Both the position numbers and the translations under genes were made by a program. From a virus: a DNA stretch of 56,396 nt. Positions 1-56,396 of the stretch are shown here, piece after piece. The stretch lies in IMG/VR virus record IMGVR_UViG_3300045988_043442, positions 1 through 56,396 of that record; one strand, given 5' to 3'. How positions within the stretch are numbered: the stretch's first letter is position 1; every line of letters starts with the position of its first letter. The notes under the pieces are model-generated. The model worked only from the letters and a program-made list of their open reading frames with translations. It had not been told where the DNA came from and did no database searches.

Positions 1-36
1 TTATTATGTTTATCAGATAACTCCGTATATTCTTGA
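1..36. repeat. Left copy of 36-bp terminal direct repeat (att core or circular-assembly overlap)
   Basis: ttattatgtttatcagataactccgtatattcttga is identical to 56361..56396. Confidence 0.95.
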
Positions 37-95
37 TTAAAACCATGATAAATGCGGCGTTTAGTGCGGTTTTCTAAATCGCAAAAGTAAAACAC

Positions 96-187
96 TTACA
101 CCACAAAAATCCACGTATTTCTATGTATTTCAATGGCAAAATGGTGTAAAAATGGTGTACGGATAAAGTTAATGGTGTACGGATAAA
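96..187. repeat. Arm-type-like GGTGTA repeats (putative integrase arm sites, P-prime side)
   Basis: TTACACCAC at 96..104 (inverted). AATGGTGTAAA at 140..150. AATGGTGTACGGATAAA twice, at 151..167 and 171..187. Confidence 0.6.
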
Positions 188-224
188 ACAATTGAATAAA
201 AGAGTTATTGCGTGATGTAAATAT

Positions 225-257
225 GAGAAGAACTTGAGAATGTTCTTCTCTTTTTTT
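225..257 (+). terminator. Intrinsic terminator
   Basis: GAGAAGAAC / GTTCTTCTC 9-bp stem, 8-nt loop, followed by a run of 7 T. Confidence 0.8.
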
Positions 258-286
258 ATGCCAAAATATAGTCAGAAAGAGAGGTA

Positions 287-445
287 ATGCAAATGTTTTC
301 TGATGAAGTAAGAGAAAAAATCTTGAGCAAAGAAGAATTACAGAAACTTGACTTAGTGACATTATCTCTTGTTATCCACGCAATCGAGGAAGTTTTAGAG
401 GAGGCAGACAATGAACAATCCTTATCAGACACCTATAATGAATAA
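287..445 (+). CDS. Possible 52-aa acidic protein
   Basis: ATG follows AGAGAGG. The ORF overlaps the start of the next gene by 35 nt. It was too short for the ORF track. Confidence 0.25.
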   Translation: MQMFSDEVREKILSKEELQKLDLVTLSLVIHAIEEVLEEADNEQSLSDTYNE

Positions 446-932
446 TTATTTACCACAATACGGAGCATATCAATACAACCCTATGGCAAATATACAGAGA
501 TTTCAGCCACAGGAACAGATACAACCACAAGTCCAACAGCCTATGCCACAGCAGATAGCAGGCATTAATGGACGAATTGTGCAGACAGTTGAAAATATTA
601 ATGCAAATGAAGTGCCTATGGATGGCAGTATGGCTTTTTTCCCTAAGCAGGATATGTCGGAGATTTATGTTAAGGGCTGGAATGCTGACGGAACAATTAA
701 TACGATTGTGTATAAGCCTTATACAGCCCCTAAAGACAATCAGACAGTAAATTCTATGGCTAATGCAGAAAACGCTAAATTTACCCTATCAGACGAAAGC
801 ACGCAGCTGTTTCTGAATAAGTTCGAAGAATTATCAGAGAAGATAGGACAGTTGGAAGATAGATTTGATAAATCTTTAGGAACGCAGAGAAAAACTTCAA
901 GAACTCAAAGCAAAGGCGGTGATGAAGAATGA
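411..932 (+). CDS. Hypothetical protein with Q/P/Y-rich N-terminus
   Basis: GAGGAGG RBS upstream. Low-complexity N-terminal 50 aa, then a globular region. No family recognised. Confidence 0.7.
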   Translation: MNNPYQTPIMNNYLPQYGAYQYNPMANIQRFQPQEQIQPQVQQPMPQQIAGINGRIVQTVENINANEVPMDGSMAFFPKQDMSEIYVKGWNADGTINTIVYKPYTAPKDNQTVNSMANAENAKFTLSDESTQLFLNKFEELSEKIGQLEDRFDKSLGTQRKTSRTQSKGGDEE

Positions 933-1159
933 ACCCAATTAGCATTTTTCAGATGATGAAAGCTGGTCCGCAACAGTTCATACAGCAGATGATGGGAAAT
1001 AATCAGATTATGAGCAATCCTATGATGAAAAACACTATGCAGATGGCACAGCAGGGCAATATGCAAGGCATAGAGCAGATGGCTAGAAATTTATGCAAGG
1101 AAAAGGGATTAAATGCAGATGATGTATTTAATCAGATAAAAAGTAGATTTGGCAATTAG
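929..1159 (+). CDS. Hypothetical Met/Gln/Asn-rich small protein
   Basis: ATGA stop/start overlap with the upstream gene. Confidence 0.6.
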   Translation: MNPISIFQMMKAGPQQFIQQMMGNNQIMSNPMMKNTMQMAQQGNMQGIEQMARNLCKEKGLNADDVFNQIKSRFGN

Positions 1160-1229
1160 TAGCATATTAGATGTCTTTGCAAACTACCTAGGTGACATCT
1201 TTATGAATATATTTTTAGGAGGTAACAAT

Positions 1230-2018
1230 ATGTTTTCAAACTCAAATTGTGCCAGCGTGCCATTAGTCGCGAACATTGATGGCAACGGCAATAACGGCGG
1301 ATGGGCTGACGGCGGATGGCTTTGGATAATCGTTGTATTCGCATTACTCTTTGGATGGGGCAATGGTGGATTTGGCGGTTTTGGTGGTAACAATGGCGGT
1401 GGCTATGTTGCGACAGCGGCTACACAGGCTGATATTCAGAGAGGATTTGATAATTCAGCAGTTATCAGCAAGTTAGACGGCATTTCCAATGGACTTTGTG
1501 ATGGCTTCTACGCTATGAACAATAGTATGCTCACAGGTTTCAATGGTATTAACACAAATATCATGCAGACCGGCTATGGCATACAGCAGGCTATTAACGC
1601 TGATACAGTCGCTAATATGCAGAATACCAATGCTCTACAGGCACAGCTTGCTAACTGTTGCTGTGAGACAAGAGAAGCCATCCAAGGCATAAACTACAAC
1701 ATGGCAACTAATACTTGTGCTTTACAAAACACCATGAATAGCAACACAAGAGACATCATTGACAGCCAGCAGGCAGGAACGAGGGCTATTCTTGATTACT
1801 TATGTACAAAGGAAAATGCAGATTTGAGAGATAAGGTGCAGAGACTTGAACTTTCTGCTTCACAGGATAGACAGAATGCACTTCTTACTACTGCAATGAC
1901 AGCGCAGACACAGCAGATTGTCAACTCTGTAAATCCTACGGCTATTCCGGCCTATGTTGTGCCTAATCCTAATGCTTATGCTTATGGTTGCGGTTGCAAT
2001 ACCGGATGTGGTTGCTAA
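1230..2018 (+). CDS. Membrane-anchored Gly/Gln/Asn-rich protein with Cys-rich C-terminus
   Basis: ATG 1230 lies behind GGAGG. TM helix WLWIIVVFALLFGW is flanked by Gly runs. It also has a CCCE motif and a C-terminal YGCGCNTGCGC. Confidence 0.7.
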   Translation: MFSNSNCASVPLVANIDGNGNNGGWADGGWLWIIVVFALLFGWGNGGFGGFGGNNGGGYVATAATQADIQRGFDNSAVISKLDGISNGLCDGFYAMNNSMLTGFNGINTNIMQTGYGIQQAINADTVANMQNTNALQAQLANCCCETREAIQGINYNMATNTCALQNTMNSNTRDIIDSQQAGTRAILDYLCTKENADLRDKVQRLELSASQDRQNALLTTAMTAQTQQIVNSVNPTAIPAYVVPNPNAYAYGCGCNTGCGC

Positions 2019-2255
2019 TGAAAGAAGAATATGAAAATTTTGATTTTTTGATAGTAATTCTTTTATATATGGCATTGGTGGAAAAAACTTAACTAAAAAA
2101 ATAAAAGCTTTCAAAAAGGCTTAAAACAATAAAGTATCTTAATTAAGTTTAACTTGTTTTTAATTTGGCATTAACGAATTAAAACAAGATTTAAACGAGA
2201 TTATGTCTGCTAAGCAGTATTACTTGATGTTACCGACACAAATGTCGGGAAGATA

Positions 2256-2288
2256 AAGGGCAGGCTATAATGTTTGCCCTTATTTTTA
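2256..2288 (+). terminator. Intrinsic terminator in the leader of the next gene
   Basis: AAGGGCA / TGCCCTT stem, 12-nt loop, ATTTTTAT tail. It ends about 20 nt before the ATG at 2308. Confidence 0.55.
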
Positions 2289-2307
2289 TGAAAGAGAGGT
2301 AAAAATA

Positions 2308-2727
2308 ATGGAAATAACAGGAATTGCGTTACAAACAGTCGCCGCCGGAGAAGATGTTGCATTTACAGAAACACCGGTATGCGGTAGCAAATGTATAGTC
2401 CACAGACAGGGAAGTGGAATTATCAAGTTAAGAGGTATTACAAATCAGTGCAAGGCTAGATTTTTAGTATCTTATAGTGGAAACATTCAGATACCTACAG
2501 GCGGTACAGTTGAAGAGATTTCGCTTGCCATTGCAGTAGACGGAGAGCCTTTACAGTCTACAAGAATGGTCGTTACACCAGCCGCAGTTGAGAATTTATT
2601 TAATGTATCAGCACAGGCATACGTTGATGTGCCTTGTGGTTGTTGCAGTACAGTAGCGGTGCAAAATACATCTACACAGGCTATTGAAGTACAGAATAGT
2701 AACTTAATCGCAGTAAGGGAGGCTTGA
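2308..2727 (+). CDS. Beta-rich protein, possibly a BclA-C / C1q-TNF-like jelly roll
   Basis: AGAGAGG RBS. Alternating beta pattern with a C-terminal VQNSNLIAV, reminiscent of exosporium BclA C-terminal domains. Recognised by eye only. Confidence 0.6.
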   Translation: MEITGIALQTVAAGEDVAFTETPVCGSKCIVHRQGSGIIKLRGITNQCKARFLVSYSGNIQIPTGGTVEEISLAIAVDGEPLQSTRMVVTPAAVENLFNVSAQAYVDVPCGCCSTVAVQNTSTQAIEVQNSNLIAVREA

Positions 2728-2731
2728 TAAT

Positions 2732-3346
2732 ATGCACAAATGGGCTAAACAGATTATGGAATGTGTCAAGACAAAAGTTGAAGCAATCGGATTAGATAGC
2801 TTTGAGGGGCAGAACCTTGACGATTTAAAGGATTTTACAGAAATAGCGAAGAACATAGCTTGCTTTGACAAGGATTACAGAATCGTTGAAGCAATGGAAA
2901 AGTCAGAAGATAATGAGGATATTATGCGTATGATTGAACAGTACGAAGATTATCCGGACAGAAGATATTACGACCACTACCGCTATGCAAATGGCAGATT
3001 CGCCCCTAAAGGCAAGGGAACATACCGCAGAGGATATGAAGAGCCACCTTATATGCACATGTACCCAGAAGCAGAGCATATGAGAGATATGGATAGAGAT
3101 TATGGCAAGATGTACTATACAGAACCAATGTCTGAAAGTAATTATGACAGAGCAAAGAGAAACTACACAGAAACTAAGGAAATGCACAAGAATAACACGC
3201 CAGAAGATAAGGAACACAAGATGAAGTCACTTGACAGCTATACTAAGGAACTTGCAAGCGATATTACAGGTATGGTGGCTGATATGTCGGCAGAAGAGAA
3301 GAACTTGCTTAGAACAAAGTTAAGTACTCTTGTATCTAAGATATGA
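2732..3346 (+). CDS. Highly charged Tyr/Arg/Met/Asp/Glu-rich protein
   Basis: GGAGG RBS. Contains segments such as RRYYDHYRYANGRF and YEEPPYMHMYPEAEHMRDMDRDYGKMYY. Confidence 0.65.
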   Translation: MHKWAKQIMECVKTKVEAIGLDSFEGQNLDDLKDFTEIAKNIACFDKDYRIVEAMEKSEDNEDIMRMIEQYEDYPDRRYYDHYRYANGRFAPKGKGTYRRGYEEPPYMHMYPEAEHMRDMDRDYGKMYYTEPMSESNYDRAKRNYTETKEMHKNNTPEDKEHKMKSLDSYTKELASDITGMVADMSAEEKNLLRTKLSTLVSKI

Positions 3347-3405
3347 TTTTAATGGCTATGAGTAGCAATATTCATAGCCTGTTTTATTCAGAAAGGAGCA
3401 TACAG

Positions 3406-3726
3406 ATGGTTTTTAGTATTAATGGCACAATGTGGCAAGTACAATATAAAAATTCAAATTCGGGCGAATTAAAGCGGTCAGACAATGTTTCTGTGCTAGG
3501 TGTAACTGATAGAAATACACATACAATTTATCTGTCAAATGCCTTGCATGGATTTATGAAACGTAAAGTGCTGATACATGAAGTATGTCACGCAATCTGT
3601 ATGTCCTATGATGTGTATTTGCCTATCGAACAGGAAGAGATATTGTGTGATTTTGTAGCAACATACGGAGATGAAGTGTTTGACATTGTTGATATGGTTT
3701 TAGGAGCAGTTAGGAGAGTGGGATGA
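3406..3726 (+). CDS. Small HExxH metallopeptidase-like protein
   Basis: ATG 3406 lies behind AGGAG. HEVCH motif in LIHEVCHAI. Confidence 0.55.
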   Translation: MVFSINGTMWQVQYKNSNSGELKRSDNVSVLGVTDRNTHTIYLSNALHGFMKRKVLIHEVCHAICMSYDVYLPIEQEEILCDFVATYGDEVFDIVDMVLGAVRRVG

Positions 3727-3872
3727 TGAGTATTGATGAGCTGTTAAAGACAATTCAAAAGACTAATCCGACTATGACTAAGGAAATATTGATATATGAG
3801 CTTAGCCAATGCCGGTATGCAAGTAAGGCATTGATTTATACAGAAAAATGTTGCCAAAAAATTTCGGGGTAA
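3723..3872 (+). CDS. Hypothetical 49-aa protein
   Basis: ATGA overlap with the upstream stop. Last gene of the plus-strand cargo block. Confidence 0.4.
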   Translation: MMSIDELLKTIQKTNPTMTKEILIYELSQCRYASKALIYTEKCCQKISG

Positions 3873-4165
3873 TGCATTCGATACGCCCCTAGGTATGGCA
3901 TTTTGTATTCGCAATTTCGATTTTGACAATTCCCCAAATTTGGTTCAGATTTCGTTCAAATCCTACTTAAAAAATTGAAAAAATTTTCCCACAAAATATA
4001 ATGCAAAAATTTTGATACCCCCGTCATATGCAATTTTGAAATTTAAAAATCGGTTAAAAACTTTTATCAGATTTTGACCTCGATTTCATTTAGATTTACC
4101 TTGAAAAACAGTTCTGTAATTTTCACAGTTTAAAGTGCTAAAGTCCAATACCTAAGCCGTACATT

Positions 4166-4975
4166 TTACAGGGTGTATTGCTTTTTGATTCGCTTAGCCC
4201 TGTTTTCACCTTTTTCATAAGGTTTAATATAAACGACCTTGCCGCTTTGATAATGCCGGAAATGTCCGCGGACTTCCCAACAGCCGGCAAGTCGTCGCGG
4301 TTTTTTGCTTTTTATTGCGTTAGCCGTCTTATTATTCGACACTTTAAATTTTATATTATTAATTTTAATTTCTTTTACGACATTATCAACATTTTTAATA
4401 TTTTCATCTTGCGAACTTTTAGCCTTTCTTGACTTTCTTCCTTTTCTTTCAACTTCCTTAATTTCCGGGTGTTCCAAAAGCCAATTAATCCAAGTCGTAG
4501 CACGAAAAAAGAAATTTAAACATTGTCCTGCTTGCGGAACAACATTGTCTTTATAAGCTGTAAGCTCTTCAAGCTTACGCTTTTGGCGATTAAAAATCAC
4601 TAATGTTGCATCGCTGTAATCTGTTATAACCAGCTTTAAATTCCGGTTGCAAGTAACCGGAATTTCGCAAGCAATTGAACATTTCCATAGCCATTTTTTA
4701 TAAAAGTTGTCGAAAATTTCAGCTTTTAAAATCAGCATATTTTCACTCACTTCGACATCAAAAATAAAACGCTCCTGAAAGTCGTTGTAATCGGCGATAA
4801 ACACGCCATTTTTTAGAATTGGGATGTATGTTAATACATCAGAATCTTTTATATTAGGAAACCAATTGGCGGAATCTTCAAATTTAGCGGTGATACTATC
4901 AAGATTTTCGCTCTTAGCGGCTAATTCACCGCCTTTTTGCTCTCGCAATAATTGTATTTGCTTTTCTGTTCGCAT
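4166..4975 (-). CDS. Hypothetical 269-aa protein with basic C-terminal region
   Basis: ORF abuts the upstream gene with no spacer. Has a K/R-rich linker and a CWEVRGHFRHYQSGKVVYIKPY tail. No family assigned. Confidence 0.7.
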   Translation of the reverse strand: MRTEKQIQLLREQKGGELAAKSENLDSITAKFEDSANWFPNIKDSDVLTYIPILKNGVFIADYNDFQERFIFDVEVSENMLILKAEIFDNFYKKWLWKCSIACEIPVTCNRNLKLVITDYSDATLVIFNRQKRKLEELTAYKDNVVPQAGQCLNFFFRATTWINWLLEHPEIKEVERKGRKSRKAKSSQDENIKNVDNVVKEIKINNIKFKVSNNKTANAIKSKKPRRLAGCWEVRGHFRHYQSGKVVYIKPYEKGENRAKRIKKQYTL

Positions 4976-5245
4976 TTAAAAGACCTCGTTCTCTTTTTCG
5001 TACAATTTGAGAAGCTCGATAGCCGGCATCTTTACAAGTTGCTCGCCCGGTTCCAATTCAAATTCAGTATCTTTATCATCCATAATAAAATTATAGTCCG
5101 TGTAAATTGTAACTCCATAACTTTTTTTAGTAATGACTTCAACTATTAAGTTGTTGCCAAATTCCGCAATATCCTGCTTTAATTCTTTTATTAAATCTGT
5201 GCACTCAAACGACACAGACAAACCCTCGCTATTTACAAACGCCAT
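4976..5245 (-). CDS. Hypothetical 89-aa acidic protein
   Basis: ATG (MAFVNSEG) lies behind AAAGGAG. A TATAAT-containing promoter region sits upstream. Confidence 0.6.
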   Translation of the reverse strand: MAFVNSEGLSVSFECTDLIKELKQDIAEFGNNLIVEVITKKSYGVTIYTDYNFIMDDKDTEFELEPGEQLVKMPAIELLKLYEKENEVF

Positions 5246-5287
5246 GTTTTTTCTCCTTTTCAACGTTTTTTGATTTTATTATACAAC

Positions 5288-5314
5288 AAAAAAGGCTACA
5301 TTTGTAGCCTTTTT
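5288..5314 (-). terminator. Bidirectional intrinsic terminator ending the ribozyme-containing operon
   Basis: GGCTAC / GTAGCC stem flanked by an A-run and a T-run. Confidence 0.75.
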
Positions 5315-5318
5315 ATAT

Positions 5319-5669
5319 TTATTTTTCCGCAAGCTGGGTTCTTTGCTTACTTAAATATTTATCTATTGCGTCACTCGCAAAGTCTTGCAAATCACACACT
5401 TCCATGTTGCCAGCATGGTCGAGCTTGACAAAATCCGCATATTGTGGATAGCCTGTCTTGAATTTATTCAAGGCGTTTTCATCCTCGCCGAATTCTCTTA
5501 CAAAGCCAGCGAATTCGTAGCAGAAATCTGAATACTCTTCATATATCTGCTCACATTCCTCAATACCAAGGAATGTTCCATCGTCATAGTCAATGACATC
5601 ATAGTCAATATAATTTGACACGTTGCAATTAAAACCCATGTCAAATATTTTTTTAATGTTTTCATTCAT
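5319..5669 (-). CDS. Very acidic 116-aa protein
   Basis: ATG (MNENIKK) lies behind GGAGG. Rich in Asp/Glu/Tyr/Phe. Confidence 0.65.
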   Translation of the reverse strand: MNENIKKIFDMGFNCNVSNYIDYDVIDYDDGTFLGIEECEQIYEEYSDFCYEFAGFVREFGEDENALNKFKTGYPQYADFVKLDHAGNMEVCDLQDFASDAIDKYLSKQRTQLAEK

Positions 5670-5715
5670 TGATTTAACCTCCATATATTTTAATTTTATC
5701 CCTTAAAAGGAAAAA

Positions 5716-5754
5716 CCGCCGCAGGGCGTTGAACCTTGCCGACCGCCTGAACGG
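5716..5754 (-). ncRNA. GC-rich structured element, weak tRNA acceptor/T-arm mimic (or weak terminator)
   Basis: Minus strand: CCGUU(C)-AGGCGGUCGG-CAAGG-UUCAACG-CCCUG-CGGCGG-UUUUU. Same architecture as 5989..6029 but with a mismatch and wobbles. Confidence 0.35.
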
Positions 5755-5765
5755 ATGACGAAAAA

Positions 5766-5963
5766 TTAAAATCCCATTTTTTCAATAAAATATCTATCTT
5801 TATCGTTCTGATTATTGATATAATTCTTCAATGGTTCTATTTCTTCACAAATTGCGAGTTGTTTAGCTCTCCAGCTCTGACAAGTACAGTTTTTTGTTAA
5901 TGGTTCTTTCACTATATATAATTCTTTGTAGTATAGTGCAAATATAAAAATACCACCTTTCAT
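5766..5963 (-). CDS. Hypothetical 65-aa protein
   Basis: AGAGGA RBS upstream. Lies in the operon. Confidence 0.55.
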   Translation of the reverse strand: MKGGIFIFALYYKELYIVKEPLTKNCTCQSWRAKQLAICEEIEPLKNYINNQNDKDRYFIEKMGF

Positions 5964-5988
5964 TTTTTATTGTCCTCTTATGAGGTAA

Positions 5989-6029
5989 AGCAAGCCGGGG
6001 AATCGAACCCCGGAAGCGCCAACCTTGCT
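5989..6029 (-). ncRNA. tRNA-like acceptor/T-arm minihelix
   Basis: Minus strand: AGCAAG-GUUGGCGCUU-CCGGGG-UUCGAUU-CCCCGG-CUUGCU. Canonical T-loop. 6+6 bp coaxial helices. Starts 1 nt after the upstream TAA. Confidence 0.55.
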
Positions 6030-6030
6030 A

Positions 6031-6483
6031 TTATATTGCTTCTTTTTCTTTGCTAATTTCTGCCGCAATTATTCCCTGCTCAATAAAATATCGTAATGCA
6101 CTATCGCCGAAGCGTTGTATATAATATTCTGCAAGCTCCGAAGTGCTGAAAGCTTCTAAGGCTGTGCCAACATCGCTATAAATTCCGCTGCATGTTTTAG
6201 TCCTATTTGCTAGTGCTTTATCAATAGGGCTTTTCGGCTCTTCCTCTTTAACTCCTACAAGCCTATCAGCTCGCATTGTTCTAGTGTGTTCGTTTCCGCT
6301 TTCGTCGGAAATAATAACGCATTTAACGCTTTTTCCGCTCTTGGTAGGCTCTACGCTTTTGACTGTGGAAGTGTAACCAAAATTCCAAACTGTAACCATT
6401 CCCGGCTTTAATTCTGCCGCCGGGATTGCTTTTTGTGGTGTGTGTATTCCTTGTAGTTTAATTGTTTTCATAATATCAACCAT
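6031..6483 (-). CDS. Hypothetical 150-aa protein (start may be Met5 at 6471)
   Basis: ORF in the operon. No family recognised. Confidence 0.65.
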   Translation of the reverse strand: MVDIMKTIKLQGIHTPQKAIPAAELKPGMVTVWNFGYTSTVKSVEPTKSGKSVKCVIISDESGNEHTRTMRADRLVGVKEEEPKSPIDKALANRTKTCSGIYSDVGTALEAFSTSELAEYYIQRFGDSALRYFIEQGIIAAEISKEKEAI

Positions 6484-6495
6484 CCTTTCATTGTG

Positions 6496-6558
6496 TGCCC
6501 TGTCTCATCGGTGCAGGTGGGGCAGTTCCTACAGACCGCCAGAAGTGGCGGTTTCGAC
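6496..6558 (-). ncRNA. Type II hammerhead ribozyme candidate with variant core (C at position 4)
   Basis: Minus strand: GUC-GAAAC-CGCCA-CUUC-UGGCG-GUC / UGUAGG-loop-CCUGCA-CCGAUGA-GAC-A-GGGCA. Loop I UGCCC pairs with GGGCA. Confidence 0.55.
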
Positions 6559-6782
6559 TATTTCACTTGTTCTAAAATCTGTATATATATAGACGGTTTC
6601 GATTCGTCAACCTCTTTATAGACGCATCCGTTATATACTTTATTTGTTGACCCTTTGCAGGACTTGCCAAAACTCTTGCAGTTGTAGCACATTGGGTTAT
6701 ACTCCAATGCTTCAATGGCTTTTTTGCGTGCCTTGCTTCTTTCTATCTGTTCATTTGTTACAACCATTATATATTTTTCCAT
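6558..6782 (-). CDS. Hypothetical Cys-containing 74-aa protein
   Basis: ATG (MEKYIMVV) lies 8 nt behind GAGG. Confidence 0.6.
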   Translation of the reverse strand: MEKYIMVVTNEQIERSKARKKAIEALEYNPMCYNCKSFGKSCKGSTNKVYNGCVYKEVDESKPSIYIQILEQVK

Positions 6783-6805
6783 GTTCAAAACCTCGCTTTC
6801 GTTTT

Positions 6806-6871
6806 ATGGTCTGCCATCATCAGAGCCGGGAGACCATCCCACGGCTGACGCTCCAGGCGGAGCGTTTCGGC
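6806..6871 (-). ncRNA. Type II hammerhead ribozyme candidate
   Basis: Minus strand: GCC-GAAAC-GCUCC-GCCU-GGAGC-GUC / stem I hairpin-CUGAUGA-U-GGC-A-GACCAU. Loop I AUGGUC pairs with GACCAU. Confidence 0.65.
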
Positions 6872-7140
6872 TATGCTATTCTAACAACTGCATTTTTGAT
6901 ATTTGAGAAGTGAAAAAATTCCTTAGTCTCAATATTTTCAAATATTGCAGATTGTGCAAAGGTTTCGAGTGGCGTAAACGCATCACCCTTGCATGTGTAC
7001 GGGCTTTTTTCTGTATTCCAGTCAATTCCAAGTTTTCCGTTTTTCTCGTACACGCAAAAAGTCTTGTCATAGTTTCTAGTTCGTATCTCCCTATTGCTTG
7101 AATCGTATAAATGTACTTTGATTGTATCGTTTGCTTTCAT
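6871..7140 (-). CDS. Hypothetical 89-aa protein
   Basis: ORF in the operon. Its TAG stop contributes to hammerhead stem II. Confidence 0.6.
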   Translation of the reverse strand: MKANDTIKVHLYDSSNREIRTRNYDKTFCVYEKNGKLGIDWNTEKSPYTCKGDAFTPLETFAQSAIFENIETKEFFHFSNIKNAVVRIA

Positions 7141-7158
7141 ATTTAAGCCCTCTCTTTC

Positions 7159-7299
7159 TTATCTGTTTACTATTTCGTAAATCTGTGCTAATTTGCAATA
7201 TTCTTCGCATTCTGCTTGCTTCGGGCACTTGGAGCAATCATTTTCGTAAGTGCCGCAAACCTTTTCGAGTTCCTTTTCTAATTCTTTAATTCTTTCCAT
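7159..7299 (-). CDS. Hypothetical 46-aa Cys-rich protein (first cistron)
   Basis: MERIKELEKE...CSKCPKQAECEEYC. The longer track ORF reads through promoter DNA. Confidence 0.4.
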   Translation of the reverse strand: MERIKELEKELEKVCGTYENDCSKCPKQAECEEYCKLAQIYEIVNR

Positions 7300-7416
7300 A
7301 TTCTTGTACCATTTCGCCGACTGTGTTATAATCGGCTTACCTTTCTTTTTTTGATTGGTGGCGGTTCGTTCTTGGTAGGAGTGACCGCCTTTTTGTATGT
7401 CCTCCTGACAGTTATT

Positions 7417-7445
7417 ATAATAAACTAAAAACAGTTTAAAGTCAA
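7417..7445 (-). promoter_or_regulatory. Leftward sigma-70-type promoter
   Basis: Minus strand: TTGACT, 17 nt, TATTAT (overlapping a TATAAT). Confidence 0.6.
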
Positions 7446-7479
7446 TAGATAAAATAAACTTTTTTAAGATTATTTTTTG

Positions 7480-7508
7480 TTGACAAAACGAGTAAAAAAA
7501 GCTACTAT
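7480..7508 (+). promoter_or_regulatory. Rightward promoter
   Basis: TTGACA, 17 nt, TACTAT. Back-to-back with the leftward promoter. Confidence 0.6.
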
Positions 7509-7539
7509 ATATTGTATAAAACAATGAGGAGGTAACAAA

Positions 7540-7746
7540 ATGCTTGTATATAAAATTAACGTGCTGGAATCTTTAAAAGAGAGTGGATACAACAGCACAA
7601 GGATATTAAAAGAGGGGCTAATAAGTCAATCAGCAATGCAGAGGTTGCGAAAAAATGAAATGATTGGCATTAAAACTTTGGAAAAGCTGTGCGAACTTTT
7701 AGATATGCAGCCGGGAAATATCATTAAATATGTAGAAAAAGATTGA
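7540..7746 (+). CDS. Small XRE/Cro-type HTH regulator
   Basis: GAGGAGG RBS. The 68-aa pattern GYNSTRILKEGLISQSAMQRLRKNE...LEKLCELL is typical of Cro/C1 HTH. Confidence 0.65.
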   Translation: MLVYKINVLESLKESGYNSTRILKEGLISQSAMQRLRKNEMIGIKTLEKLCELLDMQPGNIIKYVEKD

Positions 7747-7769
7747 ACCAAAAAAGATTTAAAAAAGTA

Positions 7770-7798
7770 TTGACAATAAACGATAAATGGTTTATTAT
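7770..7798 (+). promoter_or_regulatory. Promoter
   Basis: TTGACA, 17 nt, TATTAT. Confidence 0.55.
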
Positions 7799-7848
7799 AA
7801 TGGTAGAAACAAAGAAAGGGCAGCCGCAAAGGCTGGATGGTTGAAAGG

Positions 7849-8040
7849 ATGAAAACAGCAGAGTTATTAAACAAGGTTGTTAAACTTGGATTTAGCAGAG
7901 AAAAGGCGCTTGCAGGCATAGACGCAAGTCTTGATGAAGCGATTGGAATAGAAAACAGAAAACCAATTGCTGATGAAGAAATAAGCGAAGAGCTGGCAAG
8001 TGATATTTTATTAGGTTTTGAATGTGAAAAAGAAAATTAA
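7849..8040 (+). CDS. Hypothetical 63-aa protein
   Basis: ATG lies behind GAAAGG. Confidence 0.5.
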   Translation: MKTAELLNKVVKLGFSREKALAGIDASLDEAIGIENRKPIADEEISEELASDILLGFECEKEN

Positions 8041-8067
8041 TCAAGAAAGGTTAAAGGTGTGAATATT

Positions 8068-8334
8068 ATGGCAGTGGCAAAAACATGGAAAGTCTACGGA
8101 GTAGATGGACACAGGCAAAGAGAGAGCTTCGGAAAGTCTTATAAATACGATTTTTCAGAAGGTACAGACGTCAGAATTATTGAAGTTGACAACTTCGACA
8201 AAACAGGCACAAATGAATACTCAATTATTCGCATTACTAGAAACAGCTCTGAAGAATGTGAAGAGGAATTACGCGGACAGCTTTCGGATGGAATTTTTGA
8301 AAATTCCAGAGTTGGGAAAGTTGTGGAAATTTAA
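8068..8334 (+). CDS. Hypothetical 88-aa protein
   Basis: ORF followed by a strong terminator. Confidence 0.55.
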   Translation: MAVAKTWKVYGVDGHRQRESFGKSYKYDFSEGTDVRIIEVDNFDKTGTNEYSIIRITRNSSEECEEELRGQLSDGIFENSRVGKVVEI

Positions 8335-8350
8335 AATATATATTTTAAGT

Positions 8351-8379
8351 GGTGTATAACAGATATACACCGCTTTTTT
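8351..8379 (+). terminator. Intrinsic terminator
   Basis: GGTGTATA / TATACACC stem, then GCTTTTTT. Confidence 0.8.
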
Positions 8380-8538
8380 AATGCCTATTGATTAATTATA
8401 TTTATTGTGTTATTATATTGCCAATAATTAAATATATAAGATTTACACCCGATAATATTAATATTGTTATCGGGTTATTTTTATGTTATTAGTATATATT
8501 ATAATAAGCTGGATAAGCTCCAGCAGAAAGGGGAACAC

Positions 8539-9252
8539 ATGGAGAAAGTGCAAGAAACACCAGAAAGTCAAGAAATTTTTGAAAATGAAATTGATATGTA
8601 TTTCAAACAATTTTGCACAGATGAAAACATTGAAGATATGGCAGCGGCTCCGCAATCCCTTTTTTACGCCGCTTTAATTTATGTATATAATAATACTTTT
8701 AAAGGCACTAATAGATTAAAGCTAAAAGGTAAATTACAGGGATATAATAATAATAATTATAATAATCAATATAGTAATATAAATAATAGTAATTGTAATA
8801 GTTATAATTATGAGTACTTAAATTATATAGCAGATTATTATATATATATGTGTTATAAGTATAATAAAATATGTACTATATCAGGATATTGTAAATTAAC
8901 CGGTATAAATGAAGTGGTTATATATAATTGGGCTAATGAACGAACAAAAACGGATAGACTAAGTACATCGGCTTATGATTTGTGGGAAAAATTATCAAAA
9001 GATTACGAATCCAGCGGAGAGGCTCGGCTCTGGTCCGGTAAGAACCCAGTCGGGCAACTTGCGGTTATGAATCGCCGCTTTGGTTGGAATCTTCCCGGTG
9101 TCAGCAGGGAAAGCACCTCAAAGTATGTTAAAACAGCCGCAGACCTTCCGCGGCTCGGACCATCTGGAAATGCTCAAGGCTCTGATGTTCGTCAAATTGC
9201 ACAACAAGAAATCATTGTGCAAGATGTACAAGAAATCCCACAAAGTCAGTAA
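8539..9252 (+). CDS. Terminase small subunit-like DNA-binding protein with an Asn/Tyr-rich insert
   Basis: AAGGGG RBS. HTH-like ISGYCKLTGINEVVIYNW. C-terminal GKNPVGQLAVMNRRFGW resembles the TerS tail motif. Confidence 0.45.
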   Translation: MEKVQETPESQEIFENEIDMYFKQFCTDENIEDMAAAPQSLFYAALIYVYNNTFKGTNRLKLKGKLQGYNNNNYNNQYSNINNSNCNSYNYEYLNYIADYYIYMCYKYNKICTISGYCKLTGINEVVIYNWANERTKTDRLSTSAYDLWEKLSKDYESSGEARLWSGKNPVGQLAVMNRRFGWNLPGVSRESTSKYVKTAADLPRLGPSGNAQGSDVRQIAQQEIIVQDVQEIPQSQ

Positions 9253-9380
9253 ACAAGCGGATTGTAGCGTTTTTGATATGCAATAACATCACTTCGCGAA
9301 AGTCGGGTTTGACGAAGTGATTAAAACGAACATACGAACGCCAAACAGCTTTAAGCCTAGCAAACAAGCGGATTGTAGCG
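9251..9380. repeat. Two perfect 19-bp direct repeats flanking a 9-bp-stem hairpin
   Basis: AAACAAGCGGATTGTAGCG at 9251..9269 and 9362..9380. ATCACTTCG / CGAAGTGAT at 9288..9296 and 9313..9321. Confidence 0.8.
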
Positions 9381-9772
9381 AATCCATTAAATTTACGCAT
9401 AAAAGTAATATTGGCAATTGCACAGTTCTTATTGCACGCCGCAAATGGCTTTGGGGGTGGGGGTTAGAACATATGTTCGATTTTGCCTTACTAAGTCCCT
9501 CAAATTACGGCAAAAACAAAAAGCCCCTTGCATATGTTTTAAATATAATATATATAATTTTATCAACAACCCATATATTATATATAATTATTGATTACAG
9601 GTCTATATAAATTAATTAATAAACCCACTATACAAATCTGATAAATAGGTGTATAATAGACACATCTTAATTAATCACAAGATATTCAATGAATACACAC
9701 ATCAAAACGGCTAATTCAGCCGAGTAAATTCCAAAAAATTTCAAAAAAATAAAAAAGAGTTAGGAGTTATAA

Positions 9773-10189
9773 ATGCAGGGCAATGAATACCAAAAATTGG
9801 CTATGCGTACTAACGATAAAATGGCTCATCATAGATTAAGTACCGAATTAACCGGTAAACTTCCGCTTAGCCCTCTAACGGAAAACAATGCTAAGTGTAG
9901 CAACATAAATGACATAGCAAGACTTCTTAATGGCGTCTTAGGTTTAACTGGTGAAGCTGGCGAAGTATCAAACCTTGTTAAAAAGGGCATATTTCACGAA
10001 AAGGGAATAGACCTAGAACACCTCAAGAAAGAGTGTGGCGATGTAATGTGGTACGTTGCTATGATTTGCGAAGCTTGCGGATTCAACCTTGATGATGTAA
10101 TGCAGACAAACATAGATAAGCTTATAGCACGTTATCCGGATGGCTTTGATTCTTACAGAGCTAATCACAGACAGGCAGGTGATGTTTAA
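9773..10189 (+). CDS. mazG: MazG-like nucleotide pyrophosphohydrolase
   Basis: EYQKLAMRT, LTGEAGEV, ECGDVMWY and NIDKLIARYP motifs. Confidence 0.85.
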   Translation: MQGNEYQKLAMRTNDKMAHHRLSTELTGKLPLSPLTENNAKCSNINDIARLLNGVLGLTGEAGEVSNLVKKGIFHEKGIDLEHLKKECGDVMWYVAMICEACGFNLDDVMQTNIDKLIARYPDGFDSYRANHRQAGDV

Positions 10190-10557
10190 TGGGAAATGCT
10201 GAAAATAACGGATTTTGCGTTGATTGCACAAACAAATCATTACTATTTAGCACGGAGCCATGTAAGAGTTGCGTTAATAATGGTGGCGAGGAAGATAATT
10301 TTACTCCACTTAAAGATGTTGCTCCTAGTGTCAATGAAAAGCCGGTAAATGACAATGTTAATCATCCGAGCCATTATGCAACAGGTAAATATGAGTGTAT
10401 AGATGTTATGCTTGAGATATTCAGTGTTGAAGCTGTTAAAACATTCTGTTTACTCAATGCCTTTAAGTATAACTACCGAAGCGGCAGAAAAAATGGCTTA
10501 GAGGACATTCAAAAAGCTAAGTGGTACATTGACAAGTACATAGAATTATCAAAATAA
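10189..10557 (+). CDS. DUF3310-family protein
   Basis: VNHPSHY...YECIDV...NAFKYNYRSGRK...DIQKAKWYIDKY signature. Confidence 0.8.
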   Translation: MGNAENNGFCVDCTNKSLLFSTEPCKSCVNNGGEEDNFTPLKDVAPSVNEKPVNDNVNHPSHYATGKYECIDVMLEIFSVEAVKTFCLLNAFKYNYRSGRKNGLEDIQKAKWYIDKYIELSK

Positions 10558-10653
10558 TATTTAATGCCGTGTCTGACCAATGCGTATAAATGGCTACAAA
10601 GAATAGTACACTGCGGCAGTGATGAATATATGTCAGAGAATAAATCACAATTT

Positions 10654-10725
10654 TGCCCTTTCGCCAAGCGGTAAGGCACAGGAGTTTGATTCCTGTATGC
10701 GTTGGTTCGAGTCCAACAAGGGCAG
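10654..10725 (+). tRNA. tRNA-Gln (anticodon UUG)
   Basis: Hand-folded 72-nt cloverleaf. U1:A72 acceptor, anticodon loop GUUUGAU, T-loop UUCGAGU. Confidence 0.85.
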
Positions 10726-10939
10726 TTCAGCTTACTTTTTATTGACAGTCTATCTTTGCAACCAAGATGGACCTCCTTTCAATATTTACCTCTTTGGATT
10801 TGTTCAGTTAAGGGTAGTGCAAGACTATCCGAGAGGTTTCACCTCGCACAGAGGTGTGAAATTCAACTTATCAAGGATTTTTCTTAATGCCCCCGACTAT
10901 TTATTACAAAATTCTTGGTAGCCGTTACAGGCGGCATAT

Positions 10940-11023
10940 GCCGTGTGTCCGGTTGGTCGAGGAAGCAGTCTTGAAAACTGTCTGGGCGTAAAAGCCTCCG
11001 GGGTTCGATTCCCTGACACGGCG
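10940..11023 (+). tRNA. tRNA-Ser (anticodon UGA), long variable arm
   Basis: Acceptor GCCGUGU / ACACGGC, anticodon loop CUUGAAA, variable arm, T-loop UUCGAUU. The D-arm register is slightly irregular. Confidence 0.75.
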
Positions 11024-11097
11024 TTCTCACATGTAAACTGAAAAGAGAAACAAGTTGCTGGTTATCTGTATTTCTCTAAAACCACCTACATGTGAGT

Positions 11098-11238
11098 TGG
11101 TGTGTATGCAAGTGGGTAAGCAACGTGTAGCTGGTAACAAACATATATTTAAAAATGTTTGAGCCGTGCTTATGGGTTTAATTCTCAAAAACGTAAGGAC
11201 GTATGTCTTATGTGCGGTTCGATTCCGCACCACATCAA
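11098..11238 (+). ncRNA. Split tRNA-like RNA: acceptor plus D-arm, about 90-nt insert, then T-arm plus acceptor
   Basis: UGGUGUG pairs with CACAUCA, including a G:U. D-arm-like UGC-AAGUGGGUAA-GCA. T-arm GUGCGG-UUCGAUU-CCGCAC. Discriminator A. Confidence 0.4.
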
Positions 11239-11360
11239 TTACAACAAACTAGGTTAGCTACCGAAAAGCACTTCCGCTGTGCCTGTTTGTTGTTTTTATC
11301 AATTAAGCGGAGTATGTATCACAGGCATACATAAATAATATCAAGCGGAGGTATTCAATT

Positions 11361-12281
11361 ATGGCAACAATTAGAGTGCATAAAACAAAAAATTACACAG
11401 TTATGAGTAATACTCATTTAAGAGATAAGAATTTAAGTCTGAAAGCAAAAGGACTATTGTCTGTAATGCTTTCATTGCCCGATAATTGGGATTATTCAAT
11501 AGCTGGGTTAGTTGCAATAAGTAAAGAGAATGAAACAGCTGTTAAATCGGCTTTAAATGAGTTAAGGGATAATAATTATGTTGTGGTTACTAAGGAAAAC
11601 CCGACAAAAAGCAATGGTGGAAGAATAAAGTACACCTACGAGGTTTACGAAGAACCATATAAACAGAAAATAGAAAAACAAGATACAGAAAATCTAGGGG
11701 TTGAATGTCAACAGGTAGAAAACCACGGACAATTAAATACTAATGAATTAAGTACTGATGAATTAAATATTAATAAACAAAATACTGAAAGATCAATTAC
11801 TAATAAGGACTATACATCAATTAACATTGATGGAGAGGTACATACATCGTTTTCAGAGAAACCGACGGCAAGAGCTGTCACAAGAGATGAAATGTTGCTT
11901 AAAGAAAAAGATATGGTTGATAGGTTCAATAACATCTGTGACAATGACATAGATAATTCAGCTATATGTGATTGCGTTAAGGATGGATTTAAGATGTATA
12001 TGCAGTTATATGAAATCTATTTCCATAAAGTACACCCAATACTTACAGATAAGACATTAAAGAATGTATGTTTTGTACTATCAACTATCACAGATACAGA
12101 ACACGGACATTTCGACGCTGACGCTATATACGAAACAGACGATAAGGGCATTACAGTTTTACAGAGAATGATTAACGACCATTTCATCAGAGAACATAGA
12201 GAAAGCACCAACTACTCAATAACACATTTTGCCAATGCTGAATATCTTAGCAAGCTGGCAAATGGATTTATAGAGATGTAA
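11361..12281 (+). CDS. Winged-helix DNA-binding protein (replication-initiator/DnaD-like N-terminus)
   Basis: YTVMSNTHLRDKNLSLKAKGLLSVMLSLPDNWDYSIAGL...LNELRDNNYV pattern. Confidence 0.55.
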   Translation: MATIRVHKTKNYTVMSNTHLRDKNLSLKAKGLLSVMLSLPDNWDYSIAGLVAISKENETAVKSALNELRDNNYVVVTKENPTKSNGGRIKYTYEVYEEPYKQKIEKQDTENLGVECQQVENHGQLNTNELSTDELNINKQNTERSITNKDYTSINIDGEVHTSFSEKPTARAVTRDEMLLKEKDMVDRFNNICDNDIDNSAICDCVKDGFKMYMQLYEIYFHKVHPILTDKTLKNVCFVLSTITDTEHGHFDADAIYETDDKGITVLQRMINDHFIREHRESTNYSITHFANAEYLSKLANGFIEM

Positions 12282-12294
12282 AGGAACAATGTTT

Positions 12295-12459
12295 ATGAAA
12301 TTAATATTAGGCATAGCGTTACTGATATGGGTTTATTACAACATCAAATACATTGAAAGAGAAGATATATCCATTGCAACAGCTGTTAAAGAAGGAATGT
12401 TAATAATAATATATTTACTGACAGGTATATTGGCAATTATGATACAGAAAATGATGTAA
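12295..12459 (+). CDS. Small two-TM membrane protein (54 aa)
   Basis: Hand-translated: MKLILGIALLIWVYY...LLTGILAIMIQKMM. Confidence 0.45.
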   Translation: MKLILGIALLIWVYYNIKYIEREDISIATAVKEGMLIIIYLLTGILAIMIQKMM

Positions 12460-12480
12460 AACAGACAAGGAGTGATTATT

Positions 12481-12669
12481 ATGGCTATGGGCGTACATCC
12501 ACTAAACAAAGACAAATTCTATGAAGCAATGAACCTTTATATATCGGGGCAGGCTTCACAGGTAAAGGCAGCAAAAGTAGCAGGTTGCAGCGTGCCGACA
12601 TTTAAGAAATACGTTAACAAGATATATGGCGGAGAGGAATTACCAGATAATTTATGGGGGAAGAAGTGA
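12481..12669 (+). CDS. Hypothetical small HTH-like protein
   Basis: QVKAAKVAGCSVPTFKKYVNK. Confidence 0.45.
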   Translation: MAMGVHPLNKDKFYEAMNLYISGQASQVKAAKVAGCSVPTFKKYVNKIYGGEELPDNLWGKK

Positions 12670-12670
12670 T

Positions 12671-12877
12671 ATGTGTGAATTTTGCAAAAACATAGGAATA
12701 GGCATACCAAAATGGGACTTCTGCAATGAAAAATCTCCGAATTATTCTGGGATTGCTATTGAGATACGCAACATTACTAATAACCCAAGCTTAGTATTTA
12801 CAAATTCTGCTGATGAATACGGAGCAGGAGCATTAAGTATAAATTATTGCCCTATCTGCGGTAGAAAGTTGGTGTAA
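12671..12877 (+). CDS. Hypothetical Zn-ribbon protein
   Basis: CEFC ... CPICG pairs. Confidence 0.5.
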   Translation: MCEFCKNIGIGIPKWDFCNEKSPNYSGIAIEIRNITNNPSLVFTNSADEYGAGALSINYCPICGRKLV

Positions 12878-12879
12878 GC

Positions 12880-13119
12880 ATGAAACATAGCAAAGAATGG
12901 CGCACTTGTGACAGGTGCGGAAAAGAAATAATGCCTAAGAGTTGGAAAGAAGTTAGATTTAAGCAAGTTGGATGTTGCGGAGATATAGTTCCCACTTTTG
13001 AAGATAATGATATGTGTCTTGAAATCAAGAATGTTCGCAGATATGAATTTTTAGAAAGAACATATGACTTATGCCCTAAGTGCAGGAAAGATTTTGAGAG
13101 GTTTATGAGAAATGAGTGA
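12880..13119 (+). CDS. Hypothetical Zn-ribbon protein
   Basis: CDRCG ... CPKC pairs. Confidence 0.5.
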   Translation: MKHSKEWRTCDRCGKEIMPKSWKEVRFKQVGCCGDIVPTFEDNDMCLEIKNVRRYEFLERTYDLCPKCRKDFERFMRNE

Positions 13120-13291
13120 TATATATGCAATACCGGTATATAAATATAAAAACAACAAACTCTGTTCGGCGTTTGAAGAAGCCAAGGAAAATGAAGAGTT
13201 TGTAAGCCTTGCGGATTTCAATGCAACAGAGAAGAGATTGAGGAAACGGATAATAGAATTATCGGCAAAGATGGAGGCCTGTGAGGAATGA
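13112..13291 (+). CDS. Hypothetical 59-aa protein
   Basis: Overlaps the upstream stop. Hand-translated. Confidence 0.4.
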   Translation: MSDIYAIPVYKYKNNKLCSAFEEAKENEEFVSLADFNATEKRLRKRIIELSAKMEACEE

Positions 13292-13467
13292 ACAACATTG
13301 ATAATCCTTTATCAGAGTATCAACCGCCATCTAAAGAAGCATTGAGAAATTTTGGCATAGATATTTCAAGAGAAGCGGTAGAAAAATATGCTTTGGAAAA
13401 GTTTGGCAGACTGCCACAAAGCCACATTGAAATGACTTCTGCTAGGGATTCTAAAATAGTTGGATAA
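13288..13467 (+). CDS. Hypothetical 59-aa protein
   Basis: ATGA overlap with the upstream gene. Confidence 0.4.
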   Translation: MNNIDNPLSEYQPPSKEALRNFGIDISREAVEKYALEKFGRLPQSHIEMTSARDSKIVG

Positions 13468-13486
13468 ACAAGGAGATTTATGAGGA

Positions 13487-13720
13487 ATGAAACTGACAGT
13501 CGGAAATAGCGTATATGAAATGAAGGCAGAACAATTAAAAGCTGTTTTACATGTTGCGAGTAAACAGGTTCCGTTTGGAATTTATGCAATCAGCAAAAAA
13601 GGCATAGCTATTCTTTTGAAGGAGACATATTCCACCAATGAGGAGCTGAAAAAGGCTGTTTCTGATTATGCGATGAAAGGATTTAAGGTTTATTATAATG
13701 AGCATGGCAGAAGTAATTAA
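13487..13720 (+). CDS. Hypothetical protein
   Basis: ORF in a tight co-directional array. Confidence 0.5.
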   Translation: MKLTVGNSVYEMKAEQLKAVLHVASKQVPFGIYAISKKGIAILLKETYSTNEELKKAVSDYAMKGFKVYYNEHGRSN

Positions 13721-14024
13721 ATCAATAGAGCGTGAAGCACTTAGAGAAGCACAATCGCGCGAAATAGGCGGTAGAAATGGCGAGCCTATAGATTGTTCCA
13801 CTTTAGAGGATGAACCTGTTATCGTGGCAGATAACGAGGCAGACAGGCAAAAATTTTATGAATGTTTTTATAAGCAAGAGCCTATTGAACCGAATAATAA
13901 AAAATGCAATCTGACTTTTTGCCAATACAACACAGACAAAGAATGCACCAATGACGAGGAAAGAAAAGAATGTGTCGAAGCTTCAAGAAAGGTGTTGTAC
14001 ATAGATGAAGAAAGCAAGAAGTAA
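13698..14024 (+). CDS. Hypothetical acidic protein
   Basis: ORF in a tight co-directional array. Confidence 0.5.
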   Translation: MSMAEVIKSIEREALREAQSREIGGRNGEPIDCSTLEDEPVIVADNEADRQKFYECFYKQEPIEPNNKKCNLTFCQYNTDKECTNDEERKECVEASRKVLYIDEESKK

Positions 14025-14247
14025 AATAATCATTAAAACAAGAGCTAGCGGTTACACAAAGATTTATGCCAATGGGAAATGGCAGAAGAAAGTACGCGTA
14101 ATTGATTATCATGCAGAATGCAGTAACAAAGATGGTATAAATGTTACTTGCGAATTTGATAAATTGAAAACTGATAAAAACGGTTCGGTTATTTACGACC
14201 CGGAAAAAGAAGAAATTGCAAAAGAACACATAGTTGCAAGGATTTAA
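14005..14247 (+). CDS. Hypothetical protein
   Basis: ORF in a tight co-directional array. Confidence 0.5.
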   Translation: MKKARSKIIIKTRASGYTKIYANGKWQKKVRVIDYHAECSNKDGINVTCEFDKLKTDKNGSVIYDPEKEEIAKEHIVARI

Positions 14248-14258
14248 GGAGCAAAGTT

Positions 14259-14447
14259 ATGAAAATATCAGAGATGAATAACTGCATTGAGAAAATGCGG
14301 GAGTGCTACAAGTTTGATGATGATAAAACGGAAATACGGATTGGGGATATGATGAGTGGAAGTAACAGATATGTAACTGTCTGTGCAAGGGACGAAAACG
14401 GAACACAGATTGAAATGACAAGGCGTGCGGATGAATTAGAACAATAA
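14259..14447 (+). CDS. Hypothetical protein
   Basis: ORF in a tight co-directional array. Confidence 0.45.
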   Translation: MKISEMNNCIEKMRECYKFDDDKTEIRIGDMMSGSNRYVTVCARDENGTQIEMTRRADELEQ

Positions 14448-14476
14448 TTGCTGATTATCGGCGGAAAGGAAACCAA

Positions 14477-14635
14477 ATGGACAAAATGAAATTCGGAATG
14501 AAAATTGCCTATCAAGGAGTAAAAGAAGAAATGGAAACAATAGTTGCAGAACTTGCAAGAAAAGAAATTGAAAAGCCAAAAGGCTTTAGTGTATTGGAGC
14601 AGTTTATAAAAGACAGACTTTCAGAATGCGAATAA
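14477..14635 (+). CDS. Hypothetical 52-aa protein
   Basis: ATG lies behind GAAAGGAAA. Hand-translated. Confidence 0.4.
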   Translation: MDKMKFGMKIAYQGVKEEMETIVAELARKEIEKPKGFSVLEQFIKDRLSECE

Positions 14636-14720
14636 AAACAATTACCGACTATGGACTAATTGTAGTTGCTGACCTTAGAAAGATAAAGGTTGATAAAACA
14701 TAGAAAAGGAGACGGAGAAC

Positions 14721-15101
14721 ATGAAGAAGCTATTTGTAAGTGTGCCAATGAAAGGCAGAACAGAGGAAGAAATCAAAGCAAGTATTCAGAAAATGAAAAA
14801 GATTGCTGAGATATACGAGGGTGAGGAACTAGAACTTATCGACAGCTACATTGAGGATAATCCACCTAAAGACAGCAAAGAAGCCGTATGGTATTTAGGC
14901 GAGAGCCTTAAGAAGTTGGCACAGGCTGATGTATTTATCGGAATCGATGAAGCATATGATTGGAATGGCTGTTATATTGAAAGAGATACAGCACAAAGAT
15001 ATGGCATTAAAACATACATGGCTTCGGCAAGATATGTAATTGACGATTATAGTGCACTTGTGCAGAAATTATATCCGGTTGTCCATGACGTACTACTCTA
15101 A
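14721..15101 (+). CDS. Possible nucleoside 2-deoxyribosyltransferase-like / DUF4406-like protein
   Basis: GGAGACGGAG RBS. The N-terminal KKLFVSVPMKG and later ADVFIGID...W pattern gives only a weak resemblance. Confidence 0.5.
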   Translation: MKKLFVSVPMKGRTEEEIKASIQKMKKIAEIYEGEELELIDSYIEDNPPKDSKEAVWYLGESLKKLAQADVFIGIDEAYDWNGCYIERDTAQRYGIKTYMASARYVIDDYSALVQKLYPVVHDVLL

Positions 15102-15205
15102 CAAAATTTTACCGGCTAACAAATAGAGTTAGTCGCTACCCTAAAACAGTTATAGGCAGAGGTCTATAAGCACCTTTGCTTTTTAAAAGTGGAGGTGCTT
15201 TTCTT

Positions 15206-16939
15206 ATGGCTAGTCAGAGCCTTATTTCCACAGTTAATGGATATGAAAATTACATAGAGAAAAATGGAATAGATGAACAGGTAATTAATGCCTATGTAGA
15301 CGCTTGCAGCGTAGCCATAAACGGCGAGAAAGATGTTGGGTATGGATTACAACTTACAGAAAAGGCAAAAGAGCTTATAGAGCGTTTCTGTAAGGACAAG
15401 ACAGGCGGAACGATATGGGATTTAGAGAAGTATGCGTTTGCAAATAAAACGGAATATGAGCTGATTAATTGGTTTTACGATATTTTACTGATTGAAGCTC
15501 AACACAAAGTTGTTGATAGCGGATTTAGATATCTTGAAAAGAAAAGAGAGCCTAAAGAACGATTTTATATGCCACGTCGCAAACAATTCTTAAAAATGGG
15601 ATTAATAGAAGCCTTACAGGGCATGATTGATGATAAATACGATATATTGTGCGTGTCATTAATACCTGGAGCGGGAAAGACAACCATCGAAAAGATGTTT
15701 AACGCTTTAGTAGCTGGTTGGTTTCCTAATGATTTTTGCCTTTTTTACTCCCATTCTGGCGACATTACACGAATGTATTATGATGGTGTATACGATATTG
15801 TTACAAATGCTGATGAATATGCATGGAACGAAATCTTTCCTAGCCTTACAGTTACAAGCACTAATGCAAAGTTAGAGCAGTTCAATATCGGCAAATATAA
15901 GCCATTTCCAAGCGTACAATGTACATCTGTAGGAAGTAAGAATGCCGGTAAAGTTCGTGCAAGTAAGTTTTTACTTGTGGATGATATGATAGGTGGTATT
16001 GAAGAAGCACTTAATCCTATGGTACTTGATAAGCTGTGGGATAAATATGCAGTAGATGCCAGACAAAGAAAAATCCAAGATACAGACGGACATAACTGCA
16101 AAGAGATACATATTGCTACACGTTGGAGCGTACATGATGTTATCGGAAGAATACAGAATATGTACGCAGGAAACAAAAGAGTTAAGACTATTGCCGTACC
16201 AGATGTAGACCCAGTAACAGGCGAGAGTAATTTTGATTATGAGTATAGCGGATTTACGAAAGAGTTTTTTGCTGACCAACAATTACTCATGGACGAAATA
16301 TCTTATAGATGTTTGTATAAACAAGAGCCTATCGAACGTGAGGGGTTATTATTCCCAGATGATAAAATCCGCAGATACCTTAATCTGCCACACGGAGAAC
16401 CAGAAATTATCACAGCTCAATGTGATACAAAAGGTAAAGGTACGGATTATTTTGTACTACCGGTATTGCAAAAATATGGAGAAGATTATTACTGCATTGA
16501 TTGCGTATGCGATAACACGGCAGATTATGAAGAACAATATAGAAATGCTGCAGGTGTGCTTGTAAATAATAAAGTGCAAGAGTGTGAGTTTGAGCGTAAC
16601 GCCGGCGGCGACAGAGTGGCTATGGAAGTTAATAAGCGAGTTGAGAGTGTAGGTTGGATATGTAACATTACTGATACACCAACTGAAACAAATAAGGAAG
16701 CAAGGATATTCCAATGTTCCAACTGGATATTACAACATATTATTTTCAAAGACTCATCGCTCTACAAACCTAATGAGCCATACGGAGTAATGATGTCGCT
16801 ATTAAAGCAGTATTCAGTATCGGGTAAAAAACAATTAGATGATGTTCCAGATGTTTTCTCAAACTTTGCACTAAGAATGACACAAGGTAATAGAACAGCT
16901 AAAGTTGAAGCTGCTATAAATCCATTTAGGAGGTATTAA
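15206..16939 (+). CDS. terL: Terminase large subunit
   Basis: GGAGGTG RBS. Walker A-like PGAGKTT. Size and position directly upstream of the portal region. Confidence 0.8.
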   Translation: MASQSLISTVNGYENYIEKNGIDEQVINAYVDACSVAINGEKDVGYGLQLTEKAKELIERFCKDKTGGTIWDLEKYAFANKTEYELINWFYDILLIEAQHKVVDSGFRYLEKKREPKERFYMPRRKQFLKMGLIEALQGMIDDKYDILCVSLIPGAGKTTIEKMFNALVAGWFPNDFCLFYSHSGDITRMYYDGVYDIVTNADEYAWNEIFPSLTVTSTNAKLEQFNIGKYKPFPSVQCTSVGSKNAGKVRASKFLLVDDMIGGIEEALNPMVLDKLWDKYAVDARQRKIQDTDGHNCKEIHIATRWSVHDVIGRIQNMYAGNKRVKTIAVPDVDPVTGESNFDYEYSGFTKEFFADQQLLMDEISYRCLYKQEPIEREGLLFPDDKIRRYLNLPHGEPEIITAQCDTKGKGTDYFVLPVLQKYGEDYYCIDCVCDNTADYEEQYRNAAGVLVNNKVQECEFERNAGGDRVAMEVNKRVESVGWICNITDTPTETNKEARIFQCSNWILQHIIFKDSSLYKPNEPYGVMMSLLKQYSVSGKKQLDDVPDVFSNFALRMTQGNRTAKVEAAINPFRRY

Positions 16940-16945
16940 TTCACT

Positions 16946-17377
16946 ATGACAACTAAGGATTATCTGAATCAGATAAGCAGGCTTAACAGAATGATAAATA
17001 ATAAGCTGACAGAAATAACACAGCTCAGAGAACTTTCTCGCAGCATATCGGCTATTGGAAACGAAGAAAAGGTAATATCGTCATCTGACCCAGATAAAAT
17101 AGGCACTACATACGCCAAGATTGATGAAATGGAACGTAATCTTGATAAGATGATAGATGAATATATTGAAAAGAAAAACTTGATTATAGGGCAAATAGAC
17201 AGCATAGAGAATGAAGATTACTATAATATTCTGTTTTCAAGATATATCGAAAAGAAAACTTTTGAAGTTATTGCTACAGAAATGAAATATTCATGGAGAC
17301 AAATCATCAGACTTCACGGAAAGGCTCTTAAAGCATTTGAAGAAAAATATGGTAACACATATTTAAAGATGTCATAG
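16946..17377 (+). CDS. DUF1492 / sigma-70 region-4-like phage transcriptional regulator
   Basis: YLNQISRLNRMI...SSSDPDK...ILFSRYIEKKTFEVIATEMKYSWRQIIRLHGKALKAF. Confidence 0.6.
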   Translation: MTTKDYLNQISRLNRMINNKLTEITQLRELSRSISAIGNEEKVISSSDPDKIGTTYAKIDEMERNLDKMIDEYIEKKNLIIGQIDSIENEDYYNILFSRYIEKKTFEVIATEMKYSWRQIIRLHGKALKAFEEKYGNTYLKMS

Positions 17378-17461
17378 AATGTCATATTACACCAATGATA
17401 TACTGTATCTGTAAGAAATTACAGAGCTGTTTTTCATAAATAAAATATTCCTTATCGAGAG

Positions 17462-17492
17462 GCACCGTTGCTTAATTGTGACGGTGCTTTTT
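17462..17492 (+). terminator. Intrinsic terminator between the terminase and portal units
   Basis: GCACCGT / ACGGTGC stem, then TTTTT. Confidence 0.65.
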
Positions 17493-17513
17493 GTTATGCA
17501 ACGAGGTAAAAAT

Positions 17514-17723
17514 ATGAATTTTTATATGAATAAAGATAAATCAATCATGTGTCCGAACTGCCGTAAGTTCTTAACTAAGGCAGACAGCAAAGACCCAAGA
17601 ACACATAAACTGGCTTGTAGGCACTGTCACAAGTGGATTTGGTATGTGCCTAACGATGATGATAATTTTCAAATTAAGGAAATGCCGGACAGCAGAAGTT
17701 CAAGCGGTATGACATTTTATTAG
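17514..17723 (+). CDS. Mu Com-like zinc-ribbon protein
   Basis: CPNCRKFLTKADS...LACRHCHKWI resembles the Com translational-activator finger. Confidence 0.45.
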   Translation: MNFYMNKDKSIMCPNCRKFLTKADSKDPRTHKLACRHCHKWIWYVPNDDDNFQIKEMPDSRSSSGMTFY

Positions 17724-17732
17724 GAGCAAGAT

Positions 17733-19166
17733 ATGAACACAATGTATTTTCAAGACCTTGTTAGAGGCTGTTATGGTAGAAAAATTGCATACACGAATGT
17801 AGATACAATAACTGCTAACAATGTTGTTAAGGTTATTGGAAGTACTATAGGCGTATTTAATTGGAATAAGCCGGTTATCAAGTATCTGTGGCATTATTAC
17901 AAGGGCGACCAACCAATATTATACAGGCATAAGCTAACCAATGAAGATATTACAAACAAGATTGTCGAGAACCACGCATATGAAATTGTTCAGTTTAAGG
18001 TAGGGCAAACATATGGTGAGCCAATTCAATTTATTAGCCGCAAAGATGATGAAGCTATCAATAAGGCGGTTGATATACTCAATGATTTTATGGCGGATGC
18101 CAATAAGCAGGAGAAAGATATTAAAGCTGGAGAATGGCAGTCGGCAACAGGAACATCATTCAAAGCAGTTCAACCCAAAAATGGAGATGTGCCATTCAGA
18201 ATTGTAGCACCTACGCCAATGAATACTTATGTTGTTTACAATGAAAGTACAGAAGAACCTATGCTTGTTGTGCAGGAACTTAAAGACGAGGATGGAAACT
18301 GGTATAAGATGGCATTTTCCGACACTATGTCTTTTAGAATTGTTGACAGCAAAGTAGTTGAAAGGAAACTACATACATATGGCGAAATTCCTATTGTAGA
18401 GTTCCCTAATAACCACGAAAGAATATCTGATATTGAGCTTGTTATAGGTATGCTTGACGCAATCAATAATATGCAGTCTAACAGAATGGATAGCATACAG
18501 CAGTTTGTTGAGTATTGGGTTAAGTTTGTTAATTGCGAAGTTGACACAGAAACATTTGAAAAAATGAAAATGAACCACGCTCTTACAGTTAAATCTATCA
18601 ATAAAGACAACAAGTCAGATGTTGAGATTATGACGCAGGAGCTTAATCAGACACAATGCCAAGTTGCTAAGGAAGATTTATGGGATAACACATTATCAAT
18701 ATTGGCAATTCCTAACAAACAAGGTAATACCGGCGGAGATACACAGGGGGCAGTTGAATTAAGAAATGGTTGGGACTTTTCTAAAACAAGAGCAAAGTTG
18801 AAAGACCCTATTGTTAAATCGTGCGAAAAGCGATTAGCTGTAGCAGTTCTTAATATTCTAAGACTTGCGGGACAAGATTTAAAGTTGTCAGTCAGAGATT
18901 TTGATGTACAGATAAATCACAGTCCACAAGATAATATGTATACCAAGGCTCAGACGTTGCTTTTGCTTTTACAAGCTGGCATACATCCACTTGTTGCAAT
19001 TAAAACAGTTGGGTTATGGGGCGATTCTGAAAAAACATATGTATTATCTAAGCCATATTTAGATAATCTATACAAAACTATTAAAGATGTAGAAGAACAA
19101 GAAAAGAAAGCGCAAGAGATAGTTAATCAACTTAATAATCAGCAAAATAAGGCAGTTATCGAATAA
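17733..19166 (+). CDS. Portal protein (SPP1 gp6-like)
   Basis: 477 aa. Position after TerL. YYKGDQPILYR-type N-terminal motif. Confidence 0.8.
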   Translation: MNTMYFQDLVRGCYGRKIAYTNVDTITANNVVKVIGSTIGVFNWNKPVIKYLWHYYKGDQPILYRHKLTNEDITNKIVENHAYEIVQFKVGQTYGEPIQFISRKDDEAINKAVDILNDFMADANKQEKDIKAGEWQSATGTSFKAVQPKNGDVPFRIVAPTPMNTYVVYNESTEEPMLVVQELKDEDGNWYKMAFSDTMSFRIVDSKVVERKLHTYGEIPIVEFPNNHERISDIELVIGMLDAINNMQSNRMDSIQQFVEYWVKFVNCEVDTETFEKMKMNHALTVKSINKDNKSDVEIMTQELNQTQCQVAKEDLWDNTLSILAIPNKQGNTGGDTQGAVELRNGWDFSKTRAKLKDPIVKSCEKRLAVAVLNILRLAGQDLKLSVRDFDVQINHSPQDNMYTKAQTLLLLLQAGIHPLVAIKTVGLWGDSEKTYVLSKPYLDNLYKTIKDVEEQEKKAQEIVNQLNNQQNKAVIE

Positions 19167-19273
19167 TCGGTAGCTGCTTTTATTTTATACATTTTGCAGC
19201 TATGCGGTAAATAGCAGAAGACACAGCAGGAGCGACCTGCGGTAACAAAAGCGTGTGTTTAACGGAGGTAATT

Positions 19274-19831
19274 ATGACAAGAGAAGATGTATTAAAACTT
19301 TTTCCAGAAGCAACAGATGAACAGATTACAAATCTTCTTAATCAGAACAATTCAGAAGTTGCTACGGAGAAAAACAAGGCAAAGCAGTACAAGGCTAAGG
19401 CTGACACAGCAGACGACTTAAAGAAACAGCTTGATGAATTACAAGCTGGCAATCTGACAGAGCTTGAAAAGGCAAACAAAGCCTTAGATACAGCTAATCA
19501 GCAGATAGCCGATTTACAGAAATCTAACGCTATCAGAGACCAGAGGGAAGCAGCTATGACTAATTTTAAGATTACTGCCGAACAGGCAAAGACAGTTGTT
19601 AAAGATGATGGAAGTCTTGATTACACCGAACTTGGCAAGATTATGTCCGAGAAAGAAACAGCTGCGGCACAAGCCAAGGAACAGGAGATTGCTAAACATC
19701 AGGATATTCCAGGCGGCGGCAGTAATAAAGGCGGTGCAGACAATAAGACAAATGCTGAAAAGATAGCAGAAAGCCTTATATCTAATGCACCTAAGAACAA
19801 TGACGTTTTATCACATTACATTCAGCAATAA
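19274..19831 (+). CDS. Scaffolding protein (GP20-like)
   Basis: Coiled-coil, K/E/A/Q-rich. Lies between the portal and capsid genes. Confidence 0.7.
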   Translation: MTREDVLKLFPEATDEQITNLLNQNNSEVATEKNKAKQYKAKADTADDLKKQLDELQAGNLTELEKANKALDTANQQIADLQKSNAIRDQREAAMTNFKITAEQAKTVVKDDGSLDYTELGKIMSEKETAAAQAKEQEIAKHQDIPGGGSNKGGADNKTNAEKIAESLISNAPKNNDVLSHYIQQ

Positions 19832-19844
19832 CAGGAGGTAAGAA

Positions 19845-20198
19845 ATGGCAAAGGAAATGAATATGCAGTATGAAAAGACTTCATACGCAGGAGATGTTCA
19901 GATTTTAAAGAGAGAGCCTAATGAAGCAATCCCATTAACACTTGATTTTGATGGCGTAACAACTACAAACGCACAGGGCAAGAAGATTGTCAAAGCAGGT
20001 ACTCCAATCGGAGCAAACGGAAAGGCTGATAACACAGCTACAGTAGTGGGTATTTTAAGGTTTGATGTAACAGAGGACAGACCGCAGGGCGTACTGCTCA
20101 AGAAAGCATATCTTAACACAAAGGTAGCAGAAGCACATTCAGGCGTTACATATGATGCAACAGTTAAGACAGCCCTTCCAATGATTGTATTTGAATAA
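19845..20198 (+). CDS. Head decoration-like protein
   Basis: 117 aa, immediately upstream of the major capsid gene. AGGAGG RBS. Confidence 0.5.
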   Translation: MAKEMNMQYEKTSYAGDVQILKREPNEAIPLTLDFDGVTTTNAQGKKIVKAGTPIGANGKADNTATVVGILRFDVTEDRPQGVLLKKAYLNTKVAEAHSGVTYDATVKTALPMIVFE

Positions 20199-20215
20199 TA
20201 ACAGGAGGTAAACAG

Positions 20216-21289
20216 ATGTTAATCAATGAAGTATTAGACAGCAAGTCTATCGCATTATCAGCAACAGAAAACGCTAGTAATCAGATACCTTATCTCGGTT
20301 TACAGTGGTTTCCGGAAAGAAAGAAACAGGGGCTTGATTTAAGCTGGATTAAGACACATAAAGGACTTCCAGTATCACTTGCACCATCCAACTTTGACAC
20401 AATCCCAACAATTAGAGCTAGAGAGGGATTAAGCAAGGAAAAAACACAGATGGCATTTTTCCGTGAGGGAATGACAGTAGGCGAAGAGGAAATGCTCGAA
20501 ATCGAGCGTATTCAGTCAGCGGACGACCCTTACCTTGCAAGTGCTTTATCAAGCGTATATGACGATACCAACAACCTTGTAAGCGGTGCAGAAGTTGTAC
20601 CGGAGCGTATGAGAATGTCACTTCTTGCTACAAATGCGGGTCACCCAGTAATTGCCATTGTGAGCGATGACGTTCAGTATGCTTACGATTATGACAAGGA
20701 TGGTTCATACGCAAAAGACCATTACGCAAAGTTATCCGGCACAAGTATGTGGAGCGATACAACTAATTCAAAGCCACTTACAGACCTTAACAACGCAAGA
20801 AAGAAGTTAAAGAAGCAGGGCAAGATTGCTAAATATGTGCTTATGAATAGCAATACATTCCAGTATTTGCTTGATAATGCACAGATAAGAAACTCAATCC
20901 TCGCACAGAACCTTACAGCAACTATCGAGGTTGATGATGATACCGTTATTTCAGTAGTGCAGAAGAGAACAAAGCTCACTATTGTACTTTACGATAAGAT
21001 GTACATTGATGATGATGGTAAGGAGCAGTACTTCTACCCGGATAACAAGGTTACACTTCTTCCAGCTAGCAATCTTGGTAGCACTTGGTTTGGAACTACA
21101 CCGGAAGAAAGAACAGCAAGACAGGTAGCTGATGTAGACGTAACAGTATATGGTGTAGGTATTACAGTTGCTACAAAGACAGAGTACGGACCACCTATGA
21201 AGATGTCAACATTTGCTTCCGAAGTTGTACTTCCATCATATGAAAACATGGATAGCACATTCGTATATGAGGTTCATAGCGAAGAGTAG
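20216..21289 (+). CDS. Major capsid protein (lambda gpE-like family)
   Basis: 357 aa, AGGAGG RBS, position after scaffold and decoration genes. Confidence 0.8.
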   Translation: MLINEVLDSKSIALSATENASNQIPYLGLQWFPERKKQGLDLSWIKTHKGLPVSLAPSNFDTIPTIRAREGLSKEKTQMAFFREGMTVGEEEMLEIERIQSADDPYLASALSSVYDDTNNLVSGAEVVPERMRMSLLATNAGHPVIAIVSDDVQYAYDYDKDGSYAKDHYAKLSGTSMWSDTTNSKPLTDLNNARKKLKKQGKIAKYVLMNSNTFQYLLDNAQIRNSILAQNLTATIEVDDDTVISVVQKRTKLTIVLYDKMYIDDDGKEQYFYPDNKVTLLPASNLGSTWFGTTPEERTARQVADVDVTVYGVGITVATKTEYGPPMKMSTFASEVVLPSYENMDSTFVYEVHSEE

Positions 21290-21301
21290 GAGGTGCAACT
21301 T

Positions 21302-21520
21302 ATGATATATCCATATATAGTGATTCATAACGGAAAATGGTATAACGCAGGCGAAGAGGTTCCCGAAGAGGGGGCTTTTTTAGGTTATAGCAAGACAACC
21401 ATTAATCGTATGTCTACATCTGATTTGCAGGCTTTTGCCACAGAACAAGGCATAGACAATGCAGAAGAACTTACAGGAGCAGAGTTAAAGAAGCTGTTAA
21501 TTGAGAAATTAGGATTATAG
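21302..21520 (+). CDS. Small protein with Rho-N/SAP-like helix-extended-helix C-terminus
   Basis: DLQAFATEQGIDNAEELTGAELKKLLIEKLGL. Confidence 0.5.
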   Translation: MIYPYIVIHNGKWYNAGEEVPEEGAFLGYSKTTINRMSTSDLQAFATEQGIDNAEELTGAELKKLLIEKLGL

Positions 21521-21530
21521 GAGTTAGGCT

Positions 21531-21776
21531 ATGGAATTGAAAGATACAGTAGAAATGATGAATAGTGCTGATTACAAAGAGAGATTTAAAGCGGAATATC
21601 AGCAGGTAGTTATTCGCTATAAGAAACTAAAAAATATGCTTGATAAGTGGGATAACGATAAACTTACATTTACTCCAACTTGCCCCAGAAGTACATATAA
21701 TATGCAGATTAAAGCAATGACAGATTATATTGCAGTTCTTGAAGCAAGAGCGGTAATGGAAAATGTAGAGATTTAG
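21531..21776 (+). CDS. Hypothetical head-module protein
   Basis: ORF in the late array. Confidence 0.5.
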   Translation: MELKDTVEMMNSADYKERFKAEYQQVVIRYKKLKNMLDKWDNDKLTFTPTCPRSTYNMQIKAMTDYIAVLEARAVMENVEI

Positions 21777-21790
21777 AAAGGGTTTGAACT

Positions 21791-22171
21791 ATGGAAGAAT
21801 ACACCACATTGGAGCAAGTTAAAATCAGACTTAAACAATTTCATATTGATACAGTCACAAATGATGATGAAACAACATCTGATGTGGTAGTGTTCGATAA
21901 CAAAGAAGATAATCCAATAATCGAACAACTTATTAAACAGGCTACAGAAGATGTAAAGGCAAGAAGAAATTACCCTGACATCTACACAGATGAAATGATA
22001 ACCGAGGACTTAAAGAAATTTGAGAGTGTTATTGTTAATCTGGCTGTCTACGACCATTCACAGGCAGGTGAAGCATTTATGGCAAGCTACAATGAAAATG
22101 GTGTCAACAGAACTTGGAGAGATAGAGACAGCTTATTTGTTGGGGTATTTCCTTTTGCTAAGGTTTTATAG
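21791..22171 (+). CDS. Head-tail connector (gp6-like) candidate
   Basis: Size and position. N-terminal YTTLEQVKIRL pattern. Confidence 0.5.
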   Translation: MEEYTTLEQVKIRLKQFHIDTVTNDDETTSDVVVFDNKEDNPIIEQLIKQATEDVKARRNYPDIYTDEMITEDLKKFESVIVNLAVYDHSQAGEAFMASYNENGVNRTWRDRDSLFVGVFPFAKVL

Positions 22172-22257
22172 AAGATTGTGCGTTACCAATACGGTAGCAG
22201 GCGGCACACATTAAGGGTGGTGGGCGGTGTGCCTATTAATTTTGCAGGAGATATAAA

Positions 22258-22563
22258 ATGAAAGAATTTTTATTACAAACTTATACCGTAGTATTACCGA
22301 TATTACTTGGCTATATAGTTTGGCTTCTGAAACAACAGAAAAAAGACAAAGACGCCAATAGTAAAGGCACAATGTTACTTTTACGAGTACAACTTATCGA
22401 ATATCACGATAAGTATATGAAAATAGGCGAAATTCCATCTTATGCTTATGACAATTTTGTTGAGATGTATAACGCATATCACGCATTGGGCGGCAATGGA
22501 ATGGTAACTAAGATGTATAACGAAATACAGGAAATTCACTTAAAGAATGGAGGTAAAGATTAA
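22258..22563 (+). CDS. Single-TM protein, holin-associated candidate
   Basis: N-terminal TM VVLPILLGYIVWLL followed by KQQKKDKD. Adjacent to the holin. Confidence 0.45.
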   Translation: MKEFLLQTYTVVLPILLGYIVWLLKQQKKDKDANSKGTMLLLRVQLIEYHDKYMKIGEIPSYAYDNFVEMYNAYHALGGNGMVTKMYNEIQEIHLKNGGKD

Positions 22564-22564
22564 A

Positions 22565-22834
22565 ATGGATATAACATCAGTATCAACAGTAGTTGCAATC
22601 GTTGTAATTACATATCTGATAGGCTTAGGAGCTAAGGCGATTCCTCACATTAAGGATAATTACATTCCTATAATCGTAGGCGTTGCAGGCGGTATCTTAG
22701 GCATTATAGGTATGTATGTAATACCGAACTTTCCGGCAAATGACATTCTTAATGCGATAGCAGTAGGAATTGTGTCCGGATTATCAAGCACAGGTGTTAA
22801 TCAGATTTATAAGCAGGTAAAGAACAATGCTTGA
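22565..22834 (+). CDS. Holin (Hol44 / Phage_holin_5_2-like)
   Basis: Three hydrophobic helices and a C-terminal GVNQIYKQVKNN tail typical of this holin family. Confidence 0.7.
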   Translation: MDITSVSTVVAIVVITYLIGLGAKAIPHIKDNYIPIIVGVAGGILGIIGMYVIPNFPANDILNAIAVGIVSGLSSTGVNQIYKQVKNNA

Positions 22835-23285
22835 CATTAATAAGCAGGCTATGAAGTATTCACTTCAAGGGCAGACAGTAACTATCTATGAAAGAGATGA
22901 TGACGGCAATATCCTTTATGAGGGATATACCGACACAGAGGGCAACTTCATTCCTTATCTTGATGATGAGGGAAATAAGATACCAAAAGTTCTTGAAGAG
23001 AAAACGGGCTTTTCAGAGCCTGCGGATTTCAAAGCAAACATATCATTCAGCGGCGGAGAAGCACAGAGCAAGGAATATGGCTTTGATACGGCTGATTTTG
23101 ACGCTATTTTGCTGACAGATAGGAATGTGTTACCTATTCAAAAAGGCGACCTTATATGGCTTGATAGCAAGCCTACATACACATCTGACAGTCTTGTTGA
23201 TGAAACATCAGCGGATTTCACGATTGTAGGCATTAAGCCAGCATTATATTCAACCAAGTATATGCTTAAAGCAGTTGTAAAGTAG
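22827..23285 (+). CDS. Hypothetical head-tail joining protein
   Basis: ORF in the late array. Confidence 0.5.
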   Translation: MLDINKQAMKYSLQGQTVTIYERDDDGNILYEGYTDTEGNFIPYLDDEGNKIPKVLEEKTGFSEPADFKANISFSGGEAQSKEYGFDTADFDAILLTDRNVLPIQKGDLIWLDSKPTYTSDSLVDETSADFTIVGIKPALYSTKYMLKAVVK

Positions 23286-23294
23286 GTGGTAGAC

Positions 23295-23483
23295 ATGAAG
23301 TATCAGACAGGTGGATTTTCAAAAAGCGACTCTTTGTTTATACACGCAGACAATGAACAATTAGTTGGTTCTGTCTTTAAAGGAAAGATGATTCCATCTA
23401 CGCAAGAGCCAATAACTGAAAGCATAAGGCAAGCTGTTTTGCAAGCAGTTAAGGAGCGTGTTTATGGCAAGACATACAATTAA
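23295..23483 (+). CDS. Hypothetical small protein
   Basis: ORF in the late array. Confidence 0.4.
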   Translation: MKYQTGGFSKSDSLFIHADNEQLVGSVFKGKMIPSTQEPITESIRQAVLQAVKERVYGKTYN

Positions 23484-24000
23484 TATATCATTGTCAGAAA
23501 AGTCCGTAAATGAAGCTATCAGACAGCTACAACAGTATAAGCAGAGTTTACAGTATAAATGCGAACTGCTTGTTGAACGACTAGCAGAATTAGGCGACAA
23601 AGCGGCAATTATGAGTGTCAATGAAAGTCCATTAGGTAGGACAGTAACATTGAGAGTTGACAGAAAGCCTATTCAAGATGGCTACCAAGCTATTTTAATT
23701 GCTACAGGTAAAACTGTTGAGGTAGAAGATAGAGAGCCATTTTACACGCTATTAGCGATTGAATTTGGTGCTGGTATTCATTATAACGCTGTTGCTAATC
23801 CTAAAGCTGATGAATTAGGGTTAGGAGTTGGCACATATCCTGGACAGGTTCATGCTTGGGACGACACATGGTGGTTTTGGGATGAACAAAGTGAAAGTTG
23901 GAAACCTACTCACGGCGTTAAGGCTACAATGCCTATGTATAACGCCACAATGGAGATTGTTAATCAGTATAAGCAGATAGCAAGAGAGGTATTTAGTTAA
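23464..24000 (+). CDS. HK97 gp10-like tail-component candidate
   Basis: Position and size only. Confidence 0.4.
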   Translation: MARHTINISLSEKSVNEAIRQLQQYKQSLQYKCELLVERLAELGDKAAIMSVNESPLGRTVTLRVDRKPIQDGYQAILIATGKTVEVEDREPFYTLLAIEFGAGIHYNAVANPKADELGLGVGTYPGQVHAWDDTWWFWDEQSESWKPTHGVKATMPMYNATMEIVNQYKQIAREVFS

Positions 24001-24416
24001 TGGCGAATGCAAACGATTGGGCGATAGACCTTGAAAACACAGTCACAGCACTTGTCAAGGCTAAAACCCTAACACAGCTTAAAAAGACATATCCAAAGAT
24101 AGTCATAACAAATGAGGGAGAAAACAGCGGTCAAGCAGTGTTCCCAACAGTATACATTCATTTACTGCCAGCAGTTGAACAAGGACAAACACTTGGCGGA
24201 CAGACAGTTAACGCATTATTAGCGACATTTCAAGTAGATGTCACAACTAACACAAGCAAGTCTGACTGTCGCAAGGTTATGGCAGTAATTACAGATACAT
24301 TCAAGACAATGAGATTTCAGGGCAACGCAATGCCAGAGTTCTCGATCAGCAATAAAGTACATAAGAGTACCGCTAGATTCAGAAGAATGATAGCGGCAAA
24401 TGACAGATTATTGTAA
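24000..24416 (+). CDS. Tail completion/terminator candidate
   Basis: Lies upstream of the major tail gene. Confidence 0.4.
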   Translation: MANANDWAIDLENTVTALVKAKTLTQLKKTYPKIVITNEGENSGQAVFPTVYIHLLPAVEQGQTLGGQTVNALLATFQVDVTTNTSKSDCRKVMAVITDTFKTMRFQGNAMPEFSISNKVHKSTARFRRMIAANDRLL

Positions 24417-24418
24417 CA

Positions 24419-24444
24419 AAGAGCAGGAATGCTCTTATTTTTTT
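24419..24444 (+). terminator. Terminator-like hairpin before the major tail gene
   Basis: AAGAGC / GCTCTT stem, then ATTTTTTT. Confidence 0.55.
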
Positions 24445-24471
24445 GCAAATTTTTAGGAGGTAGACAAGGCA

Positions 24472-24954
24472 ATGGCAAGTACAAGTTATAAAGCTAGGGT
24501 TATCTACAAGGAGCATAGCGAAGATGGTTTTGCAGGCTCATATAAGTTAATGGTTGCGGCTAAGTCAATTTCAGCACCAGTATCAGCACCTAACACAGTT
24601 GAAAGTACAACATTTGAAGATGATTCACAGACATTCTTAATGGGTATCAAAACATCTGACGCCAAGACTTACACAGGAAATCTTGAAAAGGCTTATTTAC
24701 AAGACTTAATCAAGGCAGAGGGCAAGCGGTTAGATATTATTCAGTTATATGGCTCTGACGGATTAGGTGCGGTTGCTAAGTACGCATTTGTCGGACAGGT
24801 AACAGCAACACCTAATGATGTTTCTGGTACTGATTCAGTACTTGAAATGACAGTAACAGCAGTTCCTAACACTTCACCTATTGAATGCACAGACAAGCTT
24901 CAAGTTGTCGAAGGTGCTGGTGGCACATTCACAGTAACAAAGGTGGGGGAATGA
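24472..24954 (+). CDS. Major tail protein
   Basis: 160 aa, GGAGG RBS, directly upstream of the chaperone pair and tape measure. Confidence 0.65.
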   Translation: MASTSYKARVIYKEHSEDGFAGSYKLMVAAKSISAPVSAPNTVESTTFEDDSQTFLMGIKTSDAKTYTGNLEKAYLQDLIKAEGKRLDIIQLYGSDGLGAVAKYAFVGQVTATPNDVSGTDSVLEMTVTAVPNTSPIECTDKLQVVEGAGGTFTVTKVGE

Positions 24955-25126
24955 TAAGCCAATCGACTAAATCAAAGGCTGTGTCGATTGGTGGCACAAA
25001 CGCCAAAACAGCCGACTACACATCATATCTTGATGATGTAACAGAATAATTATTTTAAAAGGTAGGTGCGGTGTAAAATCCGCACCTTTCCCTATATGGA
25101 CGATAGGGTGGGAAAGGGTAAAAATT

Positions 25127-25615
25127 ATGATGAATATTAATGTAAACGGAAATGAATATAAGATTGAGTTTTCTTTCGGTGCGGCGGAGTGCAAGGAAAT
25201 AGTGCAGAAAATGTTTTCTGTCGTGAATGGTTCTTACCTACTTGCACAGACAGATAAAAGTGTTGCACAGGCTTCTTTTGACGGCTTGGCAAATATGACA
25301 GCAGATGTGCCAGAGATTTGCATTTTAGCCATTTATGCAGGCTGTATTGACAATAACCCAGTAACTATGAATGAAGCAAAGAAACTCACTAGAGCATATA
25401 TTACAGAAAAGAGAAAGACAGATAAGAGTTACGGATATAGAACATTGTTTGAAGAAATCAAGAAAGCGATGGAAGATGATGGTTTTTTCGAGTTGAGCGG
25501 AATAACGACGATGTTAGAGGAAATGGCGAACAATGTGGAAGAAGCGGCACAGGAACAGAAGAAACCGACAGTAGTACCACAAGACCACAAGAAAAAACAG
25601 ACTTCCACAAAATAA
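25127..25615 (+). CDS. Tail assembly chaperone (gpG-like)
   Basis: Position before the tape measure. Acidic C-terminus. An overlapping -1 frame stays open from 25453. Confidence 0.7.
   Translation: MMNINVNGNEYKIEFSFGAAECKEIVQKMFSVVNGSYLLAQTDKSVAQASFDGLANMTADVPEICILAIYAGCIDNNPVTMNEAKKLTRAYITEKRKTDKSYGYRTLFEEIKKAMEDDGFFELSGITTMLEEMANNVEEAAQEQKKPTVVPQDHKKKQTSTK
25483..25489 (+). promoter_or_regulatory. Slippery heptamer T_TTT_TTC for a -1 programmed frameshift (G to GT fusion)
   Basis: In the zero frame this reads GGT TTT TTC. The -1 frame is open from 25453 through 25974. Confidence 0.55.
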
Positions 25616-25677
25616 TCTGGGAAGAATACTTTGTCTTAGCCAGTTCACTAGGCGTTAGTTATTCAGACTTTCTAAAA

Positions 25678-25974
25678 ATGACACCTACAAAATTATTACT
25701 ATATGCAAAAGGCAAAAAGATTGATAGGCAAAATCGCGATTCAGAAATGTATAACTGGTTTTTAGTTTACGCAATTCCAGCTATTTCTTGCGGCATTGGT
25801 GCGGCATTTAGTAAAGATACACACATTGAATATCCGAAGCAGGCTATTTTATCAGAAAAAACGGAAGAAAGCGAAGAAGATACCTACGATAAAGAGTTAC
25901 AGCGAATGCTACTCAATGAACAGAAATGGGCGGCACGAGCTGAAAAGAGAGGACTACCGCCAACAATCCTATAA
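25678..25974 (+). CDS. gpT-like portion of the frameshifted chaperone
   Basis: Frame is -1 relative to 25127..25615. The frame is open well upstream of its first ATG. Confidence 0.6.
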   Translation: MTPTKLLLYAKGKKIDRQNRDSEMYNWFLVYAIPAISCGIGAAFSKDTHIEYPKQAILSEKTEESEEDTYDKELQRMLLNEQKWAARAEKRGLPPTIL

Positions 25975-25987
25975 AGGGGGTTAAAGC

Positions 25988-28900
25988 GTGGAATTAGATT
26001 CATTAGAAGTCAAAATTACCGGTACTGCCATTAAAGCTATTAATTCCGTCGATAAACTGATAGATCAGCTTACAAGGCTATCAACATCACTTGCAACTGT
26101 GAATGGTTCATCACTAAGCGGTCTTGCGAGTGGCGTTAGTCAGTTAGGTTCTGCTATGCAGAATATGAACGCAGGAACGGCAGATTTTACAAGGCTTGCT
26201 AAGAACATCACAAAGATAGGTTCTGTTGATTCAGTTGCCCTAACTAACACGGCTACATCACTTCAAGCTGTCACAAAGGCAGTTGCAAGCATATCAGCTA
26301 TTCCGCAAAATGCAACACAAGTCACAGAATTTGCAAAGTCACTTGGTAAGCTAGGCAGTAAGAGTATAGAAAACGCCGTTGTAAACATTCCAAAATTGGG
26401 CAATGCTTTAAATGGCTTAATGACAACGCTATCAAGAGCACCAACAGTAAGCCAAAATGTTATTCAAATGACTAACGCATTGGCTAATCTTGCTAGTCAA
26501 GGTAGCAAGGTGGGTACTTCTTCAAACTCACTTCAAAAGTCGCTGTATGGCGTTTCTACAAGTGCTAGGACAGCAACTAGAAGTAGTTGGAACTTGGCAA
26601 GTGCAATAGGCAAGTTTTATGCCACTTATTTTATGGTAATTCGTGGCAGCAAGAAGCTTATAGAAGCAATCAAGTCAACGACAGATTACATTGAAGCGTT
26701 CAACTATCAAGCGGTTGCGTTTGGTAAAATCGGTTCAGAGTGGGATAAAGATTACGAAAAGTACGGCTACGATAATGCAACAGCATATGCAGAGAGCTTC
26801 CAAAGCAGAGTAAATGATACTCTCGGAAAGCTGTCTGGTTTAAAAGTCAATGTTCAAGGCGGCTTGCTTGAAGAAAGCGGAGCAAAGAACTTAGGACTTA
26901 ACATACAAGAGATAACACAGTATGCTTCACAGTTAGCTTCCGTTACTAACTCACTAGGACAGACAGGCGAAGCAACAACGGCAATAACAAAGTCAATGAC
27001 AATGCTTGCAGGCGATATAAGCTCACTTTTTAATGTGGACTATTCAACAGTAGCACAGAACTTACAAAGCGGCTTAATCGGTCAATCAAGGGCATTGTAT
27101 AAGTATGGTATTGATATTACTAATGCTACATTAGCGACGTATGCCTATAACTTAGGCATTTCTAAGTCTGTATCAGAAATGACACAGATGGAAAAACAGC
27201 AGTTAAGAGTGTTAGCAATATTAGACCAAAGTAAAGTATCTTGGGGCGATTTAGCTAATACGATTAACAGCCCATCAAATATGCTACGCCAGTTCAGCAA
27301 CAATATGAAAGAGGTAGGAATGGTAGCGGGACAGCTATTTATCCCAATTCTTTCAAAGGTTATGTCGATAGCAAGCGGAGTAGCTATTGCAATCAAAAGA
27401 TTATTAGTCAGCCTTGCTTCTCTAATGGGCGTTAAGATTGACTTTGAAAGCTTCGGACAAAGTGGCTATAAAGACACATCAGACGGCTTAGAAGATATTT
27501 CAGATGGCTACAAAGATGTAGCTGATTCAGCAAAGAAAGCTACATTATCCCTAATGGGATTTGATGAAATAAATAAATTACAGGACGATACAAGCTCAAA
27601 CAAGGGTTCAAGCGGCGGTGGCGGTGGTAGCACTATTGATTTGACAGACGATATTGCTAAGGCGGCGGCTGATTATGAAGCGGCGTGGAATAAAGCGTTT
27701 GCCAATATGGAAAATTCGGCAGTTGCCTGGGCTGACAGAATAGAGAAAGCACTTGAACCTGTTAAACAGATTTTTAAAGATTTTGCAGTTGGTGATTTCT
27801 TTAAGGCAGGGCAAGATACATCAAACCTAGTGGCAGGAATTTTTAATTGGTTTGCAAAGGCTATAGATGATGTTCCTTGGTTTAAAATCGGTCAGAAAAT
27901 GGGAGATTTCCTTGCAGGCATTAATTGGACTAAGGTGTTTAAATCGGCGGCTAAAGTGCTTGTACAAGGCTTAAAAGCAGCTATTGAATTATACCTAGGT
28001 ATGCTATCTAAAGCACCTATAGAAACACTTCTTATATCGCTTGTGGCAGTTCCTAAAGTGCTTGGGGCAATAGGCGGTACAAATGTAATAAAAAGCATAA
28101 CTAAAACTTACAATAAGCTTAACTCCCTAAGTAAAGCAACAGAAGATGTAGTGTTAGCGACAAAACTATCTAAAATGGGATATGACGAAACAGCGGCTAC
28201 ACTCCTTTCTTTTCATCCTAAACTTGTAAAGGTCACGACAAGCTTTAAGGACTTTGGAAGCGTAGTTAAGGATAAAAGATTATTCACGGCTTTAAACGGC
28301 GGAATAACTACTGCCAGAGATAATATGACACTATTCCAAAAAGCATTACTTGGCGGCGTATCAGCTTTTGGAGAATTTAAACTTATTAAAAGCGGATTTG
28401 ATGACGTGGCAAAAGGCAGCGACAACCTCGTAGCTTCAATTGCTAAAATTGCTGCTGGTGCGGCTATTGGTGCGGCAGGATTATACACAGCTTTCGGACC
28501 GGCGGGCTTGGCTATGGCAGGAATAACAGCCTTAATTGCAGGAATAATGTCTATTAACGACAATATTGATTTAACATCAACCGAAGTAACTAAATATTGC
28601 AATGAATATGCAAATGTACGTGATGAAGTAGATAAGACGACAAAGGAGATAGCAAGCTCTTTAGACACTATTGAGAAAGGCTGGCAAAATACAACAACCT
28701 ATGATGATATAGACGCTCTTAAAACAAAATATTTTGAATTAGCAGACCAAACTGATTTAACAACCACACAACAACAAATGCTCAAAGATGTTTCGCAAGA
28801 ACTCATAAAAAAAGTACCAGAGCTAAGCGAAGCTATTGACAGTGAAACAGGAGCATACAAAGGAACAAGAGAAGAAGTTGAAAAACTTATAGAAAAGAAA

Positions 28901-29956
28901 AAAGAAGAGTATAGACTTGAGGCATTAAGAGAAGAGTACATCCAGCTTATAAAAGACGAATATAAAGCCAAGAAGAATGTTCGTGAAATGGAAGCCGCAC
29001 TTACTGATAGTAAAGAACGCTTAAAAGAAAAGCAAGACGAATTGGCAAACGCAATGCAAAGGACACAAGGAATTGCAGAGGACTTAGATACAAGTGGCGT
29101 TGCGGCGGCAACTGACCTTGAATATCAAGTAAGGGAACTTGAAAAAGCTGTAAAATCTAACGAAGATTCTTATAACAATGCTAAAGATGAATGGATTAGA
29201 GCTACGAACGACATGGAATATTGTTCAAACGAAATGACAAGCACCATGTCAAGCAACACTCAAAAAACGCATGATGAAATGATTAATACGTTTGAAAATG
29301 TAAAAAATGAAATTGCTACAAGGCTTGGAATTATTGGCAGTGATACTGAAAACACATTTTCAAAAATGGGAAATATTGGTGCTAATGCAGGAAAATCGCT
29401 AAGTGACAATTTTGCAAATAATATTAATAATATACCATATGCGGCAGTAAGAGCTTTTCAAGGTATTGTCAATGGTGTAAATGCAGGAAGCATTGGAGAA
29501 GATACCGGAATTCAATTGATGAACTCTTTGGAAGACACAATCAATAATAATGCTTGGCGAATTAGAAACAGTTTGTCTAACAGTTTTACAAGTAAATTTA
29601 CAGGTGAAGTTTTAGATAGCGACGGCAATGTTTCTGCAAGTGCTTTTCATATTAAAATTGCACCTAAATATGCAACAGGCGGTTTCCCAGAAGATGGATT
29701 TTTCTTTGCTAACCATAATGAAATGGTTGGTAAATTCAGTAATGGTAAGACAGCGGTCGCAAATAACGAACAGATAACGCAAGGCATTAAGCAAGCTGTT
29801 ATTGAGGGCATGTCAGAAGTATTTGCTAATGCAAATATAGGACAACAAAACGGAAACATTGTTGTGCAGATTGACGGACAGGAAGTGTTTAGAACAACAC
29901 AGAGATATGCCAATCAATACACCAATATGACAGGTCAAGCGGCTTTTCCATATTAA
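25988..29956 (+). CDS. Tape measure protein
   Basis: 1322 aa, helical, Ala/Ser/Leu/Lys-rich, with hydrophobic central segments. Confidence 0.9.
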   Translation: MELDSLEVKITGTAIKAINSVDKLIDQLTRLSTSLATVNGSSLSGLASGVSQLGSAMQNMNAGTADFTRLAKNITKIGSVDSVALTNTATSLQAVTKAVASISAIPQNATQVTEFAKSLGKLGSKSIENAVVNIPKLGNALNGLMTTLSRAPTVSQNVIQMTNALANLASQGSKVGTSSNSLQKSLYGVSTSARTATRSSWNLASAIGKFYATYFMVIRGSKKLIEAIKSTTDYIEAFNYQAVAFGKIGSEWDKDYEKYGYDNATAYAESFQSRVNDTLGKLSGLKVNVQGGLLEESGAKNLGLNIQEITQYASQLASVTNSLGQTGEATTAITKSMTMLAGDISSLFNVDYSTVAQNLQSGLIGQSRALYKYGIDITNATLATYAYNLGISKSVSEMTQMEKQQLRVLAILDQSKVSWGDLANTINSPSNMLRQFSNNMKEVGMVAGQLFIPILSKVMSIASGVAIAIKRLLVSLASLMGVKIDFESFGQSGYKDTSDGLEDISDGYKDVADSAKKATLSLMGFDEINKLQDDTSSNKGSSGGGGGSTIDLTDDIAKAAADYEAAWNKAFANMENSAVAWADRIEKALEPVKQIFKDFAVGDFFKAGQDTSNLVAGIFNWFAKAIDDVPWFKIGQKMGDFLAGINWTKVFKSAAKVLVQGLKAAIELYLGMLSKAPIETLLISLVAVPKVLGAIGGTNVIKSITKTYNKLNSLSKATEDVVLATKLSKMGYDETAATLLSFHPKLVKVTTSFKDFGSVVKDKRLFTALNGGITTARDNMTLFQKALLGGVSAFGEFKLIKSGFDDVAKGSDNLVASIAKIAAGAAIGAAGLYTAFGPAGLAMAGITALIAGIMSINDNIDLTSTEVTKYCNEYANVRDEVDKTTKEIASSLDTIEKGWQNTTTYDDIDALKTKYFELADQTDLTTTQQQMLKDVSQELIKKVPELSEAIDSETGAYKGTREEVEKLIEKKKEEYRLEALREEYIQLIKDEYKAKKNVREMEAALTDSKERLKEKQDELANAMQRTQGIAEDLDTSGVAAATDLEYQVRELEKAVKSNEDSYNNAKDEWIRATNDMEYCSNEMTSTMSSNTQKTHDEMINTFENVKNEIATRLGIIGSDTENTFSKMGNIGANAGKSLSDNFANNINNIPYAAVRAFQGIVNGVNAGSIGEDTGIQLMNSLEDTINNNAWRIRNSLSNSFTSKFTGEVLDSDGNVSASAFHIKIAPKYATGGFPEDGFFFANHNEMVGKFSNGKTAVANNEQITQGIKQAVIEGMSEVFANANIGQQNGNIVVQIDGQEVFRTTQRYANQYTNMTGQAAFPY

Positions 29957-29985
29957 TTGACAAAAACATAATAAAAAGATATATT
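29957..29985 (+). promoter_or_regulatory. Moron promoter
   Basis: TTGACA, 17 nt, TATATT. Starts immediately after the tape measure stop. Confidence 0.65.
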
Positions 29986-30016
29986 AAAGGCACAAAAGAT
30001 AAGGAGGTATTTTAAT

Positions 30017-30511
30017 ATGAGGTGCAAAACAATGCTGACAGTCACTTTAATAGCAATTTGCCTTTTCACATTGATAGGTTGCGGTCAAGGCGGACTTGTA
30101 GGTGAGGTAGTGCTACAACTTAGCAATGAAAATCAAACAAATAATCAATCTGATGGGGAGTTTGCTTATAAAAACAAAACTGTCAAGTATTTAAAACACG
30201 AAGTAACAGAAAATGATTTTGGCGAAAAGGTACTTATTGTTTATTATGATTTTACTAATAATTCAGATGATAATGCTGTCTTTGATTATTCTTTTGATGA
30301 TACTTGTTTTCAAAATGGTGTTGAAATTAAACATTCTATGTGGCATGCCAATGATGAATCAAAAAACAGCGGAAAAGAAATTCAAAAAGGTGTTACTATA
30401 ACAGTATCTTCTTCATTTGTATTAGGGGATAGCGAAGATGATGTTACATTGGAAATAACACCATTTATATCCGACAAAAAACTTTTAGTAAAAACTCTAC
30501 TATTAAAATAA
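30017..30511 (+). CDS. Lipoprotein (DUF5067/DUF4352-like Ig-fold candidate)
   Basis: Signal peptide with lipobox LIGC. AAGGAGG RBS. Confidence 0.75.
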   Translation: MRCKTMLTVTLIAICLFTLIGCGQGGLVGEVVLQLSNENQTNNQSDGEFAYKNKTVKYLKHEVTENDFGEKVLIVYYDFTNNSDDNAVFDYSFDDTCFQNGVEIKHSMWHANDESKNSGKEIQKGVTITVSSSFVLGDSEDDVTLEITPFISDKKLLVKTLLLK

Positions 30512-30537
30512 TTGCCTTAGTAAAATATTAACTTGTC

Positions 30538-30571
30538 AAAAGAACGTATCGAAAGGTACGTTCTTTTTTTG
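30538..30571 (+). terminator. Moron terminator
   Basis: AGAACGTA / TACGTTCT stem, then TTTTTTT. Confidence 0.8.
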
Positions 30572-30594
30572 ATGCCTTGAAAGGGGTGGTTTGA

Positions 30595-30966
30595 TTGATT
30601 GACGCAGTTGTGATTGAGGGGGTGACATTCCCAGTAGCATACAACGGCTACACATACAGCAGAAACAAAATATGGTCTAAAAATACAGGGAGAAACGACT
30701 ACGGAGAAATGGTTGGCACGATTGTGGATATTAAAGACAAAGTAGAGCTTCAATTACCGCCATTAACAGGTGAACAGGCATTAATACTTGATAATGTAGT
30801 AAGCGACGTAGATAACCCATTTCCAACGGCACAAGTCCTATTTTTAGGAGGTACGCAAAAAGAAATGACAATATACACAGGAGATGTGACATATCCGTAC
30901 CTTACAAGGGCAAAGAATGAGGACGGATTAATAGTCGGAGCGAAACTAAGTTTAATTCAAAAATAA
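30595..30966 (+). CDS. Small tail protein (distal-tail position)
   Basis: TTG start. ORF lies between the tape measure and the fibre gene. Confidence 0.45.
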   Translation: MIDAVVIEGVTFPVAYNGYTYSRNKIWSKNTGRNDYGEMVGTIVDIKDKVELQLPPLTGEQALILDNVVSDVDNPFPTAQVLFLGGTQKEMTIYTGDVTYPYLTRAKNEDGLIVGAKLSLIQK

Positions 30967-30979
30967 AGGAGAGTTCCAC

Positions 30980-31363
30980 ATGAAACTTAAAACAAGTGAG
31001 CTAATAGACAGATTTCAGAGTTTGAGCAACATATCACATGACAAGACCACAGGCAGAATTGCTATGGCTGTTATGTGCAATATTAAGGCGTTGGAAGAAC
31101 TGTATAAGGCAACGCTACAGACCATAGAAGATACTAAGGTTAAGTATGCAGATAAGGACGACAGCGGTAATCCAGTTATCAACGATAATCAGTATCAGGT
31201 TACATCAGAGAACTTAAAGAAGTTACAGGAAGAATTGCAGGAAATCAATGAACAAGAAATTGAAGCGCCTGACATGACAATGCTTCCTATGGACGCATTC
31301 GACAAATGCGAAGAAATTACACCAGCTAAATTATACTCAATTGAATTTATGATAAGCCATTAA
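30980..31363 (+). CDS. Hypothetical tail-module protein
   Basis: GGAG RBS. Helical and acidic. Confidence 0.5.
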   Translation: MKLKTSELIDRFQSLSNISHDKTTGRIAMAVMCNIKALEELYKATLQTIEDTKVKYADKDDSGNPVINDNQYQVTSENLKKLQEELQEINEQEIEAPDMTMLPMDAFDKCEEITPAKLYSIEFMISH

Positions 31364-31386
31364 TTAATCAATAAAGGCGGTGTAGA

Positions 31387-34300
31387 ATGAAGATATTAGA
31401 CACAGCTATGACGGAAATTATTAAGGGAAATAGTGCAAGATACTATTCCAAGTATGTTGTTGATGAAAAAGAACATACTGAAACACTTAACAATTTCAAG
31501 TTTCAAAACATGATAAATCCCAATAACGAAATTACGATAGGTAACACTTGCAGCAGCAGTGTTACCTTTTCTATTTATATGCCAACAATAAGCCTTGAAA
31601 ATAAGGAAATTACCATATTTGAAGGTGTTAAGGTTGGCACAGAAATTAAATATATTCAGTTGGGAATATTTACAGTTACTAAGCAGACAAGTGACGGAGA
31701 ATATACAAGCTACGAAGCATACGACAGAATGTATAAGGCTGATATGCCTTACTTCTCAGATATGGCATTTCCTAGCACAGATAAAGCTATTCTTAATGAG
31801 ATATGTGGCAAGTTAGGTATATCTTTAGCAACAAATATAGTCACAACACATACTATCAGTGACAAGCCACAAGGTTATACTTATAGAGAAATTATCGGCT
31901 ATATGGCTATGTTACAAGGCTGTAATGCGGTAATTAATGCTGATGGCAACCTCGAATTAAGGTGGTATAAAGATAGCGGTTATGTACTTGACGGACATAA
32001 GTATTATCAGCAGGGCGTTACATTTACAACAAGCAAGGATTTTATCATACAGAAGCTAACTTGCAACAATACCAAAAGCAGTTCTACAGAACAAAGCGAG
32101 ATTACTTCTGGTGACGGGGCGACAGGACTTAGTTTTGCCAATCCGTTTATGACACAGACAATTCTTGATGAACTCTATAAAAAGATAGGTGGTTTTACAT
32201 TTAGACCGCTTACAGTTAAGTTTGTCGGTGATTACCGATTAGAGGTAGGTGACATTATAACTGTCAACAAGGGCGGCGTTGATTACAAAGTACCTATAAT
32301 GCAGATTATACACGAATGTGACGGCGGCTTAATGGATACTGTTACATCTATCGGTCAATCTGACACGGAGAATACAAGCGTTGCTTCTGGACCTATTACT
32401 AAGCAGATGGAGCGGTACTACGCAAATTTATTAGTTGTTAATAAGGCGTTAATCAATAAGCTAGATGTAGATACAGCCAAGATTACTTATGCAACAATAA
32501 CAAATCTCACAGCCGTAAAAGGCGATGTTGATTACTTAAAGGTAAACAATCTTACAGTTGACAAGGCAAATCTTTTGTACGCTTCTATAAAACGAATGGA
32601 AGTCGTAGAGGGGCAAATCCGAAACCTTAATGTTGATGATTTAAAAGCTCAAGTCGCAAATATCAATACACTTATGTTTGGTTCTGCATCCGGCGGAAGT
32701 CTTACGACGGAGTTTAGCAACAGCATTGTTGCAAATATCGGTGATGCACAGATAAAGTCTGCAATGATAGAAAGTATAGCCGCAGATAAAATCACAAGCG
32801 GTAAGATTTATACAAACCTTGTTGAAATTCTAAGCGAAAGCGGAAATCTTGATATAGCTGACAATACGATACAGATAAAAGATGATAACAAAGTTGCAAG
32901 AGTTCAAATCGGTAAAGACGCCACAAATGACTACAATATATACGTCTGGGATAAATCCGGCAACTTGATGTTTGATGCTTTAGGTTTAACCGAAAACGGC
33001 GTAAAACGTGAGATTATCCGTAACGACATGATAAAGGAAGATGCAAATATTGCGGCAAATAAGCTGAATATAGAAAGCCTTTTTAATGTTATTAATAAAG
33101 ACGGAAGTCACACGCTGAAAAGCAGTAAGATTTATGTTGATGCGAACAAACAGACGCTTGATGTTGCGTTTAAAAACATGACTACAAATGTTACGGAGTT
33201 ACAGAAGTCTGTAACAACGCAAGGAACACAGCTTACTGCTGTGCAAGGACAAATTTCAAGCAAGGTTTGGCAACAGGATATAACTACGGCTGTAAATAAT
33301 TTGCAAATCGGCGGAAGAAATCTTTTATTAAATACAGCAGATTTGACAAAGTGGCTATGCGAAGATAAAACAACTGTTACTAAAGATGTAGATGGATATT
33401 TTAAAGTATCGACTACGCAGAAGACAAGTTGGTTTAGTATATATCAGACGGTCACAGCAGTATCAGCAGGTCAGACATATATGTTATCAGGTTACAGCAA
33501 AAAAGGAACTAAGGTAGGCTATGTTGCTGTGAGGTACTATAAAAGCGGAATAGCCAACATTCTTTTACAACAAAATGTTTCGGAAGGACGCTTTACAATT
33601 AAATTTACAATTCCAGCGGAAGCCGATTCTGAAATAACTGTATACCTCGGACTACAACCGACAACAAGTGGAGATTACACCTATTTCAAACTGCCAAAGT
33701 TAGAGAGAGGTGACAAAGCAACAGACTGGTCTCCAGCACCAGAAGACATTGACAATGATATATCATCTGTAGATACAAAAGTCACGACAGTAAGCAATCA
33801 ATATACGTCGTTAAATCAGTCGCTTACAAGTCTTACTGCAACAGTGAACAGCAATACAACAAAGATAAGCGAAAAAGCCGACGGAAGTACCGTCACAGCT
33901 TTACAAGCGAATGTAACAGCTTTGACAGCAGATTTGAGTGGCTTTAAAACAACTGTTAGTCAAACGTACACAAGCAAGACAGAACTTAATAATTTGCAGA
34001 TTGGTGGAAGAAATCTTTTGTTAAATACAGCTGATTTGACAAAATGGCATAAAGAGGGAAATGTTACTGTAACAAAAGATTCTAACGGTTACTTTAAAGT
34101 ATCAACAACTAATACAAGTGGTTGGTGGAGTACATATTGGTATATATCATCTGATAAAAGTGAACAAACATATACTCTTTCGGGATACAATAAAAAAGGA
34201 ACAAAGGTCGGACATGTTGTTGTAAGATATTATAAGAGTGGAACTAATAATATTCTTGTACAGAAAGACGTATCTGAAGGGTATTTCACAATTAAATTTA

Positions 34301-35703
34301 CAGTACCATCAGGAGCTGAAACAATAACAGTATATTTAGGAATTAGTCCAACAGCAAGTGGTGATTATACGTATTACAAACACCCAAAACTTGAACTCGG
34401 TGACAAGGCAACCGATTGGACGCCAGCACCGGAAGACATAGATGAAAAATTTACAGCATACAGCACAACAACGCAAATGAACTCTGCAATAAATCAATCA
34501 GCCAGTTCGATTTTAACTACAGTAAGCTCTAATTATGCCACAAAGGCTAGCTTAGAGGTAAAAATAGACAAAGACAAGCTGATAAGCGAAATTAATGCAA
34601 GTGCTGATGTTATCACGCTTAAATCGAATCGTTTTGTATTAGATAGCACTAATGCGAAGATAGCGGCAGATGGAACTGTAAATTTTGTTCAAGGCACTAT
34701 TGCAGGTTGGAATATTTCTTCAGCAAAATTAAGTGGTTCAGCCGGATTGTATGGCATTGCAATTAATAAGCCGTCGTCCACGTCAACAAAAGTTATAAAT
34801 ATTAATCATGTAGACACGACAGCGGCGACATATGTAGATGATTTTTATGTTCGTGCTGATGGATATACTTATATTCCAGACGGATATTTATCTACAAAAA
34901 ATCACAGCATTGGCGGTAAAGGAATTGAGATACATGAAGCGAACATAGATTTTTATGACTGGACTAAAAAGGATAATTTTATTGGCACAATTTTAGCCGG
35001 AGTTATTGGTAAAGATTCATCTGACGCAAGAGGTGCAATTGCAATTCTTTGCGATGACGGCGACCGCGTTCAAATTGGAAGAAGAAGAGGCGTGTCTGCA
35101 TCGTCTTATGATAGTGCAATAACCGTCAATGGAGATGATGAGCTAGGGATTGAATTTTATGGAAATGTTAAAGGGCATGGGCAAAAGGGTGCATGTTTTT
35201 ACGTTAATTCTGCTGGACTTACAAATTTTGCAATAACAAACCAAGAAAATACAATATATGGAAATTGCGAACTTAGTGTTTATGGCACGCAGAGGTTGAA
35301 ATACGAGCTTTACGTTGAAGGCAATATACATGGAAATGTAATATCTACTTCAGACAAGAATGTAAAAAAAGACATTAAGGCTCTTGATATTGAAGATTCA
35401 GCACATTTTATCTATAGTTTAATTCCGTCAGAGTTCCGATTCAAAAATGGAACGTCAAACCGCTTGCACCATGGCTTGATTGCTCAGGAAGTTAAAAAGT
35501 CAATGGGAGATAGTGATTGGGGATTGTTTATAGATAAAAAAGTTGACAACGAAAACTATATTGAAACCGAAGTCAACAGCGAGACAGGCGAGCAAACACA
35601 ACTTTTAACAGCACGCTATGGTTTGAGATATGACGAACTTATAGCTGATTTAATAGCGACAGTGCAAAGTCTGAACAACAGGCTTAAAGCATTAGAAAAA
35701 TAA
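31387..35703 (+). CDS. Tail fibre / minor structural protein with a C-terminal S74 intramolecular chaperone domain
   Basis: N-terminal phage minor-structural-protein-like region. Two tandem about 152-aa modules. C-terminal SDKNVKKDI...HHGLIAQEV...RYDELIA motif. Confidence 0.85.
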   Translation: MKILDTAMTEIIKGNSARYYSKYVVDEKEHTETLNNFKFQNMINPNNEITIGNTCSSSVTFSIYMPTISLENKEITIFEGVKVGTEIKYIQLGIFTVTKQTSDGEYTSYEAYDRMYKADMPYFSDMAFPSTDKAILNEICGKLGISLATNIVTTHTISDKPQGYTYREIIGYMAMLQGCNAVINADGNLELRWYKDSGYVLDGHKYYQQGVTFTTSKDFIIQKLTCNNTKSSSTEQSEITSGDGATGLSFANPFMTQTILDELYKKIGGFTFRPLTVKFVGDYRLEVGDIITVNKGGVDYKVPIMQIIHECDGGLMDTVTSIGQSDTENTSVASGPITKQMERYYANLLVVNKALINKLDVDTAKITYATITNLTAVKGDVDYLKVNNLTVDKANLLYASIKRMEVVEGQIRNLNVDDLKAQVANINTLMFGSASGGSLTTEFSNSIVANIGDAQIKSAMIESIAADKITSGKIYTNLVEILSESGNLDIADNTIQIKDDNKVARVQIGKDATNDYNIYVWDKSGNLMFDALGLTENGVKREIIRNDMIKEDANIAANKLNIESLFNVINKDGSHTLKSSKIYVDANKQTLDVAFKNMTTNVTELQKSVTTQGTQLTAVQGQISSKVWQQDITTAVNNLQIGGRNLLLNTADLTKWLCEDKTTVTKDVDGYFKVSTTQKTSWFSIYQTVTAVSAGQTYMLSGYSKKGTKVGYVAVRYYKSGIANILLQQNVSEGRFTIKFTIPAEADSEITVYLGLQPTTSGDYTYFKLPKLERGDKATDWSPAPEDIDNDISSVDTKVTTVSNQYTSLNQSLTSLTATVNSNTTKISEKADGSTVTALQANVTALTADLSGFKTTVSQTYTSKTELNNLQIGGRNLLLNTADLTKWHKEGNVTVTKDSNGYFKVSTTNTSGWWSTYWYISSDKSEQTYTLSGYNKKGTKVGHVVVRYYKSGTNNILVQKDVSEGYFTIKFTVPSGAETITVYLGISPTASGDYTYYKHPKLELGDKATDWTPAPEDIDEKFTAYSTTTQMNSAINQSASSILTTVSSNYATKASLEVKIDKDKLISEINASADVITLKSNRFVLDSTNAKIAADGTVNFVQGTIAGWNISSAKLSGSAGLYGIAINKPSSTSTKVININHVDTTAATYVDDFYVRADGYTYIPDGYLSTKNHSIGGKGIEIHEANIDFYDWTKKDNFIGTILAGVIGKDSSDARGAIAILCDDGDRVQIGRRRGVSASSYDSAITVNGDDELGIEFYGNVKGHGQKGACFYVNSAGLTNFAITNQENTIYGNCELSVYGTQRLKYELYVEGNIHGNVISTSDKNVKKDIKALDIEDSAHFIYSLIPSEFRFKNGTSNRLHHGLIAQEVKKSMGDSDWGLFIDKKVDNENYIETEVNSETGEQTQLLTARYGLRYDELIADLIATVQSLNNRLKALEK
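33295..33753 (+). repeat. Tail-fibre internal module, copy 1
   Basis: NNLQIGGRNLLLNTADLTKW ... GDKATDWSPAPEDID. Confidence 0.9.
33988..34443 (+). repeat. Tail-fibre internal module, copy 2
   Basis: NNLQIGGRNLLLNTADLTKW ... GDKATDWTPAPEDID. Diverged in the middle. Confidence 0.9.
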
Positions 35704-35735
35704 GCAAAAACAGATTATATATGGAGGTAAAAAAT

Positions 35736-35960
35736 ATGTTAAGTATTACAAAAAGCATTTCAGTACAGGGAACAAGTATGATTGAAGAAAACGGAAACAA
35801 AGTTGCGGTTATGCATTTATCCGCAAATATTACAGAGAGCGGTGCGACATCTATAAGCCAAACGATAAATGATAAAGAACTGTATGTCGCAAATAAGAGC
35901 ACATGCGAAGCTGATTATGAAGAATTCAAGGCAGAAGTTGACAAATTAATGTTACAATGA
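35736..35960 (+). CDS. Hypothetical 74-aa protein
   Basis: ATG lies behind GGAGG. Lies between the fibre and endolysin genes. Confidence 0.5.
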   Translation: MLSITKSISVQGTSMIEENGNKVAVMHLSANITESGATSISQTINDKELYVANKSTCEADYEEFKAEVDKLMLQ

Positions 35961-35975
35961 AAGTGAGGTATAAAA

Positions 35976-37259
35976 ATGATTAAATTCGGAATTGACACAT
36001 CAAGATGGCAGGGAGACTTTGATTTTAAAGGTGCAAAGGAAAATGAGGGTGTAGACTTTGCTATTATCAAGGCAGGCGGCGCTGATGATGGCTTATACGA
36101 AGATAGAGAATTTGAGAACAGCTATAACAAGTTGGAGAATGCAGGAATTCACAAGGGGGCGTATTATTTTGGTAACGCTTTAAGCACCGATGAAGCTATT
36201 AATGAAGCAAGGCATTGTGCAAGCATTTTAACTAACAAATCTTTTTGTTATCCTGTTTTTTACGATGTTGAGGGCGGTATGCTTACAGGCGAGGATTTAA
36301 CGGAGATTGTGCTTGCATTTATGAATGAACTTAAAAGGGCTGGCTTTAAAAATATAGGGCTTTACATGTCAGCTAACCATTTTAATAATTATGTAGATGT
36401 TGCGAGAGTAAAAAACGATGGTTTCAGCCTTTGGGTAGCAAGCTATTCAAGTGGAAAGCCACAGCTTACAAATGACACGGATTATGATATGTGGCAGTTT
36501 GGCGGAAGTGTTAATTATCTTAGAGACACACAGATTAACGGACAGACAGTAGACCAGAATTATTGCTACACTGATTATTGCACAGACCATGTCGTTGAAG
36601 AAATCACAGTACCGGACTATGAGCCAGTGCCAGACACTAAGTATCATAAAGACGATACAGTTAAGGTTATTAACGCTATTCAGTACGATAATGGCGAGCC
36701 ATTTAGCACTTACTATGATGAGTACAGTGTTTTATCAGCTAACGGCAGAAGAGTTGTTATTGGCGTTGATGGCGTAATCACTGCTGCTATTGACGAGGAT
36801 AACATAAGCCTTATCAAGTGTATTTATGACAATGACAATGATATTAACACAGATACAGTAAACCGTGGTGATGGCAAGAAAGTCAGAGTGCTTGATAACA
36901 TTGATTATGACGGCGTGAGATTCGCGACATATTATGATGAATATGATGTAATTGAAGAGGACGGAGACAGAATTGTTATAGGTATTGGCACAACAATCAC
37001 AGCCGCTGTAAATATTGCTAATCTTGAATTTATCGGCGGTGCAAGTTCTGATGATACGCCTACAGATATTCCATTTAGCGGAGATATTGAAGAGGGCAGT
37101 ACTGTAAGATTTGTCGGCAATACCGATTATGACGGAACACCTATTAAGGCTTGGTTTGATGAGTACACAGTATCAGAAAGAAGTGGAGACAGAGTTGTAC
37201 TTGTGCATGACGGAGAATTATTCGCAGCAGTCAATGTAACCGATTGCGAACTTATTTAA
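35976..37259 (+). CDS. Endolysin: GH25 muramidase plus three SH3-like wall-binding repeats
   Basis: FGIDTSRWQG and later GH25 motifs. Three about 65-aa repeats ending AAI/AAV-N-x-x-N/D-x-x-LI. Confidence 0.9.
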   Translation: MIKFGIDTSRWQGDFDFKGAKENEGVDFAIIKAGGADDGLYEDREFENSYNKLENAGIHKGAYYFGNALSTDEAINEARHCASILTNKSFCYPVFYDVEGGMLTGEDLTEIVLAFMNELKRAGFKNIGLYMSANHFNNYVDVARVKNDGFSLWVASYSSGKPQLTNDTDYDMWQFGGSVNYLRDTQINGQTVDQNYCYTDYCTDHVVEEITVPDYEPVPDTKYHKDDTVKVINAIQYDNGEPFSTYYDEYSVLSANGRRVVIGVDGVITAAIDEDNISLIKCIYDNDNDINTDTVNRGDGKKVRVLDNIDYDGVRFATYYDEYDVIEEDGDRIVIGIGTTITAAVNIANLEFIGGASSDDTPTDIPFSGDIEEGSTVRFVGNTDYDGTPIKAWFDEYTVSERSGDRVVLVHDGELFAAVNVTDCELI

Positions 37260-37267
37260 AAACAAAA

Positions 37268-37299
37268 ATACAGGTCTTGCTTTAATGTAAGACCTGTAT
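37268..37299. terminator. Bidirectional terminator
   Basis: ATACAGGTCTT / AAGACCTGTAT 11-bp stem between convergent genes. Confidence 0.75.
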
Positions 37300-37310
37300 A
37301 AATTAAAAAA

Positions 37311-37712
37311 TTATTTCTTTTCTTTTAACATTTTCTCAAATGATTCTCGGCGTTCTTTTATATTTTTAAGCCATTCAGATTTAGAATCTTGCGATACCAG
37401 CTTATTATCCGAAAGCGAAAGCGATATTTCAACGCTTGAAAAAGCGGCAGAAAGTGTTTTATCATCAGCTTGTTTTTCTGCCAAATTTGTTAAATTCTCC
37501 ATTTTGGTGCTTGCTTCTTTTGCACTTAAAGTTCCATTTTCAAAATCATCAATAATTTTAATCGCACTGTCTATCATTTTCCTGTCGCTTTCAGAGTAAC
37601 GATAATCGTTAAATACTCTAAAATAACACAGTAATACAGCAACGATAATTATTGCAAAGAAAACTATTGCGGCAATTATGCTTGTTTTGCTTATCTTTTG
37701 CTTTTCTTCCAT
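37311..37712 (-). CDS. Membrane-anchored protein, likely lysogen-expressed
   Basis: GGAGGG RBS. N-terminal TM IIAAIVFFAIIIVAVLLCYF. Confidence 0.7.
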   Translation of the reverse strand: MEEKQKISKTSIIAAIVFFAIIIVAVLLCYFRVFNDYRYSESDRKMIDSAIKIIDDFENGTLSAKEASTKMENLTNLAEKQADDKTLSAAFSSVEISLSLSDNKLVSQDSKSEWLKNIKERRESFEKMLKEKK

Positions 37713-37738
37713 AAAATAACCCTCCGTTTTTTGCTTGC

Positions 37739-37767
37739 ATTATAACATACCATTTTTAAAATGTCGA
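37739..37767 (-). promoter_or_regulatory. Promoter with extended -10
   Basis: Minus strand: TCGACA, 17 nt, TATAAT preceded by TGT. Confidence 0.55.
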
Positions 37768-37906
37768 ACACTGTCGCAATTTTACGATGTTATATATTAG
37801 AAATTTTAATATTCAGCATGTATAATAAACATGTCTTCAAAAGAAGACACTTCAAGTTCTGGCGTAGTGGTGCTGTTTAATTGGCGTTGGCAGTGCCACT
37901 ACATAC

Positions 37907-37935
37907 TTGACACAATAGAACGTGTGTTCTATAAT
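37907..37935 (+). promoter_or_regulatory. Consensus promoter overlapped by a palindrome
   Basis: TTGACA, 17 nt, TATAAT. TAGAAC-GTGT-GTTCTA spans 37916..37931. Confidence 0.7.
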
Positions 37936-37973
37936 AATCGTATCGCTATCGGAGTGCGGCTAGGGGGTACATA

Positions 37974-38081
37974 ATGGAGAATGAAGAGTACAGACAGAAG
38001 ATAATCGAATTAATCAATAATTGCAATAATAATCATTGGCTAAAAACAATATACAGCTACATTAAAACACTTTTGAAGTAA
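37974..38081 (+). CDS. 35-aa micro-ORF (or part of a small RNA unit)
   Basis: ATG lies behind GGGGG. Followed directly by a terminator. Confidence 0.3.
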   Translation: MENEEYRQKIIELINNCNNNHWLKTIYSYIKTLLK

Positions 38082-38086
38082 AAGAA

Positions 38087-38113
38087 AAAGACCGAGATTT
38101 TTTCTCGGTCTTT
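38087..38113. terminator. Bidirectional terminator
   Basis: AAAGACCGAGA / TCTCGGTCTTT stem. Confidence 0.8.
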
Positions 38114-38138
38114 GCTTATTCTTGGCTCAACAAATTTG

Positions 38139-38501
38139 TTACCTCTCATTTATCAAGTCAATCAGTTTTTCTAAACTTTCCCAGTCGCTTTCATTTAACT
38201 TGGCTAATGCACTTACAAGCCTATGTTTGAAATTGTCTTCACCGCTTCTCTGAATATTTCCAAGCATTTCAGCAATCTGCTCATCTTTGGATTTCTCTAT
38301 AAACATTTCCCCATCGCCGGTTCGCAGCCATTCTTCATTAACGGAAAATTCATTACATATCAGTTTTATAGTCTGTTCTGACGGATAATTTTCTCCGCTT
38401 TCCATTTTACAAACAGCAGAACGGGATATAGATAGTTTTTGAGCAAAATCAGTCTGGCTTATATTCAAGCTATTTCTAATTTTTTTAATTCTCTCATTCA
38501 T
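38139..38501 (-). CDS. XRE-family CI-like repressor without a peptidase domain
   Basis: AAAGGAGGAA RBS. IKKIRNSLNISQTDFAQKLSISRSAVCKMESGENYPSEQTI. Confidence 0.85.
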   Translation of the reverse strand: MNERIKKIRNSLNISQTDFAQKLSISRSAVCKMESGENYPSEQTIKLICNEFSVNEEWLRTGDGEMFIEKSKDEQIAEMLGNIQRSGEDNFKHRLVSALAKLNESDWESLEKLIDLINER

Positions 38502-38527
38502 AAGTAGTTCCTCCTTTCTTGAAAAGT

Positions 38528-38556
38528 ATAATAACATAAAATGCACATTAAGTCAA
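38528..38556 (-). promoter_or_regulatory. Repressor promoter
   Basis: Minus strand: TTGACT, 17 nt, TATTAT. Confidence 0.6.
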
Positions 38557-38564
38557 CAAAAGTG

Positions 38565-38593
38565 TTGACAATGTATATTTAATGTGCTAATAT
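38565..38593 (+). promoter_or_regulatory. Early rightward promoter with GCACAT operator half-sites
   Basis: TTGACA, 17 nt, TAATAT. GCACATTAA at 38543..38551 faces TTAATGTGC at 38579..38587. A third ATGCACAT lies at 38594..38601. Confidence 0.65.
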
Positions 38594-38628
38594 ATGCACA
38601 TCAGATGAACAGAAAGGAAGTGAATTGA

Positions 38629-38775
38629 ATGAGTGAAAAGGAAAAGGAAGTAGTTGAGAAGCTAAAGGAAGCAATTCCTAAGATGTCAGATTTTGACAAG
38701 GGCTATATTCTTGGCAAAGTCGAGAATATGGCAGAGAAAAGCGATAAGGAATGCGACAACAAGAGAAAGGAGTAA
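38629..38775 (+). CDS. Hypothetical 48-aa early protein
   Basis: GAAAGGAAG RBS. Hand-translated. Confidence 0.45.
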   Translation: MSEKEKEVVEKLKEAIPKMSDFDKGYILGKVENMAEKSDKECDNKRKE

Positions 38776-38777
38776 GA

Positions 38778-38927
38778 ATGGAAAGAGAATTGAAAGAATT
38801 AATCCAGATTGAAAAGAAAAGAAATTCCTTGCTTGAAGAAATCAATCGGTCATTGAAGAAACTTGCAAGCAAGGAAGATAAAGAGTGTCAGAGTGAAGTT
38901 GGTAAATCGGCTTTTAATCTTGATTGA
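38778..38927 (+). CDS. Hypothetical 49-aa coiled-coil protein
   Basis: ATG lies 2 nt after the upstream stop. Confidence 0.4.
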   Translation: MERELKELIQIEKKRNSLLEEINRSLKKLASKEDKECQSEVGKSAFNLD

Positions 38928-39138
38928 GCCAATTATGGTAATGTTCCAGCATTTCCATAATGCCAATTTCAACCCACGCACGACGAATAAACTCGTGTTC
39001 TTCAGCAATGTCAGTAAAGTTTTGCTTTTCAGTAGCAGACATTACTTTCTGATGAATTGAAGAATGAATTTCATTGCCATTAGAGCTTACAAAAGCTTTG
39101 AAATCTTCAAAATTTTTCACAATCTCACCTCTTTTCAT
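38914..39138 (-). CDS. Hypothetical 74-aa protein
   Basis: An extended -10 (TGCTATAAT) lies 13 nt upstream of the ATG. No obvious SD. Confidence 0.45.
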   Translation of the reverse strand: MKRGEIVKNFEDFKAFVSSNGNEIHSSIHQKVMSATEKQNFTDIAEEHEFIRRAWVEIGIMEMLEHYHNWLNQD

Positions 39139-39188
39139 AAAAGATAAGAGGATTATAGCACAAAGTACAAACAGATTAGAATTTTTGA

Positions 39189-39216
39189 TATTGATGCAAT
39201 AGAAAAGTGATGGTAG
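39189..39216. repeat. Left arm of a 28-bp inverted repeat
   Basis: TATTGATGCAATAGAAAAGTGATGGTAG. Matches 26 of 28 positions in the reverse complement of 39466..39493. Confidence 0.9.
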
Positions 39217-39305
39217 CGGTAAATAGTTACAAATCTCTTATAATGTAGTATTCATTGGTTTTTCAAAACAGGAGTGGCGTCCTGCTTACATCGAGTGTAA
39301 ATTAC

Positions 39306-39443
39306 CTACCGATTGGCAGTTTTGTCTTTAGCATATTTGTTTAATTCTATTGATATAGAAATAAAAGTATATAGGGTGCAGAAGTCTAAACCATAGAAGT
39401 ATGAGCCGACCACTGATATGCACAATGCTATGACAGTATCCAT
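39306..39443 (-). CDS. 45-aa hydrophobic peptide, type I toxin-like
   Basis: AAAGGAG RBS 5 nt from the ATG. MDTVIALCISVVGSYFYGLDFCTLYTFISISIELNKYAKDKTANR. Confidence 0.45.
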   Translation of the reverse strand: MDTVIALCISVVGSYFYGLDFCTLYTFISISIELNKYAKDKTANR

Positions 39444-39465
39444 ACAATCTCCTTTCGGAAAGTGT

Positions 39466-39493
39466 CTACCATCACTTCTCTATTGTATCAATA
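39466..39493. repeat. Right arm of the 28-bp inverted repeat, overlapping the peptide promoter
   Basis: CTACCATCACTTCTCTATTGTATCAATA. On the minus strand TTGTAG (39510..39505), 17 nt, TACAAT (39487..39482). Confidence 0.9.
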
Positions 39494-39601
39494 AATATAA
39501 AGTTCTACAAGTTACAGCAGATAGGAATGAGCAGAATCGCTTAAATGCACCTTAAAAGGTCAAAATATATCACACACAAATACAAAAGGAAAGGAATGTT
39601 T

Positions 39602-40378
39602 ATGGAGCTACAGATTTTTAGCAATTCAGAGTTTGGAGAAATCCGAACTATTACTAAAGATGATGAGCCTATGTTTTGCTTGGCTGATGTATGCAAGGCA
39701 TTGGAACTTACACAGCCATCAAAGGTAAAAGAAAGATTAAACGAAAAGGGTGTGCGTAGTATTCCTACCCTTACAAAAGGCGGAGAACAAAAGCTCTTAT
39801 ACATAAATGAGCCAAATCTTTACAAGACAATCTTTCAGAGCCGTAAAGATAGTGCAGAAAGATTTACAGATTGGGTAACAGGAGAAGTTCTTCCGTCAAT
39901 CAGAAAGAATGGCGGCTACATAGCAGGGCAGGAAACAATGTCTGATGAAGAACTTATGGCAAAGGCACTTCTTGTAGCCAATAACAAGATAGCTGAAAGA
40001 GACAGAGTCATTGAACAGAAGCAGGCAAGAATTGAACAGATGAAACCTAAAGAGATTTTCGCAGATGCAGTATCAGCAAGCCATACATCAATTCTTGTTG
40101 GAGATTTGGCAAAGTTGATTTGCCAGAACGGCTATCAGATAGGGCAGAAGCGATTGTTTGATTGGTTGAGAGCCAATGGCTATCTGATTAAGAGCGGTAG
40201 TTCTTACAATATGCCTACACAAAGGTATGTTGAACAGGGGCTATTTGAAATCAAGGAAAGTAACCTTGTTAATCCAGATGGAAGCGTAAGAATTACACGC
40301 ACACCAAAGGTAACAGGCAAAGGACAGGTTTACTTTGTTAATAAGTTTTTAAGTAAGGAGAATGTTTATGAAAAATGA
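39602..40378 (+). CDS. Antirepressor (Bro-N plus KilA-C/ANT-type domains)
   Basis: MELQIFSNSEFGEIRTI...FCLADVCKALE...ERFTDWVTGEVLPSIRKNGGY. Confidence 0.85.
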   Translation: MELQIFSNSEFGEIRTITKDDEPMFCLADVCKALELTQPSKVKERLNEKGVRSIPTLTKGGEQKLLYINEPNLYKTIFQSRKDSAERFTDWVTGEVLPSIRKNGGYIAGQETMSDEELMAKALLVANNKIAERDRVIEQKQARIEQMKPKEIFADAVSASHTSILVGDLAKLICQNGYQIGQKRLFDWLRANGYLIKSGSSYNMPTQRYVEQGLFEIKESNLVNPDGSVRITRTPKVTGKGQVYFVNKFLSKENVYEK

Positions 40379-40559
40379 ATTACAAGCAACACCACAGTAT
40401 AGCATATCAGTAGAAGAACTGATAGCAGAAAGAAACAACTTAGAAATCTCTATTGCGGCATACAAGAAAGCAAAGAGAGGCAGTAGGATAGCTGAATATT
40501 TATACATGTTATCAGCAATATTATTTATTGTGTCAATGATATTTCAGCTTATTAATTAG
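40362..40559 (+). CDS. Small C-terminally membrane-anchored protein
   Basis: LYMLSAILFIVSMIFQLI tail. Confidence 0.45.
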   Translation: MFMKNELQATPQYSISVEELIAERNNLEISIAAYKKAKRGSRIAEYLYMLSAILFIVSMIFQLIN

Positions 40560-40576
40560 AAAGGAGTTTTAGCAGA

Positions 40577-40858
40577 TTGATATTTATTATTTCTGAAAAA
40601 GGCGAAAGAGAGCAGATTAATGAGGTGGAAAGACTTGAAATTCTGGCACACATTGGCAGAAGAACAAGTTACCTCTTAGGAAGAAATAAGCATTGTGAGC
40701 CATTAAGAAACATGGTTGTAAAAGATATTTTAGGGCAGTTGGGGCACGAATTCGGGTGTGAACTAAATGAACTGAAAAAGAAATACATAGCAGACACTCA
40801 CGATTATATCGACTGCTACGAACTGCCTACAATAATGAAAGAGAGATATAAGCTATGA
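40577..40858 (+). CDS. Hypothetical protein
   Basis: TTG-start ORF in the early array. Confidence 0.4.
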   Translation: MIFIISEKGEREQINEVERLEILAHIGRRTSYLLGRNKHCEPLRNMVVKDILGQLGHEFGCELNELKKKYIADTHDYIDCYELPTIMKERYKL

Positions 40859-40992
40859 TACAGGTAAACGAGAGAGAAATAACAATACAGGATTGCATTG
40901 ATATGTTTGAAAAGAAAAACATGTATACAGTAATTGATGGCGGCGAGATTGTCGGATTTGTAAGTACAACAGAATTGAAAGGGGAAAAATAA
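40855..40992 (+). CDS. Hypothetical 45-aa protein
   Basis: ATGA overlap with the upstream gene. Confidence 0.35.
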   Translation: MIQVNEREITIQDCIDMFEKKNMYTVIDGGEIVGFVSTTELKGEK

Positions 40993-40993
40993 A

Positions 40994-41623
40994 ATGATAG
41001 AAAATAACAAAATTGAATTGTGCGGAGTTATAGCAAGCACTCCAGAGCTTAATCACAAAACTTATGGCGAAAATTTCTATGGTTTTCGTTTAAGCTGTTC
41101 CAGAAAAAGCACCGAAAAGGACATGCTGCCAATTATTGTATCTGACAGATTGGTAGAAATCAAAGATTTACAGGTAGGTAAAAAAATATTAGTTAAGGGA
41201 CAGGTGAGAACCTTTAACAAGCATATATCAGATGATAAACGTAAACTTTTAATAATGGTGTTTGCTAGGGATGTTCGGGAGATTGAAGAAGAGAGCGAAT
41301 CAGCCCCGGAATTTAACAACAATGTTAAATTGAGCGGTTATATTTGCAAGCCGCCGGTTTACAGAGTAACACCTAAAGGTAGAGAGATAGCTGATGTATT
41401 AATTGCGGTTAATCGTACGTATGGCAAATCAGATTACATACCATGTATTACATGGGGTAGAAATGCAAGATATACCGGCAACCTTGATGTGGGTACTCGC
41501 GTTGACGTTGAGGGAAGATTGCAAAGCAGAGAATACACAAAGAAACTTGATGACGGCACAGAAGAAATAAGAACAGCTTACGAAATTTCAGTAAGTAGAA
41601 TAGAAGAAAGTGAGGAAAAATAA
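40994..41623 (+). CDS. Tandem-OB-fold single-stranded DNA-binding-like protein
   Basis: Two internally similar halves: L-G-x-I...R...D-x-(L/I)P-x-I...VG-x-x-(I/V)-x-V-x-G. Confidence 0.55.
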   Translation: MIENNKIELCGVIASTPELNHKTYGENFYGFRLSCSRKSTEKDMLPIIVSDRLVEIKDLQVGKKILVKGQVRTFNKHISDDKRKLLIMVFARDVREIEEESESAPEFNNNVKLSGYICKPPVYRVTPKGREIADVLIAVNRTYGKSDYIPCITWGRNARYTGNLDVGTRVDVEGRLQSREYTKKLDDGTEEIRTAYEISVSRIEESEEK

Positions 41624-41625
41624 TA

Positions 41626-41841
41626 ATGGATGATAAGTTTGAATTAACAATGCATGGTGCACTTTCCAGCATTATAACAGTACCGCTCGCAAGATATGAA
41701 GAATTGATAGATTGCGAGACGAGAGCAGAGGTACTTACAAGTGTGGCAAAAGGACATTCTGTGATTAATACAGAGGACGTATTTAGAATTCTTGGAGTTA
41801 CAGATTTTTATAAAGAAAGGATATGTTTATGGAGAGAGTGA
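41626..41841 (+). CDS. Hypothetical protein
   Basis: ORF in the early array. Confidence 0.45.
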   Translation: MDDKFELTMHGALSSIITVPLARYEELIDCETRAEVLTSVAKGHSVINTEDVFRILGVTDFYKERICLWRE

Positions 41842-43757
41842 TATTAAAAAAGGTAGTGCTTGAAAACTTTATGTGCTATGCACACGCAGAATTTGATTTT
41901 TACGCCATTACAAAGATTGTGGCTAAGAATGGCAAAGGTAAGTCAACTATTGCCACAGCTTATCTGTGGTGCTTATTCAACTGCGATTATGAGTTAAAGG
42001 ATAATCCGGTTGTAAGACGAGAAGTTGACGGAAAGTCCGTTGATGATATGGACACAAGTGTTGAACTTACACTTGATGTTGACGGAAAAGAAGTAACTAT
42101 GAAGAAAGTGCAGAAGAGGACTTACAGCAAGGACGGCAACAGCTATAAGGATGATAGCAAGTATTTTGTCAATGATGTTCCTAAGACCTTAAAGGATTTT
42201 AACGCATATCTTGATGTTGATATGAATGTATTTAAGATGTGCAGTAACGTAAACGCATTTCTTAATCAGAAACCAGCGGAAATGCGTGAATACTTATTCG
42301 GCCTTGTGGGAGATGTTACAAACCTTGATATTGCTTCACAGAAAGCTGAATTAGCCGAGTTAGTTCCTTTGCTTAATAAATACACAGTTGAAGAATTATC
42401 CGCTATGAATAAGGCTACCAAGACCAAGATTGCAAAGGATTTGCCTATTCTTGACGGACAGATTAAGGAAAAGGAAAGAGATATACAGCTTAAACAGGCT
42501 ATTGAAGTATCCGACCTTGAATTACAGAAAAACAGTCTTAAAGAGCAGATTACTGATTGTGTGGCAAAGCAGACCGACAATGACAAGCTGATAGCTGAAT
42601 ATGACAAGGCTAGTTCGGATATTCTCAATCTTAAATTTGAGCTTAGTGATATGTCACGCAAAGCCAATGAGGAAAATGTTAAGGCTAGGAGAAATCTTAA
42701 ATCACAGATTAGTAACCTTAATTATGTGATTGAGGATAGTAAGAAGTCAATCAGCAATGCAAAGAATGTCGTTGGCTTTGATAAAGATAAGATAGCTGAA
42801 TATCAGAAAACACTTGATGATAGCAGAACCGAATGGAAAGCCGAAAAAGAGCGTGTATTTGACGAGAATAACCTTATTTGCCCTTATTGCAAACAGGAAT
42901 ACCCAGAGGATAAGAAAGAAGAATTAAGGGCAGATTTTAAGACACACAAAGAAGCAGAACTTAACAGAATTACCGATAAAGGCAACACAGCTAAGAAAAT
43001 GCTTGATGAAGTCAAAGGATTGTTAGTTGGAGCTGAACAGGAATTGGCTGACAGAAAGCAGAAGTTAGAAAAACATTTAGTGGATTTAGCAGACCTTGAA
43101 AAACAGTTATCAGAACTTCCGCAGGAAATTGATGTGTCAGCCACAGAAGAATACAAAGCACTCGAACAGAAGATAGCTGAAAAGGAACAGGCTATGCACA
43201 AGGCTAATGATATTTCAGCAGTCAAGGCTGAATTAAAGGCACAGGAAACAGCTTTAAGGCAGCAGTTAGCAGAATGTGAAAGTCAGATTGCAAAGTCTGA
43301 TACGGCAGCAGACGAGCAGCGACTTGAAGAATTAAGGCAGACAAGGATTGATTCTGAACAGAATAAGGCTAATGCCGAGAAAATCCTTGATTTGCTTGAT
43401 GAACTTGACAAGGCAAAGAATGAAGCCTTGACAGAAGCAGTAAACAGTCATTTTGGGTTAGTTAAGTGGCAGTTGTTTGAATATGCCAAGAATAGCAATT
43501 ACAAGAGTTGTTGCATACCTACTGTTGACGGAAAGAGCATTTTAACAACTATGAGTAACAAGGGCAACAGGATTTTAGGCAGGGTTGACATTTGCAATTC
43601 TATCCAGAAGATTAGCGGTATGTCAGCACCTATTGTTTTAGATGATTCTGAAAGCCTTAGTACAGATAATCAGAAAAAAGTTGCTGAAATGGTAGATAGT
43701 CAGTTGATTATGCTGATTGTTAATGATAGCGAGAAATTAGAGATTACGGAGGGATAA
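41823..43757 (+). CDS. SMC/Rad50-like AAA ATPase
   Basis: N-terminal LENFMCY...AKNGKGKST Walker A, long central coiled coil, C-terminal VLDDSESL Walker B-like motif. Confidence 0.75.
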   Translation: MFMERVILKKVVLENFMCYAHAEFDFYAITKIVAKNGKGKSTIATAYLWCLFNCDYELKDNPVVRREVDGKSVDDMDTSVELTLDVDGKEVTMKKVQKRTYSKDGNSYKDDSKYFVNDVPKTLKDFNAYLDVDMNVFKMCSNVNAFLNQKPAEMREYLFGLVGDVTNLDIASQKAELAELVPLLNKYTVEELSAMNKATKTKIAKDLPILDGQIKEKERDIQLKQAIEVSDLELQKNSLKEQITDCVAKQTDNDKLIAEYDKASSDILNLKFELSDMSRKANEENVKARRNLKSQISNLNYVIEDSKKSISNAKNVVGFDKDKIAEYQKTLDDSRTEWKAEKERVFDENNLICPYCKQEYPEDKKEELRADFKTHKEAELNRITDKGNTAKKMLDEVKGLLVGAEQELADRKQKLEKHLVDLADLEKQLSELPQEIDVSATEEYKALEQKIAEKEQAMHKANDISAVKAELKAQETALRQQLAECESQIAKSDTAADEQRLEELRQTRIDSEQNKANAEKILDLLDELDKAKNEALTEAVNSHFGLVKWQLFEYAKNSNYKSCCIPTVDGKSILTTMSNKGNRILGRVDICNSIQKISGMSAPIVLDDSESLSTDNQKKVAEMVDSQLIMLIVNDSEKLEITEG

Positions 43758-43762
43758 TCACT

Positions 43763-44302
43763 ATGAATGACAGATATGTTGTAGAACGTGAGTTTGAGCA
43801 CGCTGGGTATAAATGTGTTGTTACATTTGGCGTAACAGGGCATAGGTGCGGATATGTAGGCATTCCTAAAAACCACCCTTTATATGGTAAAGAGTATTCA
43901 GACTATCTTGAAATTAAGAAAGCAGATGTCGGAGACCGAAAAATAAGCGGTATTTTCCCTTTACTTGGAGCTTGCCTTGATAAAGACGAAAGAATACGAA
44001 TTGAAGCATATTTTCAATGCCACGGCGGTATTACCTTTGCGAATGGTGGAGAAAATTCAAACTATCCAATAGAAAGTGATTTATGGTGGTTTGGATTTGA
44101 CTGCGCACATTGTGACGATGCAAAAGAATTTGGACTTGCTTACGAGAGATTTCCTAATTATAGAAAAAGTCTTTTTATACAAATGGAGATTGAAAGTAAA
44201 TTTCATATTGATGGGTTGATAATCCGCACAGAGGAATATGTAGCAGAAGAGTGCAAGAAGTTAGCAGAACAGTTGAAAAAGTTTGAAGAAAGTGAGGATT
44301 AA
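43763..44302 (+). CDS. Hypothetical protein
   Basis: GHRCGYVGIP...CHGGITF...FGFDCAH motifs. Family not recognised. Confidence 0.55.
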   Translation: MNDRYVVEREFEHAGYKCVVTFGVTGHRCGYVGIPKNHPLYGKEYSDYLEIKKADVGDRKISGIFPLLGACLDKDERIRIEAYFQCHGGITFANGGENSNYPIESDLWWFGFDCAHCDDAKEFGLAYERFPNYRKSLFIQMEIESKFHIDGLIIRTEEYVAEECKKLAEQLKKFEESED

Positions 44303-44304
44303 TT

Positions 44305-45375
44305 ATGGCAGAGAATACAGCAGTTGCGGAAAAGAAAGCGTTTACCACCTCATTAAGTGAGTGGAGTAATACAATGACAGGACTTATTATCAATGATTAT
44401 AAGGCTGTTGGAATGGATATGGACGATTACGCAAAAGAGTGTGCTATGGAAGCTATGACGAGCATATTCAATCTTGTTAAGAGTGACCCTAAGATTGATA
44501 TGAGAAACCTTGATACAAGCAATCTAAGAGGCATTGTCAAGCGTTGTGCAAGCCTTAAGTTAAATGCTAGTGCATACCCAAGAGAGTGCTATTTTCAGTT
44601 AAGGAATGTAAAAATAGGAGTTGACCCGCAGACAGGCAAGGATGTATGGCAGAAACAGGTTGAAATGGGAATCGAGGGTACAGGTTATGACTCTTTGCTT
44701 GCCAACTATGGAAAAGATGTTAAGCAGGTTTATCCGTACTGGGTAATTAAAGAGGGTGACAAGTACATACCACCTAAGCATAAAGGACTTACAGTTACAG
44801 AGCCGGAGTGGGAAGAAAGCGGATTATCTGATAAAGCGGTAAGAGTTGTATATCCTGTTAAGCTGTTAGACGGAACAGTAACATATCTTTCTGCTGATAG
44901 AGATAGTGTTAAGGTAAATCTTTTAGCTCATGTTAAGCAAAACATAATGAATGAGACTTTTGGTATCTGTGAGGATAGATACCACGCCACACCAAAGCAG
45001 AAAGCAGAAATTAAGGCTAAGAAAGACGAGATACTCAATGCCTTAAGAGTGTGCAAGACGGTTGATGAAATGCTTGAATGTGAGCTTGCAAGACCTTTTA
45101 TAAGCGGTGCTTGGCTTGATACCCCAGAGAGTATGATACAGAGAAAAATGTGTAACAATGCAACAAGGAAATACCCTAAGAATTATGACCCGATGGCAAG
45201 ACAGGCGCAAGTTGAAATGGACGAGGTATATCAAGTTGCACAGGCTGAAATTGCTGAAAATGCTAATACTGTTGAGTTTATAGAAGATAAGGCAGATGTA
45301 GTTGACGACACAGCCGCAGAAGCAACCGAAGAACAGGCAGAAGATAGCACATTACCGCCATTTATGCAGGAGTAA
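44305..45375 (+). CDS. RecT-like single-strand annealing protein
   Basis: Position beside the ATPase. IVKRCASLKLNASAYPRECYFQLRN resembles the RecT core. Acidic tail. Confidence 0.5.
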   Translation: MAENTAVAEKKAFTTSLSEWSNTMTGLIINDYKAVGMDMDDYAKECAMEAMTSIFNLVKSDPKIDMRNLDTSNLRGIVKRCASLKLNASAYPRECYFQLRNVKIGVDPQTGKDVWQKQVEMGIEGTGYDSLLANYGKDVKQVYPYWVIKEGDKYIPPKHKGLTVTEPEWEESGLSDKAVRVVYPVKLLDGTVTYLSADRDSVKVNLLAHVKQNIMNETFGICEDRYHATPKQKAEIKAKKDEILNALRVCKTVDEMLECELARPFISGAWLDTPESMIQRKMCNNATRKYPKNYDPMARQAQVEMDEVYQVAQAEIAENANTVEFIEDKADVVDDTAAEATEEQAEDSTLPPFMQE

Positions 45376-45379
45376 GCCT

Positions 45380-45769
45380 ATGAAATCAGCAAGTTTAGAA
45401 CAGATGATGGCTGATATGAATAATGGCACTTATGATTTGACTTGCAACGGAGAATGTACTCAATGCGGTAATTGTTGTAGTAACTTACTTCCTATGACAG
45501 AAGATGAAATTGCAACAATCCGCAGGTACATCAAAAAACATCATATCAAGCAACATAGACATAATTATCCGACAGCTACACCAACAATGGATATGACTTG
45601 TCCGTTTCTTAATGACGATAAGTCAAAAGAAAAGTGTGAGATTTATTCAATTAGACCAAGGATTTGCAGAGAGTTTATCTGTTGCCCGAGTAAAAGACCA
45701 CCGATTGATGATTGGGGTTACAAATTAAAGTGCAAGATAGTTGACGTCAGAAAGGAGTTTTACGGATGA
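45380..45769 (+). CDS. YkgJ-family Cys-cluster (CxxCxxCC) protein
   Basis: CTQCGNCCSN...CPFL...CEIYSIRPRICREF. Confidence 0.7.
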   Translation: MKSASLEQMMADMNNGTYDLTCNGECTQCGNCCSNLLPMTEDEIATIRRYIKKHHIKQHRHNYPTATPTMDMTCPFLNDDKSKEKCEIYSIRPRICREFICCPSKRPPIDDWGYKLKCKIVDVRKEFYG

Positions 45770-46122
45770 GAGTAATTTCACAGGACGGAACAATGGATAT
45801 GCCATATGAAATGAGTACTATGTGGTGTGATGATGATGGGGCTGTGCTTTTGCAACCCATCGGAGAAATAGGAGAATATCAGACATTTGCTAAATATTTC
45901 ACCAAAGCAAAGGCAATTAAGGCCATGGAAATGCTTAGAGAAGCATATGTCGGTATGCCTATCGTAATGCAGAATGTTGATATTTCGGAAGATGTGGCAA
46001 AGGAATTTGAAAGATTAAAGAAATGTGGCATTATGGCACGAACAGAAAATCAGCCGTCAAAAGTAGATTTTATTAACAATGTTGTTTTTCAGTTCCCACA
46101 GGATGATGAAATCGAGGTGTGA
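45766..46122 (+). CDS. Hypothetical protein
   Basis: ORF with a 4-nt overlap. Confidence 0.5.
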   Translation: MRVISQDGTMDMPYEMSTMWCDDDGAVLLQPIGEIGEYQTFAKYFTKAKAIKAMEMLREAYVGMPIVMQNVDISEDVAKEFERLKKCGIMARTENQPSKVDFINNVVFQFPQDDEIEV

Positions 46123-46124
46123 GT

Positions 46125-46352
46125 ATGTCAGTTGAAGAAATCCGCAAATGTGATAGATGCGGAAAGCCTTTTGAGTACAGTTTGTCTAAATGGGCTGGAT
46201 ATTTTAAATATGGTATCAAAAAAGAAAATCGACTGTGCTTTCATTCAATGTTTTATGGTAATCCAGATGGCTATTCATATGTAGATTATAGATATGACCT
46301 TTGTGCTGATTGTACAGAAAAATTATTATTGTTTTTGCGAAGTAGTGAGTAA
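46125..46352 (+). CDS. Hypothetical Zn-ribbon protein
   Basis: CDRCG...CADC. Confidence 0.45.
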   Translation: MSVEEIRKCDRCGKPFEYSLSKWAGYFKYGIKKENRLCFHSMFYGNPDGYSYVDYRYDLCADCTEKLLLFLRSSE

Positions 46353-46366
46353 AGGAGAAGATGTAA

Positions 46367-47121
46367 ATGTACTTAAAATGTTTAGGCTCATCGTCAGCCG
46401 GAAATTGCTATCTGCTAACTTCCAACAGTGGAGAAACACTTATCCTTGATTGTGGGATACCGATTAAGGAGATTAAAAAAGGCTTGAATTGGCACATAAG
46501 GGGGATAAAGGGTGTGATTATAAGTCACACCCACCTACCCTAGACCACAGCAAGTCATTAAACGATTTTAAATCAATGGGAATACCGATTTATGCACCAT
46601 ATATACAATACGCACAACACGAGGGCATACATCGTTATCACACGATACCATTTAGCAGCTTTAAAGTTAAGGCATTTGACCTAACAACAATAGATGGGAG
46701 CTGGACACACACAGACGCAAACGGCGAACCTTGCCCGATATATGGCTTTCTGATTACTCACAAGGAAATGGGAAGAATGCTTTATATAACCGATTGTGAA
46801 CTAATCAAATGGAGATTTAAAGACATAAACCACATTCTCTTAGGTGTGAATTATGACAAGGATTTAATTGACAGGGATAATACAGGCAAAGCTAATCACG
46901 TTTTCAGAGGTCATTTATCCATTGACACGGCTTGCGATTTTGTTAAGGCAAATTATTCAGATAGTTTGCAGAACGTCATAATGTGCCATCTATCAAGTGA
47001 AAATGCTGATAGAGATAGTTTTATCGAGAAGATGAAAAAAGTTGCTTGTGGGGCGAATGTGGACGTTGCGGTAGCAGGGAAAAGTTGGGATTTGAAAAAT
47101 CCTAGCGAATGTCCGTTTTAG
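46367..47121 (+). pseudogene. MBL-fold metallo-hydrolase interrupted by a 5-nt insertion in the HxHxDH motif
   Basis: Frame A: MYLKCLGSSSAGNCYLL...VIISHTHLP-stop at 46541. Frame B continues LDHSKSLNDF... Removing CTACC restores SHTHLDHS. Confidence 0.7.
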
Positions 47122-47133
47122 AAAGGAGATTAT

Positions 47134-47286
47134 ATGGCTAAATATAAAGATATTTTGGGAAATGTAAGAGAGTATGAGGACAATACAATAACAATCAGCC
47201 TTGAAAGATACAATACTTTGATTATCAAAGAAGCTATTGCCGATTGTCTTGTAGAAGCCAAGACGAAAGAGAAAGAAGATAATTAA
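47134..47286 (+). CDS. Hypothetical 50-aa protein
   Basis: AAAGGAG RBS. Confidence 0.45.
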   Translation: MAKYKDILGNVREYEDNTITISLERYNTLIIKEAIADCLVEAKTKEKEDN

Positions 47287-47303
47287 GAGGGAAAGGAGCA
47301 GTA

Positions 47304-47750
47304 ATGGAGAAACTAACGATTGATGAGATAATTGAGCACTGCGACAGAAAAACAGGGATGTACGAAAAGGCTTGCGATATTAAGTATCTCGAAACAACTA
47401 TGAATAATTCTACAAAGGAGTATTGGGAGCATAAACAAGTTGCTGAATATTTAAGAAAGTTCAAAGACTATGAGGACTTAGAAGAACAGGGCAGACTTGT
47501 AAAATTGCCTTGTAATAGAGGAGATAAAATTTACTTTATTAAATCTGCTTTTTCAATGGCACATTTCCCTATAGAAGCAAGGATAACAAGCATTTGTGGA
47601 ATTGATTGTGACAGTGATGTAATGTATTCGTCAATTACGGAATATAACAAAATTGATAGAAGATTTAAAAGTTCTGATATAGGCAAAACAGTATTCCTCA
47701 CAAAATCAGAAGCCGAAGCCAAACTGAAAGAATTGAGAGGTGGAGAATGA
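47304..47750 (+). CDS. Hypothetical protein
   Basis: AAAGGAG RBS. Confidence 0.55.
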   Translation: MEKLTIDEIIEHCDRKTGMYEKACDIKYLETTMNNSTKEYWEHKQVAEYLRKFKDYEDLEEQGRLVKLPCNRGDKIYFIKSAFSMAHFPIEARITSICGIDCDSDVMYSSITEYNKIDRRFKSSDIGKTVFLTKSEAEAKLKELRGGE

Positions 47751-47926
47751 AAGTATTCAAATGGGATGATTACTATGATACAGAACATTGCCCTCATTGT
47801 GGCAGACTAAGGCTTATGATAGCCCGTACAGAATATGGAACTAAAAGAGTTTGCGAAAAGTGCGGATGGTGCGTTGAGGATAATAACTACTTTGTGGAAG
47901 ATGAAACAATCGAGGAAGAGAGGTAA
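47747..47926 (+). CDS. Hypothetical Zn-ribbon protein (59 aa)
   Basis: CPHCG...CEKCGWC. ATGA overlap. Confidence 0.45.
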   Translation: MKVFKWDDYYDTEHCPHCGRLRLMIARTEYGTKRVCEKCGWCVEDNNYFVEDETIEEER

Positions 47927-47930
47927 GGAA

Positions 47931-48143
47931 ATGGGTAATAACTGTAATTGTAAACACAATCACAACTCTAATTCAGATGAGCCTTGTTGCAGATGTGATA
48001 GCAAACAGACCAATGCCGACAGGATAAGGAATATGCCGGATAAAGAGTTAGCAGAGTTTCTTATAACTTTTAAGAATACATTCGGCGAAGAATACGAGGG
48101 AGAAGCTAGTTGTATGGATTGGCTTCAATCAGAAGCAGAATAG
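47931..48143 (+). CDS. Hypothetical Cys/Asn-rich protein
   Basis: ATG lies behind AGGTAAGGAA. Confidence 0.45.
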   Translation: MGNNCNCKHNHNSNSDEPCCRCDSKQTNADRIRNMPDKELAEFLITFKNTFGEEYEGEASCMDWLQSEAE

Positions 48144-48151
48144 GAGAGAAT

Positions 48152-48625
48152 ATGGCAAAAATATTCAGATTTAGCGGCTATTTAGTTTCCAATCGTGAAA
48201 ATATTTCACTTGAGGATATATATGATGATATAAGCAATGTAGGATATGCCGAAAATTGGCAGCAGTTACATATCGAACAGTCGGAAGAATTTAATCTTGA
48301 TGGCGAAGATAAGCCAAACTGCGACCTTGCGTTACTCACAAGGCACTTTAAGGCAGATAACATCAGTACAGAATTTGACAGACCTTTACCGCAGAAAGGC
48401 GAGAAATATAAGCATTTTAAGATTGGTAAGATTGTTACTATTATCGGTATTTCAAGGCATACCGAGACAGAAGAAATATCAGTTGTATATGAATATGAGG
48501 GGCATATCTGGAATAGACCTCTTGAGACGTTTATGAGCGAGGTTGATAAGGAAAAATACCCTAATGCAGAACAGAAATACAGATTTGAAAGGCTTAGTGA
48601 TGTTTTGGTGCGAGAAAGAAAATAG
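48152..48625 (+). CDS. Protein with a C-terminal DUF1653-like domain
   Basis: YKHFKIGKIVTIIGISRHTETEEISVVYEYEGHIWNRPLETF. Confidence 0.6.
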   Translation: MAKIFRFSGYLVSNRENISLEDIYDDISNVGYAENWQQLHIEQSEEFNLDGEDKPNCDLALLTRHFKADNISTEFDRPLPQKGEKYKHFKIGKIVTIIGISRHTETEEISVVYEYEGHIWNRPLETFMSEVDKEKYPNAEQKYRFERLSDVLVRERK

Positions 48626-48727
48626 GTGGTGCTCAGTTTGGAGTTGCGACGGAAAGGAATGCGAATTTGGCGAATTTTTAGCACTTGCAGTAGACAATGT
48701 GGAAGCAGAAGAAAGTGAGGGAAAATA

Positions 48728-49159
48728 ATGAACAGAGTAATTTTATGTGGCAGACTGACTAGAGACCCAGAGATTAGATATTCACAGACAGTAAACGGAA
48801 GTATGGCAGTAGCAAGATACACATTAGCTGTTGACAGAGCTTTCAAGAAAGAGGGCGAACAGGCAGCAGACTTTATTTCCTGCGTAGCATTTGGCAAGAA
48901 CGGAGAGTTTGCGGAGAAGTATCTTCATCAGGGAACTAAGATTATCGTTGAGGGCAGATGGCAGACAGGCAATTACACTAACAAGGACGGACAGAAAGTC
49001 TACACTAATGATTGTGTTGTTGAAAGACACGAATTTTGTGAAAGCCGTGCTAATCAGCAGAACAACAGTAACAATGGAATTATGGGCGGTAATGCTAGTT
49101 CAGACAGCTTTATGTCAATCCCAGATGGCGTAGCTGACGAGGGATTACCATTTAATTAA
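48728..49159 (+). CDS. ssb: Single-stranded DNA-binding protein
   Basis: MNRVILCGRLTRDPEIRY...FISCVAFGK...GRWQTGNY. Acidic tip DEGLPFN. Confidence 0.9.
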   Translation: MNRVILCGRLTRDPEIRYSQTVNGSMAVARYTLAVDRAFKKEGEQAADFISCVAFGKNGEFAEKYLHQGTKIIVEGRWQTGNYTNKDGQKVYTNDCVVERHEFCESRANQQNNSNNGIMGGNASSDSFMSIPDGVADEGLPFN

Positions 49160-49171
49160 AGAGGTGTGAGT

Positions 49172-49657
49172 ATGACAGAGAATGAAGCAATAGAAAAACT
49201 GAAAAATATGAGATTGTTTATGCAGATTGAGGACGAGAACAACGACTGCAAGTTTGTAGAAGATGATTATAAAGCTAACGAAATGGCAATACAGGCACTT
49301 GAAACAATCAAGAAGCTATCTGACCGCAAAATGACAGTAGAAGTCCTTGAAAACTATATGCAGTTTGAAGATGAATGTGTTAAGAAAAGCTTTACATTTA
49401 AGAGTGTGATTGAAGCTAGAGAAAAGCAGATACCAAGGAAGCCTATTTTAAAAAATGGAGAAACCGGGAGTTTTGTTGATTATGAGAATGGGCACGGAGA
49501 ATATAGAGTAATAAAATGGCAAGATTGGGTATGCCCTATTTGCGGTTGGTTTGTCGGACAGAGATATAATCGGTCTCAAAACCATTCACACGACCAAAGG
49601 AAATGTAATTACTGCAATGAGTGCGGTCAAAAAATTGATTGGAGTGATAACGCTTGA
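49172..49657 (+). CDS. Hypothetical protein with C-terminal Zn ribbons
   Basis: CPICGW...CNYCNECG. Confidence 0.5.
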   Translation: MTENEAIEKLKNMRLFMQIEDENNDCKFVEDDYKANEMAIQALETIKKLSDRKMTVEVLENYMQFEDECVKKSFTFKSVIEAREKQIPRKPILKNGETGSFVDYENGHGEYRVIKWQDWVCPICGWFVGQRYNRSQNHSHDQRKCNYCNECGQKIDWSDNA

Positions 49658-50259
49658 ATTATCAGAACATAGCAAGAGCTAAGGCAATAGAGAAAAGTAA
49701 TAAGCAAAGGCTACTAAAGATAAATCCAAAACTTGATGATAAGAGTGGTATTTATTTTTTGACCAGAGTTGACGAGAACAATATTCCTTATTTTTACATC
49801 GGGCAAGCACTACACCTATCGCAGAGGATGTGTGGTCACCTTGTAGGGTATCAGCACATAGATTTATCAATCAAGAAAAGGGGATTTTATAGCAAAGATA
49901 ATCCTTATGGTTGGAAACTAAACTTTATTCATTACCCAGAAAACGAACTTGATAAATGGGAGCAGTACTGGATATTAGAGTACACCAAAAAAGGCTATCA
50001 ATGTAGATACAACAAGACAGCAGGCGGTCAGGGAGAGGGTAAGGAAAAGATAAATGAGTTTAAGCCCTCTAAAGGTTATCGTGACGGCATACAGCAAGGT
50101 AAAAAGGTGTTAGCAAGGGAATTATCCTCTATCGCTGAAAAGCACCTTATAATCCGCTTAAAGCCAGAAAAAGAGCACAACAAGGTATCGCAGAAGCAAT
50201 ACGAGAAGTTTATGAATTTATTGAAAGTGGGTGAAAACAATGCTAATTCCGAAAGTTAA
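49654..50259 (+). CDS. GIY-YIG domain nuclease
   Basis: SGIYFLT...YFYIGQALHLSQRMCGH...E.YWILEY...YNKTAGG. Confidence 0.7.
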   Translation: MNYQNIARAKAIEKSNKQRLLKINPKLDDKSGIYFLTRVDENNIPYFYIGQALHLSQRMCGHLVGYQHIDLSIKKRGFYSKDNPYGWKLNFIHYPENELDKWEQYWILEYTKKGYQCRYNKTAGGQGEGKEKINEFKPSKGYRDGIQQGKKVLARELSSIAEKHLIIRLKPEKEHNKVSQKQYEKFMNLLKVGENNANSES

Positions 50260-50533
50260 AGCCAAAGAGTTTGAAAAATTCGGATTTAAGAAGTGCAAGG
50301 GCGAGTATGGCAAGAATGGTTGTTATTACCTTTGCGTTGCAAGGGGGTGCAAAATGCTTTTTGTCAGTGATGTGCGTTTTGATGTTAATAATTGGAAAGA
50401 TAATGACTCAAGAATACACAAGGACGCAAATTGCCGATACAGAGACCGCAGGACATATCTTGATATTGTTTATGAACTAATCAAGGCAGATATGCTTGTA
50501 AGCGATTGTTTGAAAGTGGGTGATTCAGAGTGA
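50240..50533 (+). CDS. Hypothetical protein
   Basis: ORF in the early array. Confidence 0.45.
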   Translation: MLIPKVKAKEFEKFGFKKCKGEYGKNGCYYLCVARGCKMLFVSDVRFDVNNWKDNDSRIHKDANCRYRDRRTYLDIVYELIKADMLVSDCLKVGDSE

Positions 50534-50670
50534 ATGATTGTAAAGGCTGTAGATACGAAAACAGCACAGATATAAATGTACATTTAGAATTTTGTACGAA
50601 TTGCAAAAGAGCCTATTCCAATGAAGAAGATAGGGAATTTCACGAAGATAAGTATAGGACTATAGACTAA
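50530..50670 (+). CDS. Hypothetical Zn-ribbon peptide (46 aa, GTG start)
   Basis: CKGC...CTNC. GTGA overlap. Confidence 0.3.
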   Translation: MNDCKGCRYENSTDINVHLEFCTNCKRAYSNEEDREFHEDKYRTID

Positions 50671-50733
50671 AAATCAAAGAAAGGAATAGGTTGTCGCGAC
50701 ATAAAACCGAGGTTTCCTTTTGGTAGATTTAGA

Positions 50734-51588
50734 ATGTATAAAAAGAAGATTAAATGCGAGATATATCGTGATTCTATGCAGAATTACAAGAAATATGCAA
50801 TACCCCCAGCACAGCTTATTATTGCTGATGTTCCTTACAATGTAGGAACTAACTTCTATGGAAGTAACCCTATGTGGTACAACGGTGGCGATAATAAGAA
50901 CGGAGAGAGCAAACTTGCGAAGAAAGCAGCTTTCAATTCAGATTTTAACTTTAATTTGTATGAATACTTCCATTTTTGTTCAAAGATGTTGAAGAAAGAA
51001 GATACAAAACCTATCGCAAGGGGGAGAAGTAGTAATAGCCCTTGTATGATTGTATTTTGTTCATTTGAACAGTTGTCAACATTGATTGCCGCCGCAAAGA
51101 AACACGGATTTGTTAATTACATACCGCTTGTATTCTGTAAAAATTACAGTCCACAGGTGCTTAAAGCAAATATGCGTATCGTTGGTGCTACGGAATATGC
51201 ACTTGTACTGTACCGAAATAAGTTGCCGAAATTCAGAAATGGTTTGCAGATTGATGAAAAAGGAAAGAATATCAGAGGTACAGGACATATGGTGTTTAAT
51301 TGGTTCAACTGGGAGAAAGACGGAAAAGATGTACCCAAGATACATCCCGCACAAAAGCCTGTAGCAGTCCTTAAAAAACTGATTGAGATTTTTACAGACG
51401 AGGGAGATGTTGTTATTGACCCTTGTTGCGGTAGCGGTAGCACACTAAGAGCCGCCGCAGAACTTGGCAGAAGTGCATACGGATTCGAGATTGACAGAAA
51501 CTTTTACGAGCGTGCCAAGAATGAAATGCTTGTATTTGAAAAGGATAATCAAATGGATATAAGCGATTTTATAGGAGATACAGTATGA
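50734..51588 (+). CDS. DNA methyltransferase (beta-class N6A/N4C, N6_N4_Mtase family)
   Basis: Motif IV-like DVPYN precedes motif I VIDPCCGSGSTLRAA. No adjacent restriction endonuclease gene was recognised. Confidence 0.85.
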   Translation: MYKKKIKCEIYRDSMQNYKKYAIPPAQLIIADVPYNVGTNFYGSNPMWYNGGDNKNGESKLAKKAAFNSDFNFNLYEYFHFCSKMLKKEDTKPIARGRSSNSPCMIVFCSFEQLSTLIAAAKKHGFVNYIPLVFCKNYSPQVLKANMRIVGATEYALVLYRNKLPKFRNGLQIDEKGKNIRGTGHMVFNWFNWEKDGKDVPKIHPAQKPVAVLKKLIEIFTDEGDVVIDPCCGSGSTLRAAAELGRSAYGFEIDRNFYERAKNEMLVFEKDNQMDISDFIGDTV

Positions 51589-51776
51589 AAGACGAAACAA
51601 AGCAGGAAATACAGATTTTACTTGACCTACTCAAAGGCAGTCTTACAAGAAATGGTGTAAGTATGGCAACAGACAATAGCGGCAACATGATGTTCTTTGA
51701 TACATCTGCCTATGTTAGAAGTAAAGGTAAGGAATTTGACGGATTTAGAATTAACATCAACGATTTAGTGAAGTAA
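51585..51776 (+). CDS. Hypothetical protein
   Basis: 4-nt overlap with the upstream gene. Confidence 0.45.
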   Translation: MKDETKQEIQILLDLLKGSLTRNGVSMATDNSGNMMFFDTSAYVRSKGKEFDGFRININDLVK

Positions 51777-51805
51777 CAATGTAGCAGAACTTGAAGAGGT
51801 AGACT

Positions 51806-52600
51806 ATGAATAAAGGTTGGATAAAATTGCATAGGCAACTACTGGATTGTTGGATATGGCAAGCAAATGAACCATTTGACAAGCGTTCAGCTTGGGTTGA
51901 TTTATTGCTTACCGCTAACCATTCAGATACAAAACTATTATTCAATGGAGAAATAATTACAATAACAAGGGGGCAGATTTTAACATCTGTCCGACAGTTA
52001 TCGGTGAAATGGAATTGGAGTGTAAATAGAACATATCGTTTTTTAAAAATGCTAGAAAATGAAAATATGGTGCAAAAAGAAAGCAATGATAATAGAACAC
52101 TTCTAACCATAGTAAATTATAGTGTTTTCCAGTTTTCAGAAAACAGTAATGGAAACACTGACGGACACACCAACGGAAACAGTAGTGGAAACACCGATAG
52201 AACACTTACGGAAACACCAACGGAAACAGTGACGGAACACATACAAGAATGTAAAGAATGTAATAATGACAGAGAATTAAAGAATGATAAGAATATAAAA
52301 GAAAAAGATATTACTAACGTAATATCCAAAAAGAAAAGTTATTACCCAGATGATGAATTACTTGATGAAGCATTTAACGAGTATGTGACAATGCGTAAGA
52401 GAATTAAAAAACCTATATGCACTGACAAGGCATTACACCGAGCTATGAACACTATCGAGAGGCTTTCAAAGGGTGATAACGATTTAGCTGTTAAAATTCT
52501 TAATCAGTCAGTAGACCATTGTTGGCAAGGGCTATTTGCACTAAAGGACAATGAGCCACATTCAGCTAACAAAGGCACCATTGATTGGGACAATGTGTAA
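51806..52600 (+). CDS. Phage replisome organiser (DnaD/G38P-like N-terminal domain)
   Basis: GWIKLHRQLLDCWIW...WVDLLLTANH...RGQILTSVRQLS..W.WS.N...RFL..L. Confidence 0.7.
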   Translation: MNKGWIKLHRQLLDCWIWQANEPFDKRSAWVDLLLTANHSDTKLLFNGEIITITRGQILTSVRQLSVKWNWSVNRTYRFLKMLENENMVQKESNDNRTLLTIVNYSVFQFSENSNGNTDGHTNGNSSGNTDRTLTETPTETVTEHIQECKECNNDRELKNDKNIKEKDITNVISKKKSYYPDDELLDEAFNEYVTMRKRIKKPICTDKALHRAMNTIERLSKGDNDLAVKILNQSVDHCWQGLFALKDNEPHSANKGTIDWDNV

Positions 52601-52613
52601 AGGAGTGATAAAA

Positions 52614-53051
52614 ATGGCAGAAAAAGAATGCAAGGGAGATATGAAACATAATCTTGCGGAAATGTATGCTAAAAATATGGTTGATTATGGAGTTGATGTA
52701 ACTAAAGCATGGCAAACAGCAACACAACAATCATGTGCTTTAGAAAAAGCATATATCCGTGGTAGACAATACGAAGCAGATAGGCTTATCGAATTGAGAA
52801 AAGAATACAATGATGGTTGGATTCCTTGCAGTGAGAGGTTGCCGAAATTTGTATTCAGTGGAGATATGATACAGAAAATGCTTAAAGAAGAATATAACAA
52901 GGCCATTGATGATTTAATTGCAGAATGTGAAAATGCAAAATTCGCAGAAAGTAACGAGATTTCACTATCTGATGTTCACACAGGAGTAAATAGTGGACTA
53001 AGTATGGCTATACATTTTGCAGAACAGTTAAAGGCAGGTGGCGATTCTTGA
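52614..53051 (+). CDS. Hypothetical protein
   Basis: AGGAG RBS. Confidence 0.5.
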   Translation: MAEKECKGDMKHNLAEMYAKNMVDYGVDVTKAWQTATQQSCALEKAYIRGRQYEADRLIELRKEYNDGWIPCSERLPKFVFSGDMIQKMLKEEYNKAIDDLIAECENAKFAESNEISLSDVHTGVNSGLSMAIHFAEQLKAGGDS

Positions 53052-53710
53052 CAAGAGACGAGACAGTTAAAATCATTCGCATAATGTGTGATTGCTACCC
53101 TAACTACAAGCCTAACAACCTATCAGAGACGGTAGATGTGTGGAATATGATGTTGGAAAATTACAGTTATGAACAAGTGTCAGTCGCACTTAAAGCATAC
53201 ATCAACTCTGATATAAGCGGATTTGCTCCAAGCATAGGACAGTTGATAGGTAAAATACAGACAATATCGCAGCCGCAGGAACTTGACGGAATGACAGCTT
53301 GGGGGTTGGTCAGTAAAGCATTAAGGAACGGCACATATGGGGCGGTTGAAGAATTTAACAAGCTACCGCCACTTGTAAAACAGGCGGTTGGTATGCCAGA
53401 CAACCTTAAAAACTGGGCGACATCAGATTATCAGACAATAGAAACAGTAATACAATCAAATTTTCTAAGAACTTACGAAACAGTTGTTAAGCGTGCGAAT
53501 GAAATAAATCGTATGCCGGACAATATCAAATCACTTATCGAAAAGACGAATGCGAATTCGTATAAGGCTCAAATCGAGCAAAAATTCCAAAGAGATATAA
53601 ATACATTACAAATTAAAGAAAATGCCCTTATCGGTCAAAATACAAGCACGGAAGAATATATTGAAGCACCCAAAGAGATACAAGATAGAATTGACAGAAT
53701 GAGAGGTTGA
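53048..53710 (+). CDS. G39P-like helicase loader
   Basis: ETVKIIRIMCDCYPNYK...VDVWNMMLENYSYEQVSVALKAYI...FAPSIGQLI. Confidence 0.6.
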   Translation: MTRDETVKIIRIMCDCYPNYKPNNLSETVDVWNMMLENYSYEQVSVALKAYINSDISGFAPSIGQLIGKIQTISQPQELDGMTAWGLVSKALRNGTYGAVEEFNKLPPLVKQAVGMPDNLKNWATSDYQTIETVIQSNFLRTYETVVKRANEINRMPDNIKSLIEKTNANSYKAQIEQKFQRDINTLQIKENALIGQNTSTEEYIEAPKEIQDRIDRMRG

Positions 53711-54378
53711 TTTTAGTGGAAACAACGCCAATTAGTCCACAAATGAGAATGTATTACAGGCGAAAAGAAGCCGGATTATGCGTAAATTGTGGAAAGCCAC
53801 TTGATATTGCTGGGGTTAAATGTAGCAAATGCCGCGACAGAACAAACAAAGATAGGCGAGAACTTATTAGTTTGTATAAAAAAAATGGAATATGCCCTAT
53901 ATGCCGTAAAAACAATTTATTTGGCGACGAAAAAGAATGTATTGAATGTTCAGCCAAGAGATACGCAAAAAGAATGACATATTATAATTTGAATCCCGAA
54001 AAGTTTAAAGAAAAAGACAGAATCGAGCAGAAAAAAATACGTGAAAAAAGAGCCGCTAACGGTTTATGTGTATATTGTGGCAAAGTTAAAAGTGACGAGA
54101 ATTTTAAAACATGTACCAAGTGCCGCAATAAGCAGAAAATCAAAAAAAGAATAAGGGATGCCAAGAAAAATTACAAACTTGATATTAAACGCGAATGGGT
54201 AATGAATGGCAAATGCTGGTTTTGCGGCGAGCCGGTTTATAATCATTCAAAATTATGTAAAGAGCATTACATTAAGTCTTTAGTTTATGCAAAGAAAAGC
54301 AAGGAAGCGAGGATAAAAAATGAGCAAGCCAGAACAGCGAAGATTTCAACAGCAAATGATGAGAGTTCAAGAAAATAA
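53707..54378 (+). CDS. Multi-CxxC zinc-ribbon basic protein
   Basis: Repeated C-x2-C...C-x2-CR units. Confidence 0.55.
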   Translation: MILVETTPISPQMRMYYRRKEAGLCVNCGKPLDIAGVKCSKCRDRTNKDRRELISLYKKNGICPICRKNNLFGDEKECIECSAKRYAKRMTYYNLNPEKFKEKDRIEQKKIREKRAANGLCVYCGKVKSDENFKTCTKCRNKQKIKKRIRDAKKNYKLDIKREWVMNGKCWFCGEPVYNHSKLCKEHYIKSLVYAKKSKEARIKNEQARTAKISTANDESSRK

Positions 54379-54586
54379 AATTAAAAACAGGCAACAAAAA
54401 GAAAATTTTACATCAGCTTTAATAATTTTTTGTTGGGTTTTGCATGACAAATTTGGATTTGGCGGCAAAAGATTAGAAAAACTTGTAGACGAGATACATG
54501 AGATTATAGAAGCATACAATGGTGGATATATAAATGCAAAAGATTTAATTGAACAGTTAGAAAAGGAAACAGGAATAAAATTTTAA
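54320..54586 (+). CDS. Hypothetical protein
   Basis: ORF overlapping the upstream 3-prime end. The start is uncertain. Confidence 0.45.
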   Translation: MSKPEQRRFQQQMMRVQENKIKNRQQKENFTSALIIFCWVLHDKFGFGGKRLEKLVDEIHEIIEAYNGGYINAKDLIEQLEKETGIKF

Positions 54587-54601
54587 TAAGGAGTATGGCT
54601 T

Positions 54602-55000
54602 ATGAAGTTTTCAGAACTTACTAAGCCGGAGCTTGATGAAATAATTGAAAATGCCAATTTTACAGAAGAAGAATTAAGAATATTTAAGTTGCTTGTAGGT
54701 AACATGAGCCTAGAACAAATTAGCCAAAGACTTATGTTATCTAAAGCAACAGTTTCAAGGAGAGTTAAAGATATAAAAATCAAAATAGAAAGGGCTGACG
54801 AAATGGTTAAAACAATTCCCATATGGGAGAAAGTCACATTAACAGTTGAAGAAGCGTCTGAATATAGCAATATCGGGATTAATAGAATCAGCAATATGCT
54901 TAATGAAATTAGCTGTCCGTTTGTTCTAAAGGTGGGAAATAAGCGGCTTGTTAAGCGTAAAGAATTTGAGAAATATATAGAAAAAAGCAGGGAAATATAG
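54602..55000 (+). CDS. Sigma-70 region-4/LuxR-type HTH fused to an excisionase-type HTH
   Basis: LRIFKLLVGNMSLEQISQRLMLSKATVSRRV, then TVEEASEYSNIGINRISNML...PFVLKVGNKRLVKRKEFEKYI. Directly upstream of int. Confidence 0.55.
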   Translation: MKFSELTKPELDEIIENANFTEEELRIFKLLVGNMSLEQISQRLMLSKATVSRRVKDIKIKIERADEMVKTIPIWEKVTLTVEEASEYSNIGINRISNMLNEISCPFVLKVGNKRLVKRKEFEKYIEKSREI

Positions 55001-55085
55001 AGATATATTGAAATATAAGCTATTGTGTAGTAATATTAATTATCACGCAATAGCTCTTTATTTATTGAAAGGAGAGCTAAAGAAA

Positions 55086-56273
55086 ATGGGAAAGGATTTA
55101 AAAGGCAAAGAGTTAGGAAATGGAATCTGTCAACGAAAGAACGGAAAATATTGCGGTCGTTATGTTGATAGATTCGGCCAGAGAAAAAGCATTTATGACG
55201 ATAAACTGTCAGAATTAAGAAAGAAACTTGCAATTGCAATAGCTGATAGTCAGTCATTTACAAGTGTAAGAGATAGCATCAAGTTGGACGATTGGTTTAA
55301 GCGGTGGGTGGATGTATACAAAAAGAAAAGTGTACGCCCCAATACACTTAGGGAATACACTCACATATACACTAAGAATATATCACCTTTTTTTGGAAAT
55401 CGCAACATAAATTCCTTTGTTAAGTCGGATATTCAACAATTAATTGATATTGCTGACGATAAGGGCTATGGATATGAACGGCAAAGTAAAATTAAAGTTA
55501 TATTATCAGACATGTTTTCAAGAGCGATGGAAGATGAACTTATGCCCAGAAATCCAGCAAAAGGAGTTAGATTAAGGGCAAAAAAGGAAGTTTTCGCTAA
55601 AGCATTGACAGTTGATGAGCAAGAAGCGTTTTTTGAATGTTGTGCCGGCACATTTTACGACAATCTATTCAATATCGCTGTAAATACAGGCTTGCGACCG
55701 GGAGAACTGTTTGCCTTAACTGAAAATGATATTGATTTTGAAAATGGGCTGATAAATGTATCCAAGACGCTTGTATATCAAAAATACCTTGATGATGAAC
55801 GCAAGGAATTCCATTTAGAAGAGCCTAAAACAGAACAAAGTAACAGAAAAGTGCCTATGAACAGCTTATGCAGAAAGTATCTTGAAAGGCAGATAAGGCA
55901 GAAACATGTTATCGAAAGTAAACAACCTAAAGAGCAGAACGACTATTTATTTACAACAAAATTTAATACACCACTCAATTCAGTTTTATACAGTGCGGCG
56001 ATTGATTCTGTTGTAGATACAATAAATCTTGTCCGTTCTGTTGATGAAGAAATGGAATATTTCAGCGGACATACCTTGAGACATACATTTGCGACAAGAT
56101 GTTTTGAAGCAGGTGTTCAACCGAAAGTTGTTCAATCATATTTAGGTCATGCAACATTACAAATGACAATGGATTTATACACACATGTTATGCCACAGAA
56201 AGCAAGTGACGACATTGAAAGAATTGTTAAAAGCAAAAATAAAATTGTTGATTTTGTGAAAAACGTGGTGTAA
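55086..56273 (+). CDS. int: Tyrosine integrase
   Basis: AAAGGAGAG RBS. GLRPGEL, HTLRHTFAT and LGHATLQMTMDLYTHV catalytic motifs. Confidence 0.95.
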   Translation: MGKDLKGKELGNGICQRKNGKYCGRYVDRFGQRKSIYDDKLSELRKKLAIAIADSQSFTSVRDSIKLDDWFKRWVDVYKKKSVRPNTLREYTHIYTKNISPFFGNRNINSFVKSDIQQLIDIADDKGYGYERQSKIKVILSDMFSRAMEDELMPRNPAKGVRLRAKKEVFAKALTVDEQEAFFECCAGTFYDNLFNIAVNTGLRPGELFALTENDIDFENGLINVSKTLVYQKYLDDERKEFHLEEPKTEQSNRKVPMNSLCRKYLERQIRQKHVIESKQPKEQNDYLFTTKFNTPLNSVLYSAAIDSVVDTINLVRSVDEEMEYFSGHTLRHTFATRCFEAGVQPKVVQSYLGHATLQMTMDLYTHVMPQKASDDIERIVKSKNKIVDFVKNVV

Positions 56274-56284
56274 ACGTGGTGTAA
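56263..56284. repeat. Tandem ACGTGGTGTAA x2 overlapping the int stop codon (putative arm sites, P side)
   Basis: Perfect 11-bp tandem repeat. It shares the GTGGTGTAA core with 96..104 (inverted) and the GGTGTA core with 140..187. Confidence 0.6.
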
Positions 56285-56340
56285 ATATACGCCACATTCT
56301 AATTAAAAACCCAGTGTTTATGCTATTTAGGAGATTAAAA

Positions 56341-56396
56341 ATGTATAATATTTTAGAAACTTATTATGTTTATCAGATAACTCCGTATATTCTTGA
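56341..56396 (+). CDS. ORF start (RBS plus ATG) running through the 36-bp repeat and off the window end
   Basis: AGGAG lies 7 nt before ATG 56341. MYNILETYYVYQITPYIL... is open to the last base. Confidence 0.3.
   Translation, partial: MYNILETYYVYQITPYIL
56361..56396. repeat. Right copy of 36-bp terminal direct repeat
   Basis: Identical to 1..36. Confidence 0.95.

Follow-up and report, generated by a model that had tools for sequence, protein, structure and literature searches.

The stretch of DNA analysed here (the window) comprises the 56,396 nucleotides of the IMG/VR virus record IMGVR_UViG_3300045988_043442. On its minus strand lies a transcription unit (7445..5288) of six small open reading frames, P1 to P6, and four structured spacers, which runs, as the preliminary description of the locus had proposed, from a sigma-70-like site to a hairpin with a T-run, both recognised purely as consensus matches. 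The promoter-like site is divergent from a Cro/C1-type HTH gene, and the consensus scan detected no further minus-strand promoter-like site inside the unit. Read leftward, the features are:

7540..7746, plus strand: Cro/C1-type HTH gene (HTH_26 domain, E 1e-8)
7417..7445, minus strand: sigma-70-like promoter-like site TTGACT-17-TATTAT (consensus scan, 10 of 12 matches)
7316..7389, minus strand: structured leader with two hairpins
7159..7299, minus strand: P1, open reading frame of 46 aa, Cys-rich, no family
6871..7140, minus strand: P2, open reading frame of 89 aa, no family
6805..6872, minus strand: HH1, canonical type II hammerhead in spacer 1 (Rfam Hammerhead_II, RF02276)
6558..6782, minus strand: P3, open reading frame of 74 aa; its sole match is a weak one to a PHROG without assigned function
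6494..6559, minus strand: HH2, type II hammerhead variant in spacer 2 (full-length RF02276 alignment)
6031..6471, minus strand: P4, open reading frame of 146 aa, no family
5989..6029, minus strand: TL1, 41-nt tRNA-like minihelix in spacer 3 (MFE fold; model R1)
5974..5985, minus strand: small hairpin CCUC-AUAA-GAGG, 3 nt past TL1
5766..5963, minus strand: P5, open reading frame of 65 aa, no family
5714..5756, minus strand: TL2, tRNA-like minihelix of type e in spacer 4 (homologues in relatives)
5319..5669, minus strand: P6, open reading frame of 116 aa, acidic, no family
5289..5314, minus strand: intrinsic-terminator-like hairpin of 11 bp with U-run (consensus scan)

The six proteins had been described as lacking a recognisable family, and comparison of P1 to P6 with Pfam, PHROGs, NCBIfam and PDB sequences indeed assigned none. 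An anti-defence role for them, raised in the preliminary description, is speculative. The start codon of P1 is uncertain because it lacks a good Shine-Dalgarno sequence. The N-terminal ~74 aa of P4 are common to many relatives, whose C-termini differ. P6 is acidic (pI 4.1; 26 of 116 residues D or E), although "extremely acidic", the earlier wording, overstates the case; its nine relatives are all unannotated, and a search of 5.8 billion proteins gave it no name. Among 29 window ORFs (nine in or beside the operon, 20 elsewhere), a Pfam scan found no RNA-repair or RNase gene; a weak metallo-beta-lactamase-fold match lies at 46489..47121 (Pfam scan). The phage also carries real tRNA genes at 10653 and 10939 (ARAGORN, Rfam), located between protein genes on one strand, so that host RNase P and RNase Z are expected to cut mRNAs there too. 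A truncated T-arm-like piece is present at 11212..11240.

The structured cores are indeed GC-rich (61-65%, compared with 37% for the window and 27-41% for coding sequences), and conserved RNA structures were found in all four of the named spacers. Three of the four elements start inside the upstream stop codon or 1 nt after it, as had been noticed, and the element in spacer 4 starts 9 nt after it. Single-sequence folding z-scores were weak for all spacers (-0.2 to -1.8), and the known ribozyme classes besides the hammerhead (twister, pistol, hatchet, HDV-like) gave no match in the operon at E<=10. The leader consists of a hairpin GGCGGU/ACCGCC (7389..7360), followed by ACCAAUCAAAAAAAGAAAGG and a second hairpin GCCGA/UCGGC (7336..7316). 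It is kept in ~15 related loci, and in an alignment of 10 sequences 96% of cells are paired compared with 19-55% in slide controls, with compensatory change at 4 pairs.

Type II hammerheads in spacers 1 and 2

Both hammerhead-like folds of the preliminary description stood up to comparison, HH1 by passing Rfam and HH2 by covariation of its helices despite a score below threshold; HH2 arranges three helices around the core, and its stem II is open. HH1 begins within the P2 stop codon, scores 63.3 bits against the RF02276 threshold of 37 (E 8e-11 over the whole window) and agrees with the full consensus core (C3 U4 G5 A6 N7 G8 A9, G12 A13 A14, A15.1-U16.1, H17), with CUGAUGA at 6823..6817. Its predicted cut lies between C6847 and A6846, and a 7-bp loop I/tail pseudoknot of AUGGUCU (6837..6831) with AGACCAU (6812..6806) can be read from the sequence. 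HH2, which begins within the P3 stop codon and is predicted to cut between C6534 and U6533, scores 28.5 bits; CCGAUGA replaces CUGAUGA in its core, placing a C at position 4 (C6510) of an otherwise intact consensus, and its pseudoknot, likewise read from the sequence, has 5 bp (UGCCC at 6524..6520 with GGGCA at 6500..6496). In the alignment of its family 94.9% of cells are paired, compared with 27-46% in slide controls, and seven pairs show compensatory change, with changes in stems III and I. C4 is present in 27 of 55 distinct HH2-related copies, and the family retains every other core base. In minimal hammerheads, substitution at U4 strongly lowers activity. Because of C4, HH2 would probably cut more slowly, and with its non-consensus core base it may be a slow or conditional cleaver.

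Of 69 related loci, most have type II hammerheads at the equivalent junctions; at the junction before P4, ribozymes of the HH1 and HH2 types replace one another. Deposited phage genomes share only the HH1 sequence with the operon, and none of them contains TL1.

tRNA-like minihelices in spacers 3 and 4

TL1 and TL2 are anticodon-less tRNA mimics, in which an acceptor-like stem is stacked on a canonical T-arm to give 12-13 bp, with a 10-nt linker. TL1 begins 1 nt past the P4 stop codon and reads AGCAAG, the 10-nt linker GUUGGCGCUU, CCGGGG UUCGAUU CCCCGG and CUUGCU, a stack of 6+6 = 12 bp that is the MFE fold (-16.9 kcal/mol) and scores 70 bits under model R1. Its T-arm motif GGTTCGATTCC fits GGTTCRANYCC. 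A search for canonical tRNAs (RF00005; ARAGORN, Rfam) returned nothing in 5000..7800 even at E<=10, and among Rfam families mascRNA-menRNA (RF01684) alone can be aligned to TL1, at 18.2 bits over 5989..6029 against a threshold of 42.5; TL1 thus resembles mascRNA in shape and is not a member of the family. The GAGG of the hairpin behind TL1 is the likely Shine-Dalgarno sequence of P5, and relatives carry equivalent hairpins with other stem sequences behind their type-a elements.

The family comprises at least six sequence-unrelated types on more than 119 metagenomic phage contigs, although a single metagenome project and a single phage lineage account for most loci, which therefore represent fewer independent evolutionary events than the counts suggest; a match to the family turned up neither in Rfam 15 nor in the publications searched. 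As a loose minihelix detector is expected to give 0.29 hits per shuffled window, the weight of the evidence for the proposed tRNA mimicry is comparative rather than drawn from single sequences. The comparison across related loci that the preliminary description had suggested showed the spacer structures to be conserved and covarying. In the TL1-family alignment, 98.8% of cells are paired compared with 37-57% in slide controls, with compensatory changes in 10 of 12 pairs. Across 32 distinct stem sets from at least six types, each variable position shows 3-6 pair types, counted on linker-excised stems preselected for pairing (so that 100% pairing is by construction), while, just as in tRNA, the T-loop UUC-A and both G-C pairs that close the loop never vary. 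A helix of at least 6 bp abuts 74% of T-arm-like hairpins outside tRNAs, compared with 18% in a shuffled null. Model R1 recognises types a and b specifically, and types c, e and f hardly register even when its filters are disabled; since MAFFT misplaces the unrelated 5' strands across all types, there is no general covariance model.

Elements of this family measure 41-47 nt, with a 5'-side bulge of 4-17 nt. Of 122 copies, 70 have a 12-bp helix and 44 a 13-bp helix; 82 carry U at N-1, and none encodes CCA. The element starts -2 to +1 nt from a stop codon in 23 of 44 contexts, and in the oriented loci (L001-L066) the matches, all strong ones included, lie on the operon strand. Type-a elements join 17 upstream to 32 downstream sequence clusters in 65 combinations; the same tRNA-like element thus joins many different genes and marks cassette boundaries. 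In relatives, elements of types b and c are flanked by hairpins. One locus (L023) carries a tRNA-like element and a hammerhead in tandem within one spacer, indicating that the two are not simple substitutes for each other, and some relatives (such as L012) have no element before P4, indicating that processing is dispensable for expression. A mobile miniature element was considered and rejected, since no type is found more than once in a genome and the relative position is constant.

TL2 reads AUCCGUU, CAGGCGGUCG, GCAAGG UUCAACG CCCUGC and GGCGGUU, a stack of 7+6 = 13 positions with one U.U and one A.C mismatch, whose fold is almost isoenergetic with an alternative (-11.4 versus -12.5 kcal/mol) and whose T-arm motif GGTTCAACGCC departs from GGTTCRANYCC at the Y position. 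A clean homologue is present in L116 at 7134 (AUCCGUU...GACGGAU, GCAGGG/CCCUGC, loop UUCGAAU), with further homologues in L028 and L111. In other relatives the junction homologous to spacer 4 is filled by an element X, which aligns over its full length to int-alpA RNA (RF02996; 18.5 bits in L012, threshold 35.8), a motif found in the same phages as the elements described here and not known to have a function. TL2 retains the 3' strand of X and its UUUUUCCUUUUAAGGG tail, although no int-alpA match was detected in 5660..6040 at E<=10. The TL2 copy is imperfect and chimeric, with a 3' half common to element X, and it is followed by a U-run (five U's) and then the int-alpA-like tail. With these appendages it could equally act as a leaky terminator; GGCGGUUUUU follows the hairpin, which is broken by a 10-nt bulge, and the terminator scan made no call.

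Discussion

We interpret the locus as a leftward accessory operon of a temperate phage, with a modular RNA-processing element marking every gene junction of the primary transcript, and give this reading a probability of about one half. From the observed structures, their conservation and covariation, their strand, stop-codon position and interchangeability between junctions, we infer the cleavage events, the enzyme acting at the minihelices and the effect on mRNA stability and translation. The proposed mechanism is plausible. In a gut Bacillota host, the long message would be cut into single-gene pieces by phage RNA together with host tRNA-trimming enzymes. HH1 and HH2 would self-cleave shortly after the preceding stop codon. 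The message upstream of the cut would then terminate in the stem III hairpin and carry a 2',3'-cyclic phosphate, and the downstream one would open directly, without an overhang, with the stem I hairpin and a 5'-OH. TL1 and TL2, which have no catalytic core, would instead mimic what host tRNA-end enzymes recognise, namely an acceptor/T helix of 12-13 bp that ends in a canonical T-loop, with no encoded CCA; by this mimicry, RNase P would cut at the 5' edge and/or RNase Z at the 3' edge, on the same principle as tRNA punctuation in mitochondria and the t-elements of plant mitochondria. Being generic and gene-independent, the elements may also serve as boundaries for cassette exchange between related phages. 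Hairpin-protected ends for each cistron, as originally envisaged, fit the hammerheads, where stems III and I would flank the cut. They do not fit TL1, since an RNase P cut there, 1 nt past the P4 stop codon, would leave the P4 mRNA without a protective structure; such a cut looks harmful rather than protective for the P4 message.

Hammerheads alone would not be new at such a locus, as the preliminary description had pointed out. Prophage hammerhead clusters that flank genes have been published (Perreault et al., 2011, PMC3088659); as in the present operon, type II ribozymes with a loop I/3'-tail pseudoknot lie there between small, variable and mostly uncharacterised genes. These ribozymes were proposed, and shown in vitro, to split polycistronic RNA into gene-length pieces, 2-kb prophage transcripts being cleaved at every ribozyme, and they also cleave in E. 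coli (PMC3088659). The present operon differs in carrying tRNA mimics in place of ribozymes at two of four junctions, and C4, found here in half of one hammerhead lineage, is absent from the text of that study on core variants. The combination of hammerheads and tRNA mimics, which had been thought new, was not described in the literature searched.

tRNA-punctuated processing is itself a known principle, encountered here in a phage operon. Like the phage elements, mascRNA/MEN-beta is an acceptor and T-arm mimic within a longer transcript. This 3'-end processing signal of vertebrate nuclei is cleaved by tRNA-end enzymes, and mascRNA is released as a stable small RNA. Plant mitochondrial t-elements, defined by the T-arm motif GGTTCRANYCC, are non-canonical tRNA-like folds located at mRNA ends, sometimes against or inside a reading frame, where RNase P and RNase Z cuts are attributed to them, and after release they persist as stable small RNAs (Forner et al., 2007, PMC1920247). 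They are organellar, ~74 nt long and mostly cloverleaf-like, whereas the phage elements measure 41-47 nt, have no anticodon arm and lie in a bacteriophage operon mixed with ribozymes. Hairpins in which an acceptor stem is placed on a T-stem and T-loop are cleaved efficiently by bacterial RNase P, with the T-loop important to the fidelity of the cleavage site (work of McClain, Altman and others, reviewed in PMC11143913). These model substrates are synthetic and usually carry a 3' RCCA, whereas the phage elements lack a CCA and carry, on the 5' side, a bulge of 4-17 nt.

Among the alternatives, the one that fares best, though we consider it unlikely, is that the tRNA-like elements stay uncut and act in cis as GC-rich roadblocks or insulators, which block 3' exonucleases, uncouple cistrons or, in the case of the U-run of TL2, grade expression as leaky terminators. 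Such a role would suit the GGCGGUUUUU ends of TL2 and of X in relatives, the marking of the TL1 T-arm itself as terminator-like by the scan, the terminator-like hairpins that adjoin type b and c elements in relatives, and the sequestration of the next Shine-Dalgarno sequence by the hairpin behind TL1. A plain hairpin would suffice for it, however, and it explains neither the strict T-loop (UUCRANN with invariant closing G-C pairs) nor the length of 12-13 bp kept across unrelated sequences; moreover, most type-a copies lack a U-run.

Less probable still is a role at the level of DNA, in which the elements are short conserved recombination boundaries for cassettes, as homology patches or attC-like sites, and their RNA folds are secondary. 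The 65 combinations of sequence clusters joined by type-a elements and the chimeric TL2, with a 3' half from another element, speak for it, and motifs in consecutive spacers have earlier been read as attC-like (the DUF1874 motif, PMC5737381). Yet pairing is kept while the sequence changes completely, which argues for selection on the fold rather than on homology; all copies in the oriented loci lie on the transcribed strand; and sister junctions carry hammerheads, which are RNA devices. A role in DNA is in any case compatible with punctuation by processing elements rather than exclusive of it. We attach similarly little probability to a broader scheme, in which hammerheads, minihelices and int-alpA-like elements form one cassette system and excised, CCA-tailed mini-tRNAs act in trans. 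Gene-independent punctuation would there let the phage swap accessory genes, each cassette keeping defined mRNA ends, and the targets could be acceptor/T-binding host factors such as tRNA-targeting defence toxins or tRNA-end enzymes.

It is very unlikely that the excised 41-47-nt RNAs are themselves the products, as trans-acting decoys for, or inhibitors of, acceptor/T-binding host factors. In favour of this, type b in relatives sits at the end of the operon, flanked by two terminators and without a gene that it could serve, and t-elements and mascRNA set a precedent for stable small RNAs; on the other hand, no target is known, the freely varying acceptor sequences better fit a shape signal, and the tight stop-codon position suggests a role in cis. 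The least probable proposals are that the elements are decaying phage tRNA genes, as the real tRNA genes and the truncated T-arm-like piece might suggest, or an undescribed class of self-cleaving ribozyme that travels with hammerheads, by whose proximity new classes have been found before (PMC5737381): perfect 12-bp helices maintained through compensatory change are not expected of remnants, and outside the T-loop nothing is conserved across types that could be a candidate catalytic core.

What hammerheads do for bacteria and phages has, according to a published account, yet to be resolved (PMC6765202). The presence of tRNA mimics and ribozymes at equivalent junctions argues that their shared job is to define RNA ends, and the related loci supply matched natural variants with which this can be tested, namely hammerheads with U4 or C4 and junctions whose element is present, absent or of another kind. 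As compact, context-independent insulators, the elements may also find use in design, where synthetic biology makes such parts by hand. If RNase P and RNase Z do cut at the minihelices, the tRNA-punctuation principle would extend from organelles to bacteriophage, and a gut-phage RNA family abundant enough to occur on more than 119 contigs would join the known structured RNAs.

A small-gene operon with four structured spacers

The window is the 56-kb genome of a temperate phage (GC 37%) that encodes an integrase, an antirepressor, an SSB, RecT, a methylase and two tRNAs. Six small ORFs (P1 to P6, P1 first) fill the whole of a minus-strand unit that runs from a promoter-like site to a hairpin with a U-run, with no further minus-strand promoter-like site between the two. 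Junctions P2/P3, P3/P4, P4/P5 and P5/P6 are referred to as spacers 1 to 4, and the related loci compared, mostly IMG/VR contigs, carry L numbers.

Features of the operon
7445..7417, minus strand: promoter-like site, oriented away from a Cro/C1-type HTH gene
7389..7316, minus strand: leader with two covarying conserved hairpins, from comparison of relatives
6872..6805, minus strand: HH1 (spacer 1), type II hammerhead, Rfam 63.3 bits (threshold 37)
6029..5989, minus strand: TL1 (spacer 3), tRNA-like minihelix, minimum-free-energy fold
5756..5714, minus strand: TL2 (spacer 4), tRNA-like minihelix of type e, with a clean homologue in L116
5314..5289, minus strand: 11-bp hairpin and U-run, end of the unit, 2.1 kb past the promoter-like site

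The preliminary description of six small proteins lacking a recognisable family was borne out, as P1 to P6 matched nothing in Pfam, NCBIfam or any PDB sequence, and PHROGs gave one weak match of unknown function. P6 is acidic (pI 4.1), and its nine relatives, found in a search of 5.8 billion proteins, are all unannotated. The spacers, noted at the same time as GC-rich in an AT-rich genome, indeed have structured cores of 61-65% GC in all four cases, compared to 27-41% for the genes.

In the leader, the hairpin GGCGGU/ACCGCC is directly followed by ACCA at 7356..7359 (minus strand), inside the invariant ACCAAUCAAAAAAGAAAGG, and this ACCA is reminiscent of the RCCA with which RNase P hairpin substrates end; in L007 the same leader is placed after a hammerhead. 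Past the terminator lie two further minus-strand genes (4166..5263), encoding P7 (89 aa, pI 4.2) and a 269-aa protein that matches phrog_10678. Because a perfect TATAAT is located just past the terminator (~5284-5290), these two genes may form a separate transcription unit.

A canonical and a variant hammerhead

Hammerhead-like folds had been noted in the first two spacers, and both were upheld, at different levels of support. The 5' end of HH1 lies inside the P2 stop codon, its core is the full consensus, loop I and the 3' tail form a perfect 7-bp pseudoknot, and the cut is predicted after C6847. HH2, in spacer 2, went undetected in wider Rfam searches, but the spacer alone gives an end-to-end alignment to this family, scoring 28.5 bits, below the threshold of 37. 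Its stem II (GUC/GAC, with the G taken from the P3 stop codon) is followed by GAAA, a 7-bp stem III, C17 at 6534, a 6-bp stem I and a 5-bp pseudoknot, a layout like that of HH1, whereas its core reads CCGAUGA instead of the consensus CUGAUGA.

Of the 55 distinct HH2-lineage copies in related phages, 27 have U and 27 have C at core position 4 (window 6510, minus strand), both spread over several backgrounds of stems III and I; the remaining core bases are kept, with departures in four copies given below. In an alignment of 29 sequences, pairing reached 94.9% and stems III and I showed compensatory changes, compared to 27-46% pairing in slid controls. Given this distribution over backgrounds, the otherwise conserved core and the covarying fold, we conclude from the sequences that C4 is a maintained polymorphism rather than decay; no description of such a half-and-half polymorphism was found in the literature searched. 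Based on mutational work with minimal hammerheads, C4 is expected to slow cleavage. Individual copies differ further: L001 carries G12A besides, stem II reads GUU instead of GUC in L022 and L096, and cleavage-site position 17 is U in L119.

A family of tRNA-like minihelices

In TL1, an acceptor-like stem of 6 bp is stacked on a T-stem, likewise of 6 bp, which carries a textbook T-loop; the order is AGCAAG / 10-nt linker / CCGGGG-UUCGAUU-CCCCGG / CUUGCU. Neither ARAGORN nor Rfam called it as a tRNA, and the sole Rfam family that aligned was vertebrate mascRNA (18.2 bits, threshold 42.5). Since our loose minihelix detector is expected to give 0.29 matches per shuffled window, a single match is unremarkable, and the tRNA-like case is one made by the sequences of relatives rather than by one element.

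A search with the P4 protein retrieved 69 IMG/VR loci and a type-a pattern search at least 119 further loci, most of them ~57-kb contigs from human-gut-type metagenomes, with distant P4 relatives in Bacillota/Oscillospiraceae assemblies. A covariance model built from 13 element copies matched in more than 60 loci, always on the operon strand in oriented loci. The comparison of related phages that the preliminary description had proposed yielded covariation: 98.8% of cells in the model alignment were paired and 10 of 12 pairs showed compensatory change, compared to 37-57% pairing in slid controls. By direct inspection, the elements fall into at least six types, unrelated in stem sequence but alike in architecture.

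Types of tRNA-like element
Type a: AGCAAG/CUUGCU
Type b: GCUUGC/GCAAGC
Type c: UUCGCGU/GCGCGGA, mini D-arm within a 14-nt linker
Type e: the TL2 type
Type f: AGCGGU/GCCGCU, covarying T-stem (ACAGGG, ACAUGG, ACAAGG), 17-nt linker
Further types: several singletons

Across 32 distinct stem sets, three to six pair types occur at each of ten positions, and the two loop-closing G-C pairs are invariant, as in tRNA; in this count the linker was cut out and sequences were preselected for pairing, so that covariation alone is evidence. As a check on this preselection, 74% of T-arm-like hairpins outside real tRNAs abut a helix of 6 bp or more, versus 18% with the upstream 30 nt shuffled and 19% inside real tRNAs. 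Of 122 copies, 70 have a stacked helix of 12 bp and 44 one of 13 bp, 82 have U at N-1, and none encodes CCA. The element starts between -2 and +1 nt from the upstream stop codon in 23 of 44 distinct contexts.

TL2 is less clean. Its homologue in L116 reads AUCCGUU / CAGGCGGUCG / GCAGGG-UUCGAAU-CCCUGC / GACGGAU, whereas TL2 carries a U.U mismatch in the acceptor stem and an A.C mismatch in the T-stem, and its tRNA-like fold (-11.4 kcal/mol) is about equal to an alternative (-12.5 kcal/mol). TL2 shares its 3' strand and tail, GGCGGUUUUUCCUUUUAAGGGAUAA, with a different element, X, found at the homologous junction in many relatives (L012 4524-4583, L001 ~4680-4730, L034 6317-6386 and about 25 other loci). 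Element X has CCGCC/GGCGG as its outer stem, GCA-GAGGA-UGC as a small hairpin and a hairpin of 6 bp whose loop is 7 nt, followed by a U-run and AAGGG. It aligns full-length but weakly to Rfam int-alpA (18.5 bits, threshold 35.8). Of the tRNA mimics noted in the last two spacers, TL2 is thus a genuine but weaker and chimeric member. A terminator role is possible for TL2, from its U-run.

Junction elements in other contexts

In relatives the junction elements are modular. The junction before P4 holds an HH2-type hammerhead, an HH1-type hammerhead or nothing, successive spacers of L116 hold three tRNA-like elements, and types b and c have hairpins on both sides. Type a joins 17 different upstream and 32 different downstream sequence clusters in 65 combinations and therefore sits exactly at gene-cassette exchange points. 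The hammerhead-punctuated small-gene operon beside a Cro-like gene also occurs in two deposited gut phages, without tRNA mimics. In these (L195, Dulem virus 39, PP511791.1, 4498-5097; L194, MT835516.1, ~5000-5075), the operon is divergent from the Cro/C1 gene and holds one or two type II hammerheads that start at stop codons, with nothing annotated there.

The spacer ahead of the P4 homologue in L023 (3868-4000) contains a tandem of tRNA-like element and type II hammerhead, separated by 9 nt. Type f (L079 9957-10007, L107, L112, L123) lies about 6 kb from type a and on the other strand, which shows that the family extends beyond the leftward operon. At window 11212..11240 (plus strand), a T-arm-like hairpin, GUGCGG-UUCGAUU-CCGCAC plus CACAUCAAU, directly precedes an int-alpA RNA (11242..11308) that passes threshold. 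The same piece, as GUGUGG UUCAAAU CCACAC CACAUCAA, recurs in eight other loci; candidate identities for it are a truncated tRNA, a tRNA 3' half of the attP type and a further processing signal. In L091, L116, L158 and L160 a full tRNA ends 3-4 nt before int-alpA, and three of these four also have the CACAUCAA piece elsewhere in the locus.

Proposed processing of the operon transcript

In the model we favour, the hammerheads would cut the transcript, with hairpins flanking the cut, and the minihelices, by virtue of their mimicry, would be cut by host tRNA-end enzymes. In Bacillota, RNase Z acts on CCA-less precursors. The tRNA genes of the phage itself are placed between protein genes on a single strand, for which reason host tRNA-end enzymes would be expected to act on phage transcripts. 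In the replication/recombination module, the product of 46489..47121 (plus strand) gave a weak match (21.4 bits, below cut-off) to the metallo-beta-lactamase fold, which is common to RNase Z and RNase J, but it is more probably a nuclease associated with recombination. Bacterial RNase P cleaves acceptor/T-stem-loop hairpins efficiently and, once the T-loop is replaced, less efficiently and at a shifted site (PMC11143913). Plant mitochondrial t-elements, found through the same T-arm motif as the phage minihelices, coincide with mapped mRNA ends (PMC1920247).

The idea that each cistron gains a hairpin-protected end agrees with the hammerhead geometry but fails at TL1, where an RNase P cut would end the P4 message 1 nt past its stop codon, which argues against a simple protective role. 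Alternatively, the minihelices could remain uncleaved and serve as a stabiliser or attenuator. The elements could also mark cassette boundaries at the DNA level, as favoured by the many combinations of neighbours joined by type a. The tRNA-like product could instead be a trans-acting small RNA; type b, which in L012 (4883-5017) and equivalents (about 20 loci) lies between two terminator-like hairpins at the operon end with no gene directly downstream, looks closer to a free-standing small RNA than to a junction signal. Lastly, the tRNA-like elements might be a remnant or a new ribozyme.

The tRNA-like family, absent from Rfam 15 and from the literature searched, may be undescribed so far. Hammerhead clusters are known, and the ribozymes alone had rightly not been considered novel: in clusters that flank prophage genes all ribozymes cleave in vitro, those of one set also in E. 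coli, a direct precedent in which transcripts were proposed to be processed into mRNAs of gene length (PMC3088659). For the operon described here, we put the probability of combined processing, by hammerheads together with minihelices, at about one half.

What the first reader, a model, noticed from the sequence alone, without database searches (positions are those of the whole stretch)
5989..6029. tRNA acceptor/T-arm minihelix placed 1 nt after a stop codon
The minus strand reads AGCAAG GUUGGCGCUU CCGGGG UUCGAUU CCCCGG CUUGCU.

The T-loop is the canonical UUCGAUU. The T-like stem (6 bp) and acceptor-like stem (6 bp) would stack to the 12-bp helix that RNase P, RNase Z and CCA-adding enzyme recognise. 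The D and anticodon arms are replaced by a 10-nt linker.

It is not part of a full tRNA, because the 5-prime flank is coding sequence. Sitting precisely between two cistrons, it could act as a processing signal, a 3-prime stabiliser or a decoy for tRNA-targeting enzymes.
Basis: partly seen in the sequence, partly recalled or inferred. Interest (0 to 1): 0.7.

Follow-up and report, generated by a model that had tools for sequence, protein, structure and literature searches.

The report
tRNA-like minihelix between phage genes
A 41-base piece of RNA that copies only the top half of a tRNA sits right after a stop codon in this gut phage and in hundreds of its relatives, most likely as a "cut here / protect here" mark that lets the host's tRNA-trimming enzymes divide a multi-gene message.

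Summary
Window 6029..5989 (minus strand) is a 6-bp acceptor-like stem, a 10-nt linker, and a 6-bp T stem with loop UUCGAUU. It starts 1 nt after the TAA of ORF 6031..6483. It is not a tRNA gene and matches no Rfam family.

It is not chance and not an att relic. The same element follows the homologous gene in 63 of 67 related IMG/VR phage loci. At least 119 viral stretches carry its exact 23-mer, and all those examined are minihelices. No tRNA gene in 185,579 species genomes carries that 23-mer.

At least five sequence families (A to E) share the architecture and the invariant GG-UUCRA-NN-CC T-loop signature. In family A, 172 of 178 copies abut a stop codon. They separate 20 unrelated upstream from 34 unrelated downstream gene families.

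A small hairpin, an AU-rich spacer and a GGAGG Shine-Dalgarno follow. A type II hammerhead ribozyme occupies the equivalent post-stop position in the same operon.

Best reading, at about 0.5 confidence: a host RNase P / RNase Z punctuation and stabilising signal, like plant-mitochondrial t-elements or mascRNA. No cleavage was shown here. I rate it a new variant of a known kind.

The parts
5989..6029 (-). Family-A tRNA-like minihelix. Acceptor 5' strand 6029..6024 (AGCAAG), linker 6023..6014 (GUUGGCGCUU), T stem 6013..6008 (CCGGGG), T loop 6007..6001 (UUCGAUU), T stem 6000..5995 (CCCCGG), acceptor 3' strand 5994..5989 (CUUGCU).
   Evidence: Sequence. The MFE equals the proposed fold. Covariance model R1 scores 69.8 bits. 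The element is conserved in 63 of 67 protein-anchored loci.
6028..6033 (-). Tandem in-frame stop codons TAA (6033..6031) and TAG (6030..6028) of ORF 6031..6483. The TAG overlaps the first two helix bases.
   Evidence: In family A, 172 of 178 copies have an ORF of at least 40 codons ending within 12 nt of the helix or overlapping it by 1 nt.
5986..5988 (-). Discriminator-like U (5988) and a UA trailer. There is no CCA and no C directly after the discriminator position.
   Evidence: Cytidines or CCA after the discriminator inhibit RNase Z (PMC7479834).
5974..5985 (-). Small hairpin CCUC-auaa-GAGG, 3 nt after the discriminator-like base. In this phage its 3' arm is also the only Shine-Dalgarno-like sequence for the ATG at 5963.
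   Evidence: Relatives keep a 3-5 bp hairpin here with different sequences (CCCGGaataaCCGGG, CCCttaaGGG, CTCAaaaaTGAG).
5766..5963 (-). Downstream cistron (65 aa, no family match).
6031..6483 (-). Upstream cistron (150 aa, no family match). It was used as the anchor to fetch relatives.
5716..5754 (-). Second, degenerate minihelix (family E): CCGUU, a 10-nt linker, GCAAGG UUCAACG CCCUGC, GGCGG, with one A.C mismatch. A U5 run follows (5715..5711), then a small hairpin CCUUuuAAGG (5710..5701), an AU-rich spacer and GGAGG.
   Evidence: Fully paired homologues are L028:4914-4958 and L111:7134-7176.
6805..6872 (-). Type II hammerhead ribozyme in the same operon. It starts inside the stop codon TAG (6873..6871) of ORF 6871..7140, which is the same post-stop intercistronic placement as the minihelix.
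   Evidence: Rfam RF02276 at 63.3 bits. Sequence. It is present on the same strand in related loci, and in L022 it lies 10 nt after a minihelix.

Best explanation
Proposed mechanism. The element is a co-transcribed tRNA-mimic punctuation mark inside a polycistronic operon of small accessory genes in a temperate phage of gut Clostridia (Lachnospiraceae). As RNA it forms the coaxial 12-bp acceptor/T-stem helix capped by a genuine T loop. A GG in the middle of the linker probably docks on the loop, as the D-loop G18-G19 do in a tRNA.

That is the part of a tRNA which RNase P, RNase Z and the CCA-adding enzyme recognise. The host enzymes would therefore cut the message at the helix boundaries. RNase P would cut at or next to the stop codon. 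RNase Z would cut after the discriminator-like U.

The upstream cistron would then end either at its stop codon or with a tRNA-like 3' cap that resists exonucleases. The downstream cistron would start 3 nt before a small hairpin. In Firmicutes that arrangement is expected to slow 5'-end-dependent decay (my own knowledge of B. subtilis 5' stabilisers).

Because the cassette is conserved between otherwise unrelated genes, it also serves as the homology patch where gene cassettes are shuffled between phages.

Shown here: the structure, its conservation, its placement, its strand specificity and the mosaic junction. Inferred: that cleavage occurs, which enzymes act, and the effect on stability.
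For: 1. The tRNA top-half signature is conserved beyond base pairing. Across 32 distinct minihelices from five or more families the invariant columns are G52 G53 T54 T55 A58 C61 C62. C56 and R57 are nearly invariant, and positions 59 and 60 are free. Those are the conserved T-arm positions of tRNA.

2. The architecture is kept while the stem sequences differ completely between families (A AGCAAG/CTTGCT, B TCGCGT/GCGCGG, C GCTTGC/GCAAGC, D AGCGGT/GCCGCT, E). Ten of 12 pairs change on both sides, 99% of cells pair, and no shuffle of 500 reaches this (see the circularity caveat under evidence against).

3. An independent control: of 122 strict GGTTCRANNCC boxes outside tRNAs and outside family A, 54 have the full minihelix against 2.6 expected from shuffled flanks.

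4. G.U pairs occur on this strand (GGTTGG/CCAGCC, TTCGCGT/GCGCGGA). Together with co-orientation to the flanking ORFs, this points to an RNA.

5. Within family A the stems and loop are almost invariant while the linker varies freely but keeps GG (51 of 60 linkers against 35 expected).

6. Placement: 172 of 178 family-A copies abut a stop codon. A hairpin, an AU-rich spacer, GGAGG and AUG follow.

7. The trailer after the discriminator is U/A-rich and never CC or CCA. That is what RNase Z requires. RNase Z contacts only the acceptor stem and T arm (PMC7479834).

8. A self-cleaving type II hammerhead occupies the same post-stop position one or two genes upstream, on the same strand, in the window and its relatives. 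In L022 it lies 10 nt after a minihelix. Intercistronic cleavage is therefore already a feature of this operon.

9. There is precedent. Plant mitochondrial t-elements were found with the same GGTTCRANYCC box and were shown to set mRNA ends through RNase P and RNase Z, even inside reading frames (PMC1920247).
Against: There are no expression or RNA-end data, so cleavage is entirely inferred.

Within family A only one pair shows a compensatory change. For the window's own family the support is therefore conservation rather than covariation.

The cross-family pair count used rows preselected for pairing, with linkers excised, so its 99% paired figure is partly circular.

In about 45% of family-A copies the last base of the stop codon is the first base of the helix. 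A precise RNase P cut would then leave a non-stop mRNA, which is costly in bacteria.

A 10-nt bulge at the junction of the two stems may weaken recognition compared with the linker-free minihelices used as model substrates.

Families B and C sit directly after a terminator-like hairpin plus U5, so they may often not be transcribed.

The element plus its U-rich tail is also flagged as terminator-like.
Confidence: 0.5

Rival explanations
1. It is an intrinsic terminator or attenuator, or simply a 3'-end-protecting hairpin, that happens to derive from a tRNA. RNA polymerase would pause or terminate at the U-rich tract after the acceptor stem. This would set the ratio of upstream to downstream cistrons without any tRNA enzyme.
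For: The terminator scan flags CCGGGG..CCCCGG plus CTTGCTTTAC. Family-A tails are usually UUUUACC. Family E, including the window's second element, is followed by U5.
Against: A terminator does not need G53, T54, T55, C56, R57, A58 and C61 to be invariant across families with unrelated stems, nor a GG-bearing linker. The U tract is short (3-4 U) and lies next to the weaker, AU-containing acceptor stem. Downstream genes have a Shine-Dalgarno sequence but no evident promoter in the roughly 40-nt spacer, so they depend on read-through. Families B and C already have a canonical terminator hairpin immediately upstream, which would make a second terminator redundant.
Confidence: 0.15
2. The selected function is at the DNA level. 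The element would be a conserved boundary at which gene cassettes are exchanged. The exchange would occur either by homologous recombination, as with PeSL cassettes of T4-type phages, or by a site-specific recombinase. In the second case the T arm would serve as a core site, with inverted repeats around a 7-bp overlap, as in integrases that target tRNA T loops.
For: Twenty unrelated upstream and 34 unrelated downstream gene families are joined in 69 combinations across the same element. CCGGGG-TTCGATT-CCCCGG has the form of a tyrosine-recombinase core site (my own knowledge). The phage encodes a tyrosine integrase.
Against: G.T pairs on one strand only, and a fixed orientation relative to transcription. 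The variation in the loop follows tRNA T-loop rules (R57, free 59 and 60) rather than identity of an overlap region. Usually there is one copy of each family per genome, and different families cannot recombine with one another. The integrase is about 6 kb away with its own excisionase. Mosaicism is the expected by-product of any conserved intergenic element.
Confidence: 0.08
3. The excised minihelix is itself the product. After RNase P and RNase Z cuts and CCA addition it would accumulate as a small tRNA-acceptor mimic that acts in trans. It could be a sponge or decoy for host enzymes or antiphage toxins that act on tRNA acceptor ends or T arms, or a competitor for tRNA-modifying or tRNA-binding proteins.
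For: All three maturation determinants are present (12-bp stack, T loop, CCA-free trailer). The element lies in a hypervariable operon of small unknown genes, divergent from a Cro/C1-type regulator. That is typical of accessory or counter-defence regions. Plant t-elements and mascRNA do accumulate as stable small RNAs carrying non-templated C or CCA (PMC1920247; PMC8457004).
Against: Nothing found here links it to any defence system. The tight coupling to stop codons and to a downstream hairpin and Shine-Dalgarno cassette is better explained by a cis role. The acceptor sequence differs completely between families, which argues against a sequence-specific target.
Confidence: 0.1
4. It is a relic of a tRNA gene fragment, either an attP/attB core or a decayed phage tRNA, with no present function.
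For: The T arm resembles that of the phage's own tRNA-Ser (CGGGG TTCGATT CCCTG). Long-linker variants carry an extra hairpin that could be a vestigial arm.
Against: An att fragment would carry only the 3' part of a tRNA, yet here the 5' acceptor strand is present and pairs. No tRNA gene in 185,579 species genomes has the 23-mer. Six of the seven hits there are the minihelix itself in phage-like contigs. The element is conserved in 63 of 67 protein-anchored loci and in at least 119 IMG/VR stretches, with invariant stems but variable linker and flanks.
Confidence: 0.02

Closest known systems
Plant mitochondrial t-elements (tRNA-like processing signals; Forner et al. 2007, PMC1920247)
   Same: They are non-canonical tRNA-like structures recognised by the same GGTTCRANYCC T-arm box plus an acceptor-like stem. 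They are embedded in mRNAs next to or inside reading frames. They direct RNase P and RNase Z cuts that create mRNA 3' and 5' ends, and the excised element can persist.
   Different: They are organellar rather than phage or bacterial. They are usually larger, with rudimentary extra arms, and occur as sporadic single loci. The phage elements are compact (about 41 nt), form several conserved families, carry a fixed downstream hairpin and Shine-Dalgarno cassette, and number hundreds of copies. Cleavage is shown for t-elements and not here.
mascRNA / menRNA tRNA-like 3' elements of MALAT1 and NEAT1 (Rfam RF01684; PMC8457004)
   Same: They have an acceptor stem and T arm with reduced other arms. RNase P cleavage sets the 3' end of the upstream RNA, and RNase Z and CCA addition follow. 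RF01684 is the only Rfam model that gives any hit to the window element.
   Different: They are eukaryotic nuclear lncRNAs. The score here is far below the gathering threshold (18.2 against 42.5 bits), so there is no homology. mascRNA keeps a D-arm-like and an anticodon-like stem.
Mitochondrial tRNA punctuation, and RNase P cleavage of bacterial polycistronic mRNAs (my own knowledge: Ojala 1981; Alifano 1994; Li and Altman 2003)
   Same: The logic is the same: tRNA-shaped structures between cistrons let tRNA endonucleases separate the cistrons.
   Different: Those systems use whole functional tRNAs, or loosely tRNA-like structures without a T-loop signature.
Acceptor/T-arm minihelix model substrates of RNase P, RNase Z, CCA-adding enzyme, TrmA and TruB (my own knowledge: McClain, Guerrier-Takada and Altman 1987; Shi, Weiner and Maizels 1998)
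   Same: They share the 12-bp coaxial stack capped by a T loop, which is the minimal recognised unit.
   Different: They are laboratory constructs without a linker. Here a natural 5-18 nt GG-containing linker bulges from the junction.
PeSL promoter/stem-loop cassettes of T4-type phages (PMC2839356, PMC4122927)
   Same: They are conserved intergenic regulatory cassettes that flank small variable genes and act as junctions for modular shuffling.
   Different: PeSLs are a terminator plus an early promoter. They have no tRNA likeness, and they occur in a different phage group and host.
Type II hammerhead ribozymes in phage operons (RF02276)
   Same: One occupies the same post-stop intercistronic position in the same operon and cuts the polycistronic RNA.
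   Different: It cleaves itself and is not enzyme-dependent. It is structurally unrelated and leaves 2',3'-cyclic phosphate and 5'-OH ends.

Membership tests
Canonical tRNA gene | A cloverleaf with D arm and anticodon arm, detectable by tRNA finders | tested here: not met
   ARAGORN finds only tRNA-Gln and tRNA-Ser elsewhere in the window. The Rfam tRNA model gives no hit here even at E<=10. Only 10 nt lie between the acceptor and T stems.
tRNA-like processing element (t-element kind) | T-arm box GGTTCRANYCC with a paired T stem | tested here: met
   GGTTCGATTCC lies inside CCGGGG/CCCCGG. The box is invariant across families.
tRNA-like processing element (t-element kind) | An acceptor-like stem stacked directly on the T stem (continuous 3' strand, about 12 bp in total) | tested here: met
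   The stems are 6 + 6 bp with no unpaired base on the 3' strand. The same geometry holds in families B to E.
tRNA-like processing element (t-element kind) | Transcript 5' and 3' ends coincide with the element boundaries (RNase P and RNase Z cleavage) | not testable with these tools
This needs RNA-end mapping or in vitro cleavage.
tRNA-like processing element (t-element kind) | A trailer compatible with RNase Z (no CC or CCA after the discriminator) | tested here: met
   The trailer is U-UA-CCUC here. It is UUUA, CUA or AUUA in 93 distinct downstream contexts. The rule comes from PMC7479834.
mascRNA-menRNA (Rfam RF01684) | A score at or above the family gathering threshold | tested here: not met
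   18.2 bits against a gathering score of 42.5, E = 0.45.
Intrinsic (Rho-independent) terminator | A G+C-rich hairpin followed immediately by a U tract | tested here: inconclusive
   The consensus scan flags it. However, only 3-4 U follow, and they follow the AU-containing acceptor stem. Family E has U5.
attP / tRNA-gene 3' fragment | Sequence identity to the 3' part of a host tRNA gene | tested here: not met
   The exact 23-mer occurs in no tRNA gene of the 185,579 species genomes scanned. ARAGORN finds no tRNA at any of the 7 hits.
attP / tRNA-gene 3' fragment | Adjacency to the integrase gene | tested here: not met
   The integrase is at 55008..56273 and the excisionase-like gene at 54602..55000. 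The element is about 6 kb away on the circular map, inside an operon.
PeSL-like mobile regulatory cassette | A conserved intergenic cassette at junctions of shuffled genes | tested here: met
   There are 69 combinations of 20 upstream and 34 downstream gene families.
PeSL-like mobile regulatory cassette | A composite of terminator stem-loop plus early promoter | tested here: not met
   No -35/-10 pair lies in the spacer after family A.

The most novel reading that the evidence does not exclude
The minihelices are excised by RNase P and RNase Z and receive CCA. They then accumulate as abundant, anticodon-less tRNA acceptor mimics that act in trans during infection or lysogeny. For example, they could soak up host antiphage effectors or enzymes that attack or modify tRNA 3' ends or T arms. 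The cis punctuation effect would be secondary.
Probability: 0.07. Interest if true: 0.85.

Novelty: new variant of a known kind. Interest (0 to 1): 0.62.

Why it matters
If RNase P and RNase Z do cut here, phages of gut Clostridia would use the tRNA punctuation logic known from mitochondria and from MALAT1, in a minimal 41-nt form, side by side with hammerhead ribozymes. That would be a second, enzyme-dependent way to break up polycistronic messages in bacteria.

It would give an annotatable, testable element for hundreds of uncultured gut phage genomes, none of whose flanking genes have a known function.

It would also provide a natural compact processing tag for multi-gene constructs in Firmicutes.

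It would explain how accessory-gene cassettes are shuffled in this phage group.

Finally, it raises the question of cross-talk between phage mRNAs and the host tRNA-maturation and tRNA-targeting defence machinery.

Tried and rejected
1. Full tRNA or known RNA family. ARAGORN and Rfam (gathering and E<=10) give nothing except a sub-threshold mascRNA hit.

2. GenBank phages. A distant blastn of 4900..7600 against INPHARED matched only the hammerhead, in two records. No deposited phage carries the minihelix.

3. One covariance model for all families. Model R1, built from family A, is too sequence-specific. With filters off it finds only the bare T loop of families B and C. MAFFT could not put the 5' acceptor strands of different families in register. 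I therefore used a pairing scan in Python and a linker-excised alignment. This makes the pair count partly circular, and the report says so.

4. Alignment A1 contained one row that I had mistyped. I discarded it and rebuilt the alignment from sequence references (A2).

5. Other copies in the window. Only one strong copy exists. The hit at 27370..27418(-), inside a large ORF, shares AGCAAGG..CTTGCT but has no T arm, so I treat it as chance.

6. A phage-encoded RNase Z. The MBL-fold hydrolase at 46489..47121 has only a sub-threshold Lactamase_B_2 match. It has no NCBIfam match and no informative PDB match. I dropped this lead.

7. Alanine-type identity (G3:U70) in the acceptor stem is absent, judged by inspection.

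8. Literature. Nine full-text searches found no description of such elements in phages (the other searches were for comparison systems). A catalogue of 10,006 unnamed candidate structured RNAs from IMG/VR (PMC10690425) may include it. Its tables are not held, so this could not be checked.

Full report
WHAT IS THERE. On the minus strand, 6029..5989 reads AGCAAG GTTGGCGCTT CCGGGG TTCGATT CCCCGG CTTGCT, exactly as reported. ORF 6031..6483(-) ends with TAA at 6033..6031. One T follows and then the helix starts. An in-frame TAG (6030..6028) overlaps the first two helix bases. After the helix come a discriminator-like U (5988), UA, a small hairpin CCUC-auaa-GAGG (5985..5974), an A-rich spacer, and the ATG of the next ORF at 5963.

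The isolated 41-mer folds into the proposed structure as its minimum-free-energy state (-16.4 kcal/mol, 60% of the ensemble). With natural flanks the MFE is the minihelix plus the small hairpin. My first fold showed an alternative only because the stretch ended inside that hairpin.

ARAGORN finds no tRNA here. Rfam finds nothing at gathering score. At E<=10 the only hit is a weak mascRNA-menRNA match (18.2 bits against 42.5), aligned over the acceptor and T arm.

WHERE IT SITS. The window is a complete temperate siphovirus-type genome. It has terminase, portal and major head genes, a RecT/SSB module, a CI-like repressor and an anti-repressor. It also has a tyrosine integrase at 55008..56273 with an excisionase-like gene next to it.

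The element lies in a minus-strand operon (about 7524 to 4166) of small ORFs without family matches. The operon is divergent from a Cro/C1-type HTH gene at 7540..7746.

In that operon Rfam finds a type II hammerhead ribozyme at 6872..6805 (63 bits). It begins inside the stop codon TAG (6873..6871) of ORF 6871..7140. This is the same immediately-post-stop placement as the minihelix.

IS IT MORE THAN CHANCE? I fetched 67 IMG/VR loci using only the protein of ORF 6031..6483. A covariance model built from 21 distinct copies scores 69.8 bits in the window. It scores 41-70 bits directly after the homologous gene in 63 of the 67 loci. This includes about 30 loci in which the gene is only about 85 aa long and the match stops at residue 78.

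Every copy I examined in the loci returned has the 5' strand [AG]GCAAG 10-18 nt upstream, so each is a minihelix and none is a full tRNA.

In 185,579 species-representative genomes the 23-mer occurs 7 times. Six are the same minihelix in phage-like contigs of Lachnospiraceae, Roseburia, Eubacteriales and Clostridium sp. CAG:510, plus one Treponema-labelled MAG contig. One is an unrelated Polyangiaceae locus. ARAGORN finds no tRNA at any of the seven.

The element is therefore not a copy of a host tRNA 3' end. The host range points to gut Clostridia.

A CLASS, NOT A SINGLE ELEMENT. A pairing-aware scan around T-loop boxes, excluding ARAGORN tRNAs, found at least five sequence families with the same architecture:
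- A: [AG]GCAAG / CTTGC[TC] with CCGGGG / CCCCGG.
- B: TCGCGT / GCGCGG with TTCCGG / CCGGGA.
- C: GCTTGC / GCAAGC with GGYTGG / CCAGCC.
- D: AGCGGT / GCCGCT with ACAGGG / CCCTGT. Its variants ACAAGG/CCTTGT and ACATGG/CCATGT are compensatory.
- E: (AT)CCGTT / GRCGG(AT) with GCAGGG / CCCTGC.

Families C and B each occur in about 100 viral stretches of the same 55-60 kb phage group.

It is followed by U5, a small hairpin CCUUuuAAGG, an AU-rich spacer and GGAGG. It is therefore the same composite cassette in a weaker state.

STRUCTURAL EVIDENCE AND ITS LIMITS. Within family A the two stems and the loop are almost invariant while the linker varies. Only one pair (A1-U72 to G1-C72) shows a change on both sides, and the shuffle controls are not impressive. 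For this family alone the argument is conservation, not covariation.

Across families I excised the linkers and aligned 32 distinct 31-nt cores. Ten of 12 pairs change on both sides, 99% of cells pair against 59% in shuffles (0 of 500), and slid registers drop to 34-51%. These rows had been selected by a scan that required pairing, so the percentage is partly circular.

The non-circular control is this. Of 122 distinct strict GGTTCRANNCC boxes outside tRNAs and outside family A, 54 have the full minihelix against 2.6 expected from shuffled flanks. With the looser heptamer the figures are 67 against 11.9. Several of the boxes that failed the test are family B or C copies with one mismatch.

The invariant columns are G52, G53, T54, T55, A58, C61 and C62. 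C56 and R57 are nearly invariant, and positions 59 and 60 are free. These are the conserved positions of a real tRNA T arm.

G.U pairs occur on this strand only. The linkers are enriched for a central GG: 51 of 60 distinct family-A linkers against 35 expected, with similar results in families B to E. This fits a D-loop-like G18-G19 contact with the T loop. That contact is an inference, not a result.

Long-linker variants carry an extra 4-bp hairpin with an RRCGG loop.

CONTEXT RULES. Of 178 family-A copies, 172 have an ORF of at least 40 codons on the same strand ending within 12 nt of the helix. In 78 of these the last base of the stop codon is the first base of the helix.

Downstream, 93 distinct contexts share one plan:
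- a discriminator-like base;
- UUA or UA;
- a 3-5 bp G+C-rich hairpin with a 4-5 nt loop, whose sequence differs between phages while the pairing is kept;
- 15-20 AU-rich nucleotides;
- GGAGG;
- the start codon.

There is never CC or CCA after the discriminator position.

The neighbours are not specific genes. Twenty unrelated upstream protein families and 34 unrelated downstream families occur in 69 combinations among 151 copies. None of the window's flanking ORFs matches Pfam or an annotated PHROG.

The hammerhead is present on the same strand in 11 of the 15 related loci scanned. In L022 it lies 10 nt after a family-A minihelix.

MOST LIKELY MECHANISM. The conserved unit is exactly the part of a tRNA that RNase P, RNase Z and the CCA-adding enzyme recognise. 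The RNase Z-tRNA structure shows contacts only with the acceptor stem and T arm. Cytidines after the discriminator inhibit RNase Z (PMC7479834), and the trailers here comply.

Plant mitochondrial t-elements were found with the same sequence box. They direct RNase P and RNase Z cuts that set mRNA ends, even inside reading frames (PMC1920247). mascRNA does the same for MALAT1 (PMC8457004).

I therefore read the element as a punctuation and stabilising signal. An RNase P cut at or next to the stop codon, an RNase Z cut after U5988, or both, would separate the cistrons. The upstream RNA could keep a tRNA-like 3' cap. The downstream RNA would begin 3 nt before a hairpin, which in Firmicutes is expected to slow 5'-end-dependent decay (my own knowledge of B. 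subtilis 5' stabilisers, not tested here).

The hammerhead in the equivalent position shows that cutting between cistrons is already used in this operon.

I put this reading at about 0.5. No RNA ends were seen. In about 45% of copies a precise RNase P cut would remove part of the stop codon.

RIVALS.
- Terminator or attenuator (0.15). The scan flags the element and family E has U5. A terminator does not explain the T-loop signature or the GG linker.
- DNA-level cassette junction (0.08). The mosaicism is real, but strand-specific wobble pairs and tRNA-like loop variation favour an RNA. Shuffling is best seen as a consequence, as with PeSLs (PMC2839356).
- Trans-acting CCA-tailed decoy (0.1). 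This is compatible with all the data, but nothing specific supports it.
- att relic (0.02). This is contradicted.

NOVELTY. No Rfam family matches, no deposited phage carries the element, and I found no paper describing it. A catalogue of 10,006 unnamed candidate structured RNAs from IMG/VR reports highly expressed candidates in Lachnospiraceae and Blautia phages and could contain it. Its tables were not available.

The kind of element, a tRNA-like processing signal, is known from organelles and eukaryotic lncRNAs. A compact, multi-family, stop-codon-abutting minihelix cassette in phage operons is a new variant of that kind.

Noticed in passing
window 6805..6872 (-): A type II hammerhead ribozyme (Rfam, 63 bits) starts inside the stop codon of ORF 6871..7140 and ends 17 nt before the next ORF. 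It is conserved on the same strand in related phages, and it is the only part of 4900..7600 that matches GenBank phages (MT835516, PP511791).
   Followed up: partly
window 11212..11308 (+): An isolated T arm (GTGCGG TTCGATT CCGCAC, 11212..11230) with the tail CACATCAA is not part of any called tRNA. The int-alpA RNA (11242..11308, 45 bits) follows 11 nt later. The same T arm plus CCACATCAA tail recurs in L070, L085, L108, L146, L158, L162, L166 and L183. In L078 and L111 int-alpA starts 3-4 nt after a complete tRNA. This suggests that int-alpA is released from a tRNA or tRNA-like 5' neighbour by RNase Z.
   Followed up: partly
L070, L078, L105, L111, L123, L148, L158, L160, L181: Nine related phage loci carry a tRNA with anticodon UUA (ochre-suppressor-like, ARAGORN 'tRNA-Stop'). 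In L078 and L111 it lies directly upstream of int-alpA. The window itself has only tRNA-Gln(UUG) and tRNA-Ser(UGA). Possible stop-codon recoding in part of this phage group was not examined.
   Followed up: no
L036 4654..4925: A G+C-rich non-coding stretch of about 270 nt lies between a family-B minihelix and the next gene. Relatives that go straight to a small hairpin lack it. It has no Rfam match at gathering score. It may be another structured RNA.
   Followed up: no
families B and C, e.g. L036 4587..4653 and L010 1155..1260: These minihelices always sit 1-4 nt after a terminator-like hairpin plus U4-5. In family C a second hairpin with a T run follows. The arrangement is unexplained. It may reflect read-through or antitermination, or RNase P regenerating a hairpin-protected 3' end.
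   Followed up: partly
upstream genes of family-A elements: Unrelated small proteins share the N-terminus MVD(I/L/F/N)M(K/R/E). This suggests a conserved translation-initiation cassette (…GGATGGTTGATNTTATG) at the 5' side of the shuffled genes, with the true start at the second ATG.
   Followed up: no
window 27370..27418 (-): AGCAAGGCTGACT…CTTGCT lies inside the 1322-aa ORF 25988..29956. It resembles the acceptor strands and the start of the linker of the element (18 bits) but has no T arm. It is probably chance.
   Followed up: partly
window 46489..47121 (+): An MBL-fold 'metal-dependent hydrolase' (phrog_392; Lactamase_B_2 below threshold) sits next to the RecT/SSB module. It belongs to the same superfamily as RNase Z, but no specific similarity was found in NCBIfam or PDB.
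   Followed up: yes
window 5667..5684 (-): ORF 5319..5684 is listed from the ATG at 5684, but that ATG is part of the ATGGAGG Shine-Dalgarno motif conserved in relatives. The likely start is the ATG at 5669..5667.
   Followed up: no
L188 (JAEDFA010000081.1, 'Treponema sp.' MAG): A 5.2-kb contig in a Treponema-labelled MAG carries a near-identical copy of the window's minihelix, hairpin and next-gene start. All other genome hits are Clostridia. This is probably a binning artefact.
   Followed up: no

Follow-up and report, generated by a model that had tools for sequence, protein, structure and literature searches.

The window analysed here, the whole 56,396-nucleotide stretch of IMG/VR virus record IMGVR_UViG_3300045988_043442, contains at 6496..6560 of its minus strand a complete type II hammerhead with a C instead of the U at core position 4 (C4). 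We consider it probable that this element is a functional member of an unannotated class of pseudoknot-stabilised type II hammerheads, here class B, in which C4 is commoner than U4 and whose members occur in temperate phages and prophages of gut Lachnospiraceae. Most likely the element still self-cleaves after C6534, which would separate two cistrons of a leftward, probably early, operon.

Read 5' to 3' on the minus strand (6560..6496; all coordinates in this paragraph are on that strand), the element is UAG UC GAAA CCGCCA CUUC UGGCGG UC UGUAGG AACUGCCCCA CCUGCA CCGAUGA GAC A GGGCA, from the upstream TAG stop through the end of the pseudoknot. The TAG (6558..6560) terminates a 74-aa ORF, and its last base, G6558, doubles as nucleotide 11.3 of stem II, a borrowing already pointed out in a sequence-only reading of this DNA: the 5' strand GUC (11.3-11.1, 6556..6558) has as its partner the 3' strand GAC (10.1-10.3, 6502..6504), with 6558..6556 facing 6504..6502. 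The core bases G12, A13 and A14, read from the sequence, occupy 6553..6555, followed by the stem III hairpin (6535..6552; ACCGCCA, loop CUUC, UGGCGGU), in which 6552..6546 pairs with 6541..6535 and which includes A15.1 and U16.1. By hammerhead numbering (GUC, then U), C17 lies at 6534 and cleavage is predicted 3' of this base, between 6534 and 6533. In the stem I hairpin (6512..6533; UGUAGG, the loop given above, CCUGCA), 6533..6528 pairs with 6517..6512, and the third pair (6531/6514) is a U.G wobble. Within loop I, UGCCC (6520..6524) forms the 5' strand of a 5-bp pseudoknot with GGGCA (6496..6500), A6501 serving as linker. The C3-A9 box (6505..6511) reads CCGAUGA, with C4 at 6510.

In the element, stems I, II and III therefore meet in a three-way junction that has both its 5' and its 3' end in stem II, as defines type II, and the pseudoknot UGCCC/GGGCA provides the tertiary contact by linking loop I to the 3' tail. 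The type II core bases C3 (6511), G5 (6509), A6 (6508), G8 (6506) and A9 (6505) are present, as are G12-A14 (6555..6553), A15.1-U16.1 (6552/6535) and H17 (C, 6534), and the one departure is at U4, the uridine-turn base, where 6510 is C. Every base that had been assigned from the letters alone was found at its minus-strand position. An alternative pairing of ACCG (2.1-5) with a stem III strand was judged coincidental because it depends on the stem III background, and plain MFE folding (z = -0.84) was uninformative because the pseudoknot competes with stem I.

This anatomy is complete and far beyond chance. The loose descriptor CGAAAC..GTC..CNGANGA has two matches in the 56 kb window, the element and a canonical neighbour at 6805..6872 (minus strand), where shuffled sequences give a chance expectation of 0.01. 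Using our own covariance model, the element scores 97.7 bits, and no third hammerhead copy was found in the window with the filters off. The Rfam model Hammerhead_II (RF02276) aligns over the full length of the element with 28.5 bits (E = 5.6e-4 for a 301-nt sequence); since its gathering score is 37 bits, the element is missed by standard annotation, and whole-window Rfam scans did not report it. The C4 base costs about 6 bits in this model, as seen from a class-B U4 twin in related locus L068 (34.7 bits), and the helix sequences differ so much from RF02276 that even this twin stays below the gathering threshold.

The element sits between the 74-aa cistron (6558..6782, minus strand; 56 homologous loci) and a 150-aa ORF (6031..6483, minus strand; 67 homologous loci), neither with a Pfam or PHROG match; searches of ten neighbouring proteins against Pfam and PHROGs gave nothing informative. 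The Shine-Dalgarno/start module of the downstream gene begins about 7 nt past the pseudoknot. A flank, AAUGAAAGGAUGGUUGAUWUUAUG, is kept 3' of class-B elements ahead of many unrelated downstream genes, and we therefore place the Shine-Dalgarno sequence GAAAGGA at 6489..6483 and the likely start at ATG 6471..6469 (conserved region 6469..6489, minus strand), so that the product is probably 146 aa long. Nearly all of the listed class-B relatives come directly after a stop-like triplet (TAG followed by TC, or TAA followed by GTC). In the window, two hammerheads about 310 nt apart flank the 74-aa ORF, the arrangement of clustered prophage operons. A promoter-like TTGGCA-18-TATAAT (8395..8424, minus strand; 11/12 consensus matches) and a terminator-like hairpin (5289..5314, minus strand; 11-bp stem, then a T run), each a consensus match only, could bound a leftward operon of small genes.

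The window as a whole looks like a temperate phage or prophage of about 56 kb with two tRNA genes and an int-alpA RNA; neither the region nor the element had a match in the cultured-phage database. The tRNA genes are tRNA-Gln(UUG) (10653..10726) and tRNA-Ser(UGA) (10939..11024) on the plus strand, the latter with a sub-threshold tRNA-Sec match in Rfam. The int-alpA RNA (11242..11308, plus strand, 45.3 bits) lies just upstream of a 306-aa ORF (11361..12281) that may, we presume, be an integrase. Directly after the stop of the 150-aa ORF there is a tRNA-like minihelix (5989..6030, minus strand; UAGCAAG-GUUGGCGCUU-CCGGGGUUCGAUUCCCCGG-CUUGCU) with an acceptor-like stem and a perfect T-arm; ARAGORN made no call on it, and its best Rfam match, mascRNA-menRNA, is weak (18.2 bits, E = 0.11). 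Related loci contain several families of such elements (stop codon, acceptor-like stem and T-arm), in which the first stem pair covaries between G-C and A-U. The minihelix could be an RNase P/Z processing signal in the very operon that the hammerheads would cut, or a tRNA 3'-half (attP-like).

About 365 related loci, which belong to phages of the gut and to prophages of Lachnospiraceae, were gathered by way of the two flanking proteins, a class-specific DNA pattern in species-representative genomes, and two DNA patterns that span the stem I/loop sequence only and were searched in IMG/VR. Type II hammerheads in these loci fall into three sequence classes, and two or three hammerheads per locus, in successive intergenic regions, are usual. 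Class A is represented in the window by the canonical neighbour (RF02276, 63.3 bits, E = 7.9e-11), which lies one cistron upstream of the element and class B by the element itself. The two have the same architecture and operon, and both are placed between a stop codon and a ribosome binding site; class A differs in an extra U after A9, in A1.1-U2.1 where the element has U1.1-A2.1, and in never carrying C4. Class C has stems II and III in common with class B, and a stem I and pseudoknot of its own (GUCGAAACCGCC..GGCGGUCUGGUGUAGGGUUGCAACCUUGCCACUGAUGAGACAAGC; about 70 distinct sequences, e.g. L007:2614-2681 and L034:2925-2992); its pseudoknot prediction is weak. Some class-A hammerheads in related loci end after CUGACG, have neither a 3' strand of stem II nor a pseudoknot, and run directly into an intrinsic-terminator-like hairpin, AAAAACCGGAUUUAUUCCGGUUUUUU. 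According to genome matches, hosts of class B are Lachnospiraceae (Roseburia, Jutongia, Clostridium sp. CAG:510, UMGS894 and UBA5899), and out of seven class-B copies in species-representative genomes, six are labelled Lachnospiraceae and one Selenomonadaceae. Remoter relatives with U4 and covarying helices were found in MAGs labelled Bacteroidales, Proteobacteria and Obscuribacterales.

The fold covaries across these relatives. In an alignment of 150 model hits from all classes (134 distinct sequences), which was fitted to the model's structure and somewhat favours that structure, standard pairs fill 97.5% of cells (shuffling gives 76.9%, sliding the partners no more than 48.7%), compensatory changes are seen at 11 of the 16 pairs, and the covariation score is 0.507 versus 0.170. 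Stem III shows compensatory swaps (CCGCC/GGCGG, GGUGG/CCACC and GCUCC/GGAGC), the middle pair of stem II changes from U-A to C-G between classes, and four of the six stem I pairs are compensated between classes; pair 1.3-2.3, the wobble in the element, is C-G, U.G or U-A in relatives. The pseudoknot is no part of the covariance model; its two strands nevertheless vary jointly between classes (UGCCC/GGGCA, UGGUCU/AGACCA, UAGCCU/AGGCUA, CGCCC/GGGCG and CUGGC/GCCGG), and the mean best helix is 5.1 bp compared with 3.9 bp for foreign tails. Class B taken by itself shows real, if modest, covariation, in stem III (CCGCC/GGCGG exchanged for GGUGG/CCACC) and at stem I pair 1.3-2.3; its stem II pairs in 100% of cells. 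The sequence-only reading had proposed a type II hammerhead whose stems and pseudoknot should covary, and both proposals are borne out by the complete anatomy and by the 134 distinct sequences. It had also taken the helix differences between the two copies in the window as support for the fold; the fold does covary in the population alignment, but the two copies belong to paralogous classes, and their differences are not covariation in the strict sense.

For the base at position 4, we used class-B sequences sampled from IMG/VR by their stem I/loop only, so that the core was unconstrained. Among 104 distinct class-B sequences, a sample biased for either allele towards undecayed copies because an intact stem I/loop was required for retrieval, 63 carry C4, 40 carry U4 and one carries A4; the A4 copy, in locus L141, is multiply decayed. 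Sequences exclusive to loci from the stem I/loop search divide 51 C to 22 U, and C4 is found in five of the seven class-B copies of species-representative genomes. C4 was seen in none of about 70 distinct class-A sequences and in 7 of about 70 class-C sequences (A vs B, p = 6e-20; C vs B, p = 7e-12). Position 4 in class B is thus a pyrimidine rather than strictly U, with C the commoner allele, and homologues, as the earlier reading had asked of them, carry both bases. Near-identical U4 and C4 sequences exist on several backgrounds (the U4 twin in L068 is one example), among them pairs such as L100/L095 and L123/L061 whose sole difference is position 4; therefore the C4 copies are alleles of consensus hammerheads. 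Sequence comparison leaves their homology to consensus hammerheads certain, and their catalytic equivalence to U4 copies is not certain. Our literature searches found no description of natural CCGAUGA hammerheads in phages.

We observe purifying selection on the C4 copies. At the other 11 core positions, variant cells number 5 of 693 (0.7%) in the C4 subset and 3 of 440 in the U4 subset (p = 1), while the 3' tail columns of the C4 subset vary in 94 of 378 cells (25%; vs core, p = 9e-40); such counts of distinct sequences overstate independence because the sequences are related and heavily recombined. At G12-A14 the 63 distinct C4 sequences show one variant, at G12, and helix integrity is equal in C4 and U4 copies. 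C4 copies are found behind many different upstream genes. In some of these contexts 8 distinct C4 sequences stand against at most one with U4, which shows that lineages with C4 last and go on diversifying. Secondary lesions are slightly commoner in C4 copies (L001, L162, L202 and L210) than in U4 copies, and the difference is not significant. Because the rest of the core is kept as strictly as in U4 copies while the tail varies by about 25%, C4 is a maintained, class-specific natural allele with no sign of decay. The earlier reading had allowed for a slow, an inactive or a tolerated variant; the comparative data favour the tolerated natural variant and make a decayed copy unlikely.

Inspection of per-column counts found no column that clearly tracks the C4 allele, hence no obvious compensating substitution; a stem I C/U site and a pseudoknot A/G site have similar frequencies in the C4 and U4 subsets. 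Nearest-neighbour folding gives the nested hammerhead fold a probability about 3 times higher with C4 than with U4, because U4 permits a CUG/CAG mini-hairpin. We give this advantage little weight, as the same hairpin could form in class A, where C4 does not occur.

Cleavage of the element, its rate and its consequences for the mRNAs are what we infer from this evidence, and the proposed course is as follows. The ribozyme would be transcribed in a polycistronic leftward RNA, directly after the stop of the 74-aa gene, fold during transcription and self-cleave 3' of C6534. The 3' end of the upstream mRNA would then lie 24 nt beyond the stop codon, within the GC-rich stem III hairpin, and bear a 2',3'-cyclic phosphate, and the downstream mRNA would have its 5'-OH end precisely where the stem I hairpin begins. 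In Firmicute mRNA decay, a flush 5' hairpin guards against RNase J and a 3' hairpin against 3' exonucleases; thus the cistrons would be independently stable mRNAs, each capped by a hairpin, as with a natural ribozyme insulator. Synthetic insulators such as RiboJ, whose ribozyme and hairpin give downstream mRNAs a uniform 5' end, offer a functional analogy only. C4 would probably retain a U-turn-like conformation at some energetic cost, for which the strong tertiary scaffold, a 6-bp stem I and a GC-rich pseudoknot beside the 3-bp stem II, may compensate. Cleavage, though perhaps somewhat slowed, would still suffice biologically. That C is tolerated at a U-turn position is known from C33 of eukaryotic initiator tRNA, a structural analogy only. 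Cutting at both hammerheads would excise a 313-nt RNA (6534..6846, minus strand) with the whole 74-aa cistron; that this RNA, with its 5'-OH and 2',3'-cP ends, is in principle a substrate for RtcB-type ligation or circularisation is pure speculation.

A possible but rather doubtful alternative to simple tolerance is that C4 works as an adaptive rheostat or as a conditional switch. In that case the C4 copies would cleave slowly or depending on conditions (C4 protonation, higher Mg2+), and the population would keep both alleles to set the fraction of polycistronic mRNA that is cut at each junction. Both alleles occur at intermediate frequency and before the same downstream gene families, tolerance of C4 is strongly class-specific (A 0/70, C 7/~70, B 63/~104), and two more soft polymorphisms that weaken pairing without breaking it, C-G/U.G in stem I and U-A/U.G in the pseudoknot, are common. 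There is also almost no phylogenetic signal with respect to the adjacent gene: on the upstream-gene tree the allele takes 9 Fitch changes for 13 C4 tips, compared with 11 when labels are permuted. However, the allele is untied to any particular downstream or upstream gene, no link between allele and downstream gene was found (the same gene families follow both alleles), and a near-neutral site shuffled by recombination predicts the same pattern. Downstream genes are reshuffled to an equal extent (26 different downstream gene starts behind one upstream gene, among 39 sequences), so recombination is inseparable from recurrent mutation and we do not claim the latter; the allele scatter may come from two old alleles that have been recombined, not from repeated mutation. 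Slightly less likely again is the more specific version, in which position 4 of the class-B scaffold, and more rarely of class C, acts as a natural rheostat with an altered pH/Mg2+ dependence and an unrecognised structural compensation, such as a contact of the N4 amino group or of a protonated N3 with the A6-N7 phosphate, supported by the stack of stem II and pseudoknot. If the rheostat were true, both alleles would be maintained to tune the cutting of polycistronic early mRNAs.

Because the downstream gene is reshuffled to the same degree, the ribozyme cassette is a recombination junction. Stop codon, ribozyme and Shine-Dalgarno/start segment (6469..6495, minus strand, in the window, and in related loci) behave as one portable intergenic cassette, found between a single upstream gene and at least 26 different downstream genes, and this suggests that the cassette acts as a junction for gene-module recombination. 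One could then suppose that C4 copies are catalytically dead and that the cassette is kept for its protective hairpins, for the ribosome-binding-site context or as a recombination junction, and U4 mutations do cripple model hammerheads (PMC9901934, PMC3088659). We regard this as unlikely: it does not explain why G5, A6, G8, A9, G12-A14, A15.1-U16.1 and C17 are invariant in the 63 distinct C4 sequences when variation in their loops and tails is 20-50%, compensatory base-pair changes would not arise if DNA identity were all that mattered, and position 4 accepts pyrimidines only, apart from the single A4 in the multiply decayed L141.

It is very improbable that the copy in the window is a recently inactivated, decaying pseudo-ribozyme, a reading to which its sub-threshold Rfam score and the U.G wobble in stem I might point. 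All helices and all other core bases are intact, the U4 twin in L068 is likewise sub-threshold, the same C4 haplotype family is widespread, and truly decayed copies such as L141 and L202 differ in having several lesions each. The class-B copy L141:5674-5740 has several lesions including A4 and G12A, L202:14464-14530 is damaged by A15.1G, A9C and a pseudoknot change, and L001:2925-2992 carries G12A alone. A sequencing or assembly artefact at 6510 has nothing specific in its favour and next to no likelihood, given that many independent IMG/VR datasets and GenBank MAGs from different projects together supply more than 60 distinct C4 sequences.

U4 is treated as an invariant base of the hammerhead core, and its substitutions are strongly deleterious in mutational studies. 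Class B is a whole natural ribozyme class with a C4 majority, and purifying selection holds the remainder of its core tightly. Should the C4 copies cleave, the demands on the core would depend on the scaffold, with the sequence pairs that differ solely at position 4 as a natural experiment, and searches tuned to CUGAUGA, the Rfam threshold included, would systematically miss such gut-phage ribozymes. The loci also give a sharper view of phage operons, with RNA processing signals set flush against stop codons and ribosome binding sites.

Among known systems, the closest is Hammerhead_II (RF02276; Perreault et al. 2011, PMC3088659), which like the element is open at stem II, has the same pseudoknot topology, shares the core apart from position 4 (U there, C in the element), and occurs between phage or prophage genes, often several times per operon. 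Clustered prophage hammerheads of Agrobacterium tumefaciens, Azorhizobium caulinodans and Clostridium scindens cleave in vitro, one set in E. coli as well (PMC3088659), and type II hammerheads beside phage genes of Desulfovibrio vulgaris cleave in vivo (PMC8782182). As in the window, several ribozymes flank single genes in phage-derived operons in these cases; the role proposed for them, still unproven, is the cutting of long transcripts into gene-length mRNAs, and they differ from the element in having the consensus U4.

With regard to position 4 itself, U4 contacts the A6-N7 phosphate (PMC3088659), and a deep mutational scan of a type III hammerhead found low activity for every single mutant of the CUGA turn (PMC9901934). 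A candidate from Aedes with cCgauga and further deviations was inactive. Crystallography shows a sharp bend between U4 and G5 and the same C3-A9 turn in pseudoknotted and extended hammerheads (PMC11300833). In that structure, which has U4, the pseudoknot replaces helix II, whereas the element keeps a 3-bp helix II and its pseudoknot joins loop I to the 3' tail. The nearest precedent for the base change is a natural viroid variant with U4C, the identical substitution at the identical core position, which, according to the passage of PMC3088659 that cites Ambros and Flores 1998, has considerably lower activity in vitro and enough in vivo for infectivity. As described in that passage, the viroid U4C is a sporadic variant in an RNA replicon, whereas here a whole DNA-encoded class has C4 in the majority and is under purifying selection.

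Follow-up and report, generated by a model that had tools for sequence, protein, structure and literature searches.

A conserved type II hammerhead ribozyme between two small genes of a temperate Clostridia phage, with a probable role in cutting a leftward polycistronic mRNA

What does a phage gain from a self-cleaving RNA placed between two of its small genes? A 2019 review describes the purpose of bacterial and phage hammerheads as still undefined (PMC6765202), and a locus on the minus strand of the viral DNA analysed here (a stretch of 56,396 nucleotides, called the window below) raises the question anew. The window encodes a large terminase, portal, major head protein, tape measure, tail proteins, endolysin and integrase together with an SbcC-like protein and RecT, carries tRNA-Gln, tRNA-Ser and an int-alpA RNA, and is a temperate tailed phage of gut Clostridia, mainly Lachnospiraceae. 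A megablast search of positions 4000-9500 against 50,697 GenBank phages gave no match, indicating a phage without a close cultured relative. The element, here called HH1, is a hammerhead ribozyme whose structure and intergenic position are both conserved. We consider that it functions as a type II hammerhead that would cut a leftward polycistronic mRNA in vivo, with consequences for the stability and translation of the pieces, at a probability of roughly 85%.

A type II hammerhead at 6806-6871 on the minus strand had been proposed in an earlier note on this DNA, which suggested checking it against the Rfam hammerhead models with Infernal. The Infernal search matched RF02276 (Hammerhead_II) over its full length (model positions 1-66 of 66) at 63.3 bits, above the gathering score of 37 bits, with an E value of 7.9e-11 that covers the whole 56-kb window, both strands and 4227 Rfam families. 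The proposal is borne out by this match and by the covariation described below. HH1, at 6805-6872, is the sole hammerhead that Rfam reports across the window, even at E ≤ 1, and it scores 93.7 bits with a covariance model built from its own relatives (model R1). Its G+C content is 63%, compared with about 37% for the window.

Read 5' to 3' from 6872 to 6805, the HH1 RNA is A-GCC-GAA-ACGCUCC-GCCU-GGAGCGU-C/AGCCG-U-GG-GAUGGUCU-CC-CGGCU-CUGAUGA-U-GGC-A-GACCAU, in which the slash marks the predicted cleavage site. The 3' strand of stem II (G11.3, C11.2 and C11.1, that is G6871, C6870 and C6869) is followed by the core residues G12 A13 A14 (6868-6866) and by the stem III hairpin (6865-6848), whose 7 base pairs run from A15.1-U16.1 (6865 with 6848) to C6859-G6854 and are closed by the loop GCCU. 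Cleavage is predicted between C17 (6847) and A1.1 (6846). The stem I hairpin (6846-6824) consists of 5 base pairs, a bulged U6841 and 2 further pairs (G6840-C6829 and G6839-C6830) below a loop I of 8 nucleotides (6838-6831), which holds the pseudoknot strand 6837-6832. The core box CUGAUGA, from C3 to A9 (6823-6817), is separated by an extra unpaired U (6816), an insertion in the Rfam model, from the 5' strand of stem II (G10.1, G10.2 and C10.3, that is G6815, G6814 and C6813), and a linker, A6812, leads to the 3' tail GACCAU (6811-6806), a perfect six-nucleotide complement of AUGGUC in loop I. The element order, the core box, the 7-bp stem III, C17 and the A15.1-U16.1 pair had all been read exactly in the earlier note, and its cleavage position agrees with the Rfam alignment. 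Its stem I had to be redrawn in part: the hairpin and the bulged U stand, but the three upper G-C pairs are impossible, as no more than three C residues are available, and 2 G-C pairs remain with a G6838-U6831 wobble at best on top.

The order of these parts, stem II (3' strand), GAA, stem III, C17, stem I, CUGAUGA and stem II (5' strand), with stems I and III closed by loops and stem II open, is the topology of RF02276. The core features of the family are all present in HH1 (CUGAUGA, GAA, A15.1-U16.1 and a residue other than G, here C, at position 17), and the pseudoknot between loop I and the nucleotides directly 3' of stem II, for which at least 4 bp are asked, has 6 bp, in agreement with the published description (PMC3088659). 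The G10.1-C11.1 pair (G6815-C6869) can form and is invariant in relatives, with U6816 standing between A9 and G10.1. HH1 thus fits each testable feature of RF02276 except strict adjacency of A9 and G10.1, which is interrupted by the conserved U6816. It shares with the family the element order, core, closed stems I and III, short open stem II, pseudoknot and bacterial or phage origin, and differs from it only by this extra U and by a sixth, non-conserved pseudoknot pair.

The minimum free energy structure of the isolated 70-nt RNA is the three-stem hammerhead (−25.8 kcal/mol), to which the pseudoknot duplex of 6 bp would add about −6.5 kcal/mol. With a few flanking nucleotides, however, the nested minimum free energy fold is a non-hammerhead structure in which the tail is paired to loop I and to the 3' strand of stem I, and in a 261-nt context nested folding also favors non-hammerhead alternatives. 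We attribute the result with short flanks to the nested algorithm, which cannot model a pseudoknot. In type II hammerheads with a pseudoknot between loop I and the tail, cleavage is fast at 0.5 mM Mg2+, and this speed at physiological Mg2+ depends on the pseudoknot (PMC3088659).

Comparative evidence came from a pattern derived from HH1, which matched at least 119 IMG/VR viral contigs and 14 bacterial assemblies, the latter nearly all from gut Clostridia, mainly Lachnospiraceae (Acetatifactor, Roseburia, Mediterraneibacter, Schaedlerella and Ruminococcus). Covariation was scored over 92 distinct sub-family sequences from the viral contigs with an explicit structure that includes the pseudoknot. 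Standard pairs filled 94.6% of the cells of the proposed pairs, compared with 31-42% when the partners were slid by 1-3 columns, compensatory double changes were found in 11 pairs (4 in stem III, 3 in stem I and 4 in the pseudoknot), and none of 500 column shuffles reached the observed values. Pairing was kept at 99.5% in stem III, 99.7% in stem I and 99.6% in stem II, where the only changes were between GC and GU. The residues G12 A13 A14, the A15.1-U16.1 pair and C17 were invariant. The perfect match of the tail to loop I seen in the earlier note is correct for HH1, but only five of its six pairs are conserved among relatives: the loop and tail strands vary together (GGUC/GACC, AGCC/GGCU, GAUC/GAUC and AGUC/GACU), while the sixth pair, A6837-U6806, was found in only 4 of the 92.

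The extra U and the 3-bp stem II had been listed as deviations. Both are present, but they are typical of the sub-family. A stem II of 2-3 bp is common in natural hammerheads (PMC3088659), and every one of the 92 aligned relatives has the extra U. Two further unique sequences lack it and one has it twice, indicating a tolerated bulge and not part of a helix. De la Pena and Flores (2001), as cited in PMC2632901, describe a natural U4C viroid hammerhead and an extra core nucleotide in the CChMVd (+) hammerhead. These viroid variants are precedents for the extra residue of HH1 and for the U4C change of a second ribozyme described below, but they belong to type III ribozymes. The extra core residue of the CChMVd (+) hammerhead reportedly lies between A9 and G10.1.

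HH1 occupies the gap between two genes on its own strand. The stop codon of the upstream gene (89 aa, 6871-7140, minus strand), whose product has no Pfam or PHROG match, is the UAG at 6873-6871. As had been pointed out before, its G (G6871) belongs to stem II, of which it is the outermost residue. The downstream gene (6558-6782, minus strand) encodes a Cys-rich protein of 74 aa without a Pfam match and with only a weak match among the PHROGs, to a family of unknown function. Its start codon ATG lies at 6782-6780, and its ribosome-binding site (RBS) GAGG (6794-6791) is 11 nt from the 3' end of HH1. A consensus scan located a sigma-70-like promoter site, TTGACT-17-TATTAT (7417-7445, minus strand), upstream of both genes, and a bidirectional hairpin resembling an intrinsic terminator, with an 11-bp stem and U-runs on both strands, lies downstream at 5289-5314. 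HH1 is thus located between a promoter-like site and a terminator-like hairpin on the strand of its flanking ORFs, and the leftward early operon that contains it probably runs from 7445-7417 to 5314-5289. This operon diverges from a gene for a Cro/C1-type HTH protein (7540-7746, plus strand).

The 74-aa gene is followed by HH2 (6496-6559, minus strand), a further type II hammerhead that belongs to another sub-family, so that two ribozymes on the same strand bracket this gene. HH2 was recognised only through synteny with relatives. Its RNA reads AGUC-GAA-ACCGCCA-CUUC-UGGCGGU-C/UGUAGG-AACUGCCCCA-CCUGCA-CCGAUGA-GAC-A-GGGCA, with predicted cleavage at C6534/U6533 and a 5-bp pseudoknot between 6524-6520 and 6500-6496, and its start lies inside the UAG (6560-6558) of the 74-aa gene (it is also given as 1 nt past the stop). 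The core box is CCGAUGA, with U4 changed to C at 6510. HH2 was not reported in a permissive Rfam search of the 3.8 kb from 3900 to 7700 at E ≤ 10 and scored 11.6 bits with model R1. An intact cousin in a related locus (L133) reached 34.7 bits with RF02276, just below the gathering score, and only U4C and one base of the tail set HH2 apart from a relative whose core is canonical. A search of the window with R1 gave no further credible hammerhead; the stems are missing from its matches at 14272 and 42794, which are spurious.

The C4 core is a recurrent feature of one sub-family. It was found in 36 of the 296 hammerhead copies recovered from the loci, all of them HH2-type (36 of 113, compared with 0 of 183 for the HH1 type; Fisher p = 1.5e-17), and on several stem III and stem I backgrounds, also beside near-identical U4 copies. 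Homologues of the 74-aa gene provided 56 synteny-anchored loci; HH2 is present in every one, with U4 in 45 and C4 in 11, and in nearly all of them the gene stands between two hammerheads, an arrangement thus kept in more than 50 related phages. Among 27 distinct C4 sequences, 99.1% of cells were paired, and 5 pairs had compensatory changes. Because the C4 copies are paired, covarying and anchored by synteny, they are not decaying, and we reject the view of HH2 as a decayed pseudo-ribozyme. By analogy, the C4 form is most likely a slowed but functional ribozyme, since a U4C viroid variant has strongly reduced activity in vitro that is nevertheless sufficient in vivo (Perreault et al., PMC3088659). 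As U4C is expected to slow cleavage by HH2, release of the 3' end of the 74-aa message may be inefficient in this phage.

In hammerhead cleavage the chain is cut 3' of position 17 when the 2'-OH attacks, which leaves a 2',3'-cyclic phosphate and a 5'-OH. Applied to HH1, once the 3' tail is transcribed, stems I and III and the 3-bp stem II would assemble around the CUGAUGA/GAA core, the pseudoknot between loop I and the tail would lock stems I and II side by side, and the 2'-OH of C6847 would attack the adjacent phosphate. The 5' product would carry the 89-aa ORF with its stop codon intact and end in the stem III hairpin and a 2',3'-cyclic phosphate, and the G+C-rich 7-bp stem III could plausibly block 3' exonucleases. 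The 3' product would begin with a 5'-OH and the stem I/pseudoknot structure, followed about 11 nt later by the RBS and the 74-aa gene. With nothing but the 3-bp stem II joining them after cleavage, the two products should dissociate. The most likely outcome is that HH1 cuts the multi-gene mRNA into single-gene pieces, and the placing of HH1 and HH2 around the 74-aa gene suggests that single-gene mRNAs would be released or uncoupled, with stability and translation independent of the neighboring sequence. A partition-function model predicted that the RBS of the 74-aa gene is unpaired with a probability of 0.06 in the uncleaved RNA (261-nt context) and of 0.80 after cleavage, which carries little weight because the model lacks a term for the pseudoknot and was run for a single context.

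Comparable behavior is known from other phage-associated hammerheads. Prophage clusters placed around single genes cleave during transcription and in E. coli (PMC3088659), and three type II hammerheads near phage genes of Desulfovibrio vulgaris cleave in vivo as detected by cyPhyRNA-seq (PMC8782182). The D. vulgaris ribozymes are like HH1 in being type II and having phage genes as neighbors, but they belong to a different host phylum and are single loci without a bracketing pair. Perreault et al. (2011) noted the abundance of type II hammerheads near prophage genes, found that the identity of the flanked genes is not constant, and proposed a role in the processing of long phage transcripts (PMC3088659). 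Clusters in Clostridium scindens, Azorhizobium caulinodans and Agrobacterium tumefaciens (at ardA) likewise consist of two ribozymes around one small gene (PMC3088659). The published prophage clusters and the window are alike in arrangement, each with a polycistronic phage transcript and with flanked genes that vary. The host clade also overlaps with that of our phage in one case, as C. scindens is a member of the Lachnospiraceae. The window is unlike the published clusters in that the flanked genes are ORFans, one partner carries U4C, and a tRNA-like minihelix can replace the ribozyme. On newer phage type II hammerheads we found no literature beyond Perreault 2011, the 2019 review and the cyPhyRNA-seq study.

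The minihelix (5989-6029, minus strand), recognised from its sequence and fold, has an acceptor-like stem AGCAAG/CUUGCU and a T-arm with GGUUCGAUUCC. In the window it directly follows the stop codon of the next gene, in the next intergenic gap of the HH1 operon. ARAGORN did not call it as a tRNA in the window. The exact T-arm 19-mer was found on the ribozyme strand in 88 of 202 related loci. The stems of the minihelix hardly vary among relatives. It is a candidate processing site for RNase P/Z. In one relative (L185) such a minihelix stands in place of HH1 upstream of the 74-aa gene, and the exchange of HH1 for a plausible RNase P/Z substrate argues that this slot needs an RNA cleavage site. 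The equivalent junction lacks a ribozyme in two other relatives (L131 and L164), so the ribozyme is not essential. In a further one (L183), a promoter is fused to a 3' remnant of HH1.

Genes at these junctions are shuffled. A hammerhead stands in the same place behind 12 of the 13 homologues of the 89-aa gene in viral contigs; in 11 cases it is HH1 and in one (L126) a copy of another sub-family. The proteins flanking the 296 ribozyme copies fall into 64 families that are freely combined. Downstream of the 89-aa family, beyond HH1, at least 10 different gene families occur; the 74-aa gene has at least 8 families upstream of it and at least 15 downstream, beyond HH2. Neither the operon proteins nor ten recurrent ribozyme-flanked protein families yielded an informative function in PHROG and Pfam scans, and the ten families lack a recognisable domain. 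Ribozyme sequences remain about 88% identical while the neighboring genes change. A start codon follows the core by 13-40 nt in nearly all copies.

Such mosaic junctions raise the possibility that the ribozyme is kept mainly because it makes the expression of each small gene autonomous and independent of context, its roughly 70 nt of DNA serving at the same time as a homology patch for cassette exchange. This idea, which refines the processing model without replacing it, we hold tentatively. It accords with the 64 flanking families and the varied partners of the 89-aa and 74-aa genes, with ribozymes that stay alike as their neighbors change, with the L183 junction falling inside HH1, and with an RBS predicted to be accessible after cleavage. 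However, any conserved intergenic sequence could give rise to such a mosaic, as could illegitimate recombination with subsequent selection, and the insulating effect depends on a single thermodynamic prediction. RiboJ-like insulators and tRNA-punctuated transcripts provide models in which a self-cleaving or tRNA-like unit between cistrons standardises the downstream 5' end. Those systems are engineered or mitochondrial and imply no homology to HH1, whose own insulation is only putative. Extended to whole operons, the same idea would make the early accessory operons series of swappable punctuation modules (hammerhead sub-families and the minihelix) that produce single-gene mRNAs and act as joints for cassette exchange, with U4C as a deliberate slowing; we regard this as possible but doubtful. 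If true, the modules would be two or three hammerhead sub-families and the minihelix, each reaching from the UAG of an ORFan gene to just before the next RBS, and the slowed ribozyme, about one third of the copies in its sub-family, would tune how far neighboring messages get separated.

The stop codon inside stem II suggests a second function, in which a ribosome at the UAG would control folding of the ribozyme, so that cleavage would be a readout of upstream-gene translation or a response to it. The overlap is kept in 256 of the 296 copies (86%), of which 245 end an ORF of at least 30 aa, and the stop codon is only ever UAG, never UAA or UGA. From its known size, the footprint of a ribosome would span 6871 to about 6856. 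A ribosome terminating on the overlapping UAG would thus cover stem II and half of stem III, and folding would compete with translation. The A-G of the stop codon, however, is the ribozyme consensus at model positions 1-2, so the overlap may merely reflect gene packing; moreover, 40 of the 296 copies lack it, and nothing points to regulation. Clostridia belong to the Firmicutes, in which transcription often outruns translation, and the ribozyme can therefore fold before the ribosome reaches the overlapping UAG. We judge control of cleavage by translation to be unlikely.

Two ribozymes around one gene also permit a geometry in which HH1 and HH2 cut free a 313-nt RNA (6846-6534) and a composite hammerhead ligates it into a circular mRNA for the 74-aa protein. 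The 3' half of HH1 and the 5' half of HH2 can indeed pair (G6815-C6556, G6814-U6557 and C6813-G6558), and the bracketing is kept in the more than 50 phages mentioned above, but complementarity over 3 bp is a test of almost no statistical power. 'Splicing' would require the reciprocal composite, which contains an A-C mismatch. Circular or spliced products were not seen in comparable clusters (Perreault et al., PMC3088659). Furthermore, HH2 of the window has U4C and would cleave poorly, and other junctions carry one ribozyme or a tRNA-like element, making circularisation very improbable. Least credible of all is that HH1 is a chance match or a decayed, inactive relic, for which the extra U after A9 is a formal departure from the core consensus: chance is effectively refuted by the RF02276 match (E 7.9e-11) and by the compensatory changes seen in every long helix and in the pseudoknot, and the strict positional conservation and the G+C-rich island in an A+T-rich genome also speak against this reading.

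Taken together, processing of a polycistronic transcript by HH1 is the reading that we prefer. HH1 itself is ordinary: any Rfam-based annotation would label it, and the bracketing of genes by hammerheads in prophages was reported in 2011. For ribozyme specialists, the locus offers a second ribozyme that is invisible to Rfam, a maintained U4C allele, a tRNA-like element that shares a slot with a hammerhead, and mosaic gene junctions. The phage group to which HH1 belongs is material for the open question of what bacterial and phage hammerheads are for. Within it, the same ribozymes link many different genes in hundreds of natural replicates, a tRNA-like element can substitute for a ribozyme, and U4C, normally a deleterious core change, is common in one sub-family and absent in the other; such replicates make the hypotheses of processing, insulation and modularity directly testable.

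HH1, the type II hammerhead lying on the minus strand between the 89-aa and 74-aa genes of the leftward operon, is accompanied by a second hammerhead of the same type, HH2 (window positions 6496-6559, minus strand), which follows directly 3' of the 74-aa gene stop, so that a single gene is bracketed by two ribozymes. Reading of the sequence gave HH2 a CCGAUGA core with a U4 to C substitution at position 6510; HH2 had no Rfam match in the window and could be identified via its relatives only. Across the related loci L001-L188, U4 to C was found in 36 of the 113 copies belonging to the HH2-type sub-families versus none of 183 HH1-type copies (p = 1.5e-17), with examples at around 4223-4292 in L158-L160, L164, L170-L171 and L177-L180. 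Because the substitution recurs on several stem backgrounds in these loci, and because copies carrying C4 remain 99.1% base-paired with compensatory changes, we suggest that it represents a tolerated or selected slow allele rather than decay. Other core variants occur among the aligned relatives and at loci L016, L035, L101, L186 and L187. Single copies have UUGAUGA, CUGAUGG or CUAAUGA cores, and these may be inactive. Five copies have a CUGACGA core, its U7 to C change falling at a core position known as variable.

Other structured elements occur in the window. The leftward operon's presumed 5' leader contains a hairpin of the form GGCGGU...ACCGCC (7350-7390, minus strand; z-score −2.4), located just 3' of an AGGAGG without a start codon behind it. 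A G+C-rich intergenic stretch, CAGGCGGUCGGCAAGGUUCAACGCCCUGCGGCGGUUUUU (5690-5765, minus strand), separates the 65-aa gene from the 121-aa gene in the operon that holds HH1 and contains a T-loop-like GGUUCAA as well as a short hairpin with a U-run behind it; the stretch had no Rfam match and a fold z-score of only −0.7. At 5289-5314, a perfect 11-bp hairpin with A-runs and U-runs at its sides can be read from either strand as an intrinsic terminator, a predicted boundary between two transcription units of the minus-strand block. Several weak Rfam sRNA matches at this hairpin were judged spurious. On the plus strand, a cluster at 10653-11308 comprises tRNA-Gln(UUG), tRNA-Ser(UGA), a further isolated T-loop motif (GGTTCGATTCC, 11216-11226) and an int-alpA RNA (RF02996, 45.3 bits), and is positioned immediately upstream of a replication-initiator-like gene (11361-12281).

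The 150-aa gene ends in a TAA stop, and directly behind it, ahead of the next gene, lies a tRNA-like minihelix (5989-6029, minus strand) composed of an acceptor-like stem (AGCAAG/CUUGCU) and a T-arm with the canonical loop GGUUCGAUUCC. It was not called as a tRNA by ARAGORN and showed a weak Rfam match to the tRNA-like mascRNA. Its exact T-arm is present in 88 of 202 related loci, and the minihelix is a candidate RNase P/Z site.

The genes flanking the ribozymes are shuffled combinatorially, with 64 protein families surrounding the 296 ribozyme copies in all related loci recovered, and the family of the 89-aa gene alone has at least 10 different downstream partners. A Pfam scan found a domain in none of the 10 recurrent flanking protein families. 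In locus L185, this tRNA-like minihelix (3915-3965) occupies the exact place of HH1 in other loci, between an upstream UAG and the ribosome-binding site of the 74-aa gene. In L183 (3930-3990), HH1 is reduced to its 3' remnant (CUGAUGAUGGCAGACCAG...), which is joined to a TTGACA-17-TATAAT promoter. These two arrangements provide evidence that ribozyme and minihelix modules are interchangeable, and that junctions can fall within the ribozyme itself.
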